IMG/VR virus record: IMGVR_UViG_3300007106_000008
Coordinates: 1 to 64,000 of that record
Length of the DNA stretch: 64,000 bases
Reading direction: 5' to 3' (one strand)
Source of the DNA: a virus
Part shown: positions 1 through 64,000 of the stretch, one piece after another
How the letters are laid out: each line of letters starts with the position of its first letter
How positions within the stretch are numbered: position 1 is the stretch's first letter
Program-made: the position numbers and the translations under genes
The notes under the pieces: generated by a model
The model's input: the letters and a program-made list of their open reading frames with translations, nothing else
Databases searched by the model: none
Told to the model about the DNA's origin: nothing

Positions 1-2
1 GT

Positions 3-1160
3 GAATGGAAAATTCGTATTAATGGTATGACTAACTATGACGTACTTTTAAATGGGTACCTGCTAACTACTGTATATACCCCCGGTTACATCAAAGATGC
101 TGGCTTTGGTTCTTTCTTTAATGGTGGTCTTATTAATCCACTGGTTAACGTGTACCAACCGGTGCTTATAAAAAATAATAGATATACTCGCAATGGTTTT
201 ATCAGCGTAAAAGTCTTTGGTGATTCTATTTCTGCACCTAGGGCGGATTGTTGGCCAAACTTCCTAAAAGATGAGTTAGAGTTTTCCGAGGGTGTACGTA
301 ACTGGAGTATAGTTAACAAAGCCATCCCAGGAGATACTACTGCAGGTCAGTTATCTATTATGCAATCTGAGGGTGTATCTGATGCAAACATTGTTGTTAT
401 TGCTATAGGTACTAATGACGGACAAGGTCAAACAGATCTTATTGCATTCAAAAATAACCTGACAGCAATGGTTAATTTATGCCACCTTGCAGGTGTTACC
501 GTAATTATGTGTAAGTTTGGTTTATGGTATACCCAGAAGGAAGCTGGTTCAGTAAGAGGGCAACCTTCAGCCAATGCTGAAAAAGCTTTCCGATACCGTA
601 ATACTGTAGCTCGTGTAGCTGCTGAAACAGGGGCTAAGCTTGTAGACCTTACAGCTATTGAAGGGCCAATTGCTGCTTACTATGTTAACCCTAATTTGAG
701 TGTGAATATGGTTGGTGCTGGTGATAGTGTATTGCATGATAATATACACCCTACTACTACTGCTAACTGTGTGATTGCTCGTGCAGTAGCCAGAAGCATC
801 ATGGGCACTCTATCCTCTGGTCGTATAGAACGAGTCAGTAATATGTCAGTTATTAGTGCCAAAAATAAATGGTTAGTTAATACATCTGACCGTCCAGCTT
901 CAGTCAATATTAGTAAGGGAGGTACGGTTTCCCTTGGTGGTATTATATTCAAGAGTGAAGGTGACACTGCCGATGGAACTCAAATTGCAACCATCCCAAG
1001 AAATATTGCACCAATTAATCAGGAACAATTCTTCGTCTACTCTGATACTCCTGGAGTAAGTGTTATTGTTAGTCCTGCTGGTGATATTACTTTGTATGGG
1101 GCAACCAGTTCTACCAACTTCATTGGGTTATCCGGCTTGTCTTGGTTGGTTAGAGAGTAA
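3..1160 (+). CDS. Tailspike C-terminal part with SGNH/GDSL esterase domain (G7C gp63.1-like O-antigen deacetylase candidate); 5' end cut by window edge
   Basis: Reading frame is open from nt 3 (EWKIRING precedes the first ATG at 27). SGNH blocks are visible: FGDSIS (block I), IGTNDG (block III), HDNIHPT (block V). It lies directly upstream of the lysis cassette. Confidence 0.7.
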   Translation, partial: EWKIRINGMTNYDVLLNGYLLTTVYTPGYIKDAGFGSFFNGGLINPLVNVYQPVLIKNNRYTRNGFISVKVFGDSISAPRADCWPNFLKDELEFSEGVRNWSIVNKAIPGDTTAGQLSIMQSEGVSDANIVVIAIGTNDGQGQTDLIAFKNNLTAMVNLCHLAGVTVIMCKFGLWYTQKEAGSVRGQPSANAEKAFRYRNTVARVAAETGAKLVDLTAIEGPIAAYYVNPNLSVNMVGAGDSVLHDNIHPTTTANCVIARAVARSIMGTLSSGRIERVSNMSVISAKNKWLVNTSDRPASVNISKGGTVSLGGIIFKSEGDTADGTQIATIPRNIAPINQEQFFVYSDTPGVSVIVSPAGDITLYGATSSTNFIGLSGLSWLVRE

Positions 1161-1190
1161 CACCTACAATAATTTTTTATTAAAAACCAA

Positions 1191-1220
1191 AGTCCTCCAT
1201 TAATGGGGGACTTTTTATTT
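1191..1220 (+). terminator. Rho-independent terminator after tailspike gene
   Basis: agtcctcc-attaat-gggggact stem (8 bp including one G.U) followed by tttttattt. Confidence 0.7.
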
Positions 1221-1272
1221 GTACTGTTCGCTTACTATAGTTAGTATTTGTAGGCCACCTTTGACTTAAATA

Positions 1273-1620
1273 ATGAGATTATATCTAATGACAAATGAAC
1301 CGGACAATGTGACCCTTGCTCGTTTAGAGGAACGTCTTCGGACTATCTTTGAAAACCAAACCCGTGAAACTAAGGCACGGGAAAAAATGGAGGAATCTAT
1401 AGGTAAACTACAAAACTCTATATTAGAGTCTGACTCACGCCTCAAACGTGTTGAGGAAAGTATTACTAAATCGGAACCTACTATCGAAGAGTTCATAACC
1501 ATTAAGCACAAAGTAGTTGGTGCTGGTGTTTTTGGTAAGTGGGTATGGTTAGGGGCAGGTGCAATAATCGGCGTTATAGCTGCTGCACGTAGGGAGATTT
1601 TCGCATGGTTCGCAGGATAA
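1273..1620 (+). CDS. Lysis-cassette membrane protein (holin/antiholin candidate, N4 gp63 position)
   Basis: 115 aa with a charged coiled-coil-like N-terminal part and a single C-terminal TM segment (GAGVFGKWVWLGAGAIIGVIAAA). Overlaps the next ORF. First gene of the lysis cluster. Confidence 0.5.
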   Translation: MRLYLMTNEPDNVTLARLEERLRTIFENQTRETKAREKMEESIGKLQNSILESDSRLKRVEESITKSEPTIEEFITIKHKVVGAGVFGKWVWLGAGAIIGVIAAARREIFAWFAG

Positions 1621-1868
1621 CCAAAAGAATTGAACTCGTACCTAATTGGAATAAATCCTGGAAATGGGCCTCTATTCAAATTAGTACTATAGGTTTAATT
1701 TTCTTTTCAGCAATAGATGTAATACAACCACTGTTTTCTAGTCTATCAAAGGATACCCTTGACCTGATTCCACATGGTTCTAGCATTACTATTACATTAT
1801 TTGCTTTAAACATTATAGGCAGGCTATTTAGGTTAAAACCTAAAGAGGTACAAAATGGCAACAGCTAA
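1605..1868 (+). CDS. Two-TM holin/pinholin candidate (N4 gp62 position)
   Basis: 87 aa with two hydrophobic helices (WASIQISTIGLIFFSAIDVI; SSITITLFALNIIGRLF) and a charged C-terminus. Overlaps both neighbours, immediately upstream of the endolysin. Confidence 0.55.
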   Translation: MVRRITKRIELVPNWNKSWKWASIQISTIGLIFFSAIDVIQPLFSSLSKDTLDLIPHGSSITITLFALNIIGRLFRLKPKEVQNGNS

Positions 1869-2493
1869 ACAAAAACTAGCAACAAAAGGTGGTGTAGTGA
1901 GTGGAGTAGTCGCAGCTATCCTGGGGGCTGTGTTTATGATGGAAGGGGGAGAAGTAAATAACCCTAAAGACCCAGGTGGCCATACTAATCTTGGTATTAC
2001 ACAGAAGGTGGCTGAATCCCATAAAGAAGTTCTTGCTAAAGAATTCGGTTGGGATGGTAAGATGGGTAGTCTTACAAAAGAAATGGCTGCCGAAGTTTAT
2101 ATAGATGATTATGTCCTAAAACCTAACTTCGTATCCTTTGCTGATGTATCTCCAGCCATTACCCATAAGTTAGTTGATGCTGGGGTTAATACTGGTACAT
2201 CTCGTCCTTCCATTTGGATTCAGCAATCCCTTAATGAAATGTCTAGGGATGGCAAAGACTACCCTAAAATCCAAGTTGATGGTAAAGTTGGTGCTGGTAC
2301 GGTTAATGCTTATAAGTCATTGCAGAAAAAACGAGGTAAAGTGGCTGCTTGTAACGTAATACTTAAGTTATTAGACGCAAAGCAACTTAATCATTATACC
2401 TCATTAAACATGCCAGACTTTACCTATGGATGGGTAAGTAACCGTATAGGCAACGTACCCCCGGAGGCTTGTAATGCAGATGCTACTCTCTAA
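1855..2493 (+). CDS. GH108-type N-acetylmuramidase endolysin with SAR-like N-terminus and PG_binding_3-like C-terminus (N4 gp61-like)
   Basis: GH108 signature MEGGEVNNPKDPGGHTNLGITQK, preceded by a weakly hydrophobic Gly/Ala-rich segment GGVVSGVVAAILGAVFMM. C-terminal IQVDGKVGAGTVNAY motif. Confidence 0.85.
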   Translation: MATAKQKLATKGGVVSGVVAAILGAVFMMEGGEVNNPKDPGGHTNLGITQKVAESHKEVLAKEFGWDGKMGSLTKEMAAEVYIDDYVLKPNFVSFADVSPAITHKLVDAGVNTGTSRPSIWIQQSLNEMSRDGKDYPKIQVDGKVGAGTVNAYKSLQKKRGKVAACNVILKLLDAKQLNHYTSLNMPDFTYGWVSNRIGNVPPEACNADATL

Positions 2494-2974
2494 GAGTTGG
2501 CCTATTGTTCTGGGAGTGGCTTTATTAGCCACTCTTTACTTTTGGGGAAACACTAATGGGCAGGATACAGTCCAAAAAAAGTGGGATGAACAAAAGAAAG
2601 AATACCAAAAGGCAACTAACCAATTACAGGACAAATACAATGTTCTTGAAAGAAACCACTCATATGAAGTTGGTGTACTCACTACTAGATTACAAGAGGC
2701 TGAGAGTAATTACACTAGCGAGCTTGCTCGCGTTAGTAGTAATTACGACAGCCGGATGCAGCAATCTGAAAGGAGAGCCAAGGTATATCAACGTCAAGCC
2801 CAAACCGGAACCTCTCAATGCACAAACCTTGCAAGCCATGCAGCCAGACTCGACAGTAGTCTTGAAGAAGGCAGACGTTTGGTTGAAGAACTCCGGGCAA
2901 CTGTTAGACTCCGTGATAGTCAACTGATTGAACTTGGTAATCAAATACAGGCTGATAGAACACTTTTTAAATAG
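2474..2974 (+). CDS. i-spanin (Rz-like)
   Basis: N-terminal TM ([16 protein letters not shown]) followed by a long charged coiled-coil-like periplasmic part. Last gene of the lysis cassette and contains an embedded +1 lipoprotein ORF. Confidence 0.75.
2664..2927 (+). CDS. o-spanin (Rz1-like lipoprotein) embedded in the Rz frame
   Basis: The internal ATG at 2664 of the 2556..2927 ORF gives [32 protein letters not shown]. This has lipobox TTAG|C followed by a Pro-rich short mature part (KPKPEP). It lies entirely inside the i-spanin gene in another frame. Confidence 0.7.
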   Translation: MKLVYSLLDYKRLRVITLASLLALVVITTAGCSNLKGEPRYINVKPKPEPLNAQTLQAMQPDSTVVLKKADVWLKNSGQLLDSVIVN

Positions 2975-2982
2975 GAACCATT

Positions 2983-5256
2983 ATGGAAAACGTTGATTCA
3001 ATGACCCCTTTACCAGACCCAGCCCAAACTGAACGGCTAACAAACTGGAAAAAGGAACCAAGCTTACAAGCATTAAAGGGTGACTTGGAAGCTGCTAAAC
3101 CTGCTCACGATGCAATCATGAATGAGATTCGTGAATGGAATGATTTGGCTCAGGTAAAGGGTTCTGCTAAGCCCCCTAAGATAAAGGGGCGAAGCCAAGT
3201 ACAACCTAAATTAGTTAGACGTCAGGCAGAATGGAGATATGCTCCTTTATCAGAACCATTCCTTTCATCCTCTAAGTTATTCAAAATAACCCCTGCTACT
3301 TGGGAAGATGAGGAAGCTGCTAGACAAAATGAGTTGGTACTTAATTATCAGTTCAGAACCCAACTCAATCGAATTAAATTAATTGATGATTTTGTACGTA
3401 GTAACGTAGATGACGGTACTGCTATTGCCCGTGTTGGCTGGGAAAGGGAAACCATCAAAGTTAAGGAGCAGGCTCCTGTTTTTGAAATGTATCCCATAGA
3501 AGACCAAGAGAAAGCCAACATTCTACAACAGGCATTGCAATTGCAAGTTGATAATCCAAGGGGTTATGACGAAACAGTTGCAGACGATGTTAAAGAAGCT
3601 GTTAATTATTTCCATGAGACTAATGAAGCTACTTATGCAGTTCAGACTGGATTTACTGAGGTTGAGATTGATAAGGCTTTAGTAAATCGACCTACCGTTC
3701 AATTTGTTAACCCTAACAACGTAGTCATTGACCCATCTTGTAATGGCGACCTTGATAAGGCTATGTATGCTGTAATCTCTTTTGAAACATGTAAGTCTGA
3801 TTTACTTAAAGAAAGAGACCGGTATAAAAATTTAGATAAAATTGATTGGGAAAGCTCCTCTCCAATTACTGACCCAGACCATGAAAGTAAAACACCGGGT
3901 GATTTCCAATTCCGTGATGCTATGCGTAAAAAAGTTGTAGCTTATGAGTATTGGGGATTCTGGGATACAGATGGAGATGGTCAACTTAAACCAATTGTTG
4001 CTACTTGGATTGGTTCTACTTTAATTCGTTTAGAAGATAACCCTTACCCAGATGGTAAGATTCCTTTTGTAGTGGTTCCTTACATGCCACGTAAACGTGA
4101 ACTGTATGGGGAATCTGATGCTGAGTTACTTGGTGATAACCAGAAAGTTTTAGGTGCTACAATGCGTGGCATGATTGACCTTCTTGGTAGAAGTGCCAAT
4201 GGTCAAAAAGGTTATCCTAAAGGTTTACTGGATACTCTTAACCGTCGACGTTTCGAAGATGGTACTGACTATGAGTATAACCCTCAACAAGGTAACCCTA
4301 GTCAATCTATAATTGAGCATAGGTTCCCTGAAATACCACAATCTGCACTAACCATGGCTACGTTACAAAACCAAGAAGCTGAAGCACTTACTGGTGTCAA
4401 AGCATTTGCTGGTGGTGTAACAGGAGAAGCTTATGGTGATGTGGCTGCTGGTATTCGTGGTGTACTAGATGCTGCCAGTAAACGTGAGATGTCTATTCTT
4501 CGTCGTCTTGCAAAAGGTATGGCAGATATAGGTACAAAAATATGTTCAATGAATGCTGTGTTTTTATCTGAAACTGAAGTGGTACGAATTACTAATGAAC
4601 AATACATAACTGTAAAAAGAGAAGACCTCAAAGGTAACTTCGACATTGAAGTTGATATTAATACTGCTGAGATTGATAACCAGAAGTCTCAGGACTTGGG
4701 ATTCATGGTTCAAACTTTAGGTAATACAGTTGACCAAAGTATTACTCTTAAGCTTCTGGCTAAAATTGCAGAACTTAAACGTATGCCTGAATTAGCGCAT
4801 GAATTAAGGAATTGGAAGCCAGAACCTGACCCTGTAGAAGAGCAAATGAAACAATTAGCACTGGAAAAAGCACAGCTTGAGAATGAAGTACTTAAGTCTC
4901 AGGTTGCACTTAATAATGCTAAGGCTGATGCTGAATCTGCTAGAAAAGATTTAACTAATCTGGATTATCTGGAACAAGAATCGGGTACTAAACATGCTCG
5001 TGAAATGGATAAGATGAAAGCACAATCACAAGGTAATCAAAACCTTCAAGTAACTAAGGCATTGACAACCCCTAGTAAAGAAGGAGAAACTACCCCTAAC
5101 ATATCTGCTGCTGTTGGTTATAATGCATTAACCGATGGAGTGAATAATACTTTGGAACGTGACCAAGCTGCTCAGAAAGACCCAGCTTTATCTATTAACT
5201 CACGTTATTACGACCCTAGCCAAGACCCATCATCAAGTCTTGGCATGAATTTATAA
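2983..5256 (+). CDS. Portal protein (N4 gp59-like)
   Basis: 757 aa. Size and position (between the lysis cassette and the capsid gene) match the N4 gp59 portal. Acidic/Gln-rich C-terminal tail. Confidence 0.75.
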
Positions 5257-5272
5257 ATAGAGGCAGACCTTC

Positions 5273-5620
5273 ATGATTAGTAAAGAAACAGAAGTAGCTG
5301 GTTTAGAGCACGAAATTAAAGGCACTAAACAAATTATTGAGCATGGTAAAGAAGTAACTAAATTAGTTAGTAACTCTCTTTTCCGTAAAGTTATTTTAGA
5401 AGAATTCTGTACTAAACAATGTGCTCGTTACGTACAGGAATCTGGTGACCCTTTGCTAGATGCAAACCAACGTGCCGATGCACTAGCTATGGCTCAATCG
5501 GCAGGTCATTTACGCCGTTGGTTAGATTTAGCGATTCGTATGGGTGATGCTTCAGATGGTCGCTTATCTGAGTTAGAACAAGAACTCGATTATATGCGTT
5601 CCCAACCAGAAGATGAGTAA
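5273..5620 (+). CDS. Hypothetical late protein (N4 gp58 position)
   Basis: 115-aa ORF tightly packed between the portal gene and the next late gene. Confidence 0.6.
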   Translation: MISKETEVAGLEHEIKGTKQIIEHGKEVTKLVSNSLFRKVILEEFCTKQCARYVQESGDPLLDANQRADALAMAQSAGHLRRWLDLAIRMGDASDGRLSELEQELDYMRSQPEDE

Positions 5621-5643
5621 TTAAATAACTGGAGAAATACCTT

Positions 5644-6855
5644 ATGAAACCGGAAGCCACTAATGAGGCTTCCGACATTCTAGCAATGTCGGATGATGAG
5701 ATTCTGAATATGACTGCCCCTACTTCTGAGGAAACTCAAATAGAAGTAGAAATTCCAGTCACTCAGAACAGCCCAGAAAATGACGACGTAACTACTGAGC
5801 AAGAAGTAGTTAACACACAACCTGTAATTGAACCTGATGCTACTGATATAGTTGAAGATGAAGCAAATAATTTAACTTCTGATAAAGATGGTGCTAAAGT
5901 CACTAATACAGAAGTTGATAGTAACGGTGAGCCGATTACTAAAGCTGAACCTTCTACTACTGAACCAGGCCAGGAACAGAATGAAGAAGGTAATCAGTCT
6001 GAAGGTCTGCCTGCTGACTTCAACTACGAGGCTGGTTACAAGCAGTTGATGGCTCCATTTAAAGCTAACGGTAAAATGATTACTCCCCGTTCACCGGAGG
6101 AGGCCATTAGCCTGATGCAGATGGGTGCTAATTACACTCGCAAAATGCAAGAACTTCAGCCGTACCGTAAAGTAATGCTGATGCTACAAAACAACAATTT
6201 AATGGATGAAGGTAAACTGTCTTACTTAATTGACCTAGATAAGAAGAACCCTGACGCCATTAAGAAGTTGGTGAAAGAAGCTGGTATTGACCCTCTAGAT
6301 ATTAATCCAGAGGATGAAGTTAATTACCAAGCAGGCAATCACCGTGTAACTGATACTGAAGCAGCATTTGCAACCGAACTGGATGATTTAAAGTCTACCC
6401 CAGAAGGACAAGCTACTTTAGGTGTAATTGCTCAGACATGGGATGATGCCAGTAAAGAAGCACTGTTTGAGAATCGTGGCTTACTTCAAACTATTCAATC
6501 TCAGCGTGAGAATGGTTTATATGAAACCATTACCAATGAGATTCATCGTTTGCAAATGTTAGGTCAGATTCCGACTGGTACTCCGTTTATTCAGGCTTAT
6601 AATAGTGTCGGTAATATGCTTGCACAACAAGGTGTATTTAACCGTCCTACTAATAAGCCTGGAGTAACAAGACCAGTGGTTACTGCACCAGTAGCAACTC
6701 GTGTAGTATCGCCTAAACCGACTGTTACTAATTCGGAACAAGCTAGTGCTGCATCGCCTAGTCGAGCTGCACCACGTAAAGTAGAAACACTAATTAATCC
6801 ACTCTCTATGAGTGATGATGACTTTGCTAAACTACCTAGTCCCGGTGGACTTTAA
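5644..6855 (+). CDS. Acidic late protein, scaffolding candidate (N4 gp57 position)
   Basis: 403 aa with a very acidic low-complexity N-terminal third. Located immediately upstream of the major capsid gene. Function inferred from position only. Confidence 0.5.
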   Translation: MKPEATNEASDILAMSDDEILNMTAPTSEETQIEVEIPVTQNSPENDDVTTEQEVVNTQPVIEPDATDIVEDEANNLTSDKDGAKVTNTEVDSNGEPITKAEPSTTEPGQEQNEEGNQSEGLPADFNYEAGYKQLMAPFKANGKMITPRSPEEAISLMQMGANYTRKMQELQPYRKVMLMLQNNNLMDEGKLSYLIDLDKKNPDAIKKLVKEAGIDPLDINPEDEVNYQAGNHRVTDTEAAFATELDDLKSTPEGQATLGVIAQTWDDASKEALFENRGLLQTIQSQRENGLYETITNEIHRLQMLGQIPTGTPFIQAYNSVGNMLAQQGVFNRPTNKPGVTRPVVTAPVATRVVSPKPTVTNSEQASAASPSRAAPRKVETLINPLSMSDDDFAKLPSPGGL

Positions 6856-6867
6856 TAGGAAACGATT

Positions 6868-8073
6868 ATGTTGAATTACAACGCTCCAATTGATGGTCAA
6901 AAATCTAGTATTGATGGTGCTGGTTCAGACCAAATGAATACTTTCTACTGGTTAAAGAAAGCTATTATTACTGCCCGTAAAGACCAATACTTTATGCCTC
7001 TGGCTTCTGTAACTAACATGCCAAAGAACTATGGTAAAACCATCAAGGTTTACGAATATGTTCCTTTGCTGGATGACCGTAACATTAATGACCAAGGTAT
7101 TGATGCCAATGGTGCAACCATTGTTAATGGTAACTTGTATGGCTCAAGTAAAGATATTGGTAACATTACCTCTAAGCTTCCACTACTTACTGAAAATGGT
7201 GGGCGAGTTAACCGAGTAGGATTTACCCGTTTATCTCGTGAAGGTTCCATCCATAAGTTTGGCTTCTTCTATGAGTTTACCCAAGAGTCTTTGGACTTCG
7301 ATTCTGATGATGGCTTGAAAGAACATCTGTCTCGTGAACTAATGAATGGTGCTATTCAACTTACAGAAGCTGTTCTGCAAAAAGACTTGCTGGCCTCTGC
7401 TGGTACTGTTCTGTATGCAGGTGCTGCTACATCCGATGCAGAGATTACTGGGGAAGGTACTACTCCTTCTGTTCTTACTTACAAGAACTTAATGCGTCTT
7501 GACCAGATTCTTACTGATAACCGTACCCCAACTCAGACTACTATCATCACTGGTTCACGTCTGATTGATACTAAAGTTATTGGTGGTACTCGTGTTGCAT
7601 ACGTAGGTTCTGAATTGGTTCCTGAATTGAAAGCAATGAAAGACCTATTTGGTAATAAAGCTTTCATTGAAATTCAGCATTATGGTGATGCTGGTACTCT
7701 GATGAATGGTGAGATTGGTTCTATTGATAAGTTCCGTTTCATTCAGGTACCTGAAATGCTGCATTGGGCTGGTGCTGGTGCTGAAGCAACTTCTGCTAAT
7801 CCGGGTTACCGTACCTCTATGGTTGATGGTAATGAACACTATGACATTTTCCCAATCCTAGTGGTTGGTGATGACTCATTTACCTCTATCGGATTCCAGA
7901 CTGATGGTAAATCTGTTAAGTTCACTGTCATGACTAAAATGCCAGGTAAAGAAACTGCTGACCGTAATGACCCATTCGGTGAGACTGGTTTCTCTAGTAT
8001 CAAATGGTACTATGGTATTCTGGTTAAACGCCCAGAACGTTTGGCAGTAGTTAAAGCTGTTGCACCTCTGTAA
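6868..8073 (+). CDS. Major capsid protein (N4 gp56-like)
   Basis: 401 aa. Position and size match N4 gp56. Followed by a strong hairpin, as is typical for highly expressed capsid genes. Confidence 0.8.
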
Positions 8074-8098
8074 TAGTTAGTAGTATTCAACTAAACCT

Positions 8099-8118
8099 AG
8101 GGGAGGATTACCTCCCCT
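8099..8118 (+). terminator. Hairpin after capsid gene (weak terminator/attenuator)
   Basis: aggggagg-atta-cctcccct 8-bp GC-rich stem, with only a poor U-tract (cttatata). Confidence 0.4.
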
Positions 8119-8140
8119 CTTATATAAGCAAGGAAATATC

Positions 8141-8776
8141 ATGAGCATTAACGACAAACCGACCACTGAACAAGAAGATATTATTCAGGGCAACGAAACC
8201 GTTGATGAGATTCAGCCAGATGAACTCTCTATTCTAAAACAACGTGCAACTCTAATGGGGCTTAAATTCTCTAACAATATTGGTTTAGAGGCTTTGCGTA
8301 AAAAAGTATCAGATATCCAAGAAGGTAAGGTAGAACCAGAAGAGCAAGTTAACCCTTTAGAAGAGGGTATTAAAGCTCCCCCAAAAGGTGAAACTAAAAC
8401 TGAGATGTCCCGACGCATTCGTCTTGAACAGACTCGTTTGATACGTGTTCGTATACAAAACCTTGACCCTAAAAAGAAAGACTTACCTGGTGAAATTATT
8501 ACAGTAGCTAACGAATACATTGGTACTATTAAGAAATTTGTACCATTTGGTGAAGCTACTGATGATGGCTACCATATCCCTTACTGTATTTATACTTTCC
8601 TGCAAAATCGTAAGTTCTTAAATATTCGTGTTACTAAGGGTAAAAATGGTCGCCCCAATATTCAGCAAGGTTGGGTACGTGAATTCTCGATTGAAGTATT
8701 ACCTCAGTTGACACAAGAAGAATTAACCAATCTAGCTCAGGCACAAATTGCTGCTGGTAGCTTAAACGAGCAATAA
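8141..8776 (+). CDS. Hypothetical late protein (N4 gp55 position)
   Basis: 211-aa ORF in the late module. Confidence 0.6.
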   Translation: MSINDKPTTEQEDIIQGNETVDEIQPDELSILKQRATLMGLKFSNNIGLEALRKKVSDIQEGKVEPEEQVNPLEEGIKAPPKGETKTEMSRRIRLEQTRLIRVRIQNLDPKKKDLPGEIITVANEYIGTIKKFVPFGEATDDGYHIPYCIYTFLQNRKFLNIRVTKGKNGRPNIQQGWVREFSIEVLPQLTQEELTNLAQAQIAAGSLNEQ

Positions 8777-8795
8777 CGTATAAGCTGTAAAAACC

Positions 8796-8832
8796 ACGGC
8801 TCACTGGTTAATACCGTGAGCCGTTTCTATTT
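8796..8832 (+). terminator. Rho-independent terminator
   Basis: acggctcac-(11 nt)-gtgagccgt stem followed by ttctatttc. Confidence 0.6.
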
Positions 8833-8850
8833 CAACTAGAGGAAATACAT

Positions 8851-9684
8851 ATGTCTTGTGGATCAGAGGTAGAAGCTAACCGATTACTACTTGCCCTTAC
8901 TGATGGGGAAGATTTCTCTTTACCTAACATAGATATGAATGGCCCAGAATGGGATATCCCAGGTGGTAGTAATTCACCTATATTTGGTCAGATTGATAAA
9001 GTCACCAATGAATCACTAACTACCCGTCAAGTTGGTGGTAGTGGTGTATTTGATGCACTTATGCAATCTGCCTATGTACATCTTAAGCAAGAATTCAAAG
9101 ATGGTAGGATTACAGGAGGTGACTACACTAAAGCCTACATTGCTACATTAGAGGCTTGCATGGGTAATGCTGTTCAATTCTTACTTGGTAGAGATAATGC
9201 ATATTGGCAGGCAGCTCTTGGTCAAATTCAAGCTGTTACTGCTCGTGTTGGGCTAGCAACTGCTAAGGCACAGTACGTATTAGCTAAAGCACAAGCTCTT
9301 ACTTCCAAGGCTGATTTTGGTCTTACTAAACTTAAACTGTCTACAGAAAGTGAAACTTACTGTGCTGCATTGTTTAACTCAAGTAAAACTCTTCCCCAAC
9401 AATTACAATTATTAGTAGAACAAACTGAAGCTCAACGTGCTCAGACTATGGACAACCGTTCTGATGGTGCTGGTATTGCTGGTTCTATTGGTAAACAGAA
9501 AGAACTCTATACTCAGCAAATTGTGTCATACCAACGTGATGCAGAAGTTAAAGCAGCTAAGATGTTCTCTGATGCTTGGATTACTCAGAAGACTATTGAT
9601 GAAGGTCTTAATCCACCTAATAGCTTTACCAACTCTATTGTTGATGAAGTAATGAGTACAGTTAAAACTAAGAACAATTTGTAA
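8851..9684 (+). CDS. Virion structural protein (N4 gp54 position)
   Basis: 277-aa ORF with SD aggaaa 6 nt upstream. Synteny with the N4 late module. Confidence 0.6.
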
Positions 9685-9693
9685 GGGAAAACT

Positions 9694-12345
9694 ATGGGCC
9701 TGTTCAGTGGCAAGACTAAAGTTTACGTAGCATCTTCAGTATATAACTTGGCTGGGGATGTTAACCAACGTGTCAATTACATGAAAACAACTGTAATTGC
9801 AGCAATGTTACAAGGTCAGTTTGCTATGTCTGATATTATTAATAACAGCTACATGAACGGGCCTGGTATTCGTATGCGTCTTTACTCCTCATGGAGTAAG
9901 GACAATTTCGACCCTTATATTGGATTGGCTGCTGGTTCTTTGGGTGTTACAGCAACTATTGATTCCTCTTTAGTTGCTTCCCAGATTACACCCCCTGATG
10001 GTCAGACTACCTATATACAAGCAGCTAATATAGGATTTGCTGATTTTCAGGAGTGGTGTGACCAGTACATTTATGAGCACTTCCCAACACGTATTAATGA
10101 ACAGTTTGAAATTGATATAGATGGGACTACTAATCTAGTAACTATGACTTCTTTGGAAGGTGGTTCAACCATTACCTTTACACCGGATAATTTTGAACCA
10201 GGTGCTCTATATCTTTATGTTGATTATACTTTTTATCAATCCCCATTCACTTCACCTCCAGTGGAGGGGCCTACTAATACCTACAATAGTGAGTCACAGT
10301 TACCGTCTACTTTGTTATGGACTACGGTATCAAATAACTCATCCTCAGAGGTTACTAACCTAAACAAACACGTAACAGTTACTTCTGTTTATTCTGATGG
10401 TAGACCTGACGAGGTTAATAATACGGACACCCCTAGTACATTTAATTGGACTTCCTATACGAAGGTATACAAGCGAGGCTTTAGTACTGCACCAGACCAC
10501 TCTACTGTAATCGTAAATAACAGAGTAATGACTCATAAGCGAATTGGAACCAAGGTAAGTAATTCTAATACTACTACTAATGTTGTAGATGTTGGGGGAG
10601 GTGTTACTCGTACTGATACCACCGTTACTACTACAGAGAGTGTTAACATTCAATACACTTCCCAAACTACTAGTACTGATACAACTATGACGGCTACGGG
10701 CACACCCCGTATGCTTATTTATAAACGTAACAGTGGCAACCCTGTATTGGATACTTTGTTTGATACAGAGTCTACCAATGACAGGTTTTTTGCCTTCATA
10801 CCAATTCGTGATGATAATAATTGGATTGAGAATGATGCAAAAATATGGCCTCTTTGTAGAAAGGCTTTTAGAAAAGCAACGGGTGGTAAGTTGGATGGTG
10901 TACTTAAATCTCTCAAAGATAACGATAATATAGGAGATATTCAGTACATATATGGTGCTTTTGGTTGTTCTCTAAATACTCCAGAGGATACAGCTAAAGA
11001 GTATATATACCGTTTCTTTGAGAGAGCTGCTGCTGCATTCCCGGCAGACCCTAATTACCCAACAATGGAATCTGTAATAAAAGGATTCGATGATGGTAAT
11101 GCTGCTGTTGATGAATATACTGAATGGTGGAGTAACAATACATCTGGTGGGACTGTAATTGGCACACCTCCACCACTACCAGAATTCCCTATTATACCTA
11201 CACGTTCATTTCGGGTATCAAGTAATAAGGGTTACAAGTATGACATGACCATCTCATGGAACTTTGCCTTTGAAACTGTTCACACTGGTTCAGCATGGGA
11301 AGGTGCAAAGAAAAACCAGTTAAGAACCAGATATGCTGGTGATATTTCTTTGACTCAAAAGGCTATGCGTAAAGGTAATACAGGTCAGTTAATTGTTGGT
11401 GGTAAGACCTATAACATGCAGGAGTTAGAAATCCTTTGGCAGACTGGCCCTACTACGTATAAAAAATTACGTATCTTTGGTCTACATCATAGCAATAGGG
11501 TTTACAGTAATAAGTCTGTTGATATTAATGTATCAGACGCTATGGGTGATGCAGAAGAAAGTGGTTTTTTAATTCCTCTGAATGCTGCCATTTATCGTGA
11601 AATGTCCCTAACTCATAGTACTCAGTTGTCTACTGCCTGTACTTACTTAGTAATGAATAGTTATCAAAAGGTAAAACAGAAATGGTATCAGACATCAGTA
11701 TTTAAAATTGCTGTTATTGTTGTGGCTGTAGTTATATCTGTTTACACTTTTGGTGCTGGTGGGGCAGGTATTCTTGGTGCGTATGGTACAGTAGGTGCCT
11801 CACTGGGCTTTGTTGGGTTAGCTGCTGTAATAGTTGGTGCCGTAGCTAATTCTATTGCTGCTATGGTACTTATCTCTATTCTTCAGGTGGTTTCTGTTAA
11901 GCTATTTGGTGATAAGATTGGTTTCATTGTTGCTGCTATATCTTCCATTATAGCAATGAATGTAGGCACAGCAATGGCTACAGGTACTACAATGTCGTCT
12001 ATGATGGGTAATATGATGAATGCTCAGAACATTGTTCAGCTTACATCATCAGTAGGTAATGGAATCAGCCAGTATATTAATTCCTCAACTGTTGATACCC
12101 TCAGACAAGCAGAGTCTGTTATGCAGCAATATAATACAGACTCTAAATCAATTCAGAAGCAGTATGAGAGTATGTTTGGTACCGGAGGAGTTGGAGTCAT
12201 TGACCCAATGCAATTTGTAACTACAGAGTCTATGGACACCTTCCTCTCTAGAACATTACTCACTGGCTCTGATATTGCCGACATGTCTTTAAATATGGTA
12301 GGTAACTTTACCAACATGACCCTAGATTTAAACCTTAAAAATTAA
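9694..12345 (+). CDS. Large virion protein with C-terminal multi-TM glycine-zipper region (N4 gp53 position)
   Basis: 883 aa. Residues encoded around nt 11695-12025 form several consecutive hydrophobic Gly/Ala-rich helices (VFKIAVIVVAVVISVYTFGAGGAGILGAYGTVGASLGFVGLAAVIVGAVANSIAAMVLISIL...). Confidence 0.6.
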   Translation: MGLFSGKTKVYVASSVYNLAGDVNQRVNYMKTTVIAAMLQGQFAMSDIINNSYMNGPGIRMRLYSSWSKDNFDPYIGLAAGSLGVTATIDSSLVASQITPPDGQTTYIQAANIGFADFQEWCDQYIYEHFPTRINEQFEIDIDGTTNLVTMTSLEGGSTITFTPDNFEPGALYLYVDYTFYQSPFTSPPVEGPTNTYNSESQLPSTLLWTTVSNNSSSEVTNLNKHVTVTSVYSDGRPDEVNNTDTPSTFNWTSYTKVYKRGFSTAPDHSTVIVNNRVMTHKRIGTKVSNSNTTTNVVDVGGGVTRTDTTVTTTESVNIQYTSQTTSTDTTMTATGTPRMLIYKRNSGNPVLDTLFDTESTNDRFFAFIPIRDDNNWIENDAKIWPLCRKAFRKATGGKLDGVLKSLKDNDNIGDIQYIYGAFGCSLNTPEDTAKEYIYRFFERAAAAFPADPNYPTMESVIKGFDDGNAAVDEYTEWWSNNTSGGTVIGTPPPLPEFPIIPTRSFRVSSNKGYKYDMTISWNFAFETVHTGSAWEGAKKNQLRTRYAGDISLTQKAMRKGNTGQLIVGGKTYNMQELEILWQTGPTTYKKLRIFGLHHSNRVYSNKSVDINVSDAMGDAEESGFLIPLNAAIYREMSLTHSTQLSTACTYLVMNSYQKVKQKWYQTSVFKIAVIVVAVVISVYTFGAGGAGILGAYGTVGASLGFVGLAAVIVGAVANSIAAMVLISILQVVSVKLFGDKIGFIVAAISSIIAMNVGTAMATGTTMSSMMGNMMNAQNIVQLTSSVGNGISQYINSSTVDTLRQAESVMQQYNTDSKSIQKQYESMFGTGGVGVIDPMQFVTTESMDTFLSRTLLTGSDIADMSLNMVGNFTNMTLDLNLKN

Positions 12346-12358
12346 CAGGAGAATCCTC

Positions 12359-12841
12359 ATGGATTTAAGTTTCTTTACCGGTAACCCAGCACCTAATCCA
12401 AGTGGTATGTCTTGGATGAGTTCTAATACTAATAATAGTAACCCTGGGATGAACTTTAGTTCCCCGTCTCTTAACTACCAACCTGGTATGACACTAGGGG
12501 ATTATTTTTCCCCTAGTACTGGTACAGGGGCTGGTCAAGCTACGGGTGGTTTTCCGGGACTTGGTAGCTTATCTGGGCAACTAGGTATGAATGTTCCCAC
12601 TTTACAGTTGGGGCTGGGAGCACTTGGTTCCTTATCCAATATATACGGTGGTTTCCAAGCTAATAAGTTAGCCAAAGACCAGCTATCCTTTACCAAGGAT
12701 ATAACTAATACCAATCTCAATAACCAAATTCAGTCTTACAATACGGCTTTAGAAGACCGAGCACGTAGCCGTGCTGCTGCTGAAAATCGCAGCCAATCCT
12801 CTGCTGATGAGTATATTCAGCAGAACAAACTTAGCCGTTAA
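12359..12841 (+). CDS. Gly/Ser/Asn-rich small virion protein (N4 gp52 position)
   Basis: 160-aa low-complexity ORF between two virion protein genes. Confidence 0.55.
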   Translation: MDLSFFTGNPAPNPSGMSWMSSNTNNSNPGMNFSSPSLNYQPGMTLGDYFSPSTGTGAGQATGGFPGLGSLSGQLGMNVPTLQLGLGALGSLSNIYGGFQANKLAKDQLSFTKDITNTNLNNQIQSYNTALEDRARSRAAAENRSQSSADEYIQQNKLSR

Positions 12842-12852
12842 GAGGTATTGTC

Positions 12853-14832
12853 ATGGCTCAAATAACTTGGCGAAATGTTGATGCCCCTTCTTTTGGTGGG
12901 GTAGGTGATAGCATTCGTACAATGGGTAATATGTTCGACCGTGGAACCGCTGGTCTTAGTGATGCTTTGGGTAATTTCCAAACTGCTGCTAGACAAGATG
13001 CTGGTAATACTGTCATGCAGAATGCCCTTCAATATCAAGACCCAACTGCATATCGTAATGCTCTTGCTTCTGGTGCCTTATTCCAAGGAGTTGACCCTAA
13101 TTTAGTAGGTCAGCGTACCCTTGAAAGTTTAGATAATCGGACAGGTGCTTTATTGAACCAGCAAGGTCAACAAGGTACTAATGATTTTAATAATTACAGA
13201 TTTGGTAGGTTAAAAGCTACTGATGAGGCTTCTGATGCAAGCATTGCTACAATGGATGCAGCAAGTCCTGCTTTGAGACAATTAGCTTTGGCTTACCAAT
13301 CCGGTGACCCTAAGCAAATTCAAGCAGCACAAGCCAGTGCAGGTAAAACTTTGGATGGTTTACCCGGTGACCAAATCCTTAAAATTATGGGCAATCTACA
13401 AGGTCAATCTGGTAGTGGTATTCAGCAAAACCAGAGTCTATTTAACCTTGGTACATCTATGAGGGATGATGCTGATACCCAAGCAGCTACTGGAGTCATG
13501 GCCCAAATTACCAGAGGTGCTGAAAACCCAAACGATGCTAGACTATTAGCTGAATCTTACAGTAGAGGATTATCTCCTACTGCACAGGCTCGTTTGCAAA
13601 GTATGCTTGCACGTTCTTATCCTGGTGTTTACGGTAATAACGTTGGTACTACTTCTTCTGCACCAGGAACTGCTGGTACTCGTGCTGGTTCCCCATTTGA
13701 TGTTACTTATGGATTTACCCCAAGTCCTGCCCCAATCACTCAGATGAGTATGGGGGATGTAACTAAACACCAATCTAATATGATTGGTGATTTAGGTGCC
13801 TCTCCAGTTGGTGCATATCAAATTAATAAGGCTACGTTGGAAGACTTCGGCCCTAAAGTATTTGGGAAAGACTGGCAGAACCAACCTATGTCTGCTGAGA
13901 ACCAAGACAAGCTAGGTAGAGCTATCTTCGATGCTCGTAAGAATGGTAACTTGTCTGATACTTGGGCTGCACTTCCTAATAGTGCTCCCGGTGCATACAA
14001 GAATATGTCTTGGGATGATATTAAACCTGTAATTGCTCAAGCAGAAGTGGGTGCTGACCCCCTTCAAATGAGACAACAAGCACAAGAGAATCAAGCAGTT
14101 TCTGCCCTTGGTTCTGGTATGATTGGTACCCGTTTGATGCAGAACAATGCTTCTGGGGTAACTCCTGATTACCTAGCGTCTCTGAACGACACCTCTACTG
14201 TTGGTGAGGTAGCGGATAAATTACTAGGTGGTGATTTCAAAGGTGCCAATAAAAACTGGGTAGTTGCTCGTATTAACGATATCAGCCAACGTGCTAATGT
14301 ATCCCCGGCAATGGCTGCTAACGTTGTTCAACGTGCAATGACTAACGTACCTGAAGGTATACTTAGTCGTGGTTTGGATGCACTTAATCCATTTATTACT
14401 AACGAAGCTGGTAATGGTTTACGTATTAATGACCGTGCTGTAGACCAAATGGTAGAGGGATTGCGTAGAGGTGAACCATTGGAGGGTAGTATTCGTAATA
14501 TGTCTACTGCCCAAGCTGCTCAGAATATCCAAGCTGCACAGTCAGCTTACGATGCAGCTCAAGCTAACTTAGCTAATACTCAGAATAAGATTCAGACAGG
14601 TCAGACGGGTCTTACTGCATTATTACCCTCTAGACAGGAAGCTGTTAAACGTGCTGCTGCCATGTTGCAAGCTGCACAAGGTCAAGTTCAATCAGACCCA
14701 GCTAATTTGGCTCCTATTGGTTTTGCTTCCCAAGCTTCTATAGATAGAGCTGCTGCCCGTGAGAATGAACAACGGGCTAAGCGATATAAACAGTTAGCAG
14801 AAGGTACTCCTGCCTATATGCAACCTCGTTAA
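12853..14832 (+). CDS. Virion protein with lysozyme-like segment (N4 gp51 position)
   Basis: 659 aa. The segment SPVGAYQINKATLEDFGPKVFGKDWQNQPMSAENQDKLGRAIFDARKNGNLSDTWAALPNSAPG resembles the lambda-R/GH104 core (GxYQ ... FxPxxQD ... WAxLPG). Adjacent to the vRNAP gene. Confidence 0.55.
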   Translation: MAQITWRNVDAPSFGGVGDSIRTMGNMFDRGTAGLSDALGNFQTAARQDAGNTVMQNALQYQDPTAYRNALASGALFQGVDPNLVGQRTLESLDNRTGALLNQQGQQGTNDFNNYRFGRLKATDEASDASIATMDAASPALRQLALAYQSGDPKQIQAAQASAGKTLDGLPGDQILKIMGNLQGQSGSGIQQNQSLFNLGTSMRDDADTQAATGVMAQITRGAENPNDARLLAESYSRGLSPTAQARLQSMLARSYPGVYGNNVGTTSSAPGTAGTRAGSPFDVTYGFTPSPAPITQMSMGDVTKHQSNMIGDLGASPVGAYQINKATLEDFGPKVFGKDWQNQPMSAENQDKLGRAIFDARKNGNLSDTWAALPNSAPGAYKNMSWDDIKPVIAQAEVGADPLQMRQQAQENQAVSALGSGMIGTRLMQNNASGVTPDYLASLNDTSTVGEVADKLLGGDFKGANKNWVVARINDISQRANVSPAMAANVVQRAMTNVPEGILSRGLDALNPFITNEAGNGLRINDRAVDQMVEGLRRGEPLEGSIRNMSTAQAAQNIQAAQSAYDAAQANLANTQNKIQTGQTGLTALLPSRQEAVKRAAAMLQAAQGQVQSDPANLAPIGFASQASIDRAAARENEQRAKRYKQLAEGTPAYMQPR

Positions 14833-14850
14833 AATGCATCATACTAATTA

Positions 14851-14872
14851 AAGCCCTTCGGGGCTTTTTTAT
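14851..14872 (+). terminator. Rho-independent terminator
   Basis: aagccc-ttcg-gggctt stem followed by tttttt. Confidence 0.75.
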
Positions 14873-14934
14873 TACGCTCACTAAATGTATAGTGAATCTT
14901 CTCATACGATATAAGTTTGAACAGGAAATCTACT

Positions 14935-17900
14935 ATGTCAACATTTGACAGACTGGCCGGTTTCGCAGACAGCATCACTAATGCTAAGCAAGTAGATGTC
15001 TCTACTGCAACCGCTCAGAAGCAATCTACTGAAGAGCAGGCACCTTCTTCTTTAACCCCAGATTCTGCTTATAATCTACAAGCAGGTCGTGTTGGTAATT
15101 TGGGCATAGGTGCATTTGACCCTAGTTCAATTCAAGCAGACTTTACTAATGCATCCCCTACTGAACTAATCTCTAAGTACGGCCCACAGCAAGGCTTGGG
15201 TATTATTAATACTCGTGCTAATGCTGCTGATGCTGTACGCCGTGATTTATCTATGGAGCGTACCCCTGCCCGTGCAATATCAGACTCACTTACTGGTGTT
15301 GGACTTGGTGTAACTAATACATTAGGTGGTATTGCTGCACTTGGTGCAGGTCTTATTAATGACAATGCAGGTGCTTCTATTGCTTCTGGATTAGATAGTT
15401 TCAATGAAGCTGTACACAATACACAATCAGATGCATTGAATGCTGCACGAAAAGTGGTTTCTAATCAGAACCAGATATCTGGTTTAGTAAATAAAAATAA
15501 ATATGACCAAGATATAAAGAATGGTGATAGTAATTTAGTTGCTTCTCTTTCTCGTATTGGTCGAGACGCTTACGACTCTGTAGCTAATACATTGAGTACA
15601 GGTATGGCTGCTACAGATGGTTTAAGCGAAGGAGTAGGTTCTCTATTCACAGGTAGCCCGTTGATTAGAGGGGTAGCCTCTTTAGGCAGAGCAATGATTG
15701 GTGGTGAAGCTGCTGTAAAAGGTATTTCTCTAGCTGCTGAACTTGGTTCTCGTCCTGCCCAAGTAACCCGTGCATTAGGTAAACTTGCACCAGGTGCTAT
15801 AGCTATTGGTGGTATGGAAGCTGGTGGTGCATATCAACAAACTGCTTCTGATATTATGAAGATGCCATTTACAGAGTTGTCTGCTAAGTCCCCTACATAT
15901 CAGCAACATATAAAAGATGGTTTATCTCCTGAAGAGGCACGACGTCAAACAGCCTCTGAGACTGGTATTATAGCTGCTGGTATAACTGCCCCGGTTGCTG
16001 CTGCTACCGGCCCATTAGTTTCTAAATTTGAAATGAACCCACTTAAGGTTGGTTCACTTGCTGGAGCTGGTTCTAATCTCTTAAGAGAAACTGTAGAAGA
16101 GGGAATTCAGTCAGGTACCGGACAGGCTGCACAAAACTATGCAATGCGTCAGAATGTGGACAAGAACCAAGACCTCCTTAAAGGAGTTGGTGAACAAACT
16201 GGATTGGGTGCGTTATATGGCTTCGGTGCTGCTGGAGTTGCTCAGGCTCCTGGTGCTGCTATACGTGGAGCTAGCAATGCTGCTTCTCCTATTATGCGTA
16301 CTACCATGGCTGGTATTAATGCTATCTCCGGTGCTGCTAGTAAAGTAGCTTCTCCAATAATTGACCCACTGGTTCGTCGTGGTGAAGAAATTATCAAGCA
16401 GAATGAGGAGGCTTCTCCTGTTGCTGATGCTACTGTAGCTCAGGCTGCTCAGGAAGCTACTGCTAAGTCTCAAGAAGCACAGGCAACTATGTCAGAAGCT
16501 GTTGATGCAATGAATATTTCTCCAGAAGAGAAAGCTGCCGCTCATCAATATGCTAATGATTTGGTTAATGCAACACGATTTAATCCAGAAGATTTTTCTT
16601 CAGCATCTAGTGCTATACAGGATGCTGTAGCAGGTTCTACTGATAAAGTATCTGCTATACAAAAACTGGCAGATGTAGTTAACACTACAGAAGACCCTAA
16701 CCATGCTATGGAAGCTGCGGTCAATATGTATGACTCAGTTATGCAAATGGAAGACTTCGTTAACCGTGACCCTGCTGCACTAAATAATTTACCTAAAGAT
16801 AGTTCGGCTAATGCTGTACTTGACCAGTATTCTGGATTGATGGCTAATATCCAAAACACTCCTAAAGTACTACGTGCTTTCCGTGCAATTCATTCAATGA
16901 TTCAGGAACAAGCAGAAAAAGGTAACCTTAATGTTACCGAAGATTCTGTAGACCAGAACCAAGCTAATAATGTGGCTATGGCTGCTGATTTAAGCCCTGA
17001 ATCACTAACCCCTGAGTCAGTTAACATGACTCTTAAGCATGCTAGTGAAGGTAAGATTACGTTGAATAATCGACAACGTGCTGCCCTGCAATCTGCTGCT
17101 GCTGTACTACAGGGAGCACGTGAATTCGATAATGAAGCACAACGGTTAGGGCTACGTCCTCAAGATATTGTTAGTAAGCAAATTAAGACGGATGAGTCTC
17201 GCTCTAATGAAGGACAATACTCTGCGTTGCAACATGCACAACGAATTCGTTCTGCGTACAACTCTGGTAATCTCAATCTCGCTAGTGCCTACCTGAATGA
17301 CTTCATGCAGTTTGCCCAGCACATGCAGAATAAGGTCGGAGCGTTGAATGAGCATTTGCTTTCTGGGAATGCGGATAAGAATAAGTCTGTCCATTATGAA
17401 TCTCTCACTCCTTCCCGTGAGTGGGTTCGTAGTCGTAGTGGTTTGGGGGTTAATCCCTATGATACTAAGTCGGTTAAATTTGCCCAACAAGTGGGACTTG
17501 AAGCTAAAACTGTAGCGGATATTGCCAACGCTCTCGCTACGGCTTACCCGGAGCTTAATGTTTCTCATGTGAATATTACCTCGTTAGATTCACGTCTGAA
17601 CAATCCGGCTGCTCAGGTAGTTAAGGAATTCCGTCAAGGCAGTCTTGATGCTGCTCCTACTCAACAAAAAACCGAACCAGTGAATCAGGTTAAAGAAACT
17701 CCTGTTATTCAGGAGGCCACCCCTACTGTACCTTCTAAAGCAGAAACAGTGGTAGATAATACTGCTCCTGTAGGTAAGCCTAGTGTAAGAACAGAAGAAG
17801 TAACTACTACTAAGTCTGAAAAAGCAGAGCCAGTAATTGAACCTAAGACTGGTATTGAGGCTTCTTACCCTGTTTATAATAGTGAGAAATCCCCTAACCA

Positions 17901-20900
17901 ATTTGTTAAATCATTCTCTCTCCCAGAAGAACCTAAGTCTCGTACCACTGGTTCAGAGTCTCCATTATCTGACATTGGTAAGGCACTGACTTCTTCTGTA
18001 CGTTTTGAAGCATTAACTCAAAAAGAAAATAATGCCTTAACTTCTGATGTAGCTGGGCGTTATAAAGATTTGATGCAGCATGGTGAAGGTATTAAGGAAA
18101 TCCTTAGTAACCGTTTAGCTAAGTTCCTGTCTACTAAAAATGTAGGTAAACGTTTTGCTGAGGGTGCTGATGCTAACCGTTGGGTAGGTGGTAAGTTACT
18201 TAACATTGTTGAACAAGATGGCGATTCATTTAAATTTAATGACTCCCTTCTTGAGACTGCTGTATTAGCTGGTCTTCAATGGAGACTAACTTCTACTCAG
18301 AATACTGCTATTAAAGATGCAAAAGATGTTGCAGCTATTACAGGTATTGACCAATCATTACTACCAGATGGGATACTAGAAACCTTCGAGAATGCTCAAA
18401 CACTAGTTGAGGCCACTAATGCATTGTCTCAGAAGATTGAATCTTATTGGGGATTGAGTCGTAATCCTAATGCACCACTTGGTTACACCAAAGGTATCCC
18501 AATGGCTATGGCTACTGAGATTCTATCTGCATTTATAGAAAGTGGTGATGTTATAGAGTCTATGTTAGATGTGTCAGAAATTGACCCTAGTTCTAATAAA
18601 ACTGTGGGTTTATATACCATTACTAAATTGGGTGATGCTGACCCAATTAATAAGTTCCCTACTGCTATTGAAGAAGCTGTGCTTGTTGAACCAGTAGAGA
18701 AGGTTTACTTTGGTAATGATGTACCTTCTGTTGCTCAAACTCAGTTACGCAATCCTGCTGTTAAGAATACCCCTGAACAGAAAGCTGCACTTAAAGCAGA
18801 GCAAGCTACAGAGTTCCGTGTACATGAACCAATGGTTAACTTCTATGAAGCAATGGGTCGTGATAATATTCTTAAGCTTATGGGTGCTGGTACACTTAAT
18901 CCTGAGTTGCTGAACATTAATACTGCCAAATCTTTGGAAGGTAAAAACCTTTCTGTATCTATGGCATATGATTCTTTATTTGGTTTAGTTGACCAAATCA
19001 AAGCACAAGAATCTGGCTTAGAAACTCCAATTCATTATGGTTACAATATGACCCGTGTTGGTCGTATGCAAATGCTAGGTAAGAACAACCCACAATCTAG
19101 TAAACTAGTTCGTGAAGCTATTCTTCCAACATTCTCTACCATTGACTTGTCTAATGAAAACTCCCAAACCTTCTCTGATTTCCAAGTAGGTTTAGCTCAG
19201 GCATTGGGCATTAAGGTTCACAATATGAGCCGAGAAGTAATGTCTGAAAAGTTAACTTCTGCATTAGAAGGTAAGCTCAAACCTGCTGTAGATATGATGA
19301 TTGACTTCGATAAAACAAGTTACTTGCCAGAGAACTCTGTTGATATTCTTAATAATGCATTAGGTGGTGATAAATCATTCGTAGCTCTAATGGCTCTAAT
19401 GGAGTATGCCCGTTATCAGAATGCTGAAGATAAATCCAAATTTAATACCCCACTGTATGTCGAAGCTGATGGTGTAACTAATGGCCCAATTAATGCAATG
19501 GTATTGATGACTGGTGGCAAATTCACTAGTGATTGGGTACGGAATACAGCTAAGGGTGGATTATTCTTTGGTGCCCCAGGCAAAACCATGAATGAGCATC
19601 GTTCTGTTGATGATAGTGTTGACCTGTATGAAACATCTACTAATGGTCTTAAGTCAGCTCTAACTAGTCTTCGTAATACCTATGCAAGTAACCCGGCTGT
19701 TAATACTCAGATGAATCACTTGTCCTCTCTTATGGACTTATTCATTCCTGACTACAATATTAATTCGGAAGGTAACCTTGAACTTAAACGTGGTATTGCT
19801 AAGAATCCTTTGACTATTACCATATATGGTGCAGGTGCTCGTGGTATTGCAGGTAAAATGGTTAGTGCAATTACAGACACTATTTACCAACGTTTCAGTG
19901 ACGTTCTGCAAGCACAAGCAGAAAACCCTAGTATTTCCCCAGCTATGGCTATGTTCGGTAAGCAAGCTTCTTCTGAGGTCGATGCTGATGCTATGTTCAG
20001 TCGTTTCGTTGACAACATGAAAGCACTGACGGGTACTATCCCTACTACTCGTAAAGGTCAAATTGTTCTTGAGAAAACTGGTTCAATTATCTCAGGTAAG
20101 ATTGACCCTCAGAAGTTCACTATTAAAGGTGACCAACTGAAAGCCTTGCAGGAAAACATGTTGCATTTCTTCGTTGAACCAATGAGAGAAGGTATCCTTA
20201 ATACTGTAGGCAGTAATCTGATGCACTCTACTGAACAACTTCAGAAAGCAACCCAGATTCAATCTTTGGTTCTTCAGGATATGTTCCAGCAAGCTGTTCA
20301 GGAAAAACTAGCTGAAAAGGCTAAAGACCCTGAATGGAAGAAAGGTGATTTCCTTACCCAGAAAGAATTAAATGATATTCAGGCTTCTCTGTCTGATTTA
20401 GCCCCAATGATTGAGACTGGTTCGCAGAACTTCTACATTGCTGGTTCTGAGAATACTGATGTTGCTAATCAGGTTCTGGCTACCAACCTTGATGACCGTA
20501 TGCGTGTACCAATGAGCATTTATGCTCCATCACAAGCTGGGGTTGCTGGTATTCCATTCATGACGATTGGTACTGGTGACGGTATGATGATGCAGACTCT
20601 TTCAACTATGAAAGGTGCTCCTAAAAATACTCTCAAAATCTTTGATGGTATGAACATTGGTATTAATGATATTGCTGATGCAAGTCGTAAAGCTAATGAG
20701 GCTGTATACACTTCTTGGCAGGGTAACCCAGTTAAGAATGTTTATGATTCCTACTCTAAGTTCATGAAGAACGTAGACTTCTCTAAACTGTCTAAAGAAA
20801 CTCAAGAAGCTATTGCTAAGTCTGCATTGGAGTTTGACCAACGAGAAGGTGCTACACCAGACACTATTCATGTAGCTGCTGCTGGTATTGAACGTAACCT

Positions 20901-23900
20901 ACGTAACATTGCTCTGGGTGTAGATATTCGACATAAAGTAATGAACCAAGTGCAAACAACTGTTGACCAGATGGCTGCTGCTGGCTCTCCTTACGTTAAC
21001 AATGGTCAGATATCCCTTGAGGGTATGACTATTGACCAGCAAGTTGCTAAGTTAAATGAACTGTTCGATGCTGAACTAGAATCACGCAAGACTAAACAAG
21101 CTTCTGAATCTACTCAGGAGCCAGTGAATACCGGCTTTGATAATGTAGGTCGCTCACTTAAGTCTGGTGTCCGTGTTCTGTCTCAAACAGCAATTACTAA
21201 ACTGGCTAAAGAAAGTAACCTCCCAGTTGAGCAAGCTGCTGTCCTTAATGAGATACAGAAATCACTTGCAGCCAAAGACTACAAAGTAATATACGGGGAT
21301 ATCAATCAGGTTGACCAATATGCTCAAGATAAAAACTTAGAGCGTCCGGCACCAGAAGATGTTCAGGCTGCAAATGAGGGCAATGTTTATGGATGGACTA
21401 ACTTCAATGACAAAACCATTTATCTAGTTAACCCATCAATGGAAACACTGATTCATGAACTAGTTCATGCTTCTACATTTGAGACAGTACTTTCCCACTA
21501 CCAAGGTGAGACCACTGATGCTTCATCTTCTATTCAGAATATTGAAAGTCTGATGGAGCAATTCCGTAATCTGGATGTTTCTAAAGAAACTCCTGAGATG
21601 CGTGAAGCTTATGCAGATGCACTGGATACAATTAATGGTCACCTGTCCAATGGCTTTATTGAGCCAGCAATGTCTAAATCTGCTGCATTGAATGAATTCA
21701 TGGCTTGGGGTCTGACCAACCGTGAACTGATTAAAAAGCAAAAGAAAACTACCTCTCTTACTCAGATGGCTAAAAATGTGTATGAGGCTGTTAAAAGATT
21801 AATCTTCGGTCGTAAACGTGCCCCAGCAAACGGGGAGGATATGTTCTCTAACTTACTGTTTAACTCTTCAGTAGTTATGCGTACACAACCACCAGTTGCT
21901 CCTGTAGCTAAAGATTCAACATTATTCCATAGCAAAGCTTATGGTGATAATGAACGTCTTACTGAGCTTGGTAAAACCTTTGACCGTTTGATTACGGATT
22001 ATTTGAGTAATACCCCAATAGAACAGAACGTTCGTAAAGGTAAATTCTCTGATGCAGTAGTGAATGCAGTTAAGGTTACTCGCGATGTGCAAGCACATGG
22101 TTTTACTATGAATATGCAAGAACAACGTTTGTTCACTAATGTAGTTGCTGCATTGGCTACAGAAACTGCTATTCATCCGGGTGCTATAACTCGTGCTCAA
22201 GATTATTACACCCATGTTACTAAGAATCTTAAAGTAGAAGATTTCATGACAGACCCGGATAGCACTAACCCTGCTGACCGTTATTATGCACAACAAAAAT
22301 TCAATACTATTACTGGCTCAAATAATATTGAATATGATGCCCAAGGTCGTTCATCTCTACTACCAACTTTCTTGGGCTTATCTATGGTTGATGAACAATT
22401 CCGTAGTATCTTGGCTAATATGCCAGTCATGAAGGTTGATAAGAAATCTGGTAATACTGTGGATGCTATACTCACTAATATAGGTACTTCTGCAATGGCT
22501 AGCCTTAATTCTCGTGTGGCTGGTGATAATAAAGCAACCAATGTTCAGGAAGGTTTAGATGCATTGTCACAAACATTGATGGAATCCAGTCTTAAGGCTC
22601 AATCCTTCTATGACTCAGTAGCTAACCCAACTGGTTCTGTTATTGACCGTGCTAACCAGTACATCGTGGATGGAATTGATAAACTGTCTGATGAGATATT
22701 AGATAAGTCCCGTACTGTTGCACAGAACACTAAGAACCCACTCGTTAAGGCAACTGCTCATGCTGCTCAACTAGTTGCTGCTGTAGCTACTGAAAAGAAT
22801 GGGGAGAAAGTTTCACAGGGCGTTATGGCTGCAATGAACCAAGGTAAAGCATGGCAACCGTTCCATGACCTTATCAATGACATCGTTGGCCGTACTAAAA
22901 GCAATGCCTCTATTTATGATATGATTAAGGCTGTTCGCTCCCAAGTGCAAGCTGACCGTCAACAATTCCGTGAGCATTTACCTACAACTATTGCATCTAA
23001 ATTCACCCGTAAACTTAGTGATTCTGAGTGGAAGGCTATGCATACCGGTATGGGTAAAACTGATATTGCTGCTCTCAGGGATACTATGAGTAATGCAGAA
23101 ATCCGTGACTTACTTTCTTCTCAGAAGAATGTTGACCGTGAGGTTAATAACCTAGAGTCTGCACTGTCTGGTCAAGCTGGCCGTAACTGGCCATTAATTC
23201 AGCGTAAGTCTAAGCAACTGGCTCAGTACATGATTAACGGTACTGTGGGTAATAATTTACTTCGTAATGCAGAAGCAATTTCTAAGTTATTAGGTGAGCG
23301 TACTAACGTTAAAGCTACTGTTGATGTTGCTCAGTTAGATAAGCTTATTACCCTGTACTCTTTGGAAGCAATGAGTAAATCAGACCGTGATATATTATCT
23401 GACCTGGCTCAAAATGAGACGGTTGGTATGGACTTCTCTACTTCCTACTTAGTAGGTCAGCGTGTGGAAGAACAACGTAAAGCACAGAATGATGACCGTG
23501 CTCGTATCAATCATTATAAGGGTGCTATCCCAACTGACACTAAGCAAGGTGTAAGCTTAATTGTGGCAGATGATAGTAACTTCTCTGACTTATTGGCTAA
23601 GTCCTTTACCCGTATTGCAGGCTATCAAGGAAGCTCTGCTGAACGTGGACGTAGTCGTGGTTACTACTTTAGCCCGGTGGCTCCTCGTGCTCCATACTCC
23701 CAGGGTATTCTACAAAACGTTCGTAACACTGCTGGTGGTGTAGACGTGGGTACTGGCTTTACTATGGGAACTATGGTTGCAGGTCGTATTACAGATAAAC
23801 CTTCAGTAGACCGTATCACTAAAGCACTAGCTAAAGGTGAGAGTGGTAATGAACCACTAATGCCAATCTATGATACTGTGGGTCGTGTTGTTGCTTATGA

Positions 23901-25266
23901 ACAATCCATTGACCCTAATATGCTTACCCATATTGCTGGTTCAGATAACCTTGCTCGTGCAATAGGTGTATGGCGTGGTCGTCAAGTTGAAGAGGCTAAG
24001 GCTCAGAAATTCAATGATGCTTTAATTGAAAACTTGCATGACATGTACCAGAAAGACATTGCTGAATCTGCTTCTAATAAGAGCCAGTATGTGAATCTAC
24101 TTGGTTCCAAACTTGACCCTGTTACTGCTGATGCACTTCGTCTTATGAATGCAGAGACTCGTCAGAAAGCTGAAACACTCTTTGGTGATGATGAGTTTTG
24201 GGTACGCCGTGACATGCTTAATGATGCTCTAGGTTATCGTGCAGCTTCTGTTGGTGATGTTTGGACAGGTAACAGTCGTTGGTCACCTGAGACTTTAGAT
24301 ACCTTCAAGAAAGCCATGGTGGGTGTGTTTGGTAATAAGGCATACAAATACCTTCTGACTGGTGAGAATGGACTTCAGAACTTGGTTAAGGAAGCCAAAA
24401 CCTTAATAGTGGTTAAATCTGTTATTGTACCCGCTGTTAACTTCACAGCTAACCTATACCAAATGGTTGCTCGTGGTGTGCCAGTAAAAGACATTGCTAA
24501 GGGGATTCCACATAAAACTTCTGAGTTGAACCAATACCTTAAGACTCGTTTGCGTCAGGTTGATGCAGAGGCTGAATTACGTGCTTCTGAAAATCCTAAT
24601 CAGTCTCGTAAACTTAAGGCTGAAATTCAGTCTATTACTGACAGTCATAAGCGTTTAAGCATATGGCCATTACTGCAAGCAGGCGAGTTCACCTCTATTG
24701 CTGATGCAGGAATTGGTCGTGATGACCTGCTTATCTCTCAAGGAAAAATCTATGAGTATATGGAGAAGTTAACAGATAAACTTCCACGGTCTGTTCGTAA
24801 TGCAGGGCGTTACGCACTGATTACCAAAGATACTGCACTTTTCCAAGGTATTCAGAAGACTGTTGAGTACTCTGACTTTATTGCTAAAGCAATCATCTAT
24901 GATGAATTGACTAAGCGTAAAGGACAGACTAATGAACAAGCTTTAGGTAGAGTTACAGAAGAGTTTGTTAACTATGACCGTCTTCCAGGTCGTTTCCGTG
25001 GGTATATGGAAAGTATGGGTCTGATGTGGTTCTACAACTTTAAAATCCGTTCTGTTAAAGTTGCCATGTCCATGATTCGTAATAATCCAGTACACTCAGT
25101 ATTAGCTGTAATGGCACCAACTCCTACCATGTTTGGTAATGTAGGTCTGCCATTACAAGATAACCTGTTAGCAGTAGGTGCTGATGGTAGACTTAGTTAC
25201 TCCTTTGGCTTCGGTCAGGGCTTACGTGCCCATAACCTTAATCCTTGGATGAACTTAGTTAACTAA
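14935..25266 (+). CDS. Virion-encapsidated RNA polymerase (vRNAP, N4 gp50-like)
   Basis: About 3,440 aa giant ORF. The central region carries T7-like RNAP motifs: TxxGR (MTRVGRM, nt 19048-19068), motif A (YVEADGVTNG, D at 19468), motif B (RGIAKNPLTITIYGAG, 19789-19836) and motif C (IFDGMN, 20641). The ATG at 14935 has SD aggaaa upstream, so I prefer it to the TTG at 14917 used by the ORF track. Confidence 0.95.
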   Translation: MSTFDRLAGFADSITNAKQVDVSTATAQKQSTEEQAPSSLTPDSAYNLQAGRVGNLGIGAFDPSSIQADFTNASPTELISKYGPQQGLGIINTRANAADAVRRDLSMERTPARAISDSLTGVGLGVTNTLGGIAALGAGLINDNAGASIASGLDSFNEAVHNTQSDALNAARKVVSNQNQISGLVNKNKYDQDIKNGDSNLVASLSRIGRDAYDSVANTLSTGMAATDGLSEGVGSLFTGSPLIRGVASLGRAMIGGEAAVKGISLAAELGSRPAQVTRALGKLAPGAIAIGGMEAGGAYQQTASDIMKMPFTELSAKSPTYQQHIKDGLSPEEARRQTASETGIIAAGITAPVAAATGPLVSKFEMNPLKVGSLAGAGSNLLRETVEEGIQSGTGQAAQNYAMRQNVDKNQDLLKGVGEQTGLGALYGFGAAGVAQAPGAAIRGASNAASPIMRTTMAGINAISGAASKVASPIIDPLVRRGEEIIKQNEEASPVADATVAQAAQEATAKSQEAQATMSEAVDAMNISPEEKAAAHQYANDLVNATRFNPEDFSSASSAIQDAVAGSTDKVSAIQKLADVVNTTEDPNHAMEAAVNMYDSVMQMEDFVNRDPAALNNLPKDSSANAVLDQYSGLMANIQNTPKVLRAFRAIHSMIQEQAEKGNLNVTEDSVDQNQANNVAMAADLSPESLTPESVNMTLKHASEGKITLNNRQRAALQSAAAVLQGAREFDNEAQRLGLRPQDIVSKQIKTDESRSNEGQYSALQHAQRIRSAYNSGNLNLASAYLNDFMQFAQHMQNKVGALNEHLLSGNADKNKSVHYESLTPSREWVRSRSGLGVNPYDTKSVKFAQQVGLEAKTVADIANALATAYPELNVSHVNITSLDSRLNNPAAQVVKEFRQGSLDAAPTQQKTEPVNQVKETPVIQEATPTVPSKAETVVDNTAPVGKPSVRTEEVTTTKSEKAEPVIEPKTGIEASYPVYNSEKSPNQFVKSFSLPEEPKSRTTGSESPLSDIGKALTSSVRFEALTQKENNALTSDVAGRYKDLMQHGEGIKEILSNRLAKFLSTKNVGKRFAEGADANRWVGGKLLNIVEQDGDSFKFNDSLLETAVLAGLQWRLTSTQNTAIKDAKDVAAITGIDQSLLPDGILETFENAQTLVEATNALSQKIESYWGLSRNPNAPLGYTKGIPMAMATEILSAFIESGDVIESMLDVSEIDPSSNKTVGLYTITKLGDADPINKFPTAIEEAVLVEPVEKVYFGNDVPSVAQTQLRNPAVKNTPEQKAALKAEQATEFRVHEPMVNFYEAMGRDNILKLMGAGTLNPELLNINTAKSLEGKNLSVSMAYDSLFGLVDQIKAQESGLETPIHYGYNMTRVGRMQMLGKNNPQSSKLVREAILPTFSTIDLSNENSQTFSDFQVGLAQALGIKVHNMSREVMSEKLTSALEGKLKPAVDMMIDFDKTSYLPENSVDILNNALGGDKSFVALMALMEYARYQNAEDKSKFNTPLYVEADGVTNGPINAMVLMTGGKFTSDWVRNTAKGGLFFGAPGKTMNEHRSVDDSVDLYETSTNGLKSALTSLRNTYASNPAVNTQMNHLSSLMDLFIPDYNINSEGNLELKRGIAKNPLTITIYGAGARGIAGKMVSAITDTIYQRFSDVLQAQAENPSISPAMAMFGKQASSEVDADAMFSRFVDNMKALTGTIPTTRKGQIVLEKTGSIISGKIDPQKFTIKGDQLKALQENMLHFFVEPMREGILNTVGSNLMHSTEQLQKATQIQSLVLQDMFQQAVQEKLAEKAKDPEWKKGDFLTQKELNDIQASLSDLAPMIETGSQNFYIAGSENTDVANQVLATNLDDRMRVPMSIYAPSQAGVAGIPFMTIGTGDGMMMQTLSTMKGAPKNTLKIFDGMNIGINDIADASRKANEAVYTSWQGNPVKNVYDSYSKFMKNVDFSKLSKETQEAIAKSALEFDQREGATPDTIHVAAAGIERNLRNIALGVDIRHKVMNQVQTTVDQMAAAGSPYVNNGQISLEGMTIDQQVAKLNELFDAELESRKTKQASESTQEPVNTGFDNVGRSLKSGVRVLSQTAITKLAKESNLPVEQAAVLNEIQKSLAAKDYKVIYGDINQVDQYAQDKNLERPAPEDVQAANEGNVYGWTNFNDKTIYLVNPSMETLIHELVHASTFETVLSHYQGETTDASSSIQNIESLMEQFRNLDVSKETPEMREAYADALDTINGHLSNGFIEPAMSKSAALNEFMAWGLTNRELIKKQKKTTSLTQMAKNVYEAVKRLIFGRKRAPANGEDMFSNLLFNSSVVMRTQPPVAPVAKDSTLFHSKAYGDNERLTELGKTFDRLITDYLSNTPIEQNVRKGKFSDAVVNAVKVTRDVQAHGFTMNMQEQRLFTNVVAALATETAIHPGAITRAQDYYTHVTKNLKVEDFMTDPDSTNPADRYYAQQKFNTITGSNNIEYDAQGRSSLLPTFLGLSMVDEQFRSILANMPVMKVDKKSGNTVDAILTNIGTSAMASLNSRVAGDNKATNVQEGLDALSQTLMESSLKAQSFYDSVANPTGSVIDRANQYIVDGIDKLSDEILDKSRTVAQNTKNPLVKATAHAAQLVAAVATEKNGEKVSQGVMAAMNQGKAWQPFHDLINDIVGRTKSNASIYDMIKAVRSQVQADRQQFREHLPTTIASKFTRKLSDSEWKAMHTGMGKTDIAALRDTMSNAEIRDLLSSQKNVDREVNNLESALSGQAGRNWPLIQRKSKQLAQYMINGTVGNNLLRNAEAISKLLGERTNVKATVDVAQLDKLITLYSLEAMSKSDRDILSDLAQNETVGMDFSTSYLVGQRVEEQRKAQNDDRARINHYKGAIPTDTKQGVSLIVADDSNFSDLLAKSFTRIAGYQGSSAERGRSRGYYFSPVAPRAPYSQGILQNVRNTAGGVDVGTGFTMGTMVAGRITDKPSVDRITKALAKGESGNEPLMPIYDTVGRVVAYEQSIDPNMLTHIAGSDNLARAIGVWRGRQVEEAKAQKFNDALIENLHDMYQKDIAESASNKSQYVNLLGSKLDPVTADALRLMNAETRQKAETLFGDDEFWVRRDMLNDALGYRAASVGDVWTGNSRWSPETLDTFKKAMVGVFGNKAYKYLLTGENGLQNLVKEAKTLIVVKSVIVPAVNFTANLYQMVARGVPVKDIAKGIPHKTSELNQYLKTRLRQVDAEAELRASENPNQSRKLKAEIQSITDSHKRLSIWPLLQAGEFTSIADAGIGRDDLLISQGKIYEYMEKLTDKLPRSVRNAGRYALITKDTALFQGIQKTVEYSDFIAKAIIYDELTKRKGQTNEQALGRVTEEFVNYDRLPGRFRGYMESMGLMWFYNFKIRSVKVAMSMIRNNPVHSVLAVMAPTPTMFGNVGLPLQDNLLAVGADGRLSYSFGFGQGLRAHNLNPWMNLVN

Positions 25267-25272
25267 TAAATT

Positions 25273-25306
25273 AAAAAAGCCCCTCAACAAGAGGGGCTTT
25301 TATTTA
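25273..25306. terminator. Bidirectional terminator between convergent vRNAP and gp49-like genes
   Basis: aaaaaa-agcccctc-aacaa-gaggggct-tttatttat, with an A-tract on one side and a T-tract on the other. Confidence 0.8.
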
Positions 25307-25307
25307 T

Positions 25308-25664
25308 CTAAATTTTACAACCTTCACAGTCATCCTCACTCAAGGATGCTATTAAATCTGCTGCTTCAGCTTGTTCTGCCATAGCGTTAGCTAAGACATA
25401 ACCCTCCAATCCCCAGATTTTATCAACAGCGTTTTCGTATGCTATGCTTTGCCCAATAGATTCATCATAGTTATTGGGGTCAACACATGCCGAATGACCT
25501 ACAATAACGAATCCATTTTCTAGTACAAGTACGCACTTGGTAACCAAGGACATACGAATTTTATCGGAATCCACAACACTACATACATTAGATACAGCAT
25601 CACCTAGATTAAAGAAGTACTTGCTCTTTATACGTGATTCGATTAACTCTTTAGTTACTTGCAT
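25308..25664 (-). CDS. N4 gp49 / Sf6 gp66 family protein
   Basis: 118 aa. The core TKCVLVLENGFVIVGHSACVDPNNYDESIGQSIAYENAVDKIW matches my recollection of the Phage_gp49_66 family. Position next to vRNAP as in N4. Confidence 0.7.
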   Translation of the reverse strand: MQVTKELIESRIKSKYFFNLGDAVSNVCSVVDSDKIRMSLVTKCVLVLENGFVIVGHSACVDPNNYDESIGQSIAYENAVDKIWGLEGYVLANAMAEQAEAADLIASLSEDDCEGCKI

Positions 25665-25719
25665 TTATTTCTCCACTTTTTTCTAAAATTACTAAACTAT
25701 TAATGACTTACACGGGTAA

Positions 25720-25869
25720 TTATTTTGGATGTTTTTCTTTTCTACACCTCCTTTGCCTACACCTGGGCTTGCATAATAGTTGGTCTACTCTAATTTTTAC
25801 AAACCATTCACCACACTCTGGGCATTTATACAAAAGTGTTCCACAGCATTCACAATAACGCCTATCCAT
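25720..25869 (-). CDS. Small zinc-ribbon protein (49 aa, not in ORF track)
   Basis: My translation is MDRRYCECCGTLLYKCPECGEWFVKIRVDQLLCKPRCRQRRCRKEKHPK. It has two CxxC pairs and a basic tail, with aaggt 7 nt upstream of the ATG. Directly upstream of the gp49-like gene. Confidence 0.45.
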   Translation of the reverse strand: MDRRYCECCGTLLYKCPECGEWFVKIRVDQLLCKPRCRQRRCRKEKHPK

Positions 25870-25959
25870 AACATGTACCTTAAGGTATATCGTAGACCAT
25901 AAAAATATATCAGACTATTTGTGCGAACAATTGGTTCGCTCAACAAAAAGGTAAATACT

Positions 25960-26739
25960 ATGGCGGATATGACCCTACTCCCTACTGGTGGTTTTGGTGG
26001 TGAAGCTGGAGCTGCTGGTATAGGTGGTTTAGTTGGTGGTGGCCTAGGTGCTCTTCTAGGTCGTGGACTGGGCGGATTTGGTGGTTGGGGTGGAAGCCCT
26101 ACTGTAGTTGCTGGTAGTTCTGGTGCAGATGCTGCAATCTCTATTGCAGGTACTGCTGCTGGTATGCTTACTACAGCTCTGGTATCTGATATTGATACCA
26201 TTCAGACTAGTATTAATAACCTTGGTCTTAATGTAGTACAGGGGCAAGGCAATACTAACCTAGCTATTGCAAATGCTTCTGCAAATAACAATAGCACCAC
26301 TTGGGCTGCTAATAACCAAACTTTAAATATGGTTACTCAGCAAAATCAACAGAATCTGCTTACTGGTGTTCAAGGTTTTGCTGGTCTTAATAACTCTATC
26401 CTTCAAACTAGTAATGCTACTATTAATGCTATTGGTGCGGCAGACCGTGCTGCGGCAGAACGCAATTTCCAAGCTCAGTTAGCTGCTGAACGATGCTGCT
26501 GTGAAACTAACTTAAACATTGAACGACAATCCAATCAGACTCGTGATTTGATGAGACAACAATTTGCTGACTCCCAGGCTGTACTAATTTGTGACATGAA
26601 GAATCAGATTGCTCAACAGAATCTACTTCTGTCTCAAGCAGCACAGACTGCTCAATTGAATTGTAAGATTAATCAAGTAGAGCAATTGGTTAACTTTAAA
26701 ATTCCTACTCCACCAACACCACCTACTGGTTGCTGCTAA
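25960..26739 (+). CDS. Glycine-zipper / Gln-Asn-rich protein ending in PTPPTPPTGCC (unknown function)
   Basis: I prefer the ATG at 25960 (MADMTLLPTGG...) to the GTG at 25921. The N-terminal 45 aa are almost pure Gly/Ala/Leu (GIGGLVGGGLGALLGRGLGGFGGWGG). A QN-rich low-complexity middle follows, then a CCC triplet and a C-terminal CC. Confidence 0.6.
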   Translation: MADMTLLPTGGFGGEAGAAGIGGLVGGGLGALLGRGLGGFGGWGGSPTVVAGSSGADAAISIAGTAAGMLTTALVSDIDTIQTSINNLGLNVVQGQGNTNLAIANASANNNSTTWAANNQTLNMVTQQNQQNLLTGVQGFAGLNNSILQTSNATINAIGAADRAAAERNFQAQLAAERCCCETNLNIERQSNQTRDLMRQQFADSQAVLICDMKNQIAQQNLLLSQAAQTAQLNCKINQVEQLVNFKIPTPPTPPTGCC

Positions 26740-26751
26740 TAGGAGGTTTCT

Positions 26752-27069
26752 ATGAAGCTTTTTATTCGCAAAGATGTGGATGATGGGGAAGATGAATCTG
26801 GTGGTGTAGTTCACCATCATGTGCATCACCATCACTATAAAGATAGCCACTCAGATAAGCATCCTCAATTAGTGGACGTCTCTGAACGACTAGAATACCA
26901 TCCTCAAACCTGGGTTAATCATCTTGGTTCTAGAGAAGGTGCTTTAAAAATTGTTCAGTTGGAGATGAATGAATTGTTAGATGCAATTCAAACCAACTCT
27001 GAGGAGCATATTTGCAAGGAGCTTACTGATTTATCAGCCGCTTGTATTTATGCTCTTAAGATGAAATAA
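26752..27069 (+). CDS. His-tract protein with MazG-like all-alpha C-terminal half (putative)
   Basis: Strong SD aggagg upstream. N-terminus has HHHVHHHHYKDSHSDKH. C-terminus LEMNELLDAIQTNSEEHICKELTDLSAACIYAL resembles the ExxE/ExxD helices of MazG-type NTP pyrophosphohydrolases. Confidence 0.55.
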   Translation: MKLFIRKDVDDGEDESGGVVHHHVHHHHYKDSHSDKHPQLVDVSERLEYHPQTWVNHLGSREGALKIVQLEMNELLDAIQTNSEEHICKELTDLSAACIYALKMK

Positions 27070-27082
27070 GGACTAAGCCGAT

Positions 27083-27577
27083 ATGCAAAATACTATGGTA
27101 AGTGCTGGCGTAACCCAGTTTAGTGGTATGAACCCCAAAGCATTAATTAATATTGGTGGTCTTGACTGGAAATTACGTAAAGATGCTACCGACTCTTCTA
27201 TGTCATTTCCTCACAATAGAGTTAACTGGATTAATGCTGGGTGTGAATCTCTAGGGGAAAATAAAGCCTATTTTTGTTGGATTATGGGCATTATTCCACC
27301 GAACCAAGGGACACTAGAAAAACCTATTAGTGTAATGTATGTCGGCTTTCATCCACAACGAATAGCAATAACACCAAATATGGTTACTCAAATAGATTTA
27401 GACAGGATGCATGTGTATGTAAGTGATGCTTCTGGTTTTGCACTTAATTTTGCAAATGTTTTTCTAGGACTTGATGAAGTAAAACCAGTTACAAGGGAAG
27501 CTATAAGCCCATGGCCTGAAACCACAAACAATAGGACTATAGAAGATGCCGACTCCAATACAAATACTGGCGAATAA
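27083..27577 (+). CDS. Hypothetical protein
   Basis: 164-aa ORF in the + strand cassette. No motif I recognise. Confidence 0.55.
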   Translation: MQNTMVSAGVTQFSGMNPKALINIGGLDWKLRKDATDSSMSFPHNRVNWINAGCESLGENKAYFCWIMGIIPPNQGTLEKPISVMYVGFHPQRIAITPNMVTQIDLDRMHVYVSDASGFALNFANVFLGLDEVKPVTREAISPWPETTNNRTIEDADSNTNTGE

Positions 27578-27821
27578 TTTAGCTGATAGAGCACAAGCTA
27601 TACTGGATGACCCTAACAAGTATACCCAAAAAGCTATTATGTCGTCAGCATTCAATGACTTTAAAGCATTGGGTAGTCTAACTGGTGTTATGTCTGTTAT
27701 GTCTACGGGTAGTTTAAATACCCAACAAATTGAAATAGCTAAGCGTATAGCAGCAAAGGTTATTGCTATAGTTAGTCAGTATAGAGATGTACCAAACAAT
27801 CCTGGTAATCCCCCAGAATAA
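27546..27821 (+). CDS. Hypothetical protein
   Basis: 91-aa ORF overlapping the previous gene by 32 nt. Last gene of the + strand cassette. Weak SD. Confidence 0.45.
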   Translation: MPTPIQILANNLADRAQAILDDPNKYTQKAIMSSAFNDFKALGSLTGVMSVMSTGSLNTQQIEIAKRIAAKVIAIVSQYRDVPNNPGNPPE

Positions 27822-27854
27822 ATAAAAAAGCCCCCTAAGTAACTAGGGGGCTTA
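27821..27854 (-). terminator. Terminator with U-tract only in the minus direction
   Basis: aagcccccta-agtaac-tagggggctt 10-bp stem. On the - strand it is followed by ttttttattt. On the + strand only agtactg follows. Confidence 0.75.
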
Positions 27855-28041
27855 GTACTGTTTACCCATGAGATTGATGGTATCGCTACAAGGGTAATAT
27901 TTTCAGTTTGTATTTTTAAGTGTTAACTTCACTTACATACACCTTGTCGGGGGTATGAACTTATATTAGCAGCTACTGGACTGTCTTACCAGTTATGCCT
28001 TTAGGATGCTATGCAATCAGGACTATGTTACTGCTAAATAG

Positions 28042-28119
28042 ATTTGACGGCTGGTGGTCAATGCCCAGCTTACTCAGTGATAGGTAAGTATCTTCCAGTA
28101 ACCAACTGGTTCGTCAAAT
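28042..28119 (-). other. tRNA-sized cloverleaf-like module (non-canonical; not a functional tRNA by my folding)
   Basis: - strand reading: 8-bp closing stem ATTTGACG/CGTCAAAT, D-like arm CCAG-TTGGTTA-CTGG, central arm GATA-CTTACC-TATC, 3' arm GCTGG-(10 nt)-CCAGC abutting the closing stem. Total 78 nt. No TPsiC-type loop and a 6-nt central loop. Confidence 0.3.
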
Positions 28120-28241
28120 TGGGTGAACCTAGTGGGATTCTTACCCACACTCCTACGGTTAGAATAACAACCCACATTTGAGTGTTCCGTGAAGCGATTC
28201 TTAATAATCTAGTTCATTGTTATATGGTTAATTACTAATTT

Positions 28242-28316
28242 ACCATTTAATAGTAACTCTGTTGCTTAACTATACAGTCGATACCCATTTCTGGGGCAGA
28301 GCTACTATTAAATGGT
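28242..28316 (-). repeat. 20-bp inverted repeat (long hairpin, 35-nt loop)
   Basis: accatttaatagtaActctg (28242-28261) pairs with cagagCtactattaaatggt (28297-28316). The single odd position is A.C on the + strand but G.U on the - strand. Confidence 0.7.
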
Positions 28317-28323
28317 TCCAGGG

Positions 28324-28340
28324 GAAGGAATCGAACCACC
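28324..28340 (-). other. tRNA T-arm look-alike (GGTGG-TTCGATT-CCTTC on - strand)
   Basis: Contains GGTTCGATTCC, the canonical T-loop consensus. The stem has one U.U mismatch and I found no matching acceptor 5' strand. Confidence 0.35.
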
Positions 28341-28514
28341 CAATCAGGTCATGGCTACATCAACCAAACTCATTCGGGCTTAACCTATAATCAAGAGCTA
28401 GTATCTCACAAATTGACGTCACCTAAGAGTCGATGACCTGGAAAAGTTGCCAGGCTTACACTGGCTCCCATCTGTTTTTTAAGTCACTCAGATATCGTCT
28501 GGACTTAGACCATC

Positions 28515-28531
28515 TAGGGATTAGAACCCTA
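28515..28531 (-). other. tRNA T-arm look-alike (TAGGG-TTCTAAT-CCCTA on - strand)
   Basis: Perfect 5-bp stem with a 7-nt TTCNAAT-type loop. The putative acceptor strands GACCAGA/GATGGTC pair at only 5 of 7 positions, and the body is too short for D and anticodon arms. Confidence 0.3.
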
Positions 28532-28745
28532 ATCTCGGTAGTTAACCGCGCATTTGCCTCATGCTACTCTGGTCATTGATGATACCCCTTAGCTAATACA
28601 TGGTAGGGGTCACACCACGGTCGTTTGATTACCAGGACGACTCACTCCTGACTGACTTATAGGCTATTACGCCGCCATCAGAACAACATTATCGTTTGCA
28701 TTTATGTTAATGGTTCGTTTCTAAAAAACCGCATAATCGCTTACG

Positions 28746-28825
28746 AAAACTATCAAAGAGTACACTCGCTCGAATGGTTAAGAAGAAAGCTTTTCCATCT
28801 CCCCAGTAAATGTACTCTTTGATAG
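28746..28825 (-). terminator. 15-bp perfect inverted repeat with 46-nt loop, followed by TTTT on the - strand (internal terminator or processing hairpin)
   Basis: ctatcaaagagtaca (28750-28764) pairs with tgtactctttgatag (28811-28825). aaaa at 28746-28749 gives a U-tract only for - strand RNA. The loop is centred on an AAAGCTTT palindrome. Confidence 0.5.
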
Positions 28826-29012
28826 AATGTTTAATAGTGCAGGTGCAACCTGCGTACCTATCGGATGATGACAATAGGCGTGTTGGTGATGACGCCTCGT
28901 TTTAACCCCGTACCCTGCTGGATAACCATACTCATCTCTCCAGCTACACCCGCACCGTATCGCTACACCGGGATAGGTCTTGTTCATCTGATTATAGAGT
29001 TGCTGCTCTATG

Positions 29013-29054
29013 TATAATCACTAGCTTCACAGCGCAAGCACTCTAGTGATTACA
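29013..29054 (-). repeat. 10-12 bp hairpin
   Basis: taatcactag (29015-29024) pairs with ctagtgatta (29043-29052). The next pair is A.C on + but G.U on -, followed by one more Watson-Crick pair. Confidence 0.55.
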
Positions 29055-29140
29055 TTTGGTTGCTTCAACTGGGTTTTAACCCCAATATCGCTAATTAATA
29101 GTCAGGTACTTTACCCGTTAACTAACTCCCCAAGAACTAC

Positions 29141-29170
29141 TTTATACTAAAAACTTATCTGCTCAATCAA
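29141..29170 (-). promoter_or_regulatory. Sigma70-like promoter candidate reading into the ORF-free segment
   Basis: - strand TTGATT (29170-29165), 18-nt spacer, TATAAA (29146-29141). Begins immediately after the stop codon of the 29171..29419 gene. Confidence 0.35.
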
Positions 29171-29419
29171 TTAATTTTTACTTAATTCTTCATCTAGCAT
29201 AGTTCTGAATTGGTAAATAGTTACGGCAGGCAAATTATCATTACTAAGCCGAGAAAAGACTTGTTTGTTCTTCTCATTAGTACAACGAGCCGAAACTATT
29301 GCTGCACAACGTTTAACTGCTGAATCCACTGGTTCCTTGTACTTAATAGCCATCATCATAGCTAGCTCACAAGATACCAGTGAATCTAAGTATTCTATAC
29401 CTGCATTAACACTAAACAT
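29171..29419 (-). CDS. Hypothetical protein
   Basis: 82-aa ORF, last protein-coding gene before the ORF-free segment. Confidence 0.55.
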   Translation of the reverse strand: MFSVNAGIEYLDSLVSCELAMMMAIKYKEPVDSAVKRCAAIVSARCTNEKNKQVFSRLSNDNLPAVTIYQFRTMLDEELSKN

Positions 29420-29479
29420 ATCTATCCCTAAATTAACCTTAGTAATTACTACACTGGTTCATATTTTAATTAATAAGGT

Positions 29480-29511
29480 TAGTGGGCAGGGGAGAGTATT
29501 CCTGCCCACTA
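29480..29511 (-). terminator. 11-bp perfect hairpin (terminator-like / RNA-stabilising)
   Basis: tagtgggcagg-(10 nt)-cctgcccacta. Weak U-tract on the - strand (accttatt). Confidence 0.45.
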
Positions 29512-29515
29512 GTTG

Positions 29516-29677
29516 CTAATCTGGCGGCTTGCCACCACTGTCTTTACCACTGCACTTCCAAAGGATAAGTACAGTGATGATAAATGCTATGTATGGAGCC
29601 GACACGTCTATCAACCTAATCAGTAGTAACATCAGAATGATAAACACTACCACACCTAGCAGTAGCTTTTGAGCCAC
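29516..29677 (-). CDS. Small two-TM membrane protein candidate (53 aa, GTG start; not in ORF track)
   Basis: My translation is VAQKLLLGVVVFIILMLLLIRLIDVSAPYIAFIITVLILWKCSGKDSGGKPPD. An alternative start is the internal ATG (38 aa). No convincing SD. Confidence 0.35.
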   Translation of the reverse strand: MAQKLLLGVVVFIILMLLLIRLIDVSAPYIAFIITVLILWKCSGKDSGGKPPD

Positions 29678-29685
29678 CTACCAGA

Positions 29686-30159
29686 TTAACGTTTGAGGCC
29701 AGCGAACAGAGATGGTTTAGTAGTTGCAGGTTTCTCTGCTTCCACTTTCTCTTGAACCACTTCCTCTACTACTGTTTCTTCTGTGACAGTTTCTGCCTCA
29801 GCTTCTTCTTCTTCCAGTTCCTGAGTAGGTTCTGTTTTTGCTTCCACTTTGGTAGCTTGTTCAGCTTCCTGCGTAGAATTCTCGCTCACTCCACCAGTAG
29901 AAGTCTGGATTTCGTTTCCCGTCAATGCTTCTTTAGCTTCAACTGGAACGTGTTTAGCTTCGGCAGCATTACGACGTTGTCGACGCTTACGTTCTACCAC
30001 GGGTGGACTATCGTCTGAGACAGCCTCTTCGTTGATAGTGACTAGTACAGTACCATCATCATTGAAAGTTACATGAGCATCCCCAGTTACAACAACTAGA
30101 GTATCAATGTGGGCTTGTACCAACTGTTCTACTTCAGCTTGGTTCAAAGTAATTTGCAT
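29686..30159 (-). CDS. Acidic low-complexity protein (N4 gp47 position)
   Basis: 157 aa, Glu/Thr/Val-rich, with a basic patch ERKRRQRRN and a C-terminal PSLFAGLKR tail. Confidence 0.65.
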   Translation of the reverse strand: MQITLNQAEVEQLVQAHIDTLVVVTGDAHVTFNDDGTVLVTINEEAVSDDSPPVVERKRRQRRNAAEAKHVPVEAKEALTGNEIQTSTGGVSENSTQEAEQATKVEAKTEPTQELEEEEAEAETVTEETVVEEVVQEKVEAEKPATTKPSLFAGLKR

Positions 30160-30162
30160 GGT

Positions 30163-30720
30163 TTATACCTTTGAATACAATTTCATAATTGTTTGAAATG
30201 CTGGGGTTAATACCCCTGCATGAATAGCACCGATGGCATCTGCTAAGTGCTCATTTTTATTGAGCAGTTTACCTTTCCCATCTCTTAACCAGTTAGTATC
30301 AGGATAGAGTGCAGTTGCAGATTTAATCATCGAATCCTTCGATGCTGTTTTATTTCCTGTGAGAATCAGTTTGTTCTCACTTGGATTCACCTCAATTAGC
30401 TGAACCCCTGTTGCACGAAATGCACCCAGAATGCCAACACATACACCGTATGATTTCATTCCATTGGCACTCTGTGACCCAACTGGTACTTCAACGAAAA
30501 CTACCTTTGCCCACTTGAACCATTCTTGTACTCCACTAGCAATTTCTTCACAGCGATTTATATCCTTACTGTTCTGACGGACTTGCTTAGTGTCATCTGG
30601 TTTGGTTTCAATTAGGAGTAGTTCTACGTTTTCAAAAATACCTGTTTCTAGGTCAAGCATTCCCCGTGCTAATCCCCAGTTACTTAAACTTGGGTCACAG
30701 CCTAGTACGGGGATTTTCAT
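30163..30720 (-). CDS. RuvC-like Holliday junction resolvase (N4 gp46 position)
   Basis: N-terminal MKIPVLGCDPSLSNWGLA matches the RuvC first catalytic Asp motif. C-terminal HLADAIGAIHAGV matches the RuvC last motif. Confidence 0.7.
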   Translation of the reverse strand: MKIPVLGCDPSLSNWGLARGMLDLETGIFENVELLLIETKPDDTKQVRQNSKDINRCEEIASGVQEWFKWAKVVFVEVPVGSQSANGMKSYGVCVGILGAFRATGVQLIEVNPSENKLILTGNKTASKDSMIKSATALYPDTNWLRDGKGKLLNKNEHLADAIGAIHAGVLTPAFQTIMKLYSKV

Positions 30721-31514
30721 TAAGCTTTCTTACCGAACAGTGATTTGCTACCAGCCGGAGAAGCAGAATTACCAGCACCTGGTTTAGGAGGAGTACCGCC
30801 TTTACCGTTACCACCGGTAGTTTTGTCACGGGTTTTGCCTTTGTTCTTCTCCAACCATGCAGGATAGAACACAGCCAGTTCCTTGGTGAGTTCTTTCTCA
30901 GCAGCCTCAGCTTCACGAGCTTCTACTACTGTAACCAGTAACTCAGGGTGGAACAGCTTCTGGATTTCATTCACTTCACGGGTTTCCCCATTATCGTGAT
31001 ACTTACCATCGTCACCTTTGGACTGTTTAGATTCGATAGTTTTTTCCAGAGCAAAGGTAACTTCCTGACCAATGAGTTCAATTGGAACCATGACAGATTT
31101 ATTGATTTCTGCCTTCTGTTCGAAATCGTAGACTTTAACAATCTTCTCTTCGAAATCAGCTTCGAATAGTTCCTGACCAGTTGCTAACAGCATCATGTCA
31201 TTAATGACAGTGAATCCTGGTAGATAGTATTCTTTACCGTTCTTCTCGTAAGTAGGCTTATTGCCTTTTTCCTTACCAGAAGTGAAGTAGACTTGAGCAC
31301 GTAACTCACCAGCAGCAATGCCGTCAGAGTTCTTCATATCTTCTATAATAATTTGCATCCAGTCTGCACCGGAGTCAGCTTTACCGACATATGCAACTTT
31401 GACATTACCGGTATAAATATCAGTTTCTTTAGCACCGAAACTACCACCCAGATTGTCTTGGGTTTTCTCAGCTTTTTGAGTTTGTTCTTTTAGTTTACCG
31501 AACAGTGATGACAT
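30720..31514 (-). CDS. N4-type single-stranded DNA-binding protein (gp45-like)
   Basis: 264 aa (N4 SSB is about 265 aa). Sits immediately downstream of the gp44-like ATPase gene as in N4. Call rests on synteny and size. Confidence 0.65.
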   Translation of the reverse strand: MSSLFGKLKEQTQKAEKTQDNLGGSFGAKETDIYTGNVKVAYVGKADSGADWMQIIIEDMKNSDGIAAGELRAQVYFTSGKEKGNKPTYEKNGKEYYLPGFTVINDMMLLATGQELFEADFEEKIVKVYDFEQKAEINKSVMVPIELIGQEVTFALEKTIESKQSKGDDGKYHDNGETREVNEIQKLFHPELLVTVVEAREAEAAEKELTKELAVFYPAWLEKNKGKTRDKTTGGNGKGGTPPKPGAGNSASPAGSKSLFGKKA

Positions 31515-31554
31515 AATGTTTTTCCTAATAAGTTATTAACAACCAGGCAAACGC

Positions 31555-31974
31555 TTAAGCGTAATATTCAGCCAAGTGGTCGAGCAGTTTCTGGGCGTCA
31601 TTATCAATAAAAGTCTCTGACTTTTCGAACATGCCCATTGGGGAACGAAGACGTTTACCTACCGACTTCTTAGTTGGACGAGTTTGAAATACGTGCTTAT
31701 AGCCTAAGTCACGTTCTTCATCCGTAATATCCAACATCTTATTGCCATACTTCTCCAGTTCCTTAATGTCTACACGTTCTGCATACACTACGGTTGAGAA
31801 GTAAGCTTCAATGCCATTATTCTTCAGTGAACCTTTCACCGGAATAAACGTCTTCATAACACCTGCTGCTTCATCCAGTTCATCTTTGGCATGAGCAATA
31901 ACAATTACAGGCTTATTAAACTTAACGACTTTCTGCTGAAGCAGAACCTTGAAGAACTGTGCAAAATCACCCCA
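31555..31974 (-). CDS. gp44-like AAA/RecA-fold ATPase, exon 2
   Basis: Continues WGDFAQFFKVLLQQKVVKFNKPVIVIAHAKDE..., the typical post-Walker-B region. The first 19 codons of the tracked ORF (MQTQVKLLGV...) are intron sequence. Confidence 0.7.
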   Translation of the reverse strand, partial: WGDFAQFFKVLLQQKVVKFNKPVIVIAHAKDELDEAAGVMKTFIPVKGSLKNNGIEAYFSTVVYAERVDIKELEKYGNKMLDITDEERDLGYKHVFQTRPTKKSVGKRLRSPMGMFEKSETFIDNDAQKLLDHLAEYYA

Positions 31975-32768
31975 CGATATGTTCAAGAGTACACGCAACC
32001 GTACCCCCAGCAGCTTTACCTGCGTCTGCATGTTTCCATGCAGTCCAGACTATATCTTCATCCATGCCTTAGCACTAGGATGCTGACTGCTTCGAGCAGC
32101 ATTAGCTTCTGCCCTACTTCCTCTCGGAATAGTCGTTGCACCTTACTTATGTTTTTGGATTGCATGAGGCAACCCATGAGTGAGTATGTAGTTATTTCTG
32201 GCATCCAGGGCTTCTAGCTCTGTGTCAAAATTACCTACAAATATTCTTTCATTACCATTACAGATTCTTGCAGACCACTTCTGCTTAGTTGTATTTAAAC
32301 CAATGCCTAAGTAGGTAGCCTTGCTTGTCTTACGCTTTCTTGAATTAATGGCTTGAGTGGTTCTACTAGCCCACCTCAAATTGCCTGGGATGTAACCCTT
32401 ATTTCCATCAATTCTATCTAATGTAAGCCCTTTAATTAATCTGTCTGAGTATCCAGGTAACTCTTCCAGATACTTAGCGAATACAGTGAAGTCACTAAAC
32501 TCTTCTGCACGGGTAATTCCAATTGCTCCATAGTTTTGATAACTAATGTGCTTTGGATTTGTACATCTCTGCTTAATGGTTAACCACACTGTATACAGTG
32601 GGTGTAACTCATTACCGAAACGTTTCTTACTCATTTTGTAACTCCGTCAAATAATAGCCGGAGAAAACATAAGTCTTGGCTCAGGATTGCCCACGTCTTT
32701 ACGTTTGGGGTTTCCCTGAATTCAATCAGTTATCATTAACCATTACTGATTAACGGGCCTTAAAATTA
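31975..32768 (-). mobile_element. Group I intron (794 nt) in the gp44-like ATPase gene
   Basis: - strand elements: 5' splice site after U (aaggcu|uaa, in-frame stop right after the junction). P-like GAATTCAGGGAA (32712-32723), Q-like CAATCCTGAGCC (32679-32690), R-like GGTGCAACGACTATT (32128-32142), S-like GATATAGTCTG (32046-32056). Ends in G at 31975 (ugaacauaucG|ugg). Confidence 0.75.
32143..32634 (-). CDS. HNH-AP2 homing endonuclease (intron-encoded)
   Basis: HNH_3-like LDRIDGNKGYIPGNLRWASRTTQ plus AP2-like YLGIGLNTTKQKWSARICNGNERIFVGNFDTELEALDARNNY. Confidence 0.85.
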   Translation of the reverse strand: MSKKRFGNELHPLYTVWLTIKQRCTNPKHISYQNYGAIGITRAEEFSDFTVFAKYLEELPGYSDRLIKGLTLDRIDGNKGYIPGNLRWASRTTQAINSRKRKTSKATYLGIGLNTTKQKWSARICNGNERIFVGNFDTELEALDARNNYILTHGLPHAIQKHK

Positions 32769-33104
32769 AGCCTTCTGAGTGTTTGCTGACGGAAGTACAT
32801 ACTGAGATTCCAGCATATCCATCATAAAGGTGGCTGAGTCAATGATAATACCATCGATTTCATTTGCCATATGCCCACCTGGGGATGCTGCATCAAATGC
32901 TTCCCAGATTTGGTAAGGGTCTTCAATGTTGAATGATTTGAACTTATTACGAAATGGTAATCGTTTACCTGCTTCCGTGTTCAAATAGAACCAGCGTTCT
33001 TGGTTACGTAAATTACGTAATGATGCTGACTTACCACTAGCTGAGAATCCTGCAATTAGGACTAGCTGAGTGTTCATGTCATTAGCAATTAATTCTTCGG
33101 ACAT
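32769..33104 (-). CDS. gp44-like AAA/RecA-fold ATPase, exon 1
   Basis: Walker A LIAGFSASGKSAS. The ORF stops one codon after the proposed splice junction. Confidence 0.75.
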
Positions 33105-33159
33105 TTCTATTCCTCAGTTAAATGGGAGTCCTTCAAACCAAAGAAAGACTCCCTTTTAC

Positions 33160-35322
33160 TTATTTACTATTAGCAAACTTCTTTGCCACAGTTACTAATA
33201 CAGTGGAATTTAATTCATCGTCTGGTAATGGATTAGATAATTTCTTATTGAATTCCATTACGGATTTCTGAATCTGATTAAAATCCCAACCACTGTCTAG
33301 TAGTGCCAGTGCGTATTTAATCATCTGGTTATTTCGATTACCGGATGCAATACGTCCAGCAAACCAACGTTCCAGATTATCCAGAGATTGAACTTCCTTC
33401 ATCTGATTTCGGAATTGCTCATTTTTACTGGTTCGGGGAATGAAATCACGAACATCAAGTAATGGTGCATCCGAGTTCATGAATACCTCACCTGTCTCAC
33501 AAGACATCCATTTCTTGGCCCGTTGATTAGCAGACTCGTCTGTTTCAAATGGTAACCATGCCATTACGTTATTCATGAACTCTTTATACTCTTCGGTATC
33601 TAGCTGTAGTTCATAATTCATTGGAAGAATGAGTCGGAAACGGTTCTCTTCTTCAGTATGACGTTTGGTGGTATAAGTCATGAACTTATAATCTTTCATA
33701 AGTTCCTGGCACGTACTTAATGGAACCCCACCATCACAGTCAATAACAATCATGTTAAAGCCTGCAATCACGTTTTCTTCAGAACGATGTCCATTCTTAA
33801 CGTGGTGATTAATCCAGTGAACTCCCCCAGCAGTGGCTAGTTCCCCAAGATCAGCAAATGGTGCTTTCACTGGTTCATAGTTGTAAGCGAAGTTATCACT
33901 GTAGGCCAAAATCATCTCATCAAGGTTAGTCTCTTTCAGGGTTTCACCTCGAAAGAATTCAATACCTTCATTGAATGATTTCTTGATAATGATGTGTTGC
34001 TTATATCCCCATGCTGTTGCCAACGTCATCATTTCATTACGTGCCGCATTACCACTTTTATAGAACGGAAGTGACTCCAGTAAGTCTGCATGAGTAACTT
34101 CTTTACCTACTGATGCAATATAACGAGCCAGTTTCACGTAAGCTTTTTCACGATTAAGGATAATCTGAAATGCTGCACCAGATTCTTCAACCAAAAGAAT
34201 AGCTTGGCGTAAATGAATCAGTTCTACATATGAACTCTGGTCTACGAATGCTAGTGCTCCAGCAAGTTTTAGTGCCTTAAAGTAACGATGAGATATCTCA
34301 GCCTTACGAATTTCTTCGTGGTCTGCCATACCTTCAGCTAAGCGTTCGCAGGCAATCTTATAAACAATCAATTCGATTCCTACTGCATCTTCGACAATCA
34401 TTTTAAAACCGAATAAGTTCGGGTCTGCTAGGTCGTGGAACTTATTAGCCCATTTGCTTACAGCCGCAGTATTATCCTGCTTGGTTAAATTATGATAAAT
34501 CTCTTCAGCAGTTAAGGTGTTATATGCTTTACGGTCTACTTGCCCAATGGCGAATAAACAACGGCGAGCATAGCCTGTATCCAAGAAGTCATAGAATTGG
34601 TCTTCAGTCTGACTACCATCCAGTAATTTACTTGGGGTACCAAATAAAAGCAGATTGGTTGGGGTCTTGCCATCCAGTTCTTCCCCCCTCTGACTTTCGG
34701 CAGTGTTCTTAGTCAATTTCTGCTTAACCTTACCCTGGTCATATAACTCTAAGAATAAGTTCAACACATCGACGTTGGCTAACAAGTTAGAACCAATTTC
34801 ATCTATTTGTAAGTTAATAGAACCACAACCTGCCATTAAAAGTTTATGGCGTAATTGTTTAACAGCAGGTGGGGTACCTGAGTCAAATGTGAACGGAAAT
34901 GCACCAGCACGTTTATACTCAGCTTCTACTTTATCGAATTCTTCCTGTTGGTCAGTCCCTTGTCGGGCTGAACGTTCGTTTGCAATTTTCCAAAGACGGT
35001 CGTTAGATATAACTGGCATCGTGTCTTCCATAAACCGTTTACGGAAACCAGTCATAAATCCATCTTCAATAATATTTACGGAGTGACCTTTACCGAAGCC
35101 AGACGTTGCTAATGCCATAGCATAAATGTTGACTGGTAAGTCACCACGGTCTTTAGTGACAATGGTTGCACCCATACTGGATGCCATTTTAGCCAGAAAA
35201 TAGGCTACCTCGACTTGGAAGAATCCCCGGTCATTGTTTTGAGTTCGATTACAAAGAACATCCACTATTTCTTCTATAGCAGGGTGGTGGGTCACCCCAG
35301 TCAGGTCATACATGGTTTGCAT
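33160..35322 (-). CDS. N4 gp43-like replication protein (putative primase/helicase)
   Basis: 720 aa with P-loop-like ATSGFGKGHS and C-terminal IVIDCDGG acidic motif. Position between the gp42-like and gp44-like genes. Confidence 0.55.
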   Translation of the reverse strand: MQTMYDLTGVTHHPAIEEIVDVLCNRTQNNDRGFFQVEVAYFLAKMASSMGATIVTKDRGDLPVNIYAMALATSGFGKGHSVNIIEDGFMTGFRKRFMEDTMPVISNDRLWKIANERSARQGTDQQEEFDKVEAEYKRAGAFPFTFDSGTPPAVKQLRHKLLMAGCGSINLQIDEIGSNLLANVDVLNLFLELYDQGKVKQKLTKNTAESQRGEELDGKTPTNLLLFGTPSKLLDGSQTEDQFYDFLDTGYARRCLFAIGQVDRKAYNTLTAEEIYHNLTKQDNTAAVSKWANKFHDLADPNLFGFKMIVEDAVGIELIVYKIACERLAEGMADHEEIRKAEISHRYFKALKLAGALAFVDQSSYVELIHLRQAILLVEESGAAFQIILNREKAYVKLARYIASVGKEVTHADLLESLPFYKSGNAARNEMMTLATAWGYKQHIIIKKSFNEGIEFFRGETLKETNLDEMILAYSDNFAYNYEPVKAPFADLGELATAGGVHWINHHVKNGHRSEENVIAGFNMIVIDCDGGVPLSTCQELMKDYKFMTYTTKRHTEEENRFRLILPMNYELQLDTEEYKEFMNNVMAWLPFETDESANQRAKKWMSCETGEVFMNSDAPLLDVRDFIPRTSKNEQFRNQMKEVQSLDNLERWFAGRIASGNRNNQMIKYALALLDSGWDFNQIQKSVMEFNKKLSNPLPDDELNSTVLVTVAKKFANSK

Positions 35323-35794
35323 ACTCTCCGTGAAGTTTGTTACGTAATTCGGTAGCTACTGCAATAGCAGTATCTAGGTCGGCGTGTCTGCCTCCCCAAT
35401 GAGTTTTGTAGTTAATACAGACCTTAACCATCCATTTGGAGGTTTTCTTACACCAAAACACACCTTTAGCACCTGATGTATTATCGCAATGCTTGGGCGT
35501 ATTAAACCTATTCTGAGATTCAGTCGCTTCCCTTAAATTATCAATAAGGTTATTCGACGGATTTCTGTCCTTGTGCTCTATGAGGGATGGTATGGTTCCA
35601 TGGTGTAAGAACCATACCATTCTATGGCATTTGAGCAGTATTCCTTTGCCCTTACCTACGCGTACTAACCAATAACCTTTACCATCGAGGGTTCCAACTT
35701 CTTTCCCGTTTTTTCGTATGCAACTATGAGAGGTGGGGTCATAGGACAACTCTAATGTCGCCTGTTGGTACACCTCAATTGGTATTAATTTCAT
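35306..35794 (-). CDS. Free-standing HNH-AP2 homing endonuclease
   Basis: IEHKDRNPSNNLIDNLREATESQN (HNH_3-like) plus AP2-like GVFWCKKTSKWMVKVCINYKTHWGGRHADLDTAIAVATELRNKLHGEYA. The ATG at 35794 overlaps the upstream stop (ATGA). Confidence 0.85.
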   Translation of the reverse strand: MKLIPIEVYQQATLELSYDPTSHSCIRKNGKEVGTLDGKGYWLVRVGKGKGILLKCHRMVWFLHHGTIPSLIEHKDRNPSNNLIDNLREATESQNRFNTPKHCDNTSGAKGVFWCKKTSKWMVKVCINYKTHWGGRHADLDTAIAVATELRNKLHGEYANHV

Positions 35795-36768
35795 TGGAAA
35801 TAGCGTTCTCTCTGTTTGCAAATTGATGCTACAGCACAATACTCGCAGCGTTTAACCTGTCCCTCCACGACTTTGATTGCACCCTTGCCACCTTTTTCAG
35901 CCATGAAAATTCTAGCAGAAGCCATGTCTTCGAAGTTCTTAGTACTTCTGGCTCCGGGTACATCTACCTTGGTTGGGTCAGAGAAGTACTTAAACTGTGG
36001 GTCACTACGCCATAGCTCTTCGTCAGTACATTCGGGGATTTCACTTTCTGGTGCATCCCAGTACTTATCTATAAGGCCTAGTTTATTAGCAATCCACTGT
36101 TCTGTACGCTCCTCTGACAATAACGGTATATCCTTATGCATAATGCGTCGTGCAGGATATTTAGGATTATTTGCTGCCATGTACTTCATGAAGTCAGTAA
36201 AGATGTAATTGATACGAATAACATCTTCTTTAATCTTATCGGGGTGAATCCAACGATAGATACTACCTTGCATTTTATGTTCTTCATCACGGGAACCAGC
36301 AACCCAAGAATAGGTTGAGGTTGACTTAAAGTCCTGTAAAAGACCTTCTGTCACGATGTCGAACTTACCCCCAACAGTCCAGCCATTGATAACACGAGTG
36401 CCACGCTGTTCAATATAAACAGGGATTAGGTCAGGGTTAGCAATGAAGTCTTCTTTGGTAGGGTTAATCTTCACTGCGTCAATTACTCTCTGAGGGTACC
36501 CCAGTTTCTTCAATGCAGCTTTATGACCGTTATGCCAAGCTTTTTCGATGGAATCATGCAGACCAGAACCCATAGATGTTGCTGTGAAGTCCATCACATC
36601 AATACTTTGTTCTGAGAAGTTTACACGATGTTTCATGACAATTTGTTTTAACGGTTTAAGCAATGTGGTAGCCGAAATGTATTTCGGGTTATCCACATAG
36701 TCATACTCGTCATACAAAAGCCATACAGCCAATGCTAGGGATACGTCATGTTCGTTAGTTACTTTCAT
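35791..36768 (-). CDS. PD-(D/E)XK / Cas4-RecB-like nuclease candidate (N4 gp42 position)
   Basis: 325 aa with central DFKSTSTY-type motif and C-terminal Cys cluster CEYCAVASIC. Confidence 0.55.
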   Translation of the reverse strand: MKVTNEHDVSLALAVWLLYDEYDYVDNPKYISATTLLKPLKQIVMKHRVNFSEQSIDVMDFTATSMGSGLHDSIEKAWHNGHKAALKKLGYPQRVIDAVKINPTKEDFIANPDLIPVYIEQRGTRVINGWTVGGKFDIVTEGLLQDFKSTSTYSWVAGSRDEEHKMQGSIYRWIHPDKIKEDVIRINYIFTDFMKYMAANNPKYPARRIMHKDIPLLSEERTEQWIANKLGLIDKYWDAPESEIPECTDEELWRSDPQFKYFSDPTKVDVPGARSTKNFEDMASARIFMAEKGGKGAIKVVEGQVKRCEYCAVASICKQRERYFQ

Positions 36769-37069
36769 GCATATTACCTCTTATAATCCCAGCAGTTTCT
36801 GCATCTACCCTTTCTTTAGATAAGATTCTTTTACTGTAATGGCATAATTTTTCGGCATCGTATAGGTGGGTGTTACCGGGTTTACCATTACCTTGTCGTT
36901 TAGCAGAATTTCTCCATAAGGCTTTGAAGGCACAACCTTCATCGAAGGTCATGCCTAGTGCTTGGATAATATCCTCACACTCTGCCTGATAGGGAGCCTG
37001 CTCTTTACGTTGGGGGTTATTAATCTGAACAACATAATAGCTGTTTAATCCACCAGACAGGTTAGACAT
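36755..37069 (-). CDS. DUF3310-like small protein
   Basis: ECEDIIQALGMTFDEGCAFKALWRNSAKRQGNGKP...LYDAEKLCHYSKRI resembles the DUF3310 pattern (xDIIxAL...KYLWRxxxK...DLxKAxxY), from memory. Confidence 0.5.
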   Translation of the reverse strand: MSNLSGGLNSYYVVQINNPQRKEQAPYQAECEDIIQALGMTFDEGCAFKALWRNSAKRQGNGKPGNTHLYDAEKLCHYSKRILSKERVDAETAGIIRGNMHESN

Positions 37070-37070
37070 A

Positions 37071-37373
37071 TTAAATCCCCGGTTTTACCTGATTGCCTGG
37101 ATTGAATTCCTCTTGGGTCATTAACCCAAGATAGCTAAAACCAAGGAACACAATATCTACAATACCCATATTTGGGTCTTGCATACGTTCCTGTAAATTA
37201 GCTGTAATGGAACGTTGTGCTTGGGCTAAGCTAGCAGCATTTACTACCTGCTCTTTGGTGAGTAGAACAGCATTAACTGGAACTGCTCCACCATCGGATG
37301 CATCTTTATTAGTAAATACTACTTGAGCTGACACCATCCAGTGGTGCATTGCTACTTTATCTTTCTTGGTCAT
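37071..37373 (-). CDS. Hypothetical protein (N4 gp40 position)
   Basis: 100-aa ORF with overlapping start/stop with the DNA polymerase piece. Confidence 0.6.
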   Translation of the reverse strand: MTKKDKVAMHHWMVSAQVVFTNKDASDGGAVPVNAVLLTKEQVVNAASLAQAQRSITANLQERMQDPNMGIVDIVFLGFSYLGLMTQEEFNPGNQVKPGI

Positions 37374-38111
37374 GTGAATGCCTTTTTAATTGTCAATAGT
37401 ACATCATCAGGTTTAGCGTGATTTGGTATAACAATCTCGTTAGCCCATGTTGGGTAGAACAAAGATAAATCCCCACCCAGACCAACATCTGGATGCATTA
37501 TATCGGGGTGGTTCTGCCAGTTAACTGCTTCTACCAAATGCTTATTGGTAAACTGCAATGTGTCCATGTTGTCACGTATCATGAAATACTGTGCATCATG
37601 AATATGAATACTAGGTCTAATATCCAACCTGTATTCACTGGTTCTGACTTTACGCATAAATTCTGAACCAGCACGGTTATTCAGTAGACACCAGCTTTGC
37701 CCTAAAGCATTACCAGCCGTTCTACCCTCAGCTTCTGCTTCGTATGGGGTCTTACATGTCCCACGTAATACTTGAGCCAGTAAAGGAGTACGCACTCTCA
37801 ACCCAAATGCAGCAGTTACGTAGCCGGTTTTAGCAGCCTCGTCTAGTTTGGCTTGTACCCAAGCATCACTTACCACGTAGAGTTCGTGATAACGGTGCTC
37901 GGTTAGCTTGGCCTTCTCTTCGGTAAATCCACAGTTTTTCATTAAGCCCATATACGTGCCACCATAGGTAAGCAAGAATGTTGGGGCTTTAGAGTCACCA
38001 CGCAAGTGTTTGTGCTTCTCTTGAATGGAGTTAATGGACTCAACTGTGTCTACTATGTCTGGCATCTGCTCACCGAAGTAAGCAAAAGCACGAAGACTGT
38101 GTCCGTCGTAG
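37370..38111 (-). CDS. Family-A DNA polymerase (N4 gp39-like), third piece (motifs B and C); 5' boundary uncertain (38111 or 38123, or own ATG at 38200)
   Basis: YDGHSLRAFAYF (DxH region), motif B RGDSKAPTFLLTYGGTYMG, motif C SIHIHDAQYF. Confidence 0.8.
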
Positions 38112-38812
38112 CCAGTTGAACTACCTATCTTTTTTACAGATTCTATTTTTTTGCCAGTGAAATCATGGGTTGATTTTGGCAAGTTGTCGTATTGCGACAT
38201 CTCTGCGATTCCCCCTCATAACCTCATCCCACTTATAACGGACACCAAGTCTGTCAGCAGTGGTTCTGAGCATTTTATGTAGTGTCTCCGCACGTCTGCC
38301 CGTTTCCTGAGCCAGTTCCCCTACTTGTTTTCCACCCAGTACTTCAAATAGATATTTCTCTTTGTCGTCGGCAGACATATATCCTGGTCGCAATCCAGTA
38401 CTTAGGGCATGCTCTGAATTCTGAGTTGCTGTACACCATTCCAGATTATCCTTGTGAGGATTCTGTTTATTACCATCCAAGTGATTTACATACTTGTACC
38501 CGTAGGGGTTGGGAATAAAGTGTTTAGCTACCAGAATATGAACCAGTTCCTGTTGGTGTGACCCATCCCCATTTGCCAAGCCTACCTTAAGGTATCCATT
38601 AGGATTTACTGTAGGTTTGAGTGGAGAATTGCTAGCTAGGTTAGTGATGGAACCATCTTCTGAAATCAGGTAACGGTTCTCAAAGTAGGCTATTGGTGTA
38701 GGCATTATAAAATTCCTCTCCGGTAAATGTTTTACCATCATAGACAATGGTATCATCGTCTCGGATATGATGGTCAACCCCGTCGATGGTAACGCAATAC
38801 ACTATCAGTCCC
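38112..38812 (-). mobile_element. Second intervening sequence in the DNA polymerase gene: probable group I intron of a different family, or a gene-splitting HEG insertion
   Basis: Possible P1: exon AUACAU| pairs with intron GUGUAU 10 nt downstream, including a terminal U.G. R-like GAGACACTACA (38278-38288) and S-like GATAGGTAG (38121-38129) are complementary (ACUAC/GUAGU). No similarity to the other two introns. Confidence 0.5.
38163..38705 (-). CDS. HNH homing endonuclease (NUMOD4-like N-terminus, C-terminal HTH)
   Basis: The ATG at 38705 is preceded by ggagagg. Motifs: FENRYLISEDGSITN, VNHLDGNKQNPHKDNLEWCTATQN, and C-terminal GELAQETGRRAETLHKML. Confidence 0.85.
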   Translation of the reverse strand: MPTPIAYFENRYLISEDGSITNLASNSPLKPTVNPNGYLKVGLANGDGSHQQELVHILVAKHFIPNPYGYKYVNHLDGNKQNPHKDNLEWCTATQNSEHALSTGLRPGYMSADDKEKYLFEVLGGKQVGELAQETGRRAETLHKMLRTTADRLGVRYKWDEVMRGNRRDVAIRQLAKINP

Positions 38813-38973
38813 ATGTATACCTTAAGTTTCTGAGGGTCTTTGGTGGTTAGTGCAGATATTCTGTCTTCAAGTGATGCAAAATCAAGGCCACAGAATATCC
38901 ATCCAGGGGGTGCTTGGAAGCATCGTTTAATCTTCTTAGCATACTTACTACCGGATGGAATGGTTTGCAGATT
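38813..38973 (-). CDS. Family-A DNA polymerase, second piece (motif A)
   Basis: NLQTIPSGSKYAKKIKRCFQAPPGWIFCGLDFASLEDRISALTTKD corresponds to PolA NLQNIP...DYSQIELR. Confidence 0.8.
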
Positions 38974-39681
38974 CATTGTGTTCAGCAGGGTTCGTTAATT
39001 CCTGCCCGGAATTAAATCCAGCTATACGTTACCGTATAGAGCAGACTATATCATTACGCCAAATACCAAGGCGTACCATGCGCTTCCACCCACTTGAGTG
39101 TACTCTCTTTCGAGATAGTCGTTGCACCTTTCAATGATGCATGTAACCGAACGTGGTCGGTTAAAGACATCAATACTAAGTTTCCAAAGTCATTGTTATA
39201 TGGATTGAAATCACAGTGATGAACGCACCAGCCTTTAGGCACTTCTGTAATTTGTAGACCTTCACACACAACTACGTGATGAGAGAATACATGCTTACTC
39301 CGTTTACGCCCGGTATACCATTCTGGTTTTAGAACCATGAGGTAACCTTTACTGTCTGATACTTCCCCTACGTAACCGGGATGCTTATCTCCAAACTTAC
39401 CGGTCATTGGGTTATTGCCACCCAATTTAGAACGTCTGTAAGATTTAGCATTACGGTTTGTACGATAATCTTTGCTGTAATTTTCCATAACGTATTTAGA
39501 CACTTTCTTGTAGCTAATGCCCAAACGTTTAGCAATTTCTGCTTGGGAAAGGTCTGTATTGTCATACAGATTCTTAATATCCATCATGTGCCTCCTAAGG
39601 CAGATATGGTTGACTTGGCTCAGGATTGTCCTTATAGGAGTTCCCCTGAATTCACATGGTTTAATGAACCCAATCTAATTT
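38974..39681 (-). mobile_element. Group I intron (708 nt) in the DNA polymerase gene, homologous to the gp44 intron
   Basis: P1: exon GAACCU| pairs with GGGUUC 9 nt into the intron (terminal U.G). P-like GAATTCAGGGGA (39642-39653), Q-like CAATCCTGAGCC (39617-39628), R-like GGTGCAACGACTATC (39114-39128), S-like GATATAGTCTG (39042-39052). Terminal G at 38974. Splicing restores ...GRLSASEP|NLQTIPS. Confidence 0.8.
39054..39587 (-). CDS. HNH homing endonuclease with N-terminal HTH (intron-encoded)
   Basis: DLSQAEIAKRLGISYKKVSKYV (HTH) and VHHCDFNPYNNDFGNLVLMSLTDHVRLH (HNH). The 3' end overlaps the intron R element. Confidence 0.85.
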   Translation of the reverse strand: MMDIKNLYDNTDLSQAEIAKRLGISYKKVSKYVMENYSKDYRTNRNAKSYRRSKLGGNNPMTGKFGDKHPGYVGEVSDSKGYLMVLKPEWYTGRKRSKHVFSHHVVVCEGLQITEVPKGWCVHHCDFNPYNNDFGNLVLMSLTDHVRLHASLKGATTISKESTLKWVEAHGTPWYLA

Positions 39682-41352
39682 AGGTTCTGAAGCAGATAGC
39701 CTACCGGACACCGTACCACCCAAGTTAAGGTTTCCGAATAGATAGTGCCATCCATCCGGCCCCGGTTGGGCATTACGAAAAGCTGGTATAAAACTAGTAA
39801 TAATTTTATCTACTAGCTTAAAGTCGATAATGGCACCGAGTATTTCCTTCACTTCACAATTGTTAGTATGGTTGAGTAAAGCCTTTAGGGTATCCCCACC
39901 AGTTTCGGGTTGCTTACTTTTAGTAAGCCCTAATACTGGTAAACCTAAGTTCGAGAATAATAACTTTTGTATATGTTTATCAGAGTTAGGGTTAAAAACT
40001 ACAGGACTCTCTTCAGCAGTTACACGTTTAACCTTAAGCTTACTGTTTCTTGTTACTGCCCAATCTTCGTGAAGTTCCAGTGTGAAGTTTTTAATCAACA
40101 TGCTGTTACTAAGGGTTTTTAGGGCCTGATTTCTATCATTCTCCATTTCCTTAGCAACTTCATTTACCGTATCCATATTCATGGGCATACCGGTAAGCTG
40201 CATCTGAATAATATCTTCACATGCTGGTTTAAAGATATCGTTGTATACCCCAAGCTGGTCATCAGCGATAACGGTATTCCAGTGCTTCTCATAGGTGTAC
40301 CAAGTACATAAACCATCAATTAGGTTATAGCGAAGCAACTGTTCGTTAGGTATACGGCAGATATCCTTAATATCATCCTGAGCATAGTTACCAGCATACT
40401 CTTGAGCTTGGTCTTTTAGACTTAGGTGATTACCTGCACAGCTATTAGTAGCTAGGTAGGTAATTAACTTAGTACAATCCCAATTACGCAGCATGACACT
40501 CATACCATTTAAAAGCCCTTCTGTATCCAAAAGGTTACTCATAAATAACTGGTAGATTAGTACATAAGCATCATAACTGATGTTGTGATACATCTGTTTC
40601 TGGGTGTACTTAATAAAGAAATCCCTGAGCAGATTACGAACAATGTCATTACGATTACGTCTACCAAATGGTGCTTGAGTAGCCCCCTCTATTGGTTCGT
40701 AATCTACATTGAATGCAATCCCCTGAGTCTTACTCCAACAGAAGGTAATGGTGCCTATGCCTGCGTTATAGTGCTTCAAATCGAAGGCTTCTATATCTAT
40801 GGCTAAAGGTTTATCCATCTCTAATAACTGGTCTAGCCAGTTTTTAATCTCTTCAGTAGTTTTAGGGTAAGCCTCAAACTCAATTATTCCTTTACCTGGT
40901 TCAGCATACTGACCTTGTATGTGATTAAGTAAAGCATCCATTCCCTGTTTAATCTTAGCCTTCACTACAGCAGGGTCATAGAATACCTGTCTATAATTAG
41001 GTACATAGATTACCTTTTGGTCACCCCATACCGAATCACATATGTAACCTAGGTTAGCCTCTGCTTTAGGTAGTTTGGTTAGTACTTTAAAGTAATCGGA
41101 GTCAGTGCAGATTATGTACTGAGTTTGTGCATCATCCAGTACTTGCTGAAGTTCTGTTTCAATAAACTCCTTCATTTCCTTAGCAGGAGTTTTCTTTTTG
41201 CCAGGTGCAGAGTGCAACTGTATAAAGATAAAATCCTCCATACTGAGCTGGTCTGGAGTCAGGTAAGTTTTAATCATTTCATCTCTGCGAATTTGCTGAG
41301 ATAGAATTGCGATTGGATATTTACCTGTTTCTTGGGAAGTTATGTAACGCAT
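39682..41352 (-). CDS. Family-A DNA polymerase, first piece (3'-5' exonuclease and N-terminal polymerase part)
   Basis: LAIDIEAFDL (Exo I-like) ... ends in TVSGRLSASEP, the conserved TGRLSSxxPNLQNIP motif, broken exactly at the intron. Confidence 0.85.
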
Positions 41353-41360
41353 ACATACTC

Positions 41361-41891
41361 CTAGAAGATTAGGTGAGCAGCAGCATAATACTCAATGGAA
41401 GGTAAAATCTTCTCATATTGTTTTATTGCCATAGCATCACCTTTCAGTGTCCAAGCTGCCTCACGAGTACGAGGTAAGCTTTTATAATTACCACTTTGGT
41501 CTTGCACTACCAGACATTCTGGAAGAGCATCACGAACGTCCTGATAGGTTAAACATCCACGAACCAGGCGATATACCGTCTGATTTATAACGTGTACTTC
41601 CATAATCAGTCGGCTGGCTGACTTAAGGTAACCATCCATCTTTCCCCATAAATCTGGGTTAAGCGTAATGCGTTCCCCCCAAGTTGGGGTTTGAGATGCA
41701 TTAGACCGTTGGTAAAATTCACCTTGATATAAGAACCCTGCTGATATAGCAATACCGTTTATTTTATCGTTAAGGTCAATGATACCGTTTAGTACATTAT
41801 CAAGACGAGCCAGTTCAGCAATAAACAAGTGCTTAACAATATTGCTACTGTTAGCAATCTGATTAATTGTTGTGGTACCTATTTGTTCCAT
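41361..41891 (-). CDS. Hypothetical protein (N4 gp38 position)
   Basis: 176-aa ORF between the helicase and polymerase genes. Confidence 0.6.
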   Translation of the reverse strand: MEQIGTTTINQIANSSNIVKHLFIAELARLDNVLNGIIDLNDKINGIAISAGFLYQGEFYQRSNASQTPTWGERITLNPDLWGKMDGYLKSASRLIMEVHVINQTVYRLVRGCLTYQDVRDALPECLVVQDQSGNYKSLPRTREAAWTLKGDAMAIKQYEKILPSIEYYAAAHLIF

Positions 41892-41899
41892 AAATCCTC

Positions 41900-43210
41900 C
41901 TAGAAGGTAAGTCCACCATATTTCTGAGCGAGTTCACCGTAGAACACTACTCTTTTACGAGCACGGGATACTGCGACGTAAAGCAAACGGGCAACCATAT
42001 CAGGTTGGCGACAGCTTGAGAGGTCGGTAGCATCAATAAATATGGTGTCGTAAGTAGAGCCTTGTGACTTGTGAACGGTACATGCATGTAATGCACGTAA
42101 ATCTGGAATAGACTCTTTTAGTCTGAAGTATGGTTCCCAGTTCTTATCTTTACCTAACCATTTAACCAGTTGGTTAAAGTAATCTGGGTCAGTAGGTACT
42201 GGTACATCACTGATGATGCCACTATAACCAGTATTGATGGAGGAATCTCTTACTTCTAACTCAATGTTACCAACTACTTTAATCATTCGTGTAGCACTGT
42301 CTTGGTCAATAATTTCCAACTCCTGTTCAATAGAAAGTCGGTCTTCTACACCAAGCTTTACTGCTGAGTTGGATACTAATTTTTCTCCAACCTTGTACTC
42401 GCCAACATGTCCATTAGCTTCACGAATATAGTTATTGTAACGAATAACTTGGTCATTTGTATAAGCCACAATGCGACTGTCTGTTACCTGAGTGAAATGG
42501 TCTAATACAAGCTGCTCCATTTCACTATCACTTACCCAGTCAATTACTCCAGGTACACATTTGATTGGTAAGAATCCTGTTTTACCTTCAACAGTATCAC
42601 GTAATTGTTGGTGCAGTGCTTTTAGCTCAGGATTATCAGTACGCATTTGCTGGGTTAGGTAATGGGTTGGAATGTTTCCTGAATACACAGGAGACTTACT
42701 TTCCTTTACTGGTAGTAACTGGTCAGCATCGCCTACGAATACCAGTTTACTGTTATGAGTACCTTCACGAGCATACTTCAGTAACTGACGGTCAATCATG
42801 GATGCTTCATCAATGAAGATAATCTTGTTACGTTTGATTGTGAAAGACTTAGACGGAATCACGTTGGATTCCCCAGTCTTAAAATCATTCTTAACAGTAA
42901 GACCTTGGAAGGAGTGATAGGTTGAGGTTGGTCTTCCTGTAGCACGAGCCAGTACCTCTGCTGCCTTATTGGTGGTAGCAGTCATCACTACTTCTTCATA
43001 CATCGGTTTGACTCCCATGATGTAGCAAGTCTCTGTATAAGCAGGCAATGTATCATCAATTAAATGAGACATAAGAAATGTTTTACCTACACCACCAGGC
43101 CCACTTATTCCAAATTCTGTAGAATTGGGGTCTAGAAGGAAGTCAAAAAACTCTTTAGCTACTGCTTCTTGCCCCTGGTTCAGGGGTAATTTGGTGGGTT
43201 TAGTAAACAT
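41900..43210 (-). CDS. SF1 (Dda/RecD-like) DNA helicase (N4 gp37-like)
   Basis: Walker A GPGGVGKTF, Walker B IIFIDEASMI, VFVGDADQLLPV, C-terminal TVHKSQGSTYD and YVAVSRAR. Confidence 0.85.
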   Translation of the reverse strand: MFTKPTKLPLNQGQEAVAKEFFDFLLDPNSTEFGISGPGGVGKTFLMSHLIDDTLPAYTETCYIMGVKPMYEEVVMTATTNKAAEVLARATGRPTSTYHSFQGLTVKNDFKTGESNVIPSKSFTIKRNKIIFIDEASMIDRQLLKYAREGTHNSKLVFVGDADQLLPVKESKSPVYSGNIPTHYLTQQMRTDNPELKALHQQLRDTVEGKTGFLPIKCVPGVIDWVSDSEMEQLVLDHFTQVTDSRIVAYTNDQVIRYNNYIREANGHVGEYKVGEKLVSNSAVKLGVEDRLSIEQELEIIDQDSATRMIKVVGNIELEVRDSSINTGYSGIISDVPVPTDPDYFNQLVKWLGKDKNWEPYFRLKESIPDLRALHACTVHKSQGSTYDTIFIDATDLSSCRQPDMVARLLYVAVSRARKRVVFYGELAQKYGGLTF

Positions 43211-43243
43211 CCACTTCTCCAGTAAAAAACCCTCCGAAGAGGG

Positions 43244-43696
43244 TTAGACGTAAGGGGTCAAATCGGGTGGAGTATAGTCCTTACCCTTCATGACTTTTTT
43301 GTTTTCGTTGAAGACTGGTTCCCCATCTTCGAACTTAGAATAGTTTGAGCGATTGACCTCTGCCAAAGCTCCAGGGACATTCATCCCCAAGAAAGTACCG
43401 ACGCCGGTTGCTGTAACAATCTGGTCAGCCAGTGCATCGAGTAAATCTATTGAATCAACTACTACGATACCACCTTCGTCTTTTATAAGATTAGCCACTA
43501 AATCAATAGATAGAGTCAGTGCTGCAATCTGTTTAGCGTGTACTGCGTTATCACTTGTTACAGCAGACAGCATCTCTGCTACTTCTTCTAGATGGCAACC
43601 AATCTGGGTACTAATATTCTTCTGGGTCGGGTTTGGTACCGCCTTGTTGAACCATTGTTTGGTCTGTACCAGCGTATCGTTTAAGGAATCGCTCAT
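43244..43696 (-). CDS. MazG-like all-alpha nucleotide pyrophosphohydrolase candidate (N4 gp36 position)
   Basis: I prefer the ATG at 43696 (MSDSLNDTLVQTKQWFNKAVPNP...), which has agagag upstream. Motifs HLEEVAEMLSAV and DLLDALADQIV helices. Confidence 0.5.
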   Translation of the reverse strand: MSDSLNDTLVQTKQWFNKAVPNPTQKNISTQIGCHLEEVAEMLSAVTSDNAVHAKQIAALTLSIDLVANLIKDEGGIVVVDSIDLLDALADQIVTATGVGTFLGMNVPGALAEVNRSNYSKFEDGEPVFNENKKVMKGKDYTPPDLTPYV

Positions 43697-44015
43697 GAGC
43701 ACTCTCTTTATGTTGATGACGTTTATTATAAGCCTCCATGAGCAGGTCACGAACGTAAGAGCGAATCTCATACTGTGGCCCAACTTGCTCTGCAAGCCAA
43801 TCAGCTACATGGGTAGGCATGGGACGTAAAACGTTCTCCATGAAGGTGCGACGAGTGTCAGCAGGTTCAATATTAAGAGAACGTAACCGTAAGGTCACTG
43901 TGGTGGGGTGTACCCCCAATGTTTTAGCAATAGTTGCTAAAGATAATCCGACAGCATTCATACGAATAATGTCATCATCAGTGGCCTTGCGGTTAGAACG
44001 GTAAACGTTAGACAT
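43611..44015 (-). CDS. HTH DNA-binding protein
   Basis: The ATG at 44015 is preceded by gaagaggaaat. Motif VGLSLATIAKTLGVHPTTVTLRL. The 3' end overlaps the next gene by about 86 nt. Confidence 0.6.
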   Translation of the reverse strand: MSNVYRSNRKATDDDIIRMNAVGLSLATIAKTLGVHPTTVTLRLRSLNIEPADTRRTFMENVLRPMPTHVADWLAEQVGPQYEIRSYVRDLLMEAYNKRHQHKESAHERFLKRYAGTDQTMVQQGGTKPDPEEY

Positions 44016-44069
44016 AGTATATTTCCTCTTCAAAGATATAATCAGTATTACATACCGATGGTGTCTAAT

Positions 44070-44546
44070 CTACAGTCCATGCCTTGAGCTAAAGCCGTAT
44101 TCTTTTTCAGCAACTTTACGTTTACTAATTGCTTCGTTAATATCAGCAAAATAACCCAAATGGGTTAACTTACCGTACTGCTTTATGTAGGCTTTCCACA
44201 TTTGTCTTTTCTTACAGAAAGTAACTCCAGTGACGCCACTAGTATTGTCGGAACGTTTTGCCATATTTCTATGGTTCCCAGTTGAAGTAACTAAGCGTAA
44301 TTCACTTATCCGGTTGTCACAACGAATTCCCCATTTGTGGTCAATTTCCATTTCTTCAGGAATTGGGCCGTTGTGCATTTCCCACACAATCCTGTGTACT
44401 GCATACTTACCACCATTGATGGTAGCGTAGATATAACCATTCGGCTTTTTACAACCAGCAACCTTGCCAACCTGTATCTTTCGGTTAAGTGCAACCTTCC
44501 AGATAAGGTTTCCATTATCATAAGTGAAGTAATCGTGCCAGTTCAT
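44070..44546 (-). CDS. Free-standing HNH-AP2 homing endonuclease
   Basis: IDHKWGIRCDNRISELRLVTSTGNHRN (HNH-like) plus AP2-like GVTFCKKRQMWKAYIKQYGKLTHLGYFADINEAISKRKVAEKEYG. Confidence 0.85.
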   Translation of the reverse strand: MNWHDYFTYDNGNLIWKVALNRKIQVGKVAGCKKPNGYIYATINGGKYAVHRIVWEMHNGPIPEEMEIDHKWGIRCDNRISELRLVTSTGNHRNMAKRSDNTSGVTGVTFCKKRQMWKAYIKQYGKLTHLGYFADINEAISKRKVAEKEYGFSSRHGL

Positions 44547-44601
44547 AGTGTTCTCCTTAGAAAGTACCCTCAGTATATTTCAACTGAGGGTTCTTGAACA
44601 G

Positions 44602-46671
44602 TTACTTCAAATGATGCTTAAGCTTGTCAATAGCTTTGCATTCCTCTTCTGTTAACCCAAGTGCTACATAGGACTTCTTAGCAGAACGTTTAAGGTCATG
44701 GATAGAGTGAGCTTTACTATAGTCAGACATACCAGAATCATTGAGCCAACCACGAATGGTATTGGCATGTTTACTAGAACCAGCAGGCTTAGACTTCACA
44801 GTCTTAGCTTTAACTTCTTTTTTAACTAGGTCGGGTTTAGTTTTTAAGCTACGAATATTAGCAATAGCATGTACAATCTCGCTACTAACACCAAGTGCAG
44901 CCCAGGGTTTACGTTCTCTACCACGTAATTCTACCAATAAGTCAGCAGCAGCTAACTTGTCTCGGTCATTTGAGGCGGAGCTAAACTCTTTCACCAATTC
45001 AATAATTTGTTCTTTCACGGTAGGGGCCTTAGAAGTAACTACTTCTTTGGTAGGTTTTACATCGGTAGCTTTAACGACAGGGGCTTGAGCTTGTGGGTTA
45101 TCCAAGTTCTCTTCCATGTTAAGAGCAGTCTTGTTTGCTGATGTACGTACTTGCTCAACTGGTTCATTACCACCTAAGCGAGTGTAAGTTAACTTAGTAC
45201 CTTTATGACCACCTACTGACACAAGGTCAGTTGGGGCATTGTGGTTACCCACCAATACATCATTAAGTAATGCCTTACCTTTCTCTGTATTTGATAAGTA
45301 ATTACCTGAGTTAACATTGTTACGCTCTACATTATCCAATTCAGCAATAATGTGATAAGCACACACACGCATCTTATTGGCATTGTACTGAGGTACGGCA
45401 AACACATCCTCTGGTGCTACCTTACCAATGATAGTTACGTCACCATGAAATGTTCCTAGATAACTCATAGAGGCAATGTGTAAACCATTTGAGCAGTCTT
45501 GGGTACGACTAGGGTCAACTAAGTCTTCCCTAACTTGTACTTTACAACCTACCCATTGTTTGATATTGCCTGAATGACAATCTACAAACACACGACGCTC
45601 CCCTTTTTTCTCGCTAAAGTTAAGCCGTTTAAAGAACAGAATTGAACCATCATCAGCAATAGGAAGTTCTGCACATTCCATAAATTTCATTAAGTCTTCT
45701 ACAGAGTGACGACGAGAATCTACTACTGAAGCTACCCGTTCCAAGAACCTAGTGAAACCTTTGTAATCTTTTAAAGATGATGCCTGACGCATGTGTCTTT
45801 GAAGACTTTCTACACCGGGGATAACCTTATCCCCTACAATAGCAACTACTGTTTCTGCCTTTTTCACACCTACATGGAATTCAGCATTATCAGTATCTAT
45901 TGCACCAAGAGACTTTAGTTTTTCAGAAGCAGCAGCAAGCTTATCTTGGTTGCTTGGTTCTTTTATCTTAGACTCTTGGTATACATCAGGTGCTGATTCA
46001 TACCCTTCAGTTATTGCATAGTGAACGCCTTTGATTTGCTTTAATCGAGATACGTATTCTATTGCCATATCTTCAGTAACGCCTTTTAATGCAATAGGCA
46101 ATTCACCCTGAAGGTATTGAATTGAATAATAACTATTGGTGTGTAGCAAATCATTAATGAACTTAATCAAAGAAATTCGGTCATGCTTTAAATCAAAACC
46201 TGTAATCCACAAGATTCGATTGCGTTTGGCATTATTACCATCTATCTCTTCCATTTCTGGTTCTACAGGGGTAGTACCTACAGAATTGAAAGTATTCATG
46301 GCTTTTTCTACCAAAGACTCTACTGGTGACTTGTTACCCAATTCAATATGGGGAACCAATGTAACTGGTTGATCTTTGGTACCGTCTGCAAAGAACTCCT
46401 TTAGTTTGCTTTTAGCAATCTTAAAGAATTTAACTAGACCCCCTGTACCTTTTTCAGCGTCAGTGTATTCAGTCTTTTTAGGGAGTTCTGTTGTGATGTC
46501 TACTTGGACTGGTTTACCTGAGCTAAGCCCCTTGGACTTAGCCTCATTAACAATACGGGCAACACGAATGTCGCCCTGTGGTATAACTACTGTAGAACCA
46601 TCTTGCTTCCACAGCGTTAAATTACGGCTATCAACCGCTAAAGCAATGATAGTAATAACATTAGGATTCAT
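44602..46671 (-). CDS. rIIB-like protein (N4 gp34 position)
   Basis: 689-aa ORF immediately downstream of and overlapping the rIIA-like gene. Call rests on synteny. Confidence 0.55.
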   Translation of the reverse strand: MNPNVITIIALAVDSRNLTLWKQDGSTVVIPQGDIRVARIVNEAKSKGLSSGKPVQVDITTELPKKTEYTDAEKGTGGLVKFFKIAKSKLKEFFADGTKDQPVTLVPHIELGNKSPVESLVEKAMNTFNSVGTTPVEPEMEEIDGNNAKRNRILWITGFDLKHDRISLIKFINDLLHTNSYYSIQYLQGELPIALKGVTEDMAIEYVSRLKQIKGVHYAITEGYESAPDVYQESKIKEPSNQDKLAAASEKLKSLGAIDTDNAEFHVGVKKAETVVAIVGDKVIPGVESLQRHMRQASSLKDYKGFTRFLERVASVVDSRRHSVEDLMKFMECAELPIADDGSILFFKRLNFSEKKGERRVFVDCHSGNIKQWVGCKVQVREDLVDPSRTQDCSNGLHIASMSYLGTFHGDVTIIGKVAPEDVFAVPQYNANKMRVCAYHIIAELDNVERNNVNSGNYLSNTEKGKALLNDVLVGNHNAPTDLVSVGGHKGTKLTYTRLGGNEPVEQVRTSANKTALNMEENLDNPQAQAPVVKATDVKPTKEVVTSKAPTVKEQIIELVKEFSSASNDRDKLAAADLLVELRGRERKPWAALGVSSEIVHAIANIRSLKTKPDLVKKEVKAKTVKSKPAGSSKHANTIRGWLNDSGMSDYSKAHSIHDLKRSAKKSYVALGLTEEECKAIDKLKHHLK

Positions 46672-49219
46672 AAGTAGCCTTTCTGTTTATGATGTTACGA
46701 ATGATGGATTTGTACCCAGGGATATCTTCTGGGTGACCTTTCAACCAGGAAATAATCTGAGAGAAGTCTGTATAAGCCAATAGCCCAGCCATACTTTTAT
46801 AACAGAATTTATTCTGCAACTGATTTAATGGGTCATAGCTTTTATGATTTCTGAAATCAATCAATGGTATGTATTGGTCTAAGTCACATACTGAACTGAT
46901 TACCCCTAACTCAATCATATTCTTAATATCTTGATTACGTTTTTTGTATATAAAGTCAACCACCCATTGATACGCTGGGTTGTATACCAGATTATCTAGT
47001 GCTTTAAACTTTATACCCAATAACCCAAATAAGGCTAGGGTATCCTTCCTTCCTATTTGCAAATATTCAAAGATATCAGGTCGCTGCTCCGTAGCATATT
47101 TCTTAAAACCTTTGGACTTAAGGATATCCATTAGTTCTAAGTAACGCTTAGTATTTAGATGTACTGCTCCTCGTTTGATGGCTTTATTTACTTCAATACC
47201 ATTACGACAAACAATAGTACAATCCAATATATCCTCCGAAATATCAGACCATTTATACATTGCTGTAATATACGGATTATCTTTTACACTACCGTTTCTG
47301 ATTTCAGATTGAAGTACGTAATACTTAGGTTCTTCCACATCAATATGATTGTACTGTTTCCAGCACTCTGGATTAGCACATTCTTTTCTGATTAGTACTC
47401 CATTATCACCTAAATCTAGCTTAATACTCTTGATAGAGATTAAACGGTTAGGGGTAGAACCTTCCATGCCTTTAGCCAATAAGTCAGCTTTCTTCTTGGC
47501 TCTTTTTTTAGCAGCAGCTTCACGCTCATTCTTGCGATATTTAGCAATCTCATCCCAATCATGGTCTTGAGTAAGGTCTACTACTGTATAACCAAGTGCT
47601 TGGTACTTTTTAGTAGCAATCTCGGCTTCACCTTTCTTACTACCGATACGAACTACAAAAGCAGACTTTTGATAATCAGCTTCGTTTGTAAAACCAGGGT
47701 ATCCTTTAAAGGACTCTCCTAAGTCTTGCATACGTTTAGTAACTACAACAGTTTTGCTTTTTACAATATGCAGCAAGCTTGGTTGCCCACATTCACTAAG
47801 AAAGTTATTTAGTTTATTTTTATAAACAAAACAGTTATCCGGTGAACTACCCAAACTGAATATATAAGCATCCCAGCTTAGTTTACTTTTATGTAAATCA
47901 GCTAAGTAAGGTAAGATGATTTTTCTATTAAGCCACTCATTAAATATATGATAATTGTTATCTCTTTTGGCTTTTTTAACAACACCCCTGGCCTTGTTAA
48001 AATTTATACCTAAGCCCTTAAAGTAGTCCTGCCCTAAATAAGCATCAATGGCCATATTCCCCCACTTAGCCATATAGTGCAGTTTAGCTTTATACCAGAG
48101 ACTTGATTTCATATATTTTATTATTTTACGGTCTTTTACTAAGTCCATGTAATAAGTGCTACTTCTAAAAAATGTAATAGGATTAGACTTAATATTATAC
48201 TCTATTTCCTTAATAGCATTAGGGATTCCTTCTTTAATATCCTTTTCAAGTTTATATGCTATATCAATACATAAATTAGTAATACCATCATCTGTCATTT
48301 TCTGATTCGATAAAGTCTCACGACTAGGGGCAACAGCCAGTGTAGATGGGGCAGCCTGAATTAAGATACGTCGAGAACCAATGATATTCATGAAATTCTC
48401 AATAAGATTGATAGCTTCTTTAGTTTGAGTACTTTCAATCGCAGGATAGATAACATTACCATAGCGAATGAATACACTACCTCGCCCCATATAATCTAAG
48501 TACCAATCGTTCTCGATATTATAAGAACCTGGTTCAAAAGACATACCTAGTGTAGGTAATTCTTTTGTAACCCAATCATATCCCTCTTCATTTTTATTAC
48601 ACATCTCTAGTTCAAGTAATGCTTTAATTTCCCCATTGAAAACAATGGATTTAATATATTCAATAAAGGTTCCAACCTCTCCCTTGTTTAACTGAAACTT
48701 AACTTCAAGACCCGAATCCAGAGTATTAGCATTAGTAACAATAGGAATTATACCAGGCTTACCATCAGTCTCTACAGAGGACTTGGTGACATTATAAATA
48801 GACATCTTACCTTGGTTCCATGAAGTAACCTGGAAGCTATCTACATAGGCAAATGGTGACTTACACCCTAATCCAAAACCACCCGTGGTTTCATTATTAG
48901 ATTTTTTGGTAGATGCACCATAGGTACCATATACAGCTTGGATATTGCTATTTGGAATACCATTACCGTAATCACGAAAGATAATGAAATTATCTCGGTC
49001 GACGCTAATCTTAATAGGAAGGTCAGTTTTACCGGCTTCTATATGAGCATCCCAGCTATTACAGATAGTTTCGCGAACTACTGCTAAAGTGGGATTGTTA
49101 TACAAAGATGAACTAAGTACGTGGAAGAAAGCAGGGTCATCTGAAATACCAAATGACATTGCTTTAGCACCACCTATCGTTGCTGATGTTGTTAATTCGT
49201 GATTGTCTGCGACCTGCAT
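46661..49219 (-). CDS. rIIA-like protein with GHKL (HATPase_c) ATPase domain (N4 gp33 position)
   Basis: N-box ETICNSWDAH, G1 DYGNGIP, G2 TGGFGLGCKSPFAY, in the first 130 aa of 852. Confidence 0.75.
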   Translation of the reverse strand: MQVADNHELTTSATIGGAKAMSFGISDDPAFFHVLSSSLYNNPTLAVVRETICNSWDAHIEAGKTDLPIKISVDRDNFIIFRDYGNGIPNSNIQAVYGTYGASTKKSNNETTGGFGLGCKSPFAYVDSFQVTSWNQGKMSIYNVTKSSVETDGKPGIIPIVTNANTLDSGLEVKFQLNKGEVGTFIEYIKSIVFNGEIKALLELEMCNKNEEGYDWVTKELPTLGMSFEPGSYNIENDWYLDYMGRGSVFIRYGNVIYPAIESTQTKEAINLIENFMNIIGSRRILIQAAPSTLAVAPSRETLSNQKMTDDGITNLCIDIAYKLEKDIKEGIPNAIKEIEYNIKSNPITFFRSSTYYMDLVKDRKIIKYMKSSLWYKAKLHYMAKWGNMAIDAYLGQDYFKGLGINFNKARGVVKKAKRDNNYHIFNEWLNRKIILPYLADLHKSKLSWDAYIFSLGSSPDNCFVYKNKLNNFLSECGQPSLLHIVKSKTVVVTKRMQDLGESFKGYPGFTNEADYQKSAFVVRIGSKKGEAEIATKKYQALGYTVVDLTQDHDWDEIAKYRKNEREAAAKKRAKKKADLLAKGMEGSTPNRLISIKSIKLDLGDNGVLIRKECANPECWKQYNHIDVEEPKYYVLQSEIRNGSVKDNPYITAMYKWSDISEDILDCTIVCRNGIEVNKAIKRGAVHLNTKRYLELMDILKSKGFKKYATEQRPDIFEYLQIGRKDTLALFGLLGIKFKALDNLVYNPAYQWVVDFIYKKRNQDIKNMIELGVISSVCDLDQYIPLIDFRNHKSYDPLNQLQNKFCYKSMAGLLAYTDFSQIISWLKGHPEDIPGYKSIIRNIINRKATYES

Positions 49220-49577
49220 TCTTTACTCTCCAGATTAAATGCTGCTTTAACTTTTGTTATTAAATAAACGATTACGAAAATTGGTAATTTCGTCTGTCTC
49301 ATCTTCAATAGAATTATATGTGGTATTCTGTATTGCCAATCAGCTCCTTCAATCGCTCAACACTAAACTGCTCTAAATCGTTTGACATAATTCAACCTTA
49401 ACTAAAGTAATTGATAAAATTATTTAATATTAAGAAATTTAACCATATAGAACGAAAAAATTGCAGAAATAACTAAAGAGGAGATGCAACTAAAAAAAAA
49501 GTTGAAATGGCTTTGAAAATACAAGGGATACAATAATAAATCCAAATAACGCAGATAAAACAGCACCAAATATAATT

Positions 49578-49787
49578 TTAATGATTAAAATCATCATCAC
49601 CATCCTTAATAATATCTGGCTTGTATCGCTCACGACCTGATCCATCACAAGCGCCGCATTTTGGTGATCCGTCATTATCATAGTATCCACTGCCGGAACA
49701 CGCGGAGCATTTTCTTAACTTCCAGTCTTTAATAAACCGCATGTAATAATCGGTACGCCAAGCCTTACGCTCGCGGAACTTCATCAC
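49578..49787 (-). CDS. Mini-protein with DnaJ-type CxxCxGxG zinc-finger repeats
   Basis: 69 aa with CSACSGSGY and CGACDGSGR repeats. Confidence 0.6.
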   Translation of the reverse strand: MMKFRERKAWRTDYYMRFIKDWKLRKCSACSGSGYYDNDGSPKCGACDGSGRERYKPDIIKDGDDDFNH

Positions 49788-50236
49788 TCACTGTCCTTAA
49801 CGACGATGCCTGCGTCACGTAACACAGATAAAATATCTTCCGGGCGGTAAGCATTCATGTAACTAACTTTCGTTGAATGCCCTCGCATATAAGGTATTCT
49901 CGCCGGTTCTGGCAGCTTAATAACCTTCGATGGTGGAGCGGGGTAGAGCTTTGATAGACTCCACGTACCTAAAGTGCCAGAGCAATGGCATTTTGACTCA
50001 TGTTCATCAAGCCACTCAACGCCACAGTCGTCACAAGTCCATAACTCCCTTGGAGGCTCTTGATTACCCTCAAGCTCAGCAATCCTCGCTTGTGCTGCTT
50101 TGAGTTGCTCAGCGACATCATCGTAGAGCACAAAACGACCTTCCATGGAATCTGGAACAGGGGTTACATCAATCATACCTGTGGTGCAATCTTCTGTTAG
50201 TTCGTAGCGAGTTAATTCTGCTATATCAACTGTCAT
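49784..50236 (-). CDS. Hypothetical protein with Cys-rich segment
   Basis: 150 aa with WTCDDCGVEWLDEHESKCHCSG. Start/stop overlap with the neighbour. Confidence 0.6.
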   Translation of the reverse strand: MTVDIAELTRYELTEDCTTGMIDVTPVPDSMEGRFVLYDDVAEQLKAAQARIAELEGNQEPPRELWTCDDCGVEWLDEHESKCHCSGTLGTWSLSKLYPAPPSKVIKLPEPARIPYMRGHSTKVSYMNAYRPEDILSVLRDAGIVVKDSE

Positions 50237-50259
50237 GAGGTTGTTCCTTGCAAAGAGGT

Positions 50260-50487
50260 TTAGTCAGGTAATTCTTCTAGATTATGGATTGGGATAGTGA
50301 AGAAAGGATAGCCACCATCTTCTTCCAGTGTTACTGACATGTGCTTTTGCCCAGTGTAATAAGAGTCGGATTCTGCTGCACCGTAATCTACTTTAGTACA
50401 TTCATATACCAAGTCACCCTTTTCACTGTTATTAGCAATACTGTTAAGTAATGGTGTATCTTTAATACGAAATTTACGTGGTTTCAT
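50260..50487 (-). CDS. Hypothetical protein
   Basis: 75-aa ORF with SD-like agggggac upstream. Confidence 0.55.
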   Translation of the reverse strand: MKPRKFRIKDTPLLNSIANNSEKGDLVYECTKVDYGAAESDSYYTGQKHMSVTLEEDGGYPFFTIPIHNLEELPD

Positions 50488-50514
50488 AAGTCCCCCTAGG
50501 ACTTTAATATAATC

Positions 50515-50540
50515 AAAAAAAGACCTCCTGTAGGAGGTCT
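50515..50540 (-). terminator. Rho-independent terminator after thyX-like gene
   Basis: agacctcct-gt-aggaggtct stem. On the - strand it is followed by ttttttt. Confidence 0.7.
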
Positions 50541-50555
50541 TAGCTTTATTGATAA

Positions 50556-51491
50556 TTAATCTAGGATTGTTTCACCAGGGATTAATTTACGAAATTGAAT
50601 AAAATGTTTCAGGTTACCTGAGTAGAGATTTCCAGCCCTGTCCATAGAAGTAATACCATTTTCCCATTGTGACGGCTTAAGATGTTCCCCCATGCTATCC
50701 ATTGGAGTAGCTTGGTGCTCAGTAGGGCTTGCATGTACAGGTTGGTCATGCACTAATTGAGAAAATAACTTAAGGTCTTCTTCTAGAGTAGAAGGCTTAC
50801 CTTCAAAGTTATTGTAAGAAGCTCTTGCACAACGGGAAGCAGATACTTTTAAAAGTAACCCATTAATTTCTTCATCACTTGGTTCATCCCTAGTAATTCT
50901 TAGCTGTTTGCAAAAATTATAGGCAGCAATGTGGTCAATATGATGGATATAGGGTAAATGCCATTCCCCCGTTAAAAGAACTCTAGGTATAGATTTAGTA
51001 TGGGCAATTTTCATCTCCTGAGCCAGAATACGAATCTCCGGTTGTGCATCGTCATGGTCACGCAGACCATAGAAGTTAGCCCAACTAGTAGAGGTAACCA
51101 CTACACGGATATGAGTGAATGGTTCAAGAATGCGATTAACAATCTGTTTATGAACCTGACCTCGACGTAATTGCTCTGCAAATACAGAGGCAGCTTGTGC
51201 AGCACTATTCCATATTAACTCAGCATCTTTAATTTCGGCTTCTGATAATTCTTCCTTAGCTTGCATCCCTTTCTGATTCTTACCCCAATGGCTTGGTACC
51301 ACTGGTTCATTACGAACCTGTTCAATGAATTTAGATGTAGGAATTGCACGACTACTTGACGCATTACGGTTAAATATACGATGAGTCATAAACTCACTAT
51401 GAATGAACCGTGGGTATACCAGCTCAAAGGTGGTAATTCTTGTGCCAGTATATGGATGCATACTGTCAGCAATGATTTCAGCCTTTATCAT
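50556..51491 (-). CDS. thyX: Flavin-dependent thymidylate synthase (ThyX-like)
   Basis: ThyX signature region FMTHRIFNRNASSSRAIP (HR-x7-S-x-R). 311 aa. Confidence 0.8.
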   Translation of the reverse strand: MIKAEIIADSMHPYTGTRITTFELVYPRFIHSEFMTHRIFNRNASSSRAIPTSKFIEQVRNEPVVPSHWGKNQKGMQAKEELSEAEIKDAELIWNSAAQAASVFAEQLRRGQVHKQIVNRILEPFTHIRVVVTSTSWANFYGLRDHDDAQPEIRILAQEMKIAHTKSIPRVLLTGEWHLPYIHHIDHIAAYNFCKQLRITRDEPSDEEINGLLLKVSASRCARASYNNFEGKPSTLEEDLKLFSQLVHDQPVHASPTEHQATPMDSMGEHLKPSQWENGITSMDRAGNLYSGNLKHFIQFRKLIPGETILD

Positions 51492-51912
51492 TAAATGTCC
51501 TTAAATAGTTTATTGTATTATTCTTACTGGCTAACAGCTTTTTAGTCTCTACGTATGCCAACACGTATTCACTTCTCGGTAGTTCACTAATTACATGAAT
51601 TCCACTTGATAATGCTATAGCACACGTATCAGCACTACTCATGTTCATAGAGTGCTCTTTGCTATCGTAGGTATATAAATATTCTTTATAGATTTCCTTA
51701 AGAGCTTTCCTAGATATTTCTGATATATCATGAGAGCCAGAAAAACAACTTAGACGGTAAATGATATTCACTTGTTCAAATACTAAATCTAAGTTCATTA
51801 TAGGTTTAACCAATTCTTTTTGAGCAAGTTTGTTTAGTTCATAACCGCTTTTTATTTTACTCATATACATGGTTGGTTTTTTATGTCTTCTACGTATAAA
51901 TGGTATTCTCAT
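51478..51912 (-). CDS. Hypothetical protein
   Basis: 144-aa ORF overlapping both neighbours. Confidence 0.55.
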   Translation of the reverse strand: MRIPFIRRRHKKPTMYMSKIKSGYELNKLAQKELVKPIMNLDLVFEQVNIIYRLSCFSGSHDISEISRKALKEIYKEYLYTYDSKEHSMNMSSADTCAIALSSGIHVISELPRSEYVLAYVETKKLLASKNNTINYLRTFNDKG

Positions 51913-52190
51913 TAGTATTTATTACCCCGTTTATACCAGGGGTAATGATTAGTGGTACTTTTACCTTTGAGTATATCCCTGGTCTTGGGTTTTCTATCTA
52001 GTTGATTAAGCAACTGTCCATACAACCCCAAGTATGGATTAGACCAAAATCTATCAATTATATTGAAAGCTTTTGTCTTAAAATGTGGCTCTATTTTAAT
52101 AAGATAAGGGTTATCTGCCCACATCGAATAACCTGAATTACCAAAATACATGTCTTGTATGATTGATTTTCCATACTGACGGGAATGCAT
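51912..52190 (-). CDS. Hypothetical protein
   Basis: 92-aa ORF. Confidence 0.55.
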   Translation of the reverse strand: MHSRQYGKSIIQDMYFGNSGYSMWADNPYLIKIEPHFKTKAFNIIDRFWSNPYLGLYGQLLNQLDRKPKTRDILKGKSTTNHYPWYKRGNKY

Positions 52191-52204
52191 AACAGTTGCT
52201 CCAA

Positions 52205-52232
52205 TTAAAAAAGCCCACAGTTAAGTGGGCTT
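52205..52232 (-). terminator. Rho-independent terminator
   Basis: aagcccac-agttaa-gtgggctt stem. On the - strand it is followed by ttttttaatt. Confidence 0.7.
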
Positions 52233-52357
52233 GGGTTACTAATGGATAAGCAATGGGCTGGAAGGAACTTCCCCAAATACCCCTGCATAGTAGGGGTATT
52301 CAGGTAAACGCCTAGCATATAGCTCGGGGGTGTCTACTTAATCACGCATTGGTTATC

Positions 52358-52558
52358 TTATTCTGCGTCTGCTTCAGCAGTATTTGCCAAGGCTTTAGCT
52401 ACATTGCGGCGAACAGAATCATAACCGACTTCGGTCAGCAGTGATGTACCAGACACAAAGTTGATTTCTCCTTTACCTTCTACGTCTACTACGAATTCAA
52501 CGTTTTCAGCAACAACAGAGATTTTACGGCCATTAACTTTAGTAGAGAATACTGACAT
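52358..52558 (-). CDS. Hypothetical small protein (short form)
   Basis: The internal ATG at 52558 (MSVFSTKVNG...) is preceded by aaaggaaat. The longer tracked form (to 52654) would run through the AP2 remnant. Confidence 0.5.
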   Translation of the reverse strand: MSVFSTKVNGRKISVVAENVEFVVDVEGKGEINFVSGTSLLTEVGYDSVRRNVAKALANTAEADAE

Positions 52559-52568
52559 GATATTTCCT

Positions 52569-52703
52569 TTAGGCACTTCTGCCATGATTTGGGTTATAGC
52601 CGAATCGTTTTTCGGCATCTTTTCTGGTTGATACTGCGTCCTCAAAGTCTGCAAACCAACCTAAGTGAACTTTCTGATTGTTATCATAGATGGAGGCGGT
52701 CAT
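52569..52703 (-). pseudogene. Remnant of an HNH-AP2 homing endonuclease (AP2 C-terminal fragment only)
   Basis: My translation is MTASIYDNNQKVHLGWFADFEDAVSTRKDAEKRFGYNPNHGRSA. It aligns by eye with the AP2 ends of the intact HEGs in this window (for example KLTHLGYFADINEAISKRKVAEKEYGF). No HNH part upstream. Confidence 0.55.
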
Positions 52704-52727
52704 GTAAAGGCTTAGCTTTCATAACAC

Positions 52728-53234
52728 CTACTTACTTTCCCGTGCTTCCACGGGTCTATCTGGTTGATTGTTGTACTTGCCCTTATAGTGGGCAGGTTCT
52801 TGAACCAAATGGAACAACACTTGTGCAATCCCGGAACCAGCCGGGATATGTAACTTTTTACGCCCATGATAAACCAGTTCTAGAGTAAGGTACCCTTTCC
52901 ATCCTGGTTCAATCACAGTATTGAATACTGATAGAGCACGTCTTGCCCAGGTAGACTTATCGTGAACGATAGCTACACAGGATGATGACATGTTGAATTT
53001 CTCTACAGCAGAGGCCAAGGTAAATTTTCCCAAATGACGGCTAACACGGCCCCCATCAACGACTTTCACCATTGGAATCACCCCAAATAAGTGATAGAAG
53101 GTGATGCCTTGTTTGATACGAATATCATAACCAGCTTCACCTAATCCATAACTTACGCCACCAAAGGAAACCTTGCTGTTTGGTATATCCAACAACTGGG
53201 CTGATTGGTGTAGAGCCTTTCCATTAATTACCAT
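52728..53234 (-). CDS. dCTP deaminase / dUTPase-superfamily enzyme
   Basis: GEAGYDIRI, IVHDKSTWARRALSVFNTVIEPGWKGYLTLELVYHG and IPAGSGIAQVLFH are typical of the dCTP deaminase family. Confidence 0.8.
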   Translation of the reverse strand: MVINGKALHQSAQLLDIPNSKVSFGGVSYGLGEAGYDIRIKQGITFYHLFGVIPMVKVVDGGRVSRHLGKFTLASAVEKFNMSSSCVAIVHDKSTWARRALSVFNTVIEPGWKGYLTLELVYHGRKKLHIPAGSGIAQVLFHLVQEPAHYKGKYNNQPDRPVEARESK

Positions 53235-54406
53235 TATTTCATTCCTGGTTCGATGTGGAGTAGTTCCCCAAAAGGAACCGTAGCATGAGGATTACCTAAC
53301 GAAACCCATATGATTGGGATATCAAAAGGTAATTCTTCCATTGGAGCTACATGCATATCAGAGAATATTATCGCAGCAGTAGGTTTATTTTTAATAATCC
53401 ACTCCCGTACTTCTACTAATGATGTACCACCTCTACCTGTAATCTTAATTTCCTCAAAGGAATCCTCTTCGGTTATGTCCATTACATCCTGAATAACATC
53501 ATCAAAGGTGATGAGTGTCATACGTTTAGGGTTGAACTCAGATTTAACGTAAGCCACCTCTGAGTTAAAACGTAAAGAGTCGGCTTTACTAATGGAACCA
53601 GATACATCCTCAAAGTATGCGAGATGCCTTAGACGACCTTCATCATCTACCAAAGAAGGTAAGTACATATCTGGGTATCTACGGTTAGGTCTTGCCCATG
53701 TGTACTTTGTATCTTCCAAGTCTGTGAAAAATTCTATTAGTACTTGCTGCCATGGAACAACTGGCTTTAGGAATTGGGTAATAATCTCCTGAATGCGACC
53801 TGCACCTTTACCAGCCATTTGTTCACCAGACAATTTCTGTTGCTGCATAGCACGTACAACGATATTCACAATAGTAGCTGGTGTTTGTCCTATCGGAAGT
53901 TTGAGCATATCCCCATCAGAACCTATACCAAAAGCCCCTGAAGTTTTTGGCTTCTTATGGGGGTTTCTCATAAGGTCATCGTAGATATCCTCTTCTGTCC
54001 AACCTACATAACGTGGGTCTTTCCAGCAATTCTCTATACCCTCGAATGAGTAACCATCTTCTTCAAGTTGGTTATTGATATAAATATCACATGCTTGGTT
54101 CCACGTTTCATTATCACGACTTCCTTGTCTTATAATGTGTAATAACCCTACATGCCACAACTCGTGCATAAGCACGGTTTCCCTGGCTGCTGGTGTCATC
54201 CAAATAAAGAAATCTGGATTAAACTGAAGTTCCACACCATTAGTCTGGGCAGTAGGACATCCTTCTCGATTCCATGAGAATTTTAAACTACATAACAATG
54301 AACCAAAGAAAGCAGCACTCTTGCCCAAGAAAGCCTGAGCTTGAATACGGTCGTACTCTCGCATGAGTTGTTCATCGTTCAGTGTGTGCTGAGGAATCTG
54401 GTTCAT
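53234..54406 (-). CDS. VWA-domain protein with N-terminal HExxH metallopeptidase-like domain (N4 gp25-like)
   Basis: MHELWHVGLLH (HExxH) and MIDAS-like DVSGSIS. Directly downstream of the MoxR-like ATPase. Confidence 0.75.
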   Translation of the reverse strand: MNQIPQHTLNDEQLMREYDRIQAQAFLGKSAAFFGSLLCSLKFSWNREGCPTAQTNGVELQFNPDFFIWMTPAARETVLMHELWHVGLLHIIRQGSRDNETWNQACDIYINNQLEEDGYSFEGIENCWKDPRYVGWTEEDIYDDLMRNPHKKPKTSGAFGIGSDGDMLKLPIGQTPATIVNIVVRAMQQQKLSGEQMAGKGAGRIQEIITQFLKPVVPWQQVLIEFFTDLEDTKYTWARPNRRYPDMYLPSLVDDEGRLRHLAYFEDVSGSISKADSLRFNSEVAYVKSEFNPKRMTLITFDDVIQDVMDITEEDSFEEIKITGRGGTSLVEVREWIIKNKPTAAIIFSDMHVAPMEELPFDIPIIWVSLGNPHATVPFGELLHIEPGMK

Positions 54407-54409
54407 AGG

Positions 54410-55465
54410 TTATCCATGTAGGTATCTGGATATAGCACTAGTTGCTATACGCCATTCTTTCGTTTCTGTAATTTCTGGTGCAGCTTTAGCTGCTGCTCGG
54501 AAGAACAGAATACGGTGAGTTAACTGAGGCATACGGTGGATATAATCCAACACATCTGCGAAGTTATCCGTAGTAACTTTGTTAGCCAAGTGAATGACAG
54601 TAGCCCAGCTTAGGTTATTGCTATTAGGCAATGGACAGTTTTGCGGGTCTTTGAGTACTCGTTCAATAGTGACTAGTTGGTCATAAACCTGTGTAAACTG
54701 AACAAACTCAGTAGCTTTACCTGGGGTAATGTGACCGGAATAGAATAGTGAATCCTCATCCGGTAACGGCCCTGGAGCCTGGTTCTTAAGGTCTTTGTTA
54801 ACAAAGTCCCAAGTACGCTCGCAACAGAACGTTTTGTTCTTATGTGCTGGGTCAAAGTCGTTCAGATAGTTATTGTTTGCATGTAAGAATGCAACCAAAC
54901 GTTCGTCCCACTCGTATGGAATCATTACATCTTCAGCAAAGATGTCGAAGTTAGTTTCCATCTCCAAGTGAACTACACGGGACTGCATTGCAGTACCCAT
55001 AGGGTTAACGATAGCTCGGTCACTGACTTTGTTACCGGCACAGGCAATCATTACCTGTGGGTGTAACTTATGCTGTCCAACCATGCGGTCTAGAATCAGT
55101 TTATAAGCAGCAGCTACTACTTCTTTCTTGGCAGAGTTGAACTCATCTAAGAAGATTAGCCAGCCGTTATAACCATCTGGAACTTTGTCTCCCTCTAATG
55201 GGAACAGGTCTGCAAATGGTGCAAACTCTGCTTTACCATCACTACGGAAACGAGGAAGACCTGACAGGTCTTCTGGTGCAGAAGTAGATAGACGATGGTC
55301 AATCAACTTCATACCAAAATCATCAGCAATAGAGCTAATTATTGAAGATTTGCCCATTCCTGGCGAAGAAGTCAGGAATGGTACGTTACCGGCTAATAAA
55401 GCACGGATAATAAACTTACGAGCTTGACGGCTATTACATACCGTAAGCGAGTCAATTGCAGGCAT
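54410..55465 (-). CDS. MoxR-like AAA+ ATPase (N4 gp24-like)
   Basis: Walker A TSSPGMGKSS and Walker B WLIFLDEFNSA. 351 aa. Confidence 0.8.
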   Translation of the reverse strand: MPAIDSLTVCNSRQARKFIIRALLAGNVPFLTSSPGMGKSSIISSIADDFGMKLIDHRLSTSAPEDLSGLPRFRSDGKAEFAPFADLFPLEGDKVPDGYNGWLIFLDEFNSAKKEVVAAAYKLILDRMVGQHKLHPQVMIACAGNKVSDRAIVNPMGTAMQSRVVHLEMETNFDIFAEDVMIPYEWDERLVAFLHANNNYLNDFDPAHKNKTFCCERTWDFVNKDLKNQAPGPLPDEDSLFYSGHITPGKATEFVQFTQVYDQLVTIERVLKDPQNCPLPNSNNLSWATVIHLANKVTTDNFADVLDYIHRMPQLTHRILFFRAAAKAAPEITETKEWRIATSAISRYLHG

Positions 55466-55485
55466 TTTACTCTCCAGTTAACCTA

Positions 55486-55689
55486 TTAAGATTCTTTTTC
55501 TGCTTTATTAGCTTCAATCTCAGTTAGTGTTCTAACGCCCTCAGTAGTTAAGTACCAACCAAACGTTGAGGAACATTTAACAAGGCCTAGTTTATATAAA
55601 GAACGGCCGGTCTTATTGGATATAGCACGAGGTGCAGTATTAGATTTAGCCATCTTTAAAAAGATAACTTGGTTTGTAGAAAGCTTCAT
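55486..55689 (-). CDS. Hypothetical small protein
   Basis: 67-aa ORF. Confidence 0.5.
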   Translation of the reverse strand: MKLSTNQVIFLKMAKSNTAPRAISNKTGRSLYKLGLVKCSSTFGWYLTTEGVRTLTEIEANKAEKES

Positions 55690-55874
55690 TTACTCTCCGG
55701 TACAAATTGCATAATACAATGTTGGTTACGTGGAATATTTAGTTCACAGGCATCCCTTAGCTTTTCGGCTTTGAAGATAGCGAAAACACCTACATTGCCC
55801 AGAAATAATCCCATTAATACAGCACCAATAATAAAGCTAATTAACATTGCAAAAAGTGTATTTTCTGAGTCCAT
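55686..55874 (-). CDS. Small membrane protein
   Basis: 62 aa with a single TM (LFAMLISFIIGAVLMGLFLGNVGVFAIF). Confidence 0.5.
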   Translation of the reverse strand: MDSENTLFAMLISFIIGAVLMGLFLGNVGVFAIFKAEKLRDACELNIPRNQHCIMQFVPESK

Positions 55875-55910
55875 TAACTATTCCTTTTAGTTCTTTTTTC
55901 TTGGGTCATT

Positions 55911-56123
55911 TCAATCGTCCTTAAGCACAACCATTAACTTAATAGGAACTACACGTGCAGATTCATTAAAATCTTTAAGTTCCCCTGTTTCTAAGTCAAC
56001 GGCAATAGGCCCACTAAAACTAGTAATTCGCATATAGTATCTATCCTCACGTTGAAAGGTTTCCCCAACCTTAATCGATATTAATGGTACTTCAACAGGT
56101 ACTTTTACTACGGATACATCCAT
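55911..56123 (-). CDS. Hypothetical small protein (short form)
   Basis: The ATG at 56123 (MDVSVVKVPVEV...) is preceded by ggagaaat. The longer tracked form overlaps the decoration gene. Confidence 0.5.
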   Translation of the reverse strand: MDVSVVKVPVEVPLISIKVGETFQREDRYYMRITSFSGPIAVDLETGELKDFNESARVVPIKLMVVLKDD

Positions 56124-56202
56124 GGTATTTCTCCGATTTATAATAAACCAAGCTACAAAAAAGCCCTCACAAGGAGGGCTATAACCAAACAAAGGAATAC
56201 TA

Positions 56203-57024
56203 TTAAGCTGCAACAGTGATAGCGATAGTTACATCAATAGTACCGTTGGTAACTACAACAGAAGTGGCAGCACCAGCAGCTACAGGTTTAACTGTCAGTA
56301 CATTACCAGTAATGGTAGCAGTAGCACGAGCAGCAGCCGGAGCAGTCTTAATGCTTAAAGTACCAATAGATGCATCAGCAGGTACTGGAGCAAACGCTAC
56401 AGTCTTACCGTTTGCTAAATCGTCTGCTACTGAAAGAGACAGAGAAGTAGGAGTTGGGGTAATACCAGTTAATGCAGGAGGTGGGTAAGCTCCCACTGCT
56501 AGTAAGGATTCAGAAGTAACCTTAGTTCCATTTGCATCACTTACTTCAACTTTGTATAAACCAGCAGATTCGGCTGTAACCTTGTGATTAACTAAAGTAG
56601 CTGTCTTAGCTGTAGGGTTAACCTTATCGTCAATTAAGGTAGTACCCCAGTACCATTTATATGTATATGGTGCTTTACCCCCTAATACAACTACTGACCA
56701 AGAAACATCTTTACCTTCAATGGTAGAGATGACACGAGGTAGTGCAGTACCAATAACCAGACGAGGTGTAGCAGAGTTAGTGATACTAACTGCTTGCATA
56801 TCCGTATAGTTATCAGGCCAGAACCCTTCTTTACTTGGGTCTGCTTTATCACGTTTGTATAGCAAGTCACGTACACCGTGATAAATAACAAGACTATCTG
56901 GGTAAGTTAAGTCAGGGTGATTGAATGTACCAATATTCACAGAACCAGATGGAATACTACCGCTGGCATCCAATACGGTAGCTAAGTGAGTAGTTTTGTT
57001 GAAAGCAATTTTCAAGATTGGCAT
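56203..57024 (-). CDS. Ig-like domain capsid decoration protein (N4 gp17-like)
   Basis: The ATG at 57024 is preceded by gaggat. Ig-like repeats (YTYKWYWGTTL...AESAGLYKVEVSDANGTKVTSESLL; Big_2-like C-terminus). Directly downstream of the RNAP II genes as N4 gp17 is. Confidence 0.7.
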   Translation of the reverse strand: MPILKIAFNKTTHLATVLDASGSIPSGSVNIGTFNHPDLTYPDSLVIYHGVRDLLYKRDKADPSKEGFWPDNYTDMQAVSITNSATPRLVIGTALPRVISTIEGKDVSWSVVVLGGKAPYTYKWYWGTTLIDDKVNPTAKTATLVNHKVTAESAGLYKVEVSDANGTKVTSESLLAVGAYPPPALTGITPTPTSLSLSVADDLANGKTVAFAPVPADASIGTLSIKTAPAAARATATITGNVLTVKPVAAGAATSVVVTNGTIDVTIAITVAA

Positions 57025-57041
57025 GTCTATATCCTCATAAT

Positions 57042-57074
57042 AAAAAATAAACCCCATACCCGAAGGTATGGGGC
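57042..57074 (-). terminator. Rho-independent terminator after RNAP II large subunit gene
   Basis: ccccatacc-cgaa-ggtatgggg stem. On the - strand it is followed by tttatttttt. Confidence 0.75.
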
Positions 57075-57139
57075 ATATACTAGCAGACTAGGGCCTGAGT
57101 ATGATAGCTAACAGGATTAGCATTAACAAAGACACCCAA

Positions 57140-58360
57140 TCAAGAAAGTGCATAATCTGTATCTAAAACATCTTTCCACATATCTGGGTCAAGTTTACCA
57201 ATAGTAAGTTCTTGATTCAGAATCTGGCTCATAATGAATTGCAATAGGTTAGATTTAGCAATGTCAGACAATACCTGATTATATTGGCGGCGTAAGTCAT
57301 TGCCATAGTTAGGATGGCAACGGAAGCAGTCATGCACAGTGAGTACTTTGAATGGACGTTTAGGCAGAGTATCAACTAGTGCCATAATTACTTTACGGTC
57401 AACCAGTTGAATACTACCTGCATCCAGATAATCAAAGATACGCATAGACAGGAACCCAGATTTCTCATAGTGTTCCCATAGAGTTGCTACCATTTCTTGG
57501 TTCTCTTCTAATGCTACATTACTCTCCTGAACCCCAAAGCATAGCTGTTTAATATAAGCTACTAACTCTGGGTCATAGGAGCAACGTCTAACCATTTCAC
57601 GTACAACCATACCGTCGATAGAGTGAGTGGTATTGGCTGATAACATACGTGTATTTTGTTCAGTACCTTGAACCATACGAGCAATGTCATACGGTTTGTT
57701 CAGGAACATTACAGTCTGTACTTCTGAAATCATTACCTTAATCTTCACATGGAAGTTATCAGGTAATACCCATACGTAGCTGGTGGCATCAGGATTACCA
57801 CATTGCAACCAGAACTTGTTAAGTTCCCATACTGCCGGTGCATTATTCGCCATAGTATTTTCAAATACCTTGAGCATGATACCTTCACCGAAGACCTCCT
57901 TGGGCAATGCTTCTGAACCATACAGTGCAGTCATGATTGCTTGCTTAGTGTCACTACGTTTAATACGAGAATTCTCCCCTAACACCTTTAGCATCATTTT
58001 ATAGATGACTGTATAAGCATCACGACGCTTAGGTTTAGTAGAATCTTTCTCATAGAAGCTAACTACGTTACACAGTTCAGCAGCTTTACGGTCACCAGTT
58101 AGACAAGCCAATAGTTGCATACCTGATGATGTTGCATCTAATGCTACGGTATAGCCAATAGGCTTCCCTTCTTGCATATCTTTATATGCATTAATACCTG
58201 CAAAGAATAATGATGGCTCCTCAGCTTCTTTTACTAGGTTGTCTAAGTTATTCTTGTTGTCTTCAAACCACTTAAGACGGTCATCCCAATCTTCTTTATC
58301 TAAACCATAGTTATTAGCTATATCGATAGCGAGGTACTCACGGGCAGTGAAAGTTTGCAT
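57140..58360 (-). CDS. RNAP II large subunit (T7-like RNAP C-terminal half, N4 gp16-like)
   Basis: Motif A ALDATSSGMQLLA, motif B RSDTKQAIMTALYGSE, motif C LTVHDCFRCHPN. 406 aa. Confidence 0.85.
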   Translation of the reverse strand: MQTFTAREYLAIDIANNYGLDKEDWDDRLKWFEDNKNNLDNLVKEAEEPSLFFAGINAYKDMQEGKPIGYTVALDATSSGMQLLACLTGDRKAAELCNVVSFYEKDSTKPKRRDAYTVIYKMMLKVLGENSRIKRSDTKQAIMTALYGSEALPKEVFGEGIMLKVFENTMANNAPAVWELNKFWLQCGNPDATSYVWVLPDNFHVKIKVMISEVQTVMFLNKPYDIARMVQGTEQNTRMLSANTTHSIDGMVVREMVRRCSYDPELVAYIKQLCFGVQESNVALEENQEMVATLWEHYEKSGFLSMRIFDYLDAGSIQLVDRKVIMALVDTLPKRPFKVLTVHDCFRCHPNYGNDLRRQYNQVLSDIAKSNLLQFIMSQILNQELTIGKLDPDMWKDVLDTDYALS

Positions 58361-58404
58361 TGTATTACTCCTGCATCTGGTTCATATAAACCGCATTGGA
58401 TTGA

Positions 58405-58716
58405 TTAGTTTGATTTGCCTGATTTCTTTAATTCAGACATCATGGTTGAGAAGTCAATATTAGCTGGGGTTAAATCAATTATTGGGTGGCCTAACTGGTG
58501 TAGTTCACTGTAGGCTGCGTGTTGCTCAGTCAACCCATTTATAGCATTAACAAATGATTCTAATGTATCCATACTAGTAAATAGGACTACAGTAACTTCT
58601 TCACCTGTAATAGCATTGTAAGCTTTATATAACACCTCTCCATCTATCCCCATAATTAGGGAGCCGTAGCCCCCCATTGTGTAGGATATAGGTATGAAAT
58701 CTTTACGCTTAGCCAT
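58405..58716 (-). CDS. Hypothetical protein inserted between the two RNAP II subunit genes
   Basis: 103-aa ORF overlapping the end of the small-subunit gene by 8 nt. Confidence 0.55.
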   Translation of the reverse strand: MAKRKDFIPISYTMGGYGSLIMGIDGEVLYKAYNAITGEEVTVVLFTSMDTLESFVNAINGLTEQHAAYSELHQLGHPIIDLTPANIDFSTMMSELKKSGKSN

Positions 58717-59524
58717 CTACCAGTTCCTTATCTGTAAACTCAATAACTGCTTTATTCCAACTAGTGCCCTGATAGTTAATATGATACCCCTGAGAATATG
58801 TTCTCCCACGTTTATCATATTTATGACCAAGACTAAATTCGTTACCTTCTTTGGTAACTAATTCCATTACATCCTTAGCTGTACGGTCATACTTCTCGAA
58901 TGCACGTACACGTTTTTCAAACTCTTGTCGAGTCTCACCTTCTTTAGGTTTATCTAGACTGCTCCACTTATTCTTAACGAACTTAGCTACATCCCAGTTA
59001 ATAGATAGTCGAATATTATTCATTCTATTGATGTGGTCTAGACACACATCCATATCATGATGATTCTTCTTAAGGATAATACTACCCTTGCCTACGTAGT
59101 AACCGGTGTCTGTATTGCATTTTACCAGTTTAGGTTCACTAACTATTGGTAATGGGTATTGGAATGACTCCAACTCCAATGCCACATCATCACTGATACC
59201 GTAAATGACAATAAACTTGTCAATGGTAGGGTCATAATCGAAGCAGTCATTCTCTGCCATAGTCAGCAGAGCATCTGTAATTACTTGTGCATTATCTGAG
59301 TGATGATGCAGGGAGCCTACTAATGTAGGCAGGTCGGCACGTTTATGTAGTGCCATTTGAACCATGGCATCTATGCCCAACTTAGGGTCAATACCAATAT
59401 GTTCAAAGAATCCGATGAAGTTAATATCTTCATAGTCTTTAAATTCTTTACTCATACGAGGAATCAACTGGTTCTTGCTGAACAGTTGTTCTAATTGCAT
59501 CTGATGTTCAATAGATGAGTACAT
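58709..59524 (-). CDS. RNAP II small subunit (T7-like RNAP N-terminal half, N4 gp15-like)
   Basis: 271 aa. DxxGR motif YDKRGRTY near the C-terminus. SD ggagg upstream. Confidence 0.8.
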   Translation of the reverse strand: MYSSIEHQMQLEQLFSKNQLIPRMSKEFKDYEDINFIGFFEHIGIDPKLGIDAMVQMALHKRADLPTLVGSLHHHSDNAQVITDALLTMAENDCFDYDPTIDKFIVIYGISDDVALELESFQYPLPIVSEPKLVKCNTDTGYYVGKGSIILKKNHHDMDVCLDHINRMNNIRLSINWDVAKFVKNKWSSLDKPKEGETRQEFEKRVRAFEKYDRTAKDVMELVTKEGNEFSLGHKYDKRGRTYSQGYHINYQGTSWNKAVIEFTDKELVDG

Positions 59525-59549
59525 CGCATATCCTCCAATTAGTTAAATA

Positions 59550-59568
59550 CCGAAAGGTGCGGAGCACC
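59550..59568 (-). promoter_or_regulatory. N4 vRNAP-type hairpin promoter upstream of the RNAP II genes
   Basis: + (template) strand reads CC-gaa-AGGTGC-GGA-GCACCT, a 6-bp stem with a 3-nt GGA loop. Counting the loop centre as -11 puts +1 at C59550. The transcript would start GG and include the SD and ATG of the small-subunit gene. Confidence 0.65.
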
Positions 59569-59653
59569 TATTTACTTAGTTATAGTAATACGTGAATCAC
59601 TGATCCTGCTACTAGCCACAGGACTACGTAGAATGCTATGCCATGTAGCTTTA

Positions 59654-60040
59654 TCAGAATGTTCCCCAGTAGGTGAAGCATTCACTGTGTGGCAGGTGTT
59701 CCTTCCATACTTCGTCGAACAGGCAATTGCCTGTTGCGTAATAGAACATGGGAGCAATCTCTGCATCACTGAAGCCAGCTAGCCCACAGCCAATACGTGT
59801 TACTTTGAATATCCACTCCGGGTGAGAATCAGCATACAGAATGAAGGCAGCAACGAACGTTTCAATATCCTCAAGTGACAAAGGCTTGATGTGCTGGTCT
59901 TTAGTAGGAATTGCATAGCTGCAACCATAATGACCTGCACCCATTCCCCAACGAGCACCATGTTTCTTATAAGCAGTTAATGCTGCACCAGCACCATGAA
60001 TACCTGCTAAGTTACTACCAAATACAAATATTTCTTTCAT
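59654..60040 (-). CDS. Conserved hypothetical protein (FGSNxxGxHGxGAA motif; Rossmann/SLOG-like fold suspected)
   Basis: 128 aa starting MKEIFVFGSNLAGIHGAGAALTAYKKHGA. Function not established. Confidence 0.55.
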   Translation of the reverse strand: MKEIFVFGSNLAGIHGAGAALTAYKKHGARWGMGAGHYGCSYAIPTKDQHIKPLSLEDIETFVAAFILYADSHPEWIFKVTRIGCGLAGFSDAEIAPMFYYATGNCLFDEVWKEHLPHSECFTYWGTF

Positions 60041-60213
60041 TATTTACCCCAACGTAGAAAACGATAAGTTGCATGAACATCGGTACAAAACTCAGGCAAA
60101 GCTGCCATAGTTTTTTGATGATCCCTCTGTTCTTGCTTGGTTCGGCATTTACCACATTTATTATCCCAATGTGACACGTAACCTTTTCCACATTTACATA
60201 CTTTGTTAGTCAT
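60040..60213 (-). CDS. Small zinc-ribbon protein (57 aa, not in ORF track)
   Basis: My translation is MTNKVCKCGKGYVSHWDNKCGKCRTKQEQRDHQKTMAALPEFCTDVHATYRFLRWGK. Its stop overlaps the next start (TAATG). Confidence 0.5.
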   Translation of the reverse strand: MTNKVCKCGKGYVSHWDNKCGKCRTKQEQRDHQKTMAALPEFCTDVHATYRFLRWGK

Positions 60214-60322
60214 TTTTATTCTCCAGACTAATAAGGAATTTTAGATTACGATTTACTTGTAAATCAATAAATCTGCGACTACCCAATATTTCACATTTTA
60301 CTTATGCGGAATAACATCGTCT

Positions 60323-60535
60323 TCATTTATGTGAGTCCCTAAAAGTTGTTATATCAAATAACTCACTAGACTTTATGTTAACACCCCTACCAAAGACTGC
60401 ACTATCAGCAGCTTCCTCTAATTTTTTAGGAGTACATTGAATAACTAGTAAGTATTCTTTACCATCTTGTCTAAATTTAAATTCTTTACGTAAATAATTT
60501 ACTTGTTTACCTTTAGTCTTTAATTTCATTTTCAT
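60323..60535 (-). CDS. Hypothetical early-region protein
   Basis: 70-aa ORF in the early gene array. Confidence 0.5.
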   Translation of the reverse strand: MKMKLKTKGKQVNYLRKEFKFRQDGKEYLLVIQCTPKKLEEAADSAVFGRGVNIKSSELFDITTFRDSHK

Positions 60536-60848
60536 TCTTTATCACCATAAAAGGAAATACTGGACGCCTAGATTTCCACTGATTCATAGCTATAGTGCTA
60601 GCTTTAGAATTATCGTACAAATCATATATAAAGGATATTATATAGTCTGGTTCTTCAGGTAAGTCCTCCTTACTAAAAGGTAGACCTGACTCCTCCATAA
60701 TCGGAACCAATGCAGAAGAGGGTTCTACGTATATAGTAAAATCACCCGTAAATGCTTTACTAGATTGAGCTACATAATCAATATCACGCATCATCTTATC
60801 TACATTGGAATAACCAATATCATGTACTATTAAAATACTTTTAGTCAC
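60513..60848 (-). CDS. Hypothetical early-region protein
   Basis: 111-aa ORF overlapping its neighbours. Confidence 0.55.
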   Translation of the reverse strand: MTKSILIVHDIGYSNVDKMMRDIDYVAQSSKAFTGDFTIYVEPSSALVPIMEESGLPFSKEDLPEEPDYIISFIYDLYDNSKASTIAMNQWKSRRPVFPFMVIKNENEIKD

Positions 60849-61155
60849 TAACTACCTCCAAAATTATTTTACGAATTACATTAACGTCCAGCTCTACGCC
60901 TATTAATCCGACAGGTTTACCTGACTTATCTTTAACTAATTCTAATATACGCTCCATCTCAGCAGTAATTAACTTATCACCACTAATAAGCCTATTTCGT
61001 AAATAAGCTTCATAAGCTACTGCAATATCCTCTACCGTGGTTCGTTCATTACGTTGGAATGGATTACATAAAGGCATGGGCATATGGATACGAATGTTTC
61101 TATTTGCTATAACTGCTTTATGCTGTGGAATACAGATTATTTCATTTAGGTACAT
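60841..61155 (-). CDS. Hypothetical early-region protein
   Basis: 104-aa ORF overlapping its neighbours. Confidence 0.55.
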   Translation of the reverse strand: MYLNEIICIPQHKAVIANRNIRIHMPMPLCNPFQRNERTTVEDIAVAYEAYLRNRLISGDKLITAEMERILELVKDKSGKPVGLIGVELDVNVIRKIILEVVSD

Positions 61156-61375
61156 CTTTACTCCGTAATGGATGTGATAGTGCCATCATGTTACAGGCAC
61201 TTGTTAAGTGGTAAGCATCTTTGTGGATAATCGCATCATGATTGCCTAATGAGTTGAGTTCACTAGATGCAGCTACTGCATATTCTTTTAATACCTTAGC
61301 TACTTCATAAGCACCATATAAAATAACCATATTACTAATTTGTTCTAGATGTATTGATAACATATCTATCTCCAA
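61142..61375 (-). CDS. Hypothetical early-region protein
   Basis: 77-aa ORF. Confidence 0.5.
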   Translation of the reverse strand: MEIDMLSIHLEQISNMVILYGAYEVAKVLKEYAVAASSELNSLGNHDAIIHKDAYHLTSACNMMALSHPLRSKDVPK

Positions 61376-61423
61376 TATCTATCTATGTCTACCCATTCGA
61401 AATAAAAAATTAAACTTTTCTAA

Positions 61424-61452
61424 TAAAAAATAGAACTCCCTAATGGGAGTTC
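61424..61452 (-). terminator. Rho-independent terminator (early region)
   Basis: gaactccc-taat-gggagttc stem. On the - strand it is followed by tatttttt. Confidence 0.7.
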
Positions 61453-61589
61453 ATTAAGCATGGGTGATTGAAAGTCACGATACGGCGAACAGGTACAGAT
61501 GTTCCAGCATCATTGCTATTACGCACTGGTTTATTAGCACGACGTTTAATAACATCTTCTCTGGTTCCCATTAAGATTGATTTACGCAT
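61440..61589 (-). CDS. Possible 49-aa basic peptide (not in ORF track)
   Basis: My translation is MRKSILMGTREDVIKRRANKPVRNSNDAGTSVPVRRIVTFNHPCLMNSH. Good SD aagggagaag upstream. The stop lies inside the terminator stem. Confidence 0.3.
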   Translation of the reverse strand: MRKSILMGTREDVIKRRANKPVRNSNDAGTSVPVRRIVTFNHPCLMNSH

Positions 61590-61604
61590 TAGTAATCTTC
61601 TCCC

Positions 61605-61994
61605 TTATTCAGTTAACACGTTAGGTGCTAAATCAATTAACTGTTTGGCAAGTCTCTCACACTCTAGTGTGCAATAAGACTCATCACGCCAAGTACCAGT
61701 ACTGTACATAGATAGATGCTCTAATGATGTACCTTTGAATTTGCTGGGGCATTTCATTAAGTCACCAAGATGTGAACAATCATAGCCAAATACATATTTA
61801 CCATTACTCCAATCAGGATAACCAGAATAGGTAAGACCACCATGTACTTTAATATAACTAAGGTCACCCTCATTCACTTTTTCTAATTCTGATGGAGATT
61901 CTACATAACCACAGTGATGTGTTTCATTTACTAGTAATATATAAGCAGCTAACCCAGCCTCTGTTGTCCAACTTTTAACTAATACATAGTTCAT
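61605..61994 (-). CDS. Hypothetical early-region protein
   Basis: 129-aa ORF. Confidence 0.6.
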   Translation of the reverse strand: MNYVLVKSWTTEAGLAAYILLVNETHHCGYVESPSELEKVNEGDLSYIKVHGGLTYSGYPDWSNGKYVFGYDCSHLGDLMKCPSKFKGTSLEHLSMYSTGTWRDESYCTLECERLAKQLIDLAPNVLTE

Positions 61995-62110
61995 TAAAAA
62001 TCCCCTGGTTCATCACGACCACGATAGTCTGGTTGAGCTGTGGTATCACCTGTTACACAGGCATATACGATACGGAATACTGCATAAATAATAATCAAAG
62101 TAGTAATCAT
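61994..62110 (-). CDS. Possible 38-aa membrane peptide (not in ORF track)
   Basis: My translation is MITTLIIIYAVFRIVYACVTGDTTAQPDYRGRDEPGDF. SD gaggt upstream. Its stop overlaps the next ATG (TAATG). Confidence 0.4.
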   Translation of the reverse strand: MITTLIIIYAVFRIVYACVTGDTTAQPDYRGRDEPGDF

Positions 62111-62112
62111 GG

Positions 62113-62298
62113 TTACCTCACACATTTAGAAATCTGTTTACGAGTAGGCTTGCTTACAAAGTAGTAGTCGTAATGCTTACCTGAACTATCTATAACAGAT
62201 ACCTGCCAACGAGCATATGCTGTCATATTATTATTGTAATAACGGTTAATCATGTTAATGAGCTTCTCAGGATTATAACGATTACATACAATGTACAT
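62113..62298 (-). CDS. Hypothetical early-region protein
   Basis: 61-aa ORF. Confidence 0.5.
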   Translation of the reverse strand: MYIVCNRYNPEKLINMINRYYNNNMTAYARWQVSVIDSSGKHYDYYFVSKPTRKQISKCVR

Positions 62299-62393
62299 TT
62301 ATTGCTCCAATATATGTCTAATAGAATAGGTTTGAGTTTTAGTACCTCTTCGTCGAAAAGGTCTTAAAAGTTAAACTTAGGTTTTAGATAGTT

Positions 62394-62423
62394 GAAAATA
62401 AAAGGACTCCCCGAAGGGAGTCC
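62394..62423 (-). terminator. Rho-independent terminator (early region)
   Basis: ggactccc-cgaa-gggagtcc stem. On the - strand it is followed by ttttatttt. Confidence 0.75.
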
Positions 62424-62432
62424 AATTAATGC

Positions 62433-62816
62433 TTAGAAAGTCAATTTACGAGCATACTTATTATCGTCAGTAGAGATAGCAGGAGCATCATCTTTAACAC
62501 GACGAAGTTGAACCTGAAGTTGAAGGATACCTTCAGCACCTGGTTCCAGGTCTTTGGCAAATGCCAGCAATTGTTCCAGTAAATCATTCTGTGCAAAACG
62601 CATAGCACGGAAGTCATCGTTGCTAGACTTAGTACTCAGAGGCTCCTGAGTATCTAATGGAATACCGGTAGGCAATGAGATGAATTTAGCTTCATCAGTA
62701 CCTTCATTGGCTGTATAACCAATGTTCAACCAGAACTGAGCTTTAGGACGCTCACCACTAGAAGCTTCGTTAGTTTTAGATTGACCGAATGTTTGACCAA
62801 AAGTTTTAATAGACAT
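62433..62816 (-). CDS. Hypothetical early protein (short form)
   Basis: The ATG at 62816 ([14 protein letters not shown]...) is preceded by ggagag. The tracked longer start at 62912 lies only 7 nt from the predicted transcription start and has no SD. Confidence 0.55.
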
Positions 62817-62918
62817 TTTGTACTCTCCAGATAAATGATTTGATTTATGGGTTAACTTGTCGGTAAGTAAACCCAAACAAAAGGATAGAATTTCAAATAG
62901 AATTGGATTCATTAGAAT

Positions 62919-62937
62919 CCTTTAGACGCGGAGCGTC
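62919..62937 (-). promoter_or_regulatory. N4 vRNAP-type hairpin promoter
   Basis: + (template) strand reads CC-ttt-AGACGC-GGA-GCGTCT. Same architecture as the other two. Predicted +1 at C62919. Confidence 0.65.
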
Positions 62938-62949
62938 TGGTTTTAAGAC

Positions 62950-63324
62950 TTAAAGGCTGTATTCTTCTTCTGTACCACTAACATTAGTTAATAATGTATG
63001 CCCATAGTACCCATTGTGAGAATTGAAGATATGCAGGTAGAGTAAATCACCAGCATCATTTGTTAATTCGAAAGTAAGCATACAACCTTCATCTAATGAA
63101 TGCTGTTTGGATACATCCTCTGGTTCTTTGGGGATGAAGTAGAAACCTTTATAGTTGATACCCATATTCCCACTTGGGTAGTTATAGTCTGTAGTAGTAA
63201 CTGATTTGTCTTTAGACAAGAACCAATCAGCATACTCACAGCAAGATTGCATAGTATCGAAACCTACATACATGTCATTCTTATCTATGAAATTTACTTT
63301 TGAATCTTCAGTTTTGATAAGCAT
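62950..63324 (-). CDS. Hypothetical early protein
   Basis: 124-aa ORF with SD aggaaagg upstream. Confidence 0.6.
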   Translation of the reverse strand: MLIKTEDSKVNFIDKNDMYVGFDTMQSCCEYADWFLSKDKSVTTTDYNYPSGNMGINYKGFYFIPKEPEDVSKQHSLDEGCMLTFELTNDAGDLLYLHIFNSHNGYYGHTLLTNVSGTEEEYSL

Positions 63325-63350
63325 GTTACCTTTCCTAAGTTATTGATAAC

Positions 63351-63370
63351 CAAAAGAAGCGGAGCTTCTT
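63351..63370 (-). promoter_or_regulatory. N4 vRNAP-type hairpin promoter
   Basis: + (template) strand reads CC-aaa-AGAAGC-GGA-GCTTCT, extendable to a 7-bp stem AAGAAGC/GCTTCTT. As I recall, this matches the stem-loop of the published N4 P2 promoter. Predicted +1 at C63351. Confidence 0.7.
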
Positions 63371-63373
63371 AAC

Positions 63374-63553
63374 TTAAGGGATGTAGGACAACCAAACTAG
63401 TAACTCAGCTTTAGCTTCTTTGTAATCAGCATTAACCTCTTCGGGGTCAAACTGATTCCTGTCATTCTGTAAGCCTTCATGCAATCGCACAGCTTCTTCG
63501 AATCTTTCCAAAGCTTCTTTAGGAGAACTGGATTTACATTCTGTAAGTGTCAT
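63374..63553 (-). CDS. Possible 59-aa early protein (not in ORF track)
   Basis: My translation is MTLTECKSSSPKEALERFEEAVRLHEGLQNDRNQFDPEEVNADYKEAKAELLVWLSYIP. SD aggaagaag upstream. Confidence 0.45.
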   Translation of the reverse strand: MTLTECKSSSPKEALERFEEAVRLHEGLQNDRNQFDPEEVNADYKEAKAELLVWLSYIP

Positions 63554-63616
63554 TTCTTCTTCCTAACGTTGAATAACTATCTGCTTAGTTAAACTAAGTC
63601 GAACTTCGTTCAACTT

Positions 63617-63637
63617 GTTATTCACTTTGTGAATAAC
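63617..63637. promoter_or_regulatory. Perfect 9-bp palindrome with 3-nt spacer (operator-like)
   Basis: GTTATTCAC-ttt-GTGAATAAC. The right half is part of a 13-nt direct repeat tgaataactatct (63570-63582 and 63630-63642, exactly 60 nt apart). Confidence 0.35.
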
Positions 63638-63650
63638 TATCTAATGATTT

Positions 63651-63678
63651 AAAATGGAACTCCGAAGAGTTCCATTTT
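63651..63678 (-). terminator. Terminator hairpin (early region)
   Basis: aaaatggaactc-cgaa-gagttccatttt, a 12-bp stem whose outer A/T pairs supply the U-tract in either direction. Confidence 0.7.
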
Positions 63679-63682
63679 GTTT

Positions 63683-63994
63683 TTAGTTTTTAGACTCAAC
63701 TTCGCTAAGCAAAGCGACAATTGAATCATAGGATTGTTGATACAGTTTTGCGTTAACTTCATCCTTGCAGAATTCTTGAATAGATTTCTTACGGATAGTA
63801 TCTTGCATAGCTGTTTCTTCAGCTAACTTATTAACAAACGTATGCATTTCTAATTTAGTACGAATACGTTGTTTATCACTCATAGTTGTTACATATGAGT
63901 TAAGCATTCCTACAGCTTTAGTTGCTGTACCAAATGTATCAGCGATAGTAGTAGCTGCTTCGTTAACTGTACCAAGTAAAGTTCCAGCAGTCAT
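63683..63994 (-). CDS. Hypothetical early protein
   Basis: 103-aa ORF. Window ends 6 nt upstream of its start. Confidence 0.6.
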   Translation of the reverse strand: MTAGTLLGTVNEAATTIADTFGTATKAVGMLNSYVTTMSDKQRIRTKLEMHTFVNKLAEETAMQDTIRKKSIQEFCKDEVNAKLYQQSYDSIVALLSEVESKN

Positions 63995-64000
63995 ACGTAC

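Follow-up and report, generated by a model that had tools for sequence, protein, structure and literature searches.

The 64-kb stretch of viral DNA analyzed here (the window) raises the question of what is encoded by a segment, 27855-29170, that has no credible ORF, the longest overlapping ones being 69, 55 and 50 codons in length, while the flanking genes (an SSB, a RuvC-like resolvase and two small ORFs upstream on the minus strand) are N4-like. The initial annotation had proposed that the segment is read from the minus strand into large structured RNAs. We agree that it is non-coding, that minus is the RNA strand and that it holds a conserved structured RNA without a recognised Rfam family, as Rfam at gathering thresholds returned no match in the window. 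The ORF listing confirmed that a single 69-codon ORF (28778-28987, minus) lies in this ORF-poor segment across the 5' arm of a 15-bp hairpin, and an inverted-repeat search recovered all four stems that had been described (Table 1), including the 20-nt stem with a lone irregular pair that reads A.C on plus but G.U on minus. By hand arithmetic, a perfect 15-bp repeat with arms within 120 nt is expected ~2e-4 times in 1.4 kb (1400 x 120 / 4^15), in agreement with the earlier ~1e-4. In the terminator scan, terminator-like sites numbered 4 vs. 1.0 +/- 1.0 in shuffles, and a minus-strand terminator was called at the last of the stems.

A mosaic of modules around one conserved unit

Comparison with related phages gave a different picture of the interior. 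Where two RNAs of ~390 and ~900 nt had been suggested, the relatives display a mosaic of at least 6 separately exchangeable modules, with an order that differs between the window and phage Jgk1. The boundary placed near 28746 is real, corresponding to the 5' edge of a conserved unit, but the U-tract behind the 15-bp hairpin, read earlier as a terminator tail, is actually the start of an invariant GUUUUCGU complementary to host tmRNA. As judged by sequence, the segment is a mosaic of decayed tRNA-like modules surrounding one strongly conserved unit (~28757..28584), hereafter the core.

Intact tRNAs occupy this place in Jgk1, KP8, PBM-3 and IME11, with 2-5 tRNAs at the same place in relatives vs. 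0 in the window by ARAGORN and Rfam (RF00005), where remnants only are found; neither the window nor any of 16 related loci gave an ARAGORN call for a tmRNA. The most upstream remnant matches the 3'-terminal part of an intact Jgk1 tRNA-Ile(GAU) (L002 777-802), and the most downstream conserved block (28041..27936) is 88-90% identical in Jgk1, Bas96, PBM-3, IME11 and KP8, where it lies 3' of tRNA-Ile(AAU). The 28508..28574 element, called as a tRNA by neither ARAGORN nor Rfam, has a short arm and an anticodon loop that is not fixed; it is conserved in Jgk1 and Bas96, with differing 'anticodon' loops, and in PBM-3 a tRNA replaces it. The adjoining 28443..28505 module is 87-89% identical in IME11 and KP8 despite a differing middle part and is found by itself in 9NA, Segz_1 and temperate phages of Klebsiella. 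The long tRNA-like RNA (28313..28442), devoid of G3:U70, has a shorter homologue, 66 nt in length, at the same position in four other loci (L007-L010). In other phages, hairpins homologous to H1, with the base AAGAG(C/U)AC...GUG(C/U)ACUCUU, occur on one or both sides of the unit; their interior is not conserved, and H1 is missing from L005, L004 and L020, in which the unit directly adjoins a promoter or terminator. At the head of the cluster, the TTGATT-N18-TATAAA element, described as promoter-like in the initial annotation, was not picked up in the sigma-70 scan; N4-like phages also employ non-sigma-70 polymerases. As this stretch is 87.5% identical to a segment of Jgk1 (L002 258-297) immediately upstream of the first tRNA in its cluster, it likely represents a conserved leader of some kind.

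Table 1. Features of the segment, listed 5' to 3' along the minus strand; positions refer to the window.
Feature	Position	Strand	Details
Conserved leader or possible promoter region, head of RNA cluster	29140..29179	minus	TTGATT-N18-TATAAA; 87.5% identity to Jgk1
Remnant of tRNA 3' end	29056..29081	minus	T-arm half, acceptor strand GUUGAAGC, A, CCA; 92% identity to Jgk1
Hairpin I5, between modules	29015..29052	minus	29015-29024 / 29043-29052; 10 bp, perfect (inverted-repeat search)
Hairpin H1, candidate processing site	28750..28825	minus	28750-28764 / 28811-28825; 15 bp, perfect; 3' arm runs into antisense arm
Antisense arm	28712..28752	minus	predicted pairing with E. coli ssrA nt 57-106
Block i, UAGUUUUCGU	28752..28743	minus	predicted pairing with ssrA nt 97-106
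Block ii, GCGAUUA	28740..28734	minus	predicted pairing with ssrA nt 85-91
Block iii, UGCGGUUUUUUA	28733..28722	minus	predicted pairing with ssrA nt 68-79
AACC	28715..28712	minus	predicted pairing with ssrA nt 57-60
UAAAU before resume codon	28700..28704	minus	equivalents of tmRNA U85 and A86 at -5/-4
Tag frame	28664..28699	minus	GCA AAC GAU AAU GUU GUU CUG AUG GCG GCG (ANDNVVLMAA), then UAA UAG
Helix-5-like hairpin with end of tag	28652..28681	minus	stop codon in loop; outer helix 3/3 pairs compensatory (A2)
Pseudoknot a	28620..28651	minus	S1 28651-28646 : 28637-28632; S2 28641-28638 : 28623-28620
Pseudoknot b	28584..28619	minus	S1 28619-28614 : 28604-28599; S2 28610-28605 : 28589-28584
Degenerate tRNA-like element	28508..28574	minus	5-bp acceptor, D-like and T arms; folds cloverleaf-like
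Conserved 3' module	28443..28505	minus	helix UAUCUG...CAGAUG, then hairpin GCCAG-UGUAAGC-CUGGC
Long tRNA-like RNA	28313..28442	minus	acceptor UCCAGGU / CCCUGGA, T arm GGUGG-UUCGAUU-CCUUC, A, encoded CCA
Hairpin I1	28242..28316	minus	28242-28261 / 28297-28316; 20 nt, 95% complementary; begins at ACCA end of 28313..28442 element
Decayed tRNA-Ile-like element (~28116..28040) and conserved block (28041..27936)	27936..28116	minus	from relatives
Intrinsic terminator closing RNA cluster	27853..27828	minus	27828-27837 / 27844-27853, 10 nt, perfect; 11 pairs in terminator scan; tail TTTTATTTAT

The message half and the antisense arm of the core

Comparative analysis has shown the core (~28757..28584, minus) to be a phage RNA with two predicted functional halves, a tmRNA-type message domain at the 3' side and an anti-tmRNA arm at the 5' side. 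The initial annotation was right in placing a structured RNA locus here, but neither the tmRNA-like tag frame nor the connection with host tmRNA was noticed in it. The tag frame has neither an in-frame ATG, GTG or TTG start nor an SD; as in tmRNA, it opens at an Ala resume codon with U-A at -5/-4 and forms a short ORF that ends in hydrophobic-Ala-Ala, with the stop codon in a helix-5 loop. The encoded peptide and the host tmRNA tag, ANDENYALAA, are both 10 residues long. Among 65 members, U occurs at -5 in 63 and (A/G)UAAAU-GCA likewise in 63, while A at -4 is invariant (65/65), matching the 'A86 ruler' described for tmRNA, in which the frame is set locally by A86 and pseudoknot 1 is replaceable by unrelated structures (PMC2481249). 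The frame itself is maintained: in each of 21 loci obtained through BLAST or with a pattern confined to the upstream side, the tag is 10 codons in length and conforms to AND(D/N/E)xxxx(A/V)A. Its 27 nucleotide versions specify 16 peptides, with seven of these versions encoding the same ANDDVVLMAA, and 9 of the 10 codons vary at the third position vs. 5 at the first and second. Sub-threshold Rfam matches to tmRNA_permuted or beta_tmRNA, confined to the tag region, were obtained in 12/12 independently fetched loci, with scores for the unit of 23-35 bits vs. a gathering score of 47 (tmRNA_permuted).

The predicted fold of the core is backed by covariation. In alignment A2, comprising 28 pairs, 91% of cells are paired vs. 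31-44% when the alignment is slid, 15 pairs are compensatory and 0/500 shuffles reach the observed value; in alignment A3, pairing is 96% vs. 30-46% and 8 pairs are compensatory. Most of these 15 and 8 pairs reside in two H-type pseudoknots downstream of the tag, the arrangement also found in tmRNA. Stem S1 of pseudoknot a has compensatory changes in 5/6 pairs in A2 and 3/5 in A3, and S2 in 2/4 in A3, while S1 of pseudoknot b is paired in 100% of cells, with 3/6 pairs compensatory in each of its two stems. Between the position of helix 2 and the resume codon we did not find a counterpart of pseudoknot 1, RNAalifold giving a weak, invariant 4-bp helix in the 5' region.

The 5' half, an arm of ~40 nt, is extensively complementary to nt 57-106 of host tmRNA (ssrA), and a duplex between the two molecules is predicted that, if it forms, would correspond to the intermolecular helix of two-piece tmRNAs. 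On the host molecule, the complementary region includes, besides the 3' strand of pseudoknot 1 and the linker, both U85/A86 and the resume codon as well as codons 3-6 of the tag. Collinear perfect or wobble blocks against ssrA 57-106 are present in all lineages, with a 14-nt perfect run in the T1-like phage L005, and the reverse complement of the arm aligns to ssrA 67-106 in 11 lineages, a score reached by 0-4 of 1000 shuffles; Smith-Waterman scores are 25-42 vs. 14.7 +/- 2.2 for shuffles, and the arm always lands on ssrA 67-106. Where block ii departs from the perfect complement (14 members), 13 of the 14 still pair via G.U, in line with substitutions in the arm that are mostly wobble-preserving and blocks that are better conserved than the spacer between i and ii. 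From block iii to the resume codon, the distance is 22 nt (range 21-23) in 65/65 members. Such extended, conserved complementarity to a defined host RNA is what characterizes an antisense regulator. The arm does not pair with its own message domain, duplex energies being -16 to -33 kcal/mol vs. -32 to -47 kcal/mol with host tmRNA and pairing to its own downstream sequence at background level only. In the predicted cofold with host tmRNA (ddG -18 to -23 kcal/mol), the resume region of the phage RNA stays unpaired. Duplex energy, though, discriminates weakly, as other 40-mers of the window reach -33 kcal/mol against ssrA 51-115; being too permissive, it was replaced by alignment against shuffles as the statistic for the arm, and the case is built on the sequence blocks and how well these are conserved. 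The target differs little or not at all among the tmRNAs of E. coli, Hafnia, Pantoea and two Erwinia species (the non-E. coli ones fetched through their smpB neighbours), which fits the spread of the module over many enterobacterial phage families; the Salmonella tag, ANDETYALAA, would mean one mismatch in block i. We had also considered GUUUUCGU as a D-loop analogue, but the resemblance is superficial and the motif is the complement of host tmRNA tag codons 3-5; as a cis partner of the phage's own tag it carries a conserved mismatch, while the match to the host target is perfect. In L005, a sigma-70-like promoter, TTGACA-N17-TAGATT, can be read directly 5' of the unit.

In contrast to one-piece tmRNA, the unit has no tRNA-like domain (TLD) of its own. 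ARAGORN and Rfam found none in cis in any locus, and among the 120 viral contigs returned by an IMG/VR pattern search for the tag, ARAGORN detected a tmRNA in 0/42 with the antisense motif vs. 51/78 without it. The ends of the molecule do not form an acceptor stem with G3:U70, discriminator A and CCA, and at the 5' end there is no room for an acceptor strand, the unit being promoter- or terminator-adjacent in L005, L004 and L020. Neither an SmpB-binding T arm nor a D-loop analogue (GGAUUCGAC) was seen; the Rfam tmRNA models align to the tag region alone, with tmRNA_permuted aligning 24 nt where its TLD needs 92. A permuted acceptor piece upstream in the same gene was likewise not found, given the non-conserved interior of H1, its absence from several lineages and the lack of a T arm or CCA. 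Three candidates were discarded: the 3' arm of H1 as acceptor strand, in view of its variable distance to GUUUUCGU, the non-conserved interior of H1 and the absence of H1 from L005, L004 and L020; the hairpin GCCAGG-UGGAAUC-CCUGGC with the next 6-7 nt as T arm and acceptor, for which 7 bp are perfect in Bas96 alone, with 1-2 mismatches elsewhere; and the downstream degenerate tRNA-like element, which did not hold up as the TLD of the tag RNA. In global and local alignments, longer versions of the unit match E. coli ssrA in the tag region only, save for one match in Serratia phage 2050H1, 15/17 to the ssrA 3' end.

How the RNA may act on host tmRNA

tmRNA is the main bacterial ribosome-rescue system, and several phages depend on it. 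We surmise that the phage probably either blocks or rewrites the host rescue tag. Our leading interpretation, which we put at even odds, is that the phage RNA would settle on host tmRNA, mask the template and present its own to create a hybrid two-piece tmRNA. The broader proposal, that many enterobacterial phages carry a mobile RNA module which captures host tmRNA through base pairing and substitutes its template, thus placing a phage-specified tag on rescued proteins, we give a probability of roughly 0.45. In such a scheme, the RNA would be transcribed together with the upstream SSB operon and cut out, probably at the flanking hairpin and the downstream tRNA-like element; on annealing to host tmRNA, it would open pseudoknot 1 and bury the frame-setting nucleotides and template of the host. 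The single-stranded UAAAU-GCA of the phage would then lie 12 nt past the intermolecular helix, compared with 11-12 nt past pseudoknot 1 for the host resume codon. Host tmRNA would contribute alanylation, SmpB binding and ribosome entry and the phage RNA the template, with stalled ribosomes released bearing (A)ANDNVVLMAA rather than (A)ANDENYALAA. The phage might benefit from a changed choice of adaptor or protease, or from control of rescue during infection. Three observations weigh against this scheme: some variants of block iii have one or two mismatches; in one IMG/VR member (L086) the tag comes with a different 5' side; and the phage tags retain terminal Ala-Ala or Val-Ala, which is what ClpXP needs most (PMC7652416), so that what a tag swap would gain is not obvious. 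That all lineages share one ancestral architecture, rather than independent inventions, also counts against it.

Measured against known systems, the unit shares with one-piece tmRNA (SsrA; RF00023) the U-A at -5/-4, the GCA resume codon, a 10-residue AND...AA tag, a stop in the helix-5 loop, H-type pseudoknots 3' of the tag and, in its longer versions, a UGGAA(G/U)CC motif resembling that of the E. coli pseudoknots; it differs in having no acceptor stem, G3:U70, T arm, CCA or pseudoknot 1 of its own, in escaping ARAGORN and in a 5' end antisense to another tmRNA. Its best, albeit weak, Rfam matches are to the two-piece permuted tmRNAs of alpha- and beta-proteobacteria and cyanobacteria (RF01849-51, RF04321), in which the coding piece is held to the acceptor piece by base pairing alone, and its tag start, UAAAUGC(A/C)AACGAUGA, is near the beta_tmRNA consensus. 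In those systems, both pieces derive from one gene and the coding piece has a 5' acceptor strand, whereas the presumed acceptor partner of the unit is a complete host tmRNA, paired at the template region. Like the complete tmRNAs of mycobacteriophages and Bacillus phage G and the TLD-only tmRNA of DS6A, it would be a phage RNA acting on trans-translation, but DS6A has the tRNA half without a message, of which the unit, a message half with an antisense arm, is the mirror image. The lambdoid sRNAs of the Q-holin slot (Pas) resemble it as small non-coding RNA morons of the late operon that base-pair with host RNA; AgvB and AsxR are phage- or prophage-encoded anti-sRNAs or sRNAs of this slot. These differ in having Hfq-dependent sRNA or mRNA targets and no template function, with neither a tmRNA target nor a tag frame described. 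T4 species 1 and 2 (RNA C and D), stable non-tRNA RNAs co-transcribed and processed with phage tRNAs, offer a parallel for a non-tRNA RNA inside a phage tRNA cluster but have no known tmRNA-like tag or antisense arm.

Other explanations need to be weighed against template substitution. The same complementarity between arm and ssrA would fit the main rival, a plain anti-tmRNA inhibitor or sponge, whose arm blocks tagging, triggers cleavage or titrates factors, the message half being a stabilising relic with no role as template. Hiding U85/A86 together with the resume codon should be enough to inactivate tagging (PMC2481249), and an inhibitor of this kind is known in principle from phage DS6A, whose TLD-only RNA inhibits host tmRNA (PMC4131195; PMC11915505). 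We regard this explanation as somewhat unlikely: it does not account for an A at -4 that never varies and a spacing fixed at 22 nt, for a constant 10-codon frame with UAA stop, synonymous versions of one peptide and a third-position bias, or for the arm's avoidance of its own message domain, and a template blocked without a substitute would strand ribosomes already holding tmRNA, which the phage needs too. Quite improbable, in our estimation, is a complete phage tmRNA with an unconventional or separate TLD, e.g. the D-armless tRNA-like RNA at 28442..28313, paired as in two-piece tmRNA. Although tRNA-like RNAs with acceptor, T arm and CCA do adjoin the unit in N4-like phages and phage 7-11, and the window copy has UCGAC and GAUGUAG motifs recalling a tmRNA TLD, none has G3:U70 (they carry C3:G70), the candidates have closed acceptor stems of their own and show no conserved complementarity to the tag RNA, and the prophage, T1-like and P1 versions of the unit lack them, being followed by ordinary tRNAs or a terminator instead; the anti-host arm would also be left unexplained.

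That the unit is a conventional base-pairing sRNA aimed at mRNAs with ACGAAAAC-like sites, with the tmRNA match and tag-like frame being incidental, strikes us as highly improbable even though the invariant GUUUUCGU at its 5' terminus looks like an sRNA seed and Hfq-binding Pas sRNAs occupy the same Q-holin slot of lambdoid prophages, since three collinear blocks over 40 nt fit one target and both the pseudoknots and the features of the message domain are those of a typical tmRNA rather than of an sRNA. Pas sRNAs are, furthermore, reported as restricted to Escherichia and Shigella, with no tmRNA link described, and nothing in that text supports identity of the unit with a Pas sRNA (bioRxiv 10.64898/2026.05.13.724894). 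We give hardly any credence to the segment as a whole being non-functional debris, that is, a decaying tRNA/tmRNA gene cluster with chance hairpins. The initial annotation had itself named intact genes in relatives, decayed here, as grounds for refutation, and this partly applies to the tRNA-like modules: several are plainly degenerate, and every tRNA kept by relatives is lost in the window. It does not apply to the core, where compensatory changes in the stems, a maintained reading frame and 80-93% identity across unrelated phage families and prophages contradict decay; the flanking modules may be debris.

Significance and distribution

To our knowledge, tmRNA-related RNAs of phages have so far been complete tmRNAs plus one tRNA-half decoy, and we know of no precedent for a template given in trans to a one-piece tmRNA, nor of any earlier natural antisense RNA against tmRNA. 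A message-half-only RNA aimed antisense at host tmRNA would, if true, be a new viral takeover of translation quality control; trans-translation would for the first time be seen to use a template supplied in trans, and a virus to reprogram the tag of ribosome rescue. Acting as an inhibitor, it would still be the first known natural antisense RNA against tmRNA. It bears on whether a template in trans is possible, on what recognises the A86 'ruler' and on how dispensable pseudoknot 1 is. If it works as we infer, the module, portable at ~180 nt, would be a ready tool in Enterobacterales, either for re-tagging or to turn SsrA tagging off.

No description of the unit was found in the literature searched, and no tmRNA of an enterobacterial phage turned up in a survey of phage genomes from 2014. 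The unit occurs, unannotated, in >400 phage records (N4-like, Vi01-like, T1-like, P1 and others), which amounts to hundreds of sequenced phages, and likewise in the lambdoid prophages carried by 151/5426 E. coli genomes; carriers include phage 7-11, therapeutic-candidate phages of Klebsiella, Salmonella and E. coli, and prophages of pathogenic E. coli.

The tag frame and its spread

The longest ORF in the segment 27855-29170, which the initial annotation had described as an ORF-free gap specifying minus-strand RNA, has 69 codons; an inverted-repeat search recovered the four stems proposed there at the positions given, together with the one pair forming G.U on the minus strand only, and a terminator scan called the suggested minus-strand terminator (27853..27828). 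The proposed sigma-70 promoter was not called by the scan, and phage Jgk1 has a conserved counterpart of 29179..29140 in the leader of its tRNA cluster. The neighbors are N4-like, with a minus-strand SSB, a RuvC-like resolvase and small ORFs upstream and a converging plus-strand gene block downstream. As the annotation had anticipated, Rfam gave no match at gathering thresholds anywhere in the 64-kb window, and ARAGORN reported nothing there. A permissive Rfam scan yielded weak minus-strand matches to tmRNA_permuted (28819..28667, 29 bits, E 1e-3) and alpha_tmRNA, and the aligned part reads UAAAU GCA AAC GAU AAU GUU GUU CUG AUG GCG GCG UAA UAG, i.e., the peptide ANDNVVLMAA followed by two stops (E. 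coli tag: ANDENYALAA).

Sensitive BLAST with 28850..28300 matched 407 phage records, sharing a common piece (28754..28647) with 80-93% identity across very different groups: N4-likes, Vi01-like Ackermannviridae, T1-like siphoviruses, P1-like phages and HK633. A second query matched 427 records, among them P1, phage 7-11 and Erwinia phage phiEa2809. This core unit, hereafter the tag RNA, is also present in 151 of 5426 complete E. coli genomes, the O26:H11 copy being flanked by the Q antiterminator and the holin and lying on the strand of the late genes; none of the records found annotates it as RNA. The enterobacterial element also occurs, at 77% identity, in one record, OR844942.1 ('Enterococcus phage Efm 3-10'), whose host label or assembly looks doubtful.

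A 10-codon frame follows (A/G)UAAAU (UCAAAU in Serratia phage 2050H1) in 21/21 loci recovered by BLAST or an upstream-only pattern; this constancy of length is valid for these non-IMG/VR loci only, since the IMG/VR search pattern fixed the length. The frame has neither an in-frame start codon nor an SD. The commonest tag is ANDDVVLMAA, and others are ANEEAYLMVA, ANDNAYLMVA, ANDDLMMVAA (P1), ANDNAFRVAA, ANDNEFKVAA, ANDDQFLAVA and ANDDLMLQAA. With IMG/VR members included, 27 nucleotide versions encode 16 peptides (seven versions for ANDDVVLMAA), with third positions varying in 9/10 codons vs. first and second positions in 5/10. Downstream of the tag come a helix-5-like hairpin, whose loop contains the stop codon, and then two H-type pseudoknots. 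In a 10-sequence alignment, 91% of cells were paired vs. 31-44% with partners slid, with compensatory change in 15 of 28 pairs, values reached by 0/500 shuffles; a second sequence type was 96% paired vs. 30-46% slid, with eight compensatory pairs. The core unit is a genuine structured RNA that has the anatomy of a tmRNA message domain.

Complementarity to host tmRNA

In a T1-like phage, a promoter (TTGACA-N17-TAGATT) lies directly upstream of GAUAGUUUUCGU, as does a terminator in P1, SJ46 and an Erwinia prophage; this places the start of the conserved RNA at GUUUUCGU, which is perfectly complementary to ACGAAAAC in codons 3-5 of the E. coli tag. The arm is complementary to ssrA, the E. coli tmRNA, in three collinear blocks (see table). 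The predicted duplex energy was -41.5 kcal/mol vs. -24.7 +/- 2.6 for shuffles; with unrelated 40-mers of the window going down to -33 kcal/mol against ssrA, energy by itself is not decisive. We regard the sequence alignment as the decisive test: the reverse complement of the arm aligned to ssrA 67-106 in 11/11 lineages tested, scoring 25-42 vs. 14.7 +/- 2.2 for shuffles, at most 4/1000 of which equalled it. Of 65 members, 51 had a perfect block ii, 13 a change preserving a G.U pair and one a mismatch. Pairing of the arm with its own downstream sequence was at background level, and cofolding predicted a heteroduplex (ddG -18 to -23 kcal/mol) leaving the phage UAAAU-GCA unpaired. Judged by sequence, the 5' arm runs antisense to the host's tmRNA. 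Between E. coli and Pantoea, Hafnia or two Erwinia species, the targeted tmRNA segment is identical or differs at one to two bases, which fits the wide host range of the module and renders phage-host covariation uninformative.

Features of the gap and of the antisense arm (L-numbers, fetched loci; ssrA, E. coli tmRNA)
Feature	Position	Sequence or structure	Relation
Arm block i		UAGUUUUCGU	complementary to ssrA 97-106
Arm block ii		GCGA(C/U)U(A)	complementary to ssrA 85-91 (U85, A86, first two resume-codon bases)
Arm block iii		U(U)GCGG(C/U)UUUUUA	complementary to ssrA 68-80 (3' strand of pseudoknot 1 and linker)
Further match		AACC	complementary to ssrA 57-60
60-nt module	28443-28505	helix UAUCUG...CAGAU(G/A), then hairpin, loop UGGAAUC or UGUAAGC	3' side of tag-RNA unit
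tRNA-like RNAs	28313-28442 (minus)	7-bp acceptor stem, canonical T arm, encoded (A)CCA; no D arm; plain hairpin replacing anticodon arm; 66 to ~130 nt	L007-L010, directly 3' of tag-RNA 3' module; L016 (phage 7-11), directly 3' of pseudoknot b
Conserved block	27936-28041	7-bp closing stem, UUAGCAG/CUGCUAA	88-90% identical in Jgk1, Bas96, PBM-3, IME11, KP8, there 3' of tRNA-Ile(AAU)
Long flanking hairpins	28750-28825; L001 3928-3985, 4179-4275	base AAGAG(C/U)A(C/U)...GUG(C/U)(A)CUCUU conserved, interiors variable	L005, L006, L009, L019, downstream of pseudoknot b

Absence of a tRNA half and proposed mode of action

In none of the loci did ARAGORN or the Rfam tmRNA models find an acceptor or T-arm domain. 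Among 120 IMG/VR viral contigs with the tag pattern, ARAGORN called complete tmRNAs in 51/78 without the antisense motif vs. 0/42 with it; the 51 carry other tags, e.g., ANDEQFALAA, ANDSVYALAA and ANDERFALAA, and at 51/120 (host flanks possibly included) ordinary full-length tmRNAs seem common on viral contigs. In phage 2050H1, ~445-461 nt past the tag start, UCAACCCGCGCCAGCUC matches the E. coli tmRNA 3' end at 15/17 positions (ssrA 342-358, T loop through acceptor strand), and might be a relic of a tRNA half in Ackermannviridae versions.

Differing from tmRNA in the defining tRNA domain and from permuted tmRNA in gene order, the tag RNA is assigned to neither. Published phage tmRNAs are either complete or, in DS6A, TLD-only (PMC4131195, PMC11915505), and a 2014 survey turned up none in enterobacterial phages (PMC4131195); the literature searched, mostly outside subscription journals, describes neither these tag peptides nor a phage RNA of this type. 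The core represents an apparently novel type of phage RNA, and its anatomy is well supported.

In tmRNA, frame choice is local, four nucleotides downstream of A86; the resume codon follows pseudoknot 1 at a distance of 12 nt, and the four pseudoknots and the tag are all replaceable (PMC2481249). In the predicted hybrid, A86 and the resume codon of the host would be buried in the duplex, with the phage resume codon exposed 12 nt past the intermolecular helix. A(-4) of the phage RNA is invariant, and 22 nt (range 21-23) consistently separate block iii from the resume codon. As the simplest reading, we infer a hybrid two-piece tmRNA, in which the host would supply the tRNA half, alanylated and SmpB-bound, and the phage the template; in mode of action, the tag RNA may resemble a two-piece tmRNA's coding piece joined to an antisense RNA. 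The chief rival, a pure inhibitor of host tmRNA, accounts for the antisense arm but leaves the maintained frame, the ruler nucleotide and the fixed spacing unexplained. The proposed hybrid is directly testable. For ClpXP, terminal Ala-Ala or Val-Ala matter most, with Leu9 and Tyr7 as modest contributors (PMC7652416); the phage tags retain one of these endings and are altered at the Leu9 and Tyr7 positions.

Surrounding RNA modules and lost tRNAs

Conservation of the gap is patchy: megablast against 50,697 phage records gave 162 matches, none spanning 80% of the query. Local BLAST against 11 relatives divided it into modules of variable order (M1, tag RNA, M3 in the window vs. tag RNA, M1, M3 in Jgk1), so that the initial reading of two large RNAs gives way to a cluster of RNA modules that can be exchanged independently, the underlying observation having been confirmed and its initial interpretation borne out in part. 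Relatives have tRNAs annotated here, and ARAGORN called intact ones at the syntenic place in Jgk1 (five: Tyr, Asn, Pro, Gln and Ile, L002 306-801), KP8 (four), PBM-3 (two) and IME11 (two). The window retains a 3' remnant (29081..29056) and a decayed tRNA-Ile-like element (~28116..28040); all tRNA genes kept by relatives at the locus are gone, and the tag RNA is retained.

Long hairpins punctuate the cluster, standing upstream, downstream or on both sides of the tag RNA depending on the phage, and resemble shared sites of processing (RNase III-type?) or recombination. The tRNA-like RNAs were missed by both ARAGORN and the Rfam tRNA model; covariation from phage to phage is seen in their acceptor and T stems, G3:U70 is absent from all of them, and they may act as decoys, processing signals or SmpB/enzyme mimics. 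The 60-nt module also stands alone in 9NA, Segz_1 and Klebsiella temperate phages, and its UGGAA(G/U)CC motif is reminiscent of E. coli tmRNA pseudoknots. Downstream of the tag RNA, sub-threshold Rfam matches were to STnc100 in Shigella phage Ag3 (L006 1499-1608, 33.7 bits) and to RprA in Salmonella phage UTK0001 (L011 1768-1869, 38.7 bits).

What the first reader, a model, noticed from the sequence alone, without database searches (positions are those of the whole stretch)
28042..28531. tRNA-sized modules and T-arm look-alikes that fail as canonical tRNAs (degenerate tRNA cluster or tRNA mimics?)
Three tRNA-like elements are visible on the - strand.
- 28119-28042 folds into a 78-nt four-way cloverleaf. 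It has an 8-bp closing stem, a D-like arm CCAG-TTGGTTA-CTGG with the GG dinucleotide, a central arm, and a 3' arm abutting the closing stem.
- 28340-28324 contains the canonical T-loop string GGTTCGATTCC.
- 28531-28515 is a perfect 5-bp stem with a 7-nt TTCTAAT loop, followed by a 7-nt strand that pairs at 5 of 7 positions with a candidate acceptor 5' strand.
None folds into a complete tRNA. The central loop has 6 nt, the T-loop is missing or mismatched, and the body is too short. They could be decaying tRNA genes. They could also be tRNA-like decoys or processing signals (RNase P / RNase Z sites) inside a longer RNA.
Basis: seen in the sequence. Interest (0 to 1): 0.6.

Follow-up and report, generated by a model that had tools for sequence, protein, structure and literature searches.

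The report
tRNA-shaped modules in phage RNA array
The three "failed tRNAs" are real tRNA-shaped but non-decoding modules of a 1.3-kb untranslated RNA-gene array in an N4-like coliphage, next to an unannotated RNA that carries a tmRNA-style degradation tag; they most likely serve as cutting signals or stable small RNAs, not as adaptors.

Summary
All three elements are present as described on the - strand. None scores as a tRNA with ARAGORN or the Rfam tRNA model.

They are not chance look-alikes. They lie in an ORF-free array (29170-27854, - strand, ending in a terminator). Related Schitoviridae hold 2-8 canonical tRNA genes in this array; this phage holds none.

- **Element 1 (28119-28042):** an orphan 78-nt four-way junction (z -3.3). 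It fills a cassette slot where relatives carry unrelated, equally cloverleaf-shaped inserts, or nothing.
- **Element 2 (T-loop 28340-28324):** the T-arm of a ~130-nt acceptor/T-arm/ACCA RNA (28442-28313). Escherichia phage Jgk1 and Pectobacterium phages carry the same RNA. The window's copy has three structure-breaking lesions.
- **Element 3 (28575-28506):** an intact member of a family found in six other genomes. Its scaffold is near-invariant and its anticodon-like loop is hypervariable.

Directly upstream (28746-28585) lies a conserved, unannotated tmRNA-like RNA. It has the tag ANDNVVLMAA and covarying pseudoknots, but no tRNA-like half. It is also present in T1-like, P1-like and lambdoid phages. 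This scan has met that RNA before on other DNA.

Best reading: non-decoding tRNA-shaped processing or stable-RNA modules. Expression is untested.

The parts
27854..29170 (-). Untranslated RNA-gene array at the 3' end of the - strand operon. It holds all the parts listed below.
   Evidence: There is no ORF of 70 aa or more. Relatives carry tRNA genes at this position. 381 phage records match parts of it.
28042..28119 (-). Element 1: an orphan 78-nt module, a stem-closed four-way junction (cloverleaf-shaped).
   Evidence: Fold energy -24.1 kcal/mol, z -3.29. No homologue in 50,697 phage records or by a 19-mer probe of IMG/VR. It sits in a slot that is empty in VLCpiP4a and holds unrelated four-way-junction inserts of 71, 90 and 131 nt in KP8, L137 and Jgk1.
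28313..28442 (-). Element 2 family: a ~130-nt tRNA-like RNA with an acceptor stem, a T-arm (28340-28324) and an encoded ACCA. This copy is degenerate.
   Evidence: Homologues are Jgk1 L147:1149-1277 and Possum L146:805-941, both with perfect 7-bp acceptor and 5-bp T stems. The window copy has U.U in the T stem, U.C at the acceptor base and a 7-nt deletion of one hairpin strand. Fold z-scores: +0.49 for the window, -2.15 for Jgk1, -5.10 for Possum.
28506..28575 (-). Element 3: a 70-nt tRNA-like module with a 5-bp acceptor-like stem, a D-like arm, a 3-bp anticodon-like stem with a 7-nt loop, and a T-arm. It has no CCA.
   Evidence: It is conserved in Jgk1, KKP 3715, Bas96, L129/L151 and L152. 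The stems are invariant. In the loop 6 of 7 columns vary, against 8 of 63 elsewhere (Fisher p 1.4e-4).
28585..28746 (-). tmRNA-like message RNA without a tRNA-like domain. It comprises an upstream helix, the tag frame 28699-28667 (ANDNVVLMAA, stop), a hairpin holding the stop codon (28681-28652), pseudoknot 28651-28620 and pseudoknot 28617-28585.
   Evidence: Rfam RF04321 scores 29.2 bits (gathering 47) and RF01849 21.5 bits. Tag variants always have 10 codons. The hairpin and both pseudoknots show compensatory changes.
28747..28832 (-). Long hairpin with a perfect 15-bp stem that precedes the tag RNA. The stem is conserved and the interior is variable.
   Evidence: fold z -5.61. Same kind as the GGTAAGAGCA...TGCTCTTTCC hairpins repeated in T1-like, lambdoid and P1-like arrays.
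28447..28505 (-). Highly conserved two-hairpin block between element 3 and element 2.
   Evidence: Its exact 20-mer occurs in 22 IMG/VR contigs, including contigs of 41-45 kb (N4-like genomes run about 70 kb). In L152 it follows element 3 with no tag RNA nearby.
28242..28316 (-). 20-bp hairpin whose 5' arm includes the ACCA of element 2's RNA.
   Evidence: fold z -4.62. Relatives have an equivalent hairpin based on CCAATTC...GAATTGG at the same place.
28122..28172 (-). Small tRNA-like 3' module: a hairpin, a T-like arm with loop TAAGAAT, then a 7-nt strand and ACC.
   Evidence: The T-like stem covaries: GCUGG/CCAGC, GCAGG/CCUGC and, in the window, GUGGG/CCCAC.
27960..28027 (-). Conserved Y-shaped structured module downstream of element 1.
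   Evidence: RNAalifold on 6 phages finds 26 pairs (over the whole aligned stretch, including a second hairpin downstream of this module), 9 of them with compensatory changes.
29056..29135 (-). Dead chimeric tRNA remnant: an Asn-like 5' part joined to an Ile-like T-arm, acceptor 3' strand and ACCA.
   Evidence: blastn against relatives' tRNA-Asn and Jgk1 tRNA-Ile. Not called by ARAGORN or Rfam.
27828..27853 (-). Intrinsic terminator that closes the array. The hairpin is shared with the convergent + strand genes.

Best explanation
The stretch 29170-27854 is read on the - strand as one untranslated precursor. It is an array of small structured RNA modules in the place where related N4-like phages keep their tRNA genes.

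The three elements are three unrelated tRNA-shaped modules of that array. None of them decodes. What selection keeps in these families is the tRNA outline, above all the stacked acceptor/T-arm helix, and in element 2's family an encoded ACCA.

- **Inferred mechanism:** this shape makes the modules substrates of the host's tRNA-processing enzymes. RNase P would cut at the 5' side. RNase E or Z, exonucleases and the CCA enzyme would act at the 3' side.
- **Inferred role of the hairpins:** the 15-20-bp hairpins between modules could be RNase III sites.
- **Inferred outcome:** the modules punctuate the precursor. This releases the neighbouring small RNAs (the tmRNA-like tag RNA and the conserved two-hairpin block). 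The modules probably also accumulate as stable small RNAs themselves, like T4 RNAC and RNAD.

In this phage, element 3 is an intact family member. Element 2 is a decaying copy. Element 1 is a lineage-specific cassette of the same shape class.

**Shown:** the structures, their homologues, the covariation, the cassette turnover and the absence of tRNA identity. **Inferred:** transcription, cleavage and any function beyond processing.
For: **Context**
- Relatives carry 2-8 acceptor/T-arm/NCCA modules here, most of them true tRNAs. The window has one imperfect module.
- The array ends in a terminator.

**Selection on shape, not on decoding**
- Element 2's family and the related 66/67-nt and 124-nt ACCA families keep 7-bp acceptor stems and 5-bp T stems through compensatory changes. 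Examples are UCCGGUG/CGCCGGA versus UCCAGGA/UCCUGGA versus UCCAGGG/CCCUGGA; UACUGGU/ACCAGUA versus UACCAGU/ACUGGUA versus UAUCAGU/ACUGAUA; and T stems UCUGG/CCAGA versus GUUGG/CCAAC.
- Meanwhile their middles are replaced by 30-100 nt of unrelated sequence.
- Element 3's 63 scaffold columns are near-invariant in phages related to two different genera, Gamaleyavirus and Cbunavirus. Six of its 7 loop columns vary.

**Punctuation layout**
- The tag RNA is bounded upstream by a tRNA (VLCpiP4a tRNA-Gly, Jgk1 tRNA-Ile) plus a long hairpin. Downstream it is bounded by a tRNA-like insert, which is element 3, an ECBP1-type pseudo-tRNA, or a 124-nt ACCA module in KP8.
- In L152 the order is tRNA-Asn, element 3, two-hairpin block, tRNA-Gln.

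**Cassette behaviour**
- One slot is empty in one phage and holds four different stem-closed four-way junctions in others.
- Module order differs between the window and Jgk1.

**Precedents**
- T4 RNAC and RNAD are expressed small RNAs of unknown function (PMC9697503). That they lie in the T4 tRNA region is from my own knowledge.
- Plant mitochondrial t-elements are non-canonical cloverleaves with the GGTTCRANYCC motif that direct RNase P/Z cuts (PMC1920247).
Against: - There are no RNA data.
- Element 3's stems show no covariation at all. Its cloverleaf is therefore inferred from invariance and tRNA-like layout only. Two of its five T-stem pairs form only in the window.
- Elements 1 and 3 lack CCA and have non-standard loops.
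- Element 1 has no homologue, so selection on it cannot be tested.
- Element 2's copy here is damaged, so at least one module is dispensable in this phage.
- Near-invariance of element 3 across genera could reflect recent horizontal transfer rather than purifying selection.
Confidence: 0.55

Rival explanations
1. The elements are neutral wreckage. They are remnants of tRNA genes that this phage lineage no longer needs, and they are drifting towards randomness with no function of their own.
For: - The window has no canonical tRNA, while relatives have 2-6.
- A clear chimeric dead tRNA lies at 29135-29056.
- Element 2 has a 7-nt deletion and two stem mismatches relative to Jgk1 and Possum, and its fold has z +0.49.
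- No tRNA-model score above background is found.
Against: - Element 3's scaffold has about 95% column identity across phages whose virion RNA polymerase genes are only about 76-80% identical, and its changes are concentrated in the loop.
- Acceptor and T stems of element 2's family covary across genera.
- Element 1 is an insertion relative to an empty site, not a residue of decay, and it folds far better than shuffles.
- The intact homologues are themselves non-canonical (about 130 nt), so they are not decayed tRNAs.
Confidence: 0.2
2. The elements are decoys or sponges. tRNA-shaped RNAs would soak up host tRNA-directed defence nucleases (PrrC/RloC-type anticodon nucleases, PARIS AriB and the like) or other tRNA-binding factors. 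The variable anticodon-like loop would track the host's specificity.
For: - Element 3's loop shows five variants in six genomes (UUAACUA, UUAGCUG, CUGAUCA, UUGGCCA, UUGAUCA).
- A U at the U33-like position is invariant, on a near-invariant scaffold.
- The locus turns over by cassettes, as counter-defence loci often do.
Against: - Loop variation is equally expected if the loop is simply unconstrained.
- The anticodon-like stem has only 3 bp, and a purine-purine mismatch always flanks it.
- Element 1's central loop has 8 nt.
- No defence link has been tested.
- The 66/67-nt family shows the opposite pattern: a near-invariant loop GUGCAC(A) (one A-to-C change, in Bas96) with covarying stems.
Confidence: 0.13
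3. The elements supply the acceptor half of a split tmRNA. One of the tRNA-like modules (element 3, or the ACCA module that holds element 2) would be charged and would work with the neighbouring tmRNA-like tag RNA as a new two-piece tmRNA.
For: - The tag RNA lacks any tRNA-like domain, yet its 10-codon frame is kept at the peptide level.
- Element 3 abuts it, and the ACCA module lies about 145 nt downstream.
- Rfam's permuted-tmRNA model reaches its threshold in VLCpiP4a only by borrowing a neighbouring tRNA's T-arm.
Against: - No module has the G3.U70 alanine determinant. Element 2's family has U1-A72, C2-G71, C3-G70. Element 3 has A2-U71, C3-G70 and no CCA.
- Both acceptor strands lie in the same module, unlike known two-piece tmRNAs.
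- Element 3 occurs without the tag RNA (L152).
- The tag RNA occurs without either module in lambdoid, P1-like and T1-like phages.
- No complementarity linking the pieces was seen by eye. No systematic pairing search between the tag RNA and these modules was run.
Confidence: 0.07

Closest known systems
Phage T4 small RNAs RNAC (species 1) and RNAD (species 2)
   Same: They are non-decoding small RNAs encoded with a phage's tRNA genes. They are expressed, and their function is still unknown (PMC9697503). From my own knowledge, they are matured by the tRNA-processing machinery.
   Different: There is no sequence relationship. Here there are many module families (66/67, 70, 78, 124 and ~130 nt) that are exchanged like cassettes between phages. 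Expression is untested.
Plant mitochondrial t-elements (also mascRNA-type tRNA-like processing signals)
   Same: They are non-canonical cloverleaves that keep the GGTTCRANYCC T-arm motif and an acceptor-like stem. They sit inside longer transcripts, where they direct RNase P/Z cleavage (PMC1920247). Element 2 has the exact motif and element 3 has it with one mismatch.
   Different: They occur in a different domain of life and with different enzymes. In the plant case the flanks are mRNAs, whereas here they are other small RNAs. Cleavage is not shown here.
Canonical phage tRNA clusters of Schitoviridae (ECBP1, KP8, VLCpiP4a, Jgk1)
   Same: Same genomic position, strand and flanking conserved blocks.
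   Different: The window has no tRNA that ARAGORN or Rfam accepts. The three elements lack a standard anticodon arm.
tmRNA (SsrA): one-piece RF00023 and permuted two-piece RF04321/RF01849
   Same: This comparison concerns the neighbouring RNA (28746-28585). It has a GCA resume codon, a 10-codon tag of the ANDENYALAA type ending in AA, a stop codon in a hairpin, and H-type pseudoknots after it.
   Different: It has no tRNA-like domain, no G3.U70 and no CCA-ended acceptor of its own. It scores below the Rfam thresholds (29.2 against 47) and ARAGORN does not call it. The three elements of the finding are not parts of a tmRNA.

Membership tests
Canonical tRNA (Rfam RF00005 / ARAGORN) | Covariance-model score at or above the gathering score (29 bits), or an ARAGORN call | tested here: not met
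   ARAGORN finds 0 genes in 64 kb. No RF00005 match appears, even at E <= 10, in 27960-28900. Relatives' true tRNAs score 48-67 bits in the same tool.
Canonical tRNA (Rfam RF00005 / ARAGORN) | A 5-bp anticodon stem with a 7-nt loop (U33, purine 37), and a 7-nt T-loop | tested here: not met
   Element 1 has an 8-nt central loop and a 10-nt 3' loop. Element 2's RNA has about 95 nt in place of the D and anticodon arms. Element 3 has a 3-bp stem, although its loop is 7 nt with a U at position 2.
Decaying pseudogene of a structured RNA | Structure-breaking lesions relative to intact homologues | tested here: met
   Met for element 2 only: a 7-nt deletion, U.U in the T stem and U.C in the acceptor stem, compared with Jgk1 and Possum. 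Not met for element 3, whose T stem pairs better than in relatives. Untestable for element 1, which has no homologue.
tRNA-like processing signal (t-element type) | Acceptor-like stem stacked on a T-arm with the GGTTCRANYCC motif, embedded in a longer transcript | tested here: met
   Element 2 has the exact motif, a 6/7 acceptor stem and ACCA. Element 3 has one mismatch in the motif and a 5/7 acceptor stem. Element 1 has the stems but not the motif.
tRNA-like processing signal (t-element type) | RNA ends generated by RNase P/Z at the element's borders | not testable with these tools
No RNA data for this phage were found.
T4 RNAC/RNAD-type phage small stable RNA | Encoded within the phage tRNA cluster and not a decoder | tested here: met
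   The position is equivalent to relatives' tRNA clusters. No tRNA identity is present.
T4 RNAC/RNAD-type phage small stable RNA | Accumulates as a discrete stable RNA during infection | not testable with these tools
   No expression data were available.
tmRNA (RF00023 / RF04321), for the adjacent RNA and as a possible role of the elements | Tag reading frame with a resume codon, followed by pseudoknots | tested here: met
   The frame 28699-28667 encodes ANDNVVLMAA and a stop. There are 14 tag variants (13 plus the P1-like one read), all of 10 codons. The hairpin and two pseudoknots show compensatory pairs.
tmRNA (RF00023 / RF04321), for the adjacent RNA and as a possible role of the elements | tRNA-like domain with a G3.U70 acceptor stem, T-arm and CCA, joined or base-paired to the message part | tested here: not met
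   The RNA has no such domain. The candidate neighbours have C3-G70. The permuted reading fails: the acceptor cannot form in VLCpiP4a or in the window. Scores are 29.2 against a gathering score of 47 for RF04321, and only 7.1 bits for RF00023.

The most novel reading that the evidence does not exclude
Enterobacterial phages maintain a toolkit of exchangeable, non-decoding tRNA-shaped RNAs. At least one family (element 3: fixed scaffold, U33-like base, hypervariable anticodon-like triplet) would act as a programmable decoy or adaptor. It could work against host anticodon nucleases. Alternatively it could be the missing charged partner that lets the tRNA-less, tmRNA-like tag RNA next to it rewrite the tags that the host puts on stalled proteins.
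Probability: 0.1. Interest if true: 0.85.

Novelty: new variant of a known kind. Interest (0 to 1): 0.6.

Why it matters
- **Annotation.** Phage tRNA clusters are usually annotated only for what tRNAscan-SE or ARAGORN accept. The rest is left blank or filled with spurious tiny ORFs; Bas96 lists about 11 across this array.
- **What the blank space holds.** In N4-like coliphages it is a set of conserved, covarying, cassette-like tRNA-shaped RNAs. Next to them sits a widespread, unannotated tmRNA-like tag RNA. That RNA matches 381 phage records with the N4-like query and 176 with a T1-like query. It also matches 590 of 5,426 complete E. coli genomes, mostly on plasmids; the one inspected (L143) is P1-like.
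- **If the modules are processing signals.** They would show a tRNA-punctuation logic for phage small-RNA operons.
- **If they are decoys or acceptor partners.** They would bear on phage-host conflicts over tRNAs and ribosome rescue.
- **Testability.** These are cultivable coliphages, so every step can be tested at the bench.

Tried and rejected
- **Canonical tRNA or tmRNA calls.** ARAGORN and Rfam at gathering thresholds returned nothing.
- **Permuted (two-piece) tmRNA gene.**
  - The Rfam RF04321 alignment in VLCpiP4a borrows the T-arm of an ordinary upstream tRNA-Gly.
  - The proposed acceptor (GGGGAGC with GCUCCAA) does not pair at positions 1-2 and has G3-C70.
  - The window lacks even that T-arm. 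Rejected.
- **One-piece tmRNA with element 2's ACCA end as its 3' end.** The complementary 5' strand lies downstream of the tag, so element 2 closes its own module. Rejected.
- **Earlier notes' idea that the tag RNA's front is antisense to host tmRNA.**
  - The best match is 12 nt (window 28733-28722 against E. coli tmRNA 68-79).
  - 54 of 100 shuffles do as well.
  - The match is interrupted in T1-like and P1-like members and absent in the more divergent ones. This gives no support here.
  - RNAduplex on the full lengths was uninformative.
- **Homologues of element 1.** blastn against phages found none. A 19-mer probe of IMG/VR hit only a coding region by chance.
- **Covariation test of element 3's cloverleaf.** All stems are invariant, so the test is uninformative.
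- **Pattern scans for more element 3 variants.** One further IMG/VR contig and two metagenome contigs were found.
- **Literature search.** No paper in the held library describes a tmRNA-like RNA or these tRNA-like modules in N4-like phages. The KP8 paper reports only "six tRNA genes", four of them identified.
Full report
**Setting**

The window is an N4-like phage. It has a 3,449-aa virion RNA polymerase ORF. Its nearest records are Shigella virus Moo19, Jgk1, Bp4 and ECBP1, at about 76-80% identity in that gene. Relatives are classified as Schitoviridae, Enquatrovirinae.

Between the last - strand ORF (29171-29419) and a strong terminator (27853-27828) lie about 1.3 kb with no ORF of 70 aa or more. 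In relatives this is the tRNA cluster:
- ECBP1 has 3 ARAGORN calls, KP8 has 4, VLCpiP4a has 5 and Jgk1 has 5.
- The window has none and no Rfam family at gathering thresholds.

**The observation**

- **Element 1 (28119-28042).** It folds into the described four-way junction: an 8-bp closing stem, a CCAGU/ACUGG arm with a GG-containing loop, a 6-bp central arm and a 5-bp 3' arm abutting the closing stem. Free energy is -24.1 kcal/mol and z = -3.29, with no shuffle of 200 as stable.
- **Element 2.** Its GGTTCGATTCC is the only exact GGTTCRANTCC in 64 kb. Element 3 carries the only other near-match inside the array.
- **Element 3.** It has the perfect 5-bp/7-nt hairpin, and its acceptor strands pair at 5 of 7 positions.
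- **tRNA model.** No tRNA-model match appears, even at E <= 10, when the region is scanned in short pieces.
- **Fold energy.** Taken alone, elements 2 and 3 fold no better than shuffles (z +0.49 and -0.61).

**What each element is**

*Element 2*
- It is the T-arm of a larger unit, 28442-28313. TCCAGGT pairs with CCCTGGA, which is followed by ACCA.
- The same unit occurs in Escherichia phage Jgk1 (129 nt) and in Pectobacterium phages Possum, Horatius and Arno152 (137 nt).
- There it has perfect 7-bp acceptor stems (UCCAGGA/UCCUGGA, UCCAGGG/CCCUGGA) and 5-bp T stems. It folds as a four-way junction with z -2.15 and -5.10.
- The alignment shows that the window copy lacks 7 nt, the 5' strand of a UCAGG...CCUGA hairpin. 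It also has U.U in the T stem and U.C at the base of the acceptor stem.
- It is therefore a damaged copy of a non-canonical, ~130-nt tRNA-like RNA.
- At or near the same place other relatives carry a 66/67-nt D-arm-less tRNA-like RNA (UCCGGUG...CGCCGGA-ACCA) and a 124-nt one (UACYRGU...ACYRGUA-ACCA). Their acceptor and T stems change by compensatory pairs.

*Element 3 (28575-28506)*
- It has homologues in Jgk1, KKP 3715, Bas96, IMG/VR contig L129 and metagenome contigs L151 and L152.
- L152's flanks resemble Enterobacter and Pectobacterium Cbunavirus-like phages, so the family crosses genera.
- Mean column identity is 95%.
- Variation is concentrated in the 7-nt anticodon-like loop: 6 of 7 columns vary, against 8 of 63 elsewhere (Fisher p 1.4e-4). 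Among relatives alone the figures are 6 of 7 against 3 of 63.
- The second loop base, the U33 position, never changes.
- The stems are invariant, so covariation says nothing for or against the cloverleaf.

*Element 1*
- It has no homologue in 50,697 phage records or by probe.
- It occupies the spacer after a small tRNA-like module that ends ...GGTTCACC.
- That spacer is empty in VLCpiP4a. It holds unrelated inserts of 71 nt (KP8), 90 nt ending in ACCA (L137) and 131 nt (Jgk1).
- All of these inserts fold as stem-closed four-way junctions.
- Element 1 is thus a lineage-specific cassette of the same shape class.

**The rest of the array**

Upstream of element 3 lies a conserved RNA (28746-28585) that Rfam aligns, below threshold, to permuted and alpha-proteobacterial tmRNA (29.2 and 21.5 bits).
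- It carries GCA-AAC-GAT-... = ANDNVVLMAA-stop (28699-28667).
- In 36 distinct relatives the frame always has 10 codons. Examples of the tags are ANDDVVLMAA, ANEEMYLAVA, ANDEQFLAVA and ANDTQYLAVA, and ANDDLMMVAA in P1-like plasmids.
- The hairpin that holds the stop codon and two H-type pseudoknots are kept by compensatory changes. The wobble base of the penultimate Ala codon covaries with its pairing partner (GC, AU, UA, CG).
- No tRNA-like domain belongs to this RNA.
- The family is found in four phage groups:
  - N4-like phages;
  - T1-like phages (176 records);
  - P1-like phage-plasmids, between dmt and tRNA-Asn;
  - lambdoid prophages, between Q and the holin gene.
- It matches 590 of 5,426 E. 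coli genomes, always unannotated.
- This scan has reported the same RNA on other genomes. No paper describing it was found.

Other modules in the array are these:
- a 15-bp-stem hairpin (28832-28747);
- a very conserved two-hairpin block (28505-28447);
- a 20-bp hairpin that includes element 2's ACCA;
- a TAAGAAT-loop module with a covarying stem;
- a Y-shaped module (whose alignment has 9 compensatory pairs in all);
- a dead chimeric tRNA (29135-29056).

Module order differs between the window and Jgk1.

**Mechanism**

What is conserved in these families is the tRNA outline, not a decoding function. The acceptor and T stems covary, an ACCA is encoded, and the middles or loops are free. tRNAs or tRNA-like modules, together with long hairpins, flank the non-tRNA small RNAs.

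The simplest reading has two parts.
- The modules make the precursor a substrate for RNase P and the 3' tRNA-processing enzymes, with RNase III acting at the long hairpins. This would release the neighbouring RNAs.
- The modules may also persist as stable RNAs themselves. T4 RNAC/RNAD (PMC9697503) and plant mitochondrial t-elements (PMC1920247) do so.

This is an inference; no RNA data could be obtained.

The rival readings are pure decay, decoys for tRNA-directed defences, and an acceptor partner for the tag RNA. Each is weighed above. The last is disfavoured because G3.U70 is absent and because the parts occur independently of each other.

**Verdict**

The elements are neither tRNAs nor, as a group, simply dying tRNAs.
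- Element 3 is an intact, conserved tRNA-like module.
- Element 2 is a decaying copy of a ~130-nt ACCA-ended tRNA-like RNA.
- Element 1 is an orphan cloverleaf cassette.

All three lie in a phage RNA-gene array beside a tmRNA-like tag RNA. They are a new variant of a known kind, namely non-decoding RNAs of phage tRNA clusters.

Noticed in passing
window 28585-28746 (-): An unannotated tmRNA-like message RNA without a tRNA-like half. Its tag is ANDNVVLMAA, and its stop-codon hairpin and two pseudoknots covary. It is shared with T1-like, P1-like and lambdoid phages and matches 590 of 5,426 E. coli genomes.
   Followed up: partly
window 28447-28505 (-); L152:1779-1850: A two-hairpin block that is among the most conserved pieces of the array. 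Its exact 20-mer occurs in 22 IMG/VR contigs, including 41-45-kb phages. In L152 it sits between element 3 and tRNA-Gln with no tag RNA nearby, so it looks like an independent small RNA. Its second hairpin covaries (GCCAGG/CCUGGC against GGCAGG/CCUGCC).
   Followed up: partly
window 28747-28832 (-); L027, L031, L039, L128, L136, L143, L144: Long hairpins with a conserved stem sequence (AAGAGYA...TRCTCTT, extended to CAACAGGTAAGAGCA...TGCTCTTTCCGTTG in T1-like, lambdoid and P1-like phages) and hypervariable interiors. They are repeated several times per array. They could be RNase III sites or carriers of variable inserts.
   Followed up: no
L003:1748-1814, L001:1539-1604 and relatives: The 66/67-nt D-arm-less tRNA-like RNA of relatives has a near-invariant, self-complementary loop GUGCAC(A) (Bas96 has one A-to-C change) on a covarying 5-bp stem. 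This is the opposite pattern to element 3. The loop could be a kissing-loop or an anticodon-GCA mimic.
   Followed up: no
window 29056-29135 (-): A chimeric dead tRNA. Its 5' part resembles relatives' tRNA-Asn (loop CUAUUAA, as in Possum tRNA-Asn(att)). Its 3' end is 92% identical to the T-arm, acceptor strand and ACCA of Jgk1 tRNA-Ile. The T-loop is mutated to TTAAAAC.
   Followed up: partly
window 28835-28904 (-) vs L147:1080-1145: A two-hairpin segment lies upstream of the tag RNA in the window but downstream of the two-hairpin block in Jgk1. Modules are therefore shuffled in order between close relatives.
   Followed up: no
L150 (Bas96 record PQ850623.1), locus 469-2860: The public record annotates about 11 hypothetical proteins of 30-70 aa, on both strands, across the RNA array. 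Given the covarying RNA structures and cassette turnover, these are probably spurious.
   Followed up: no
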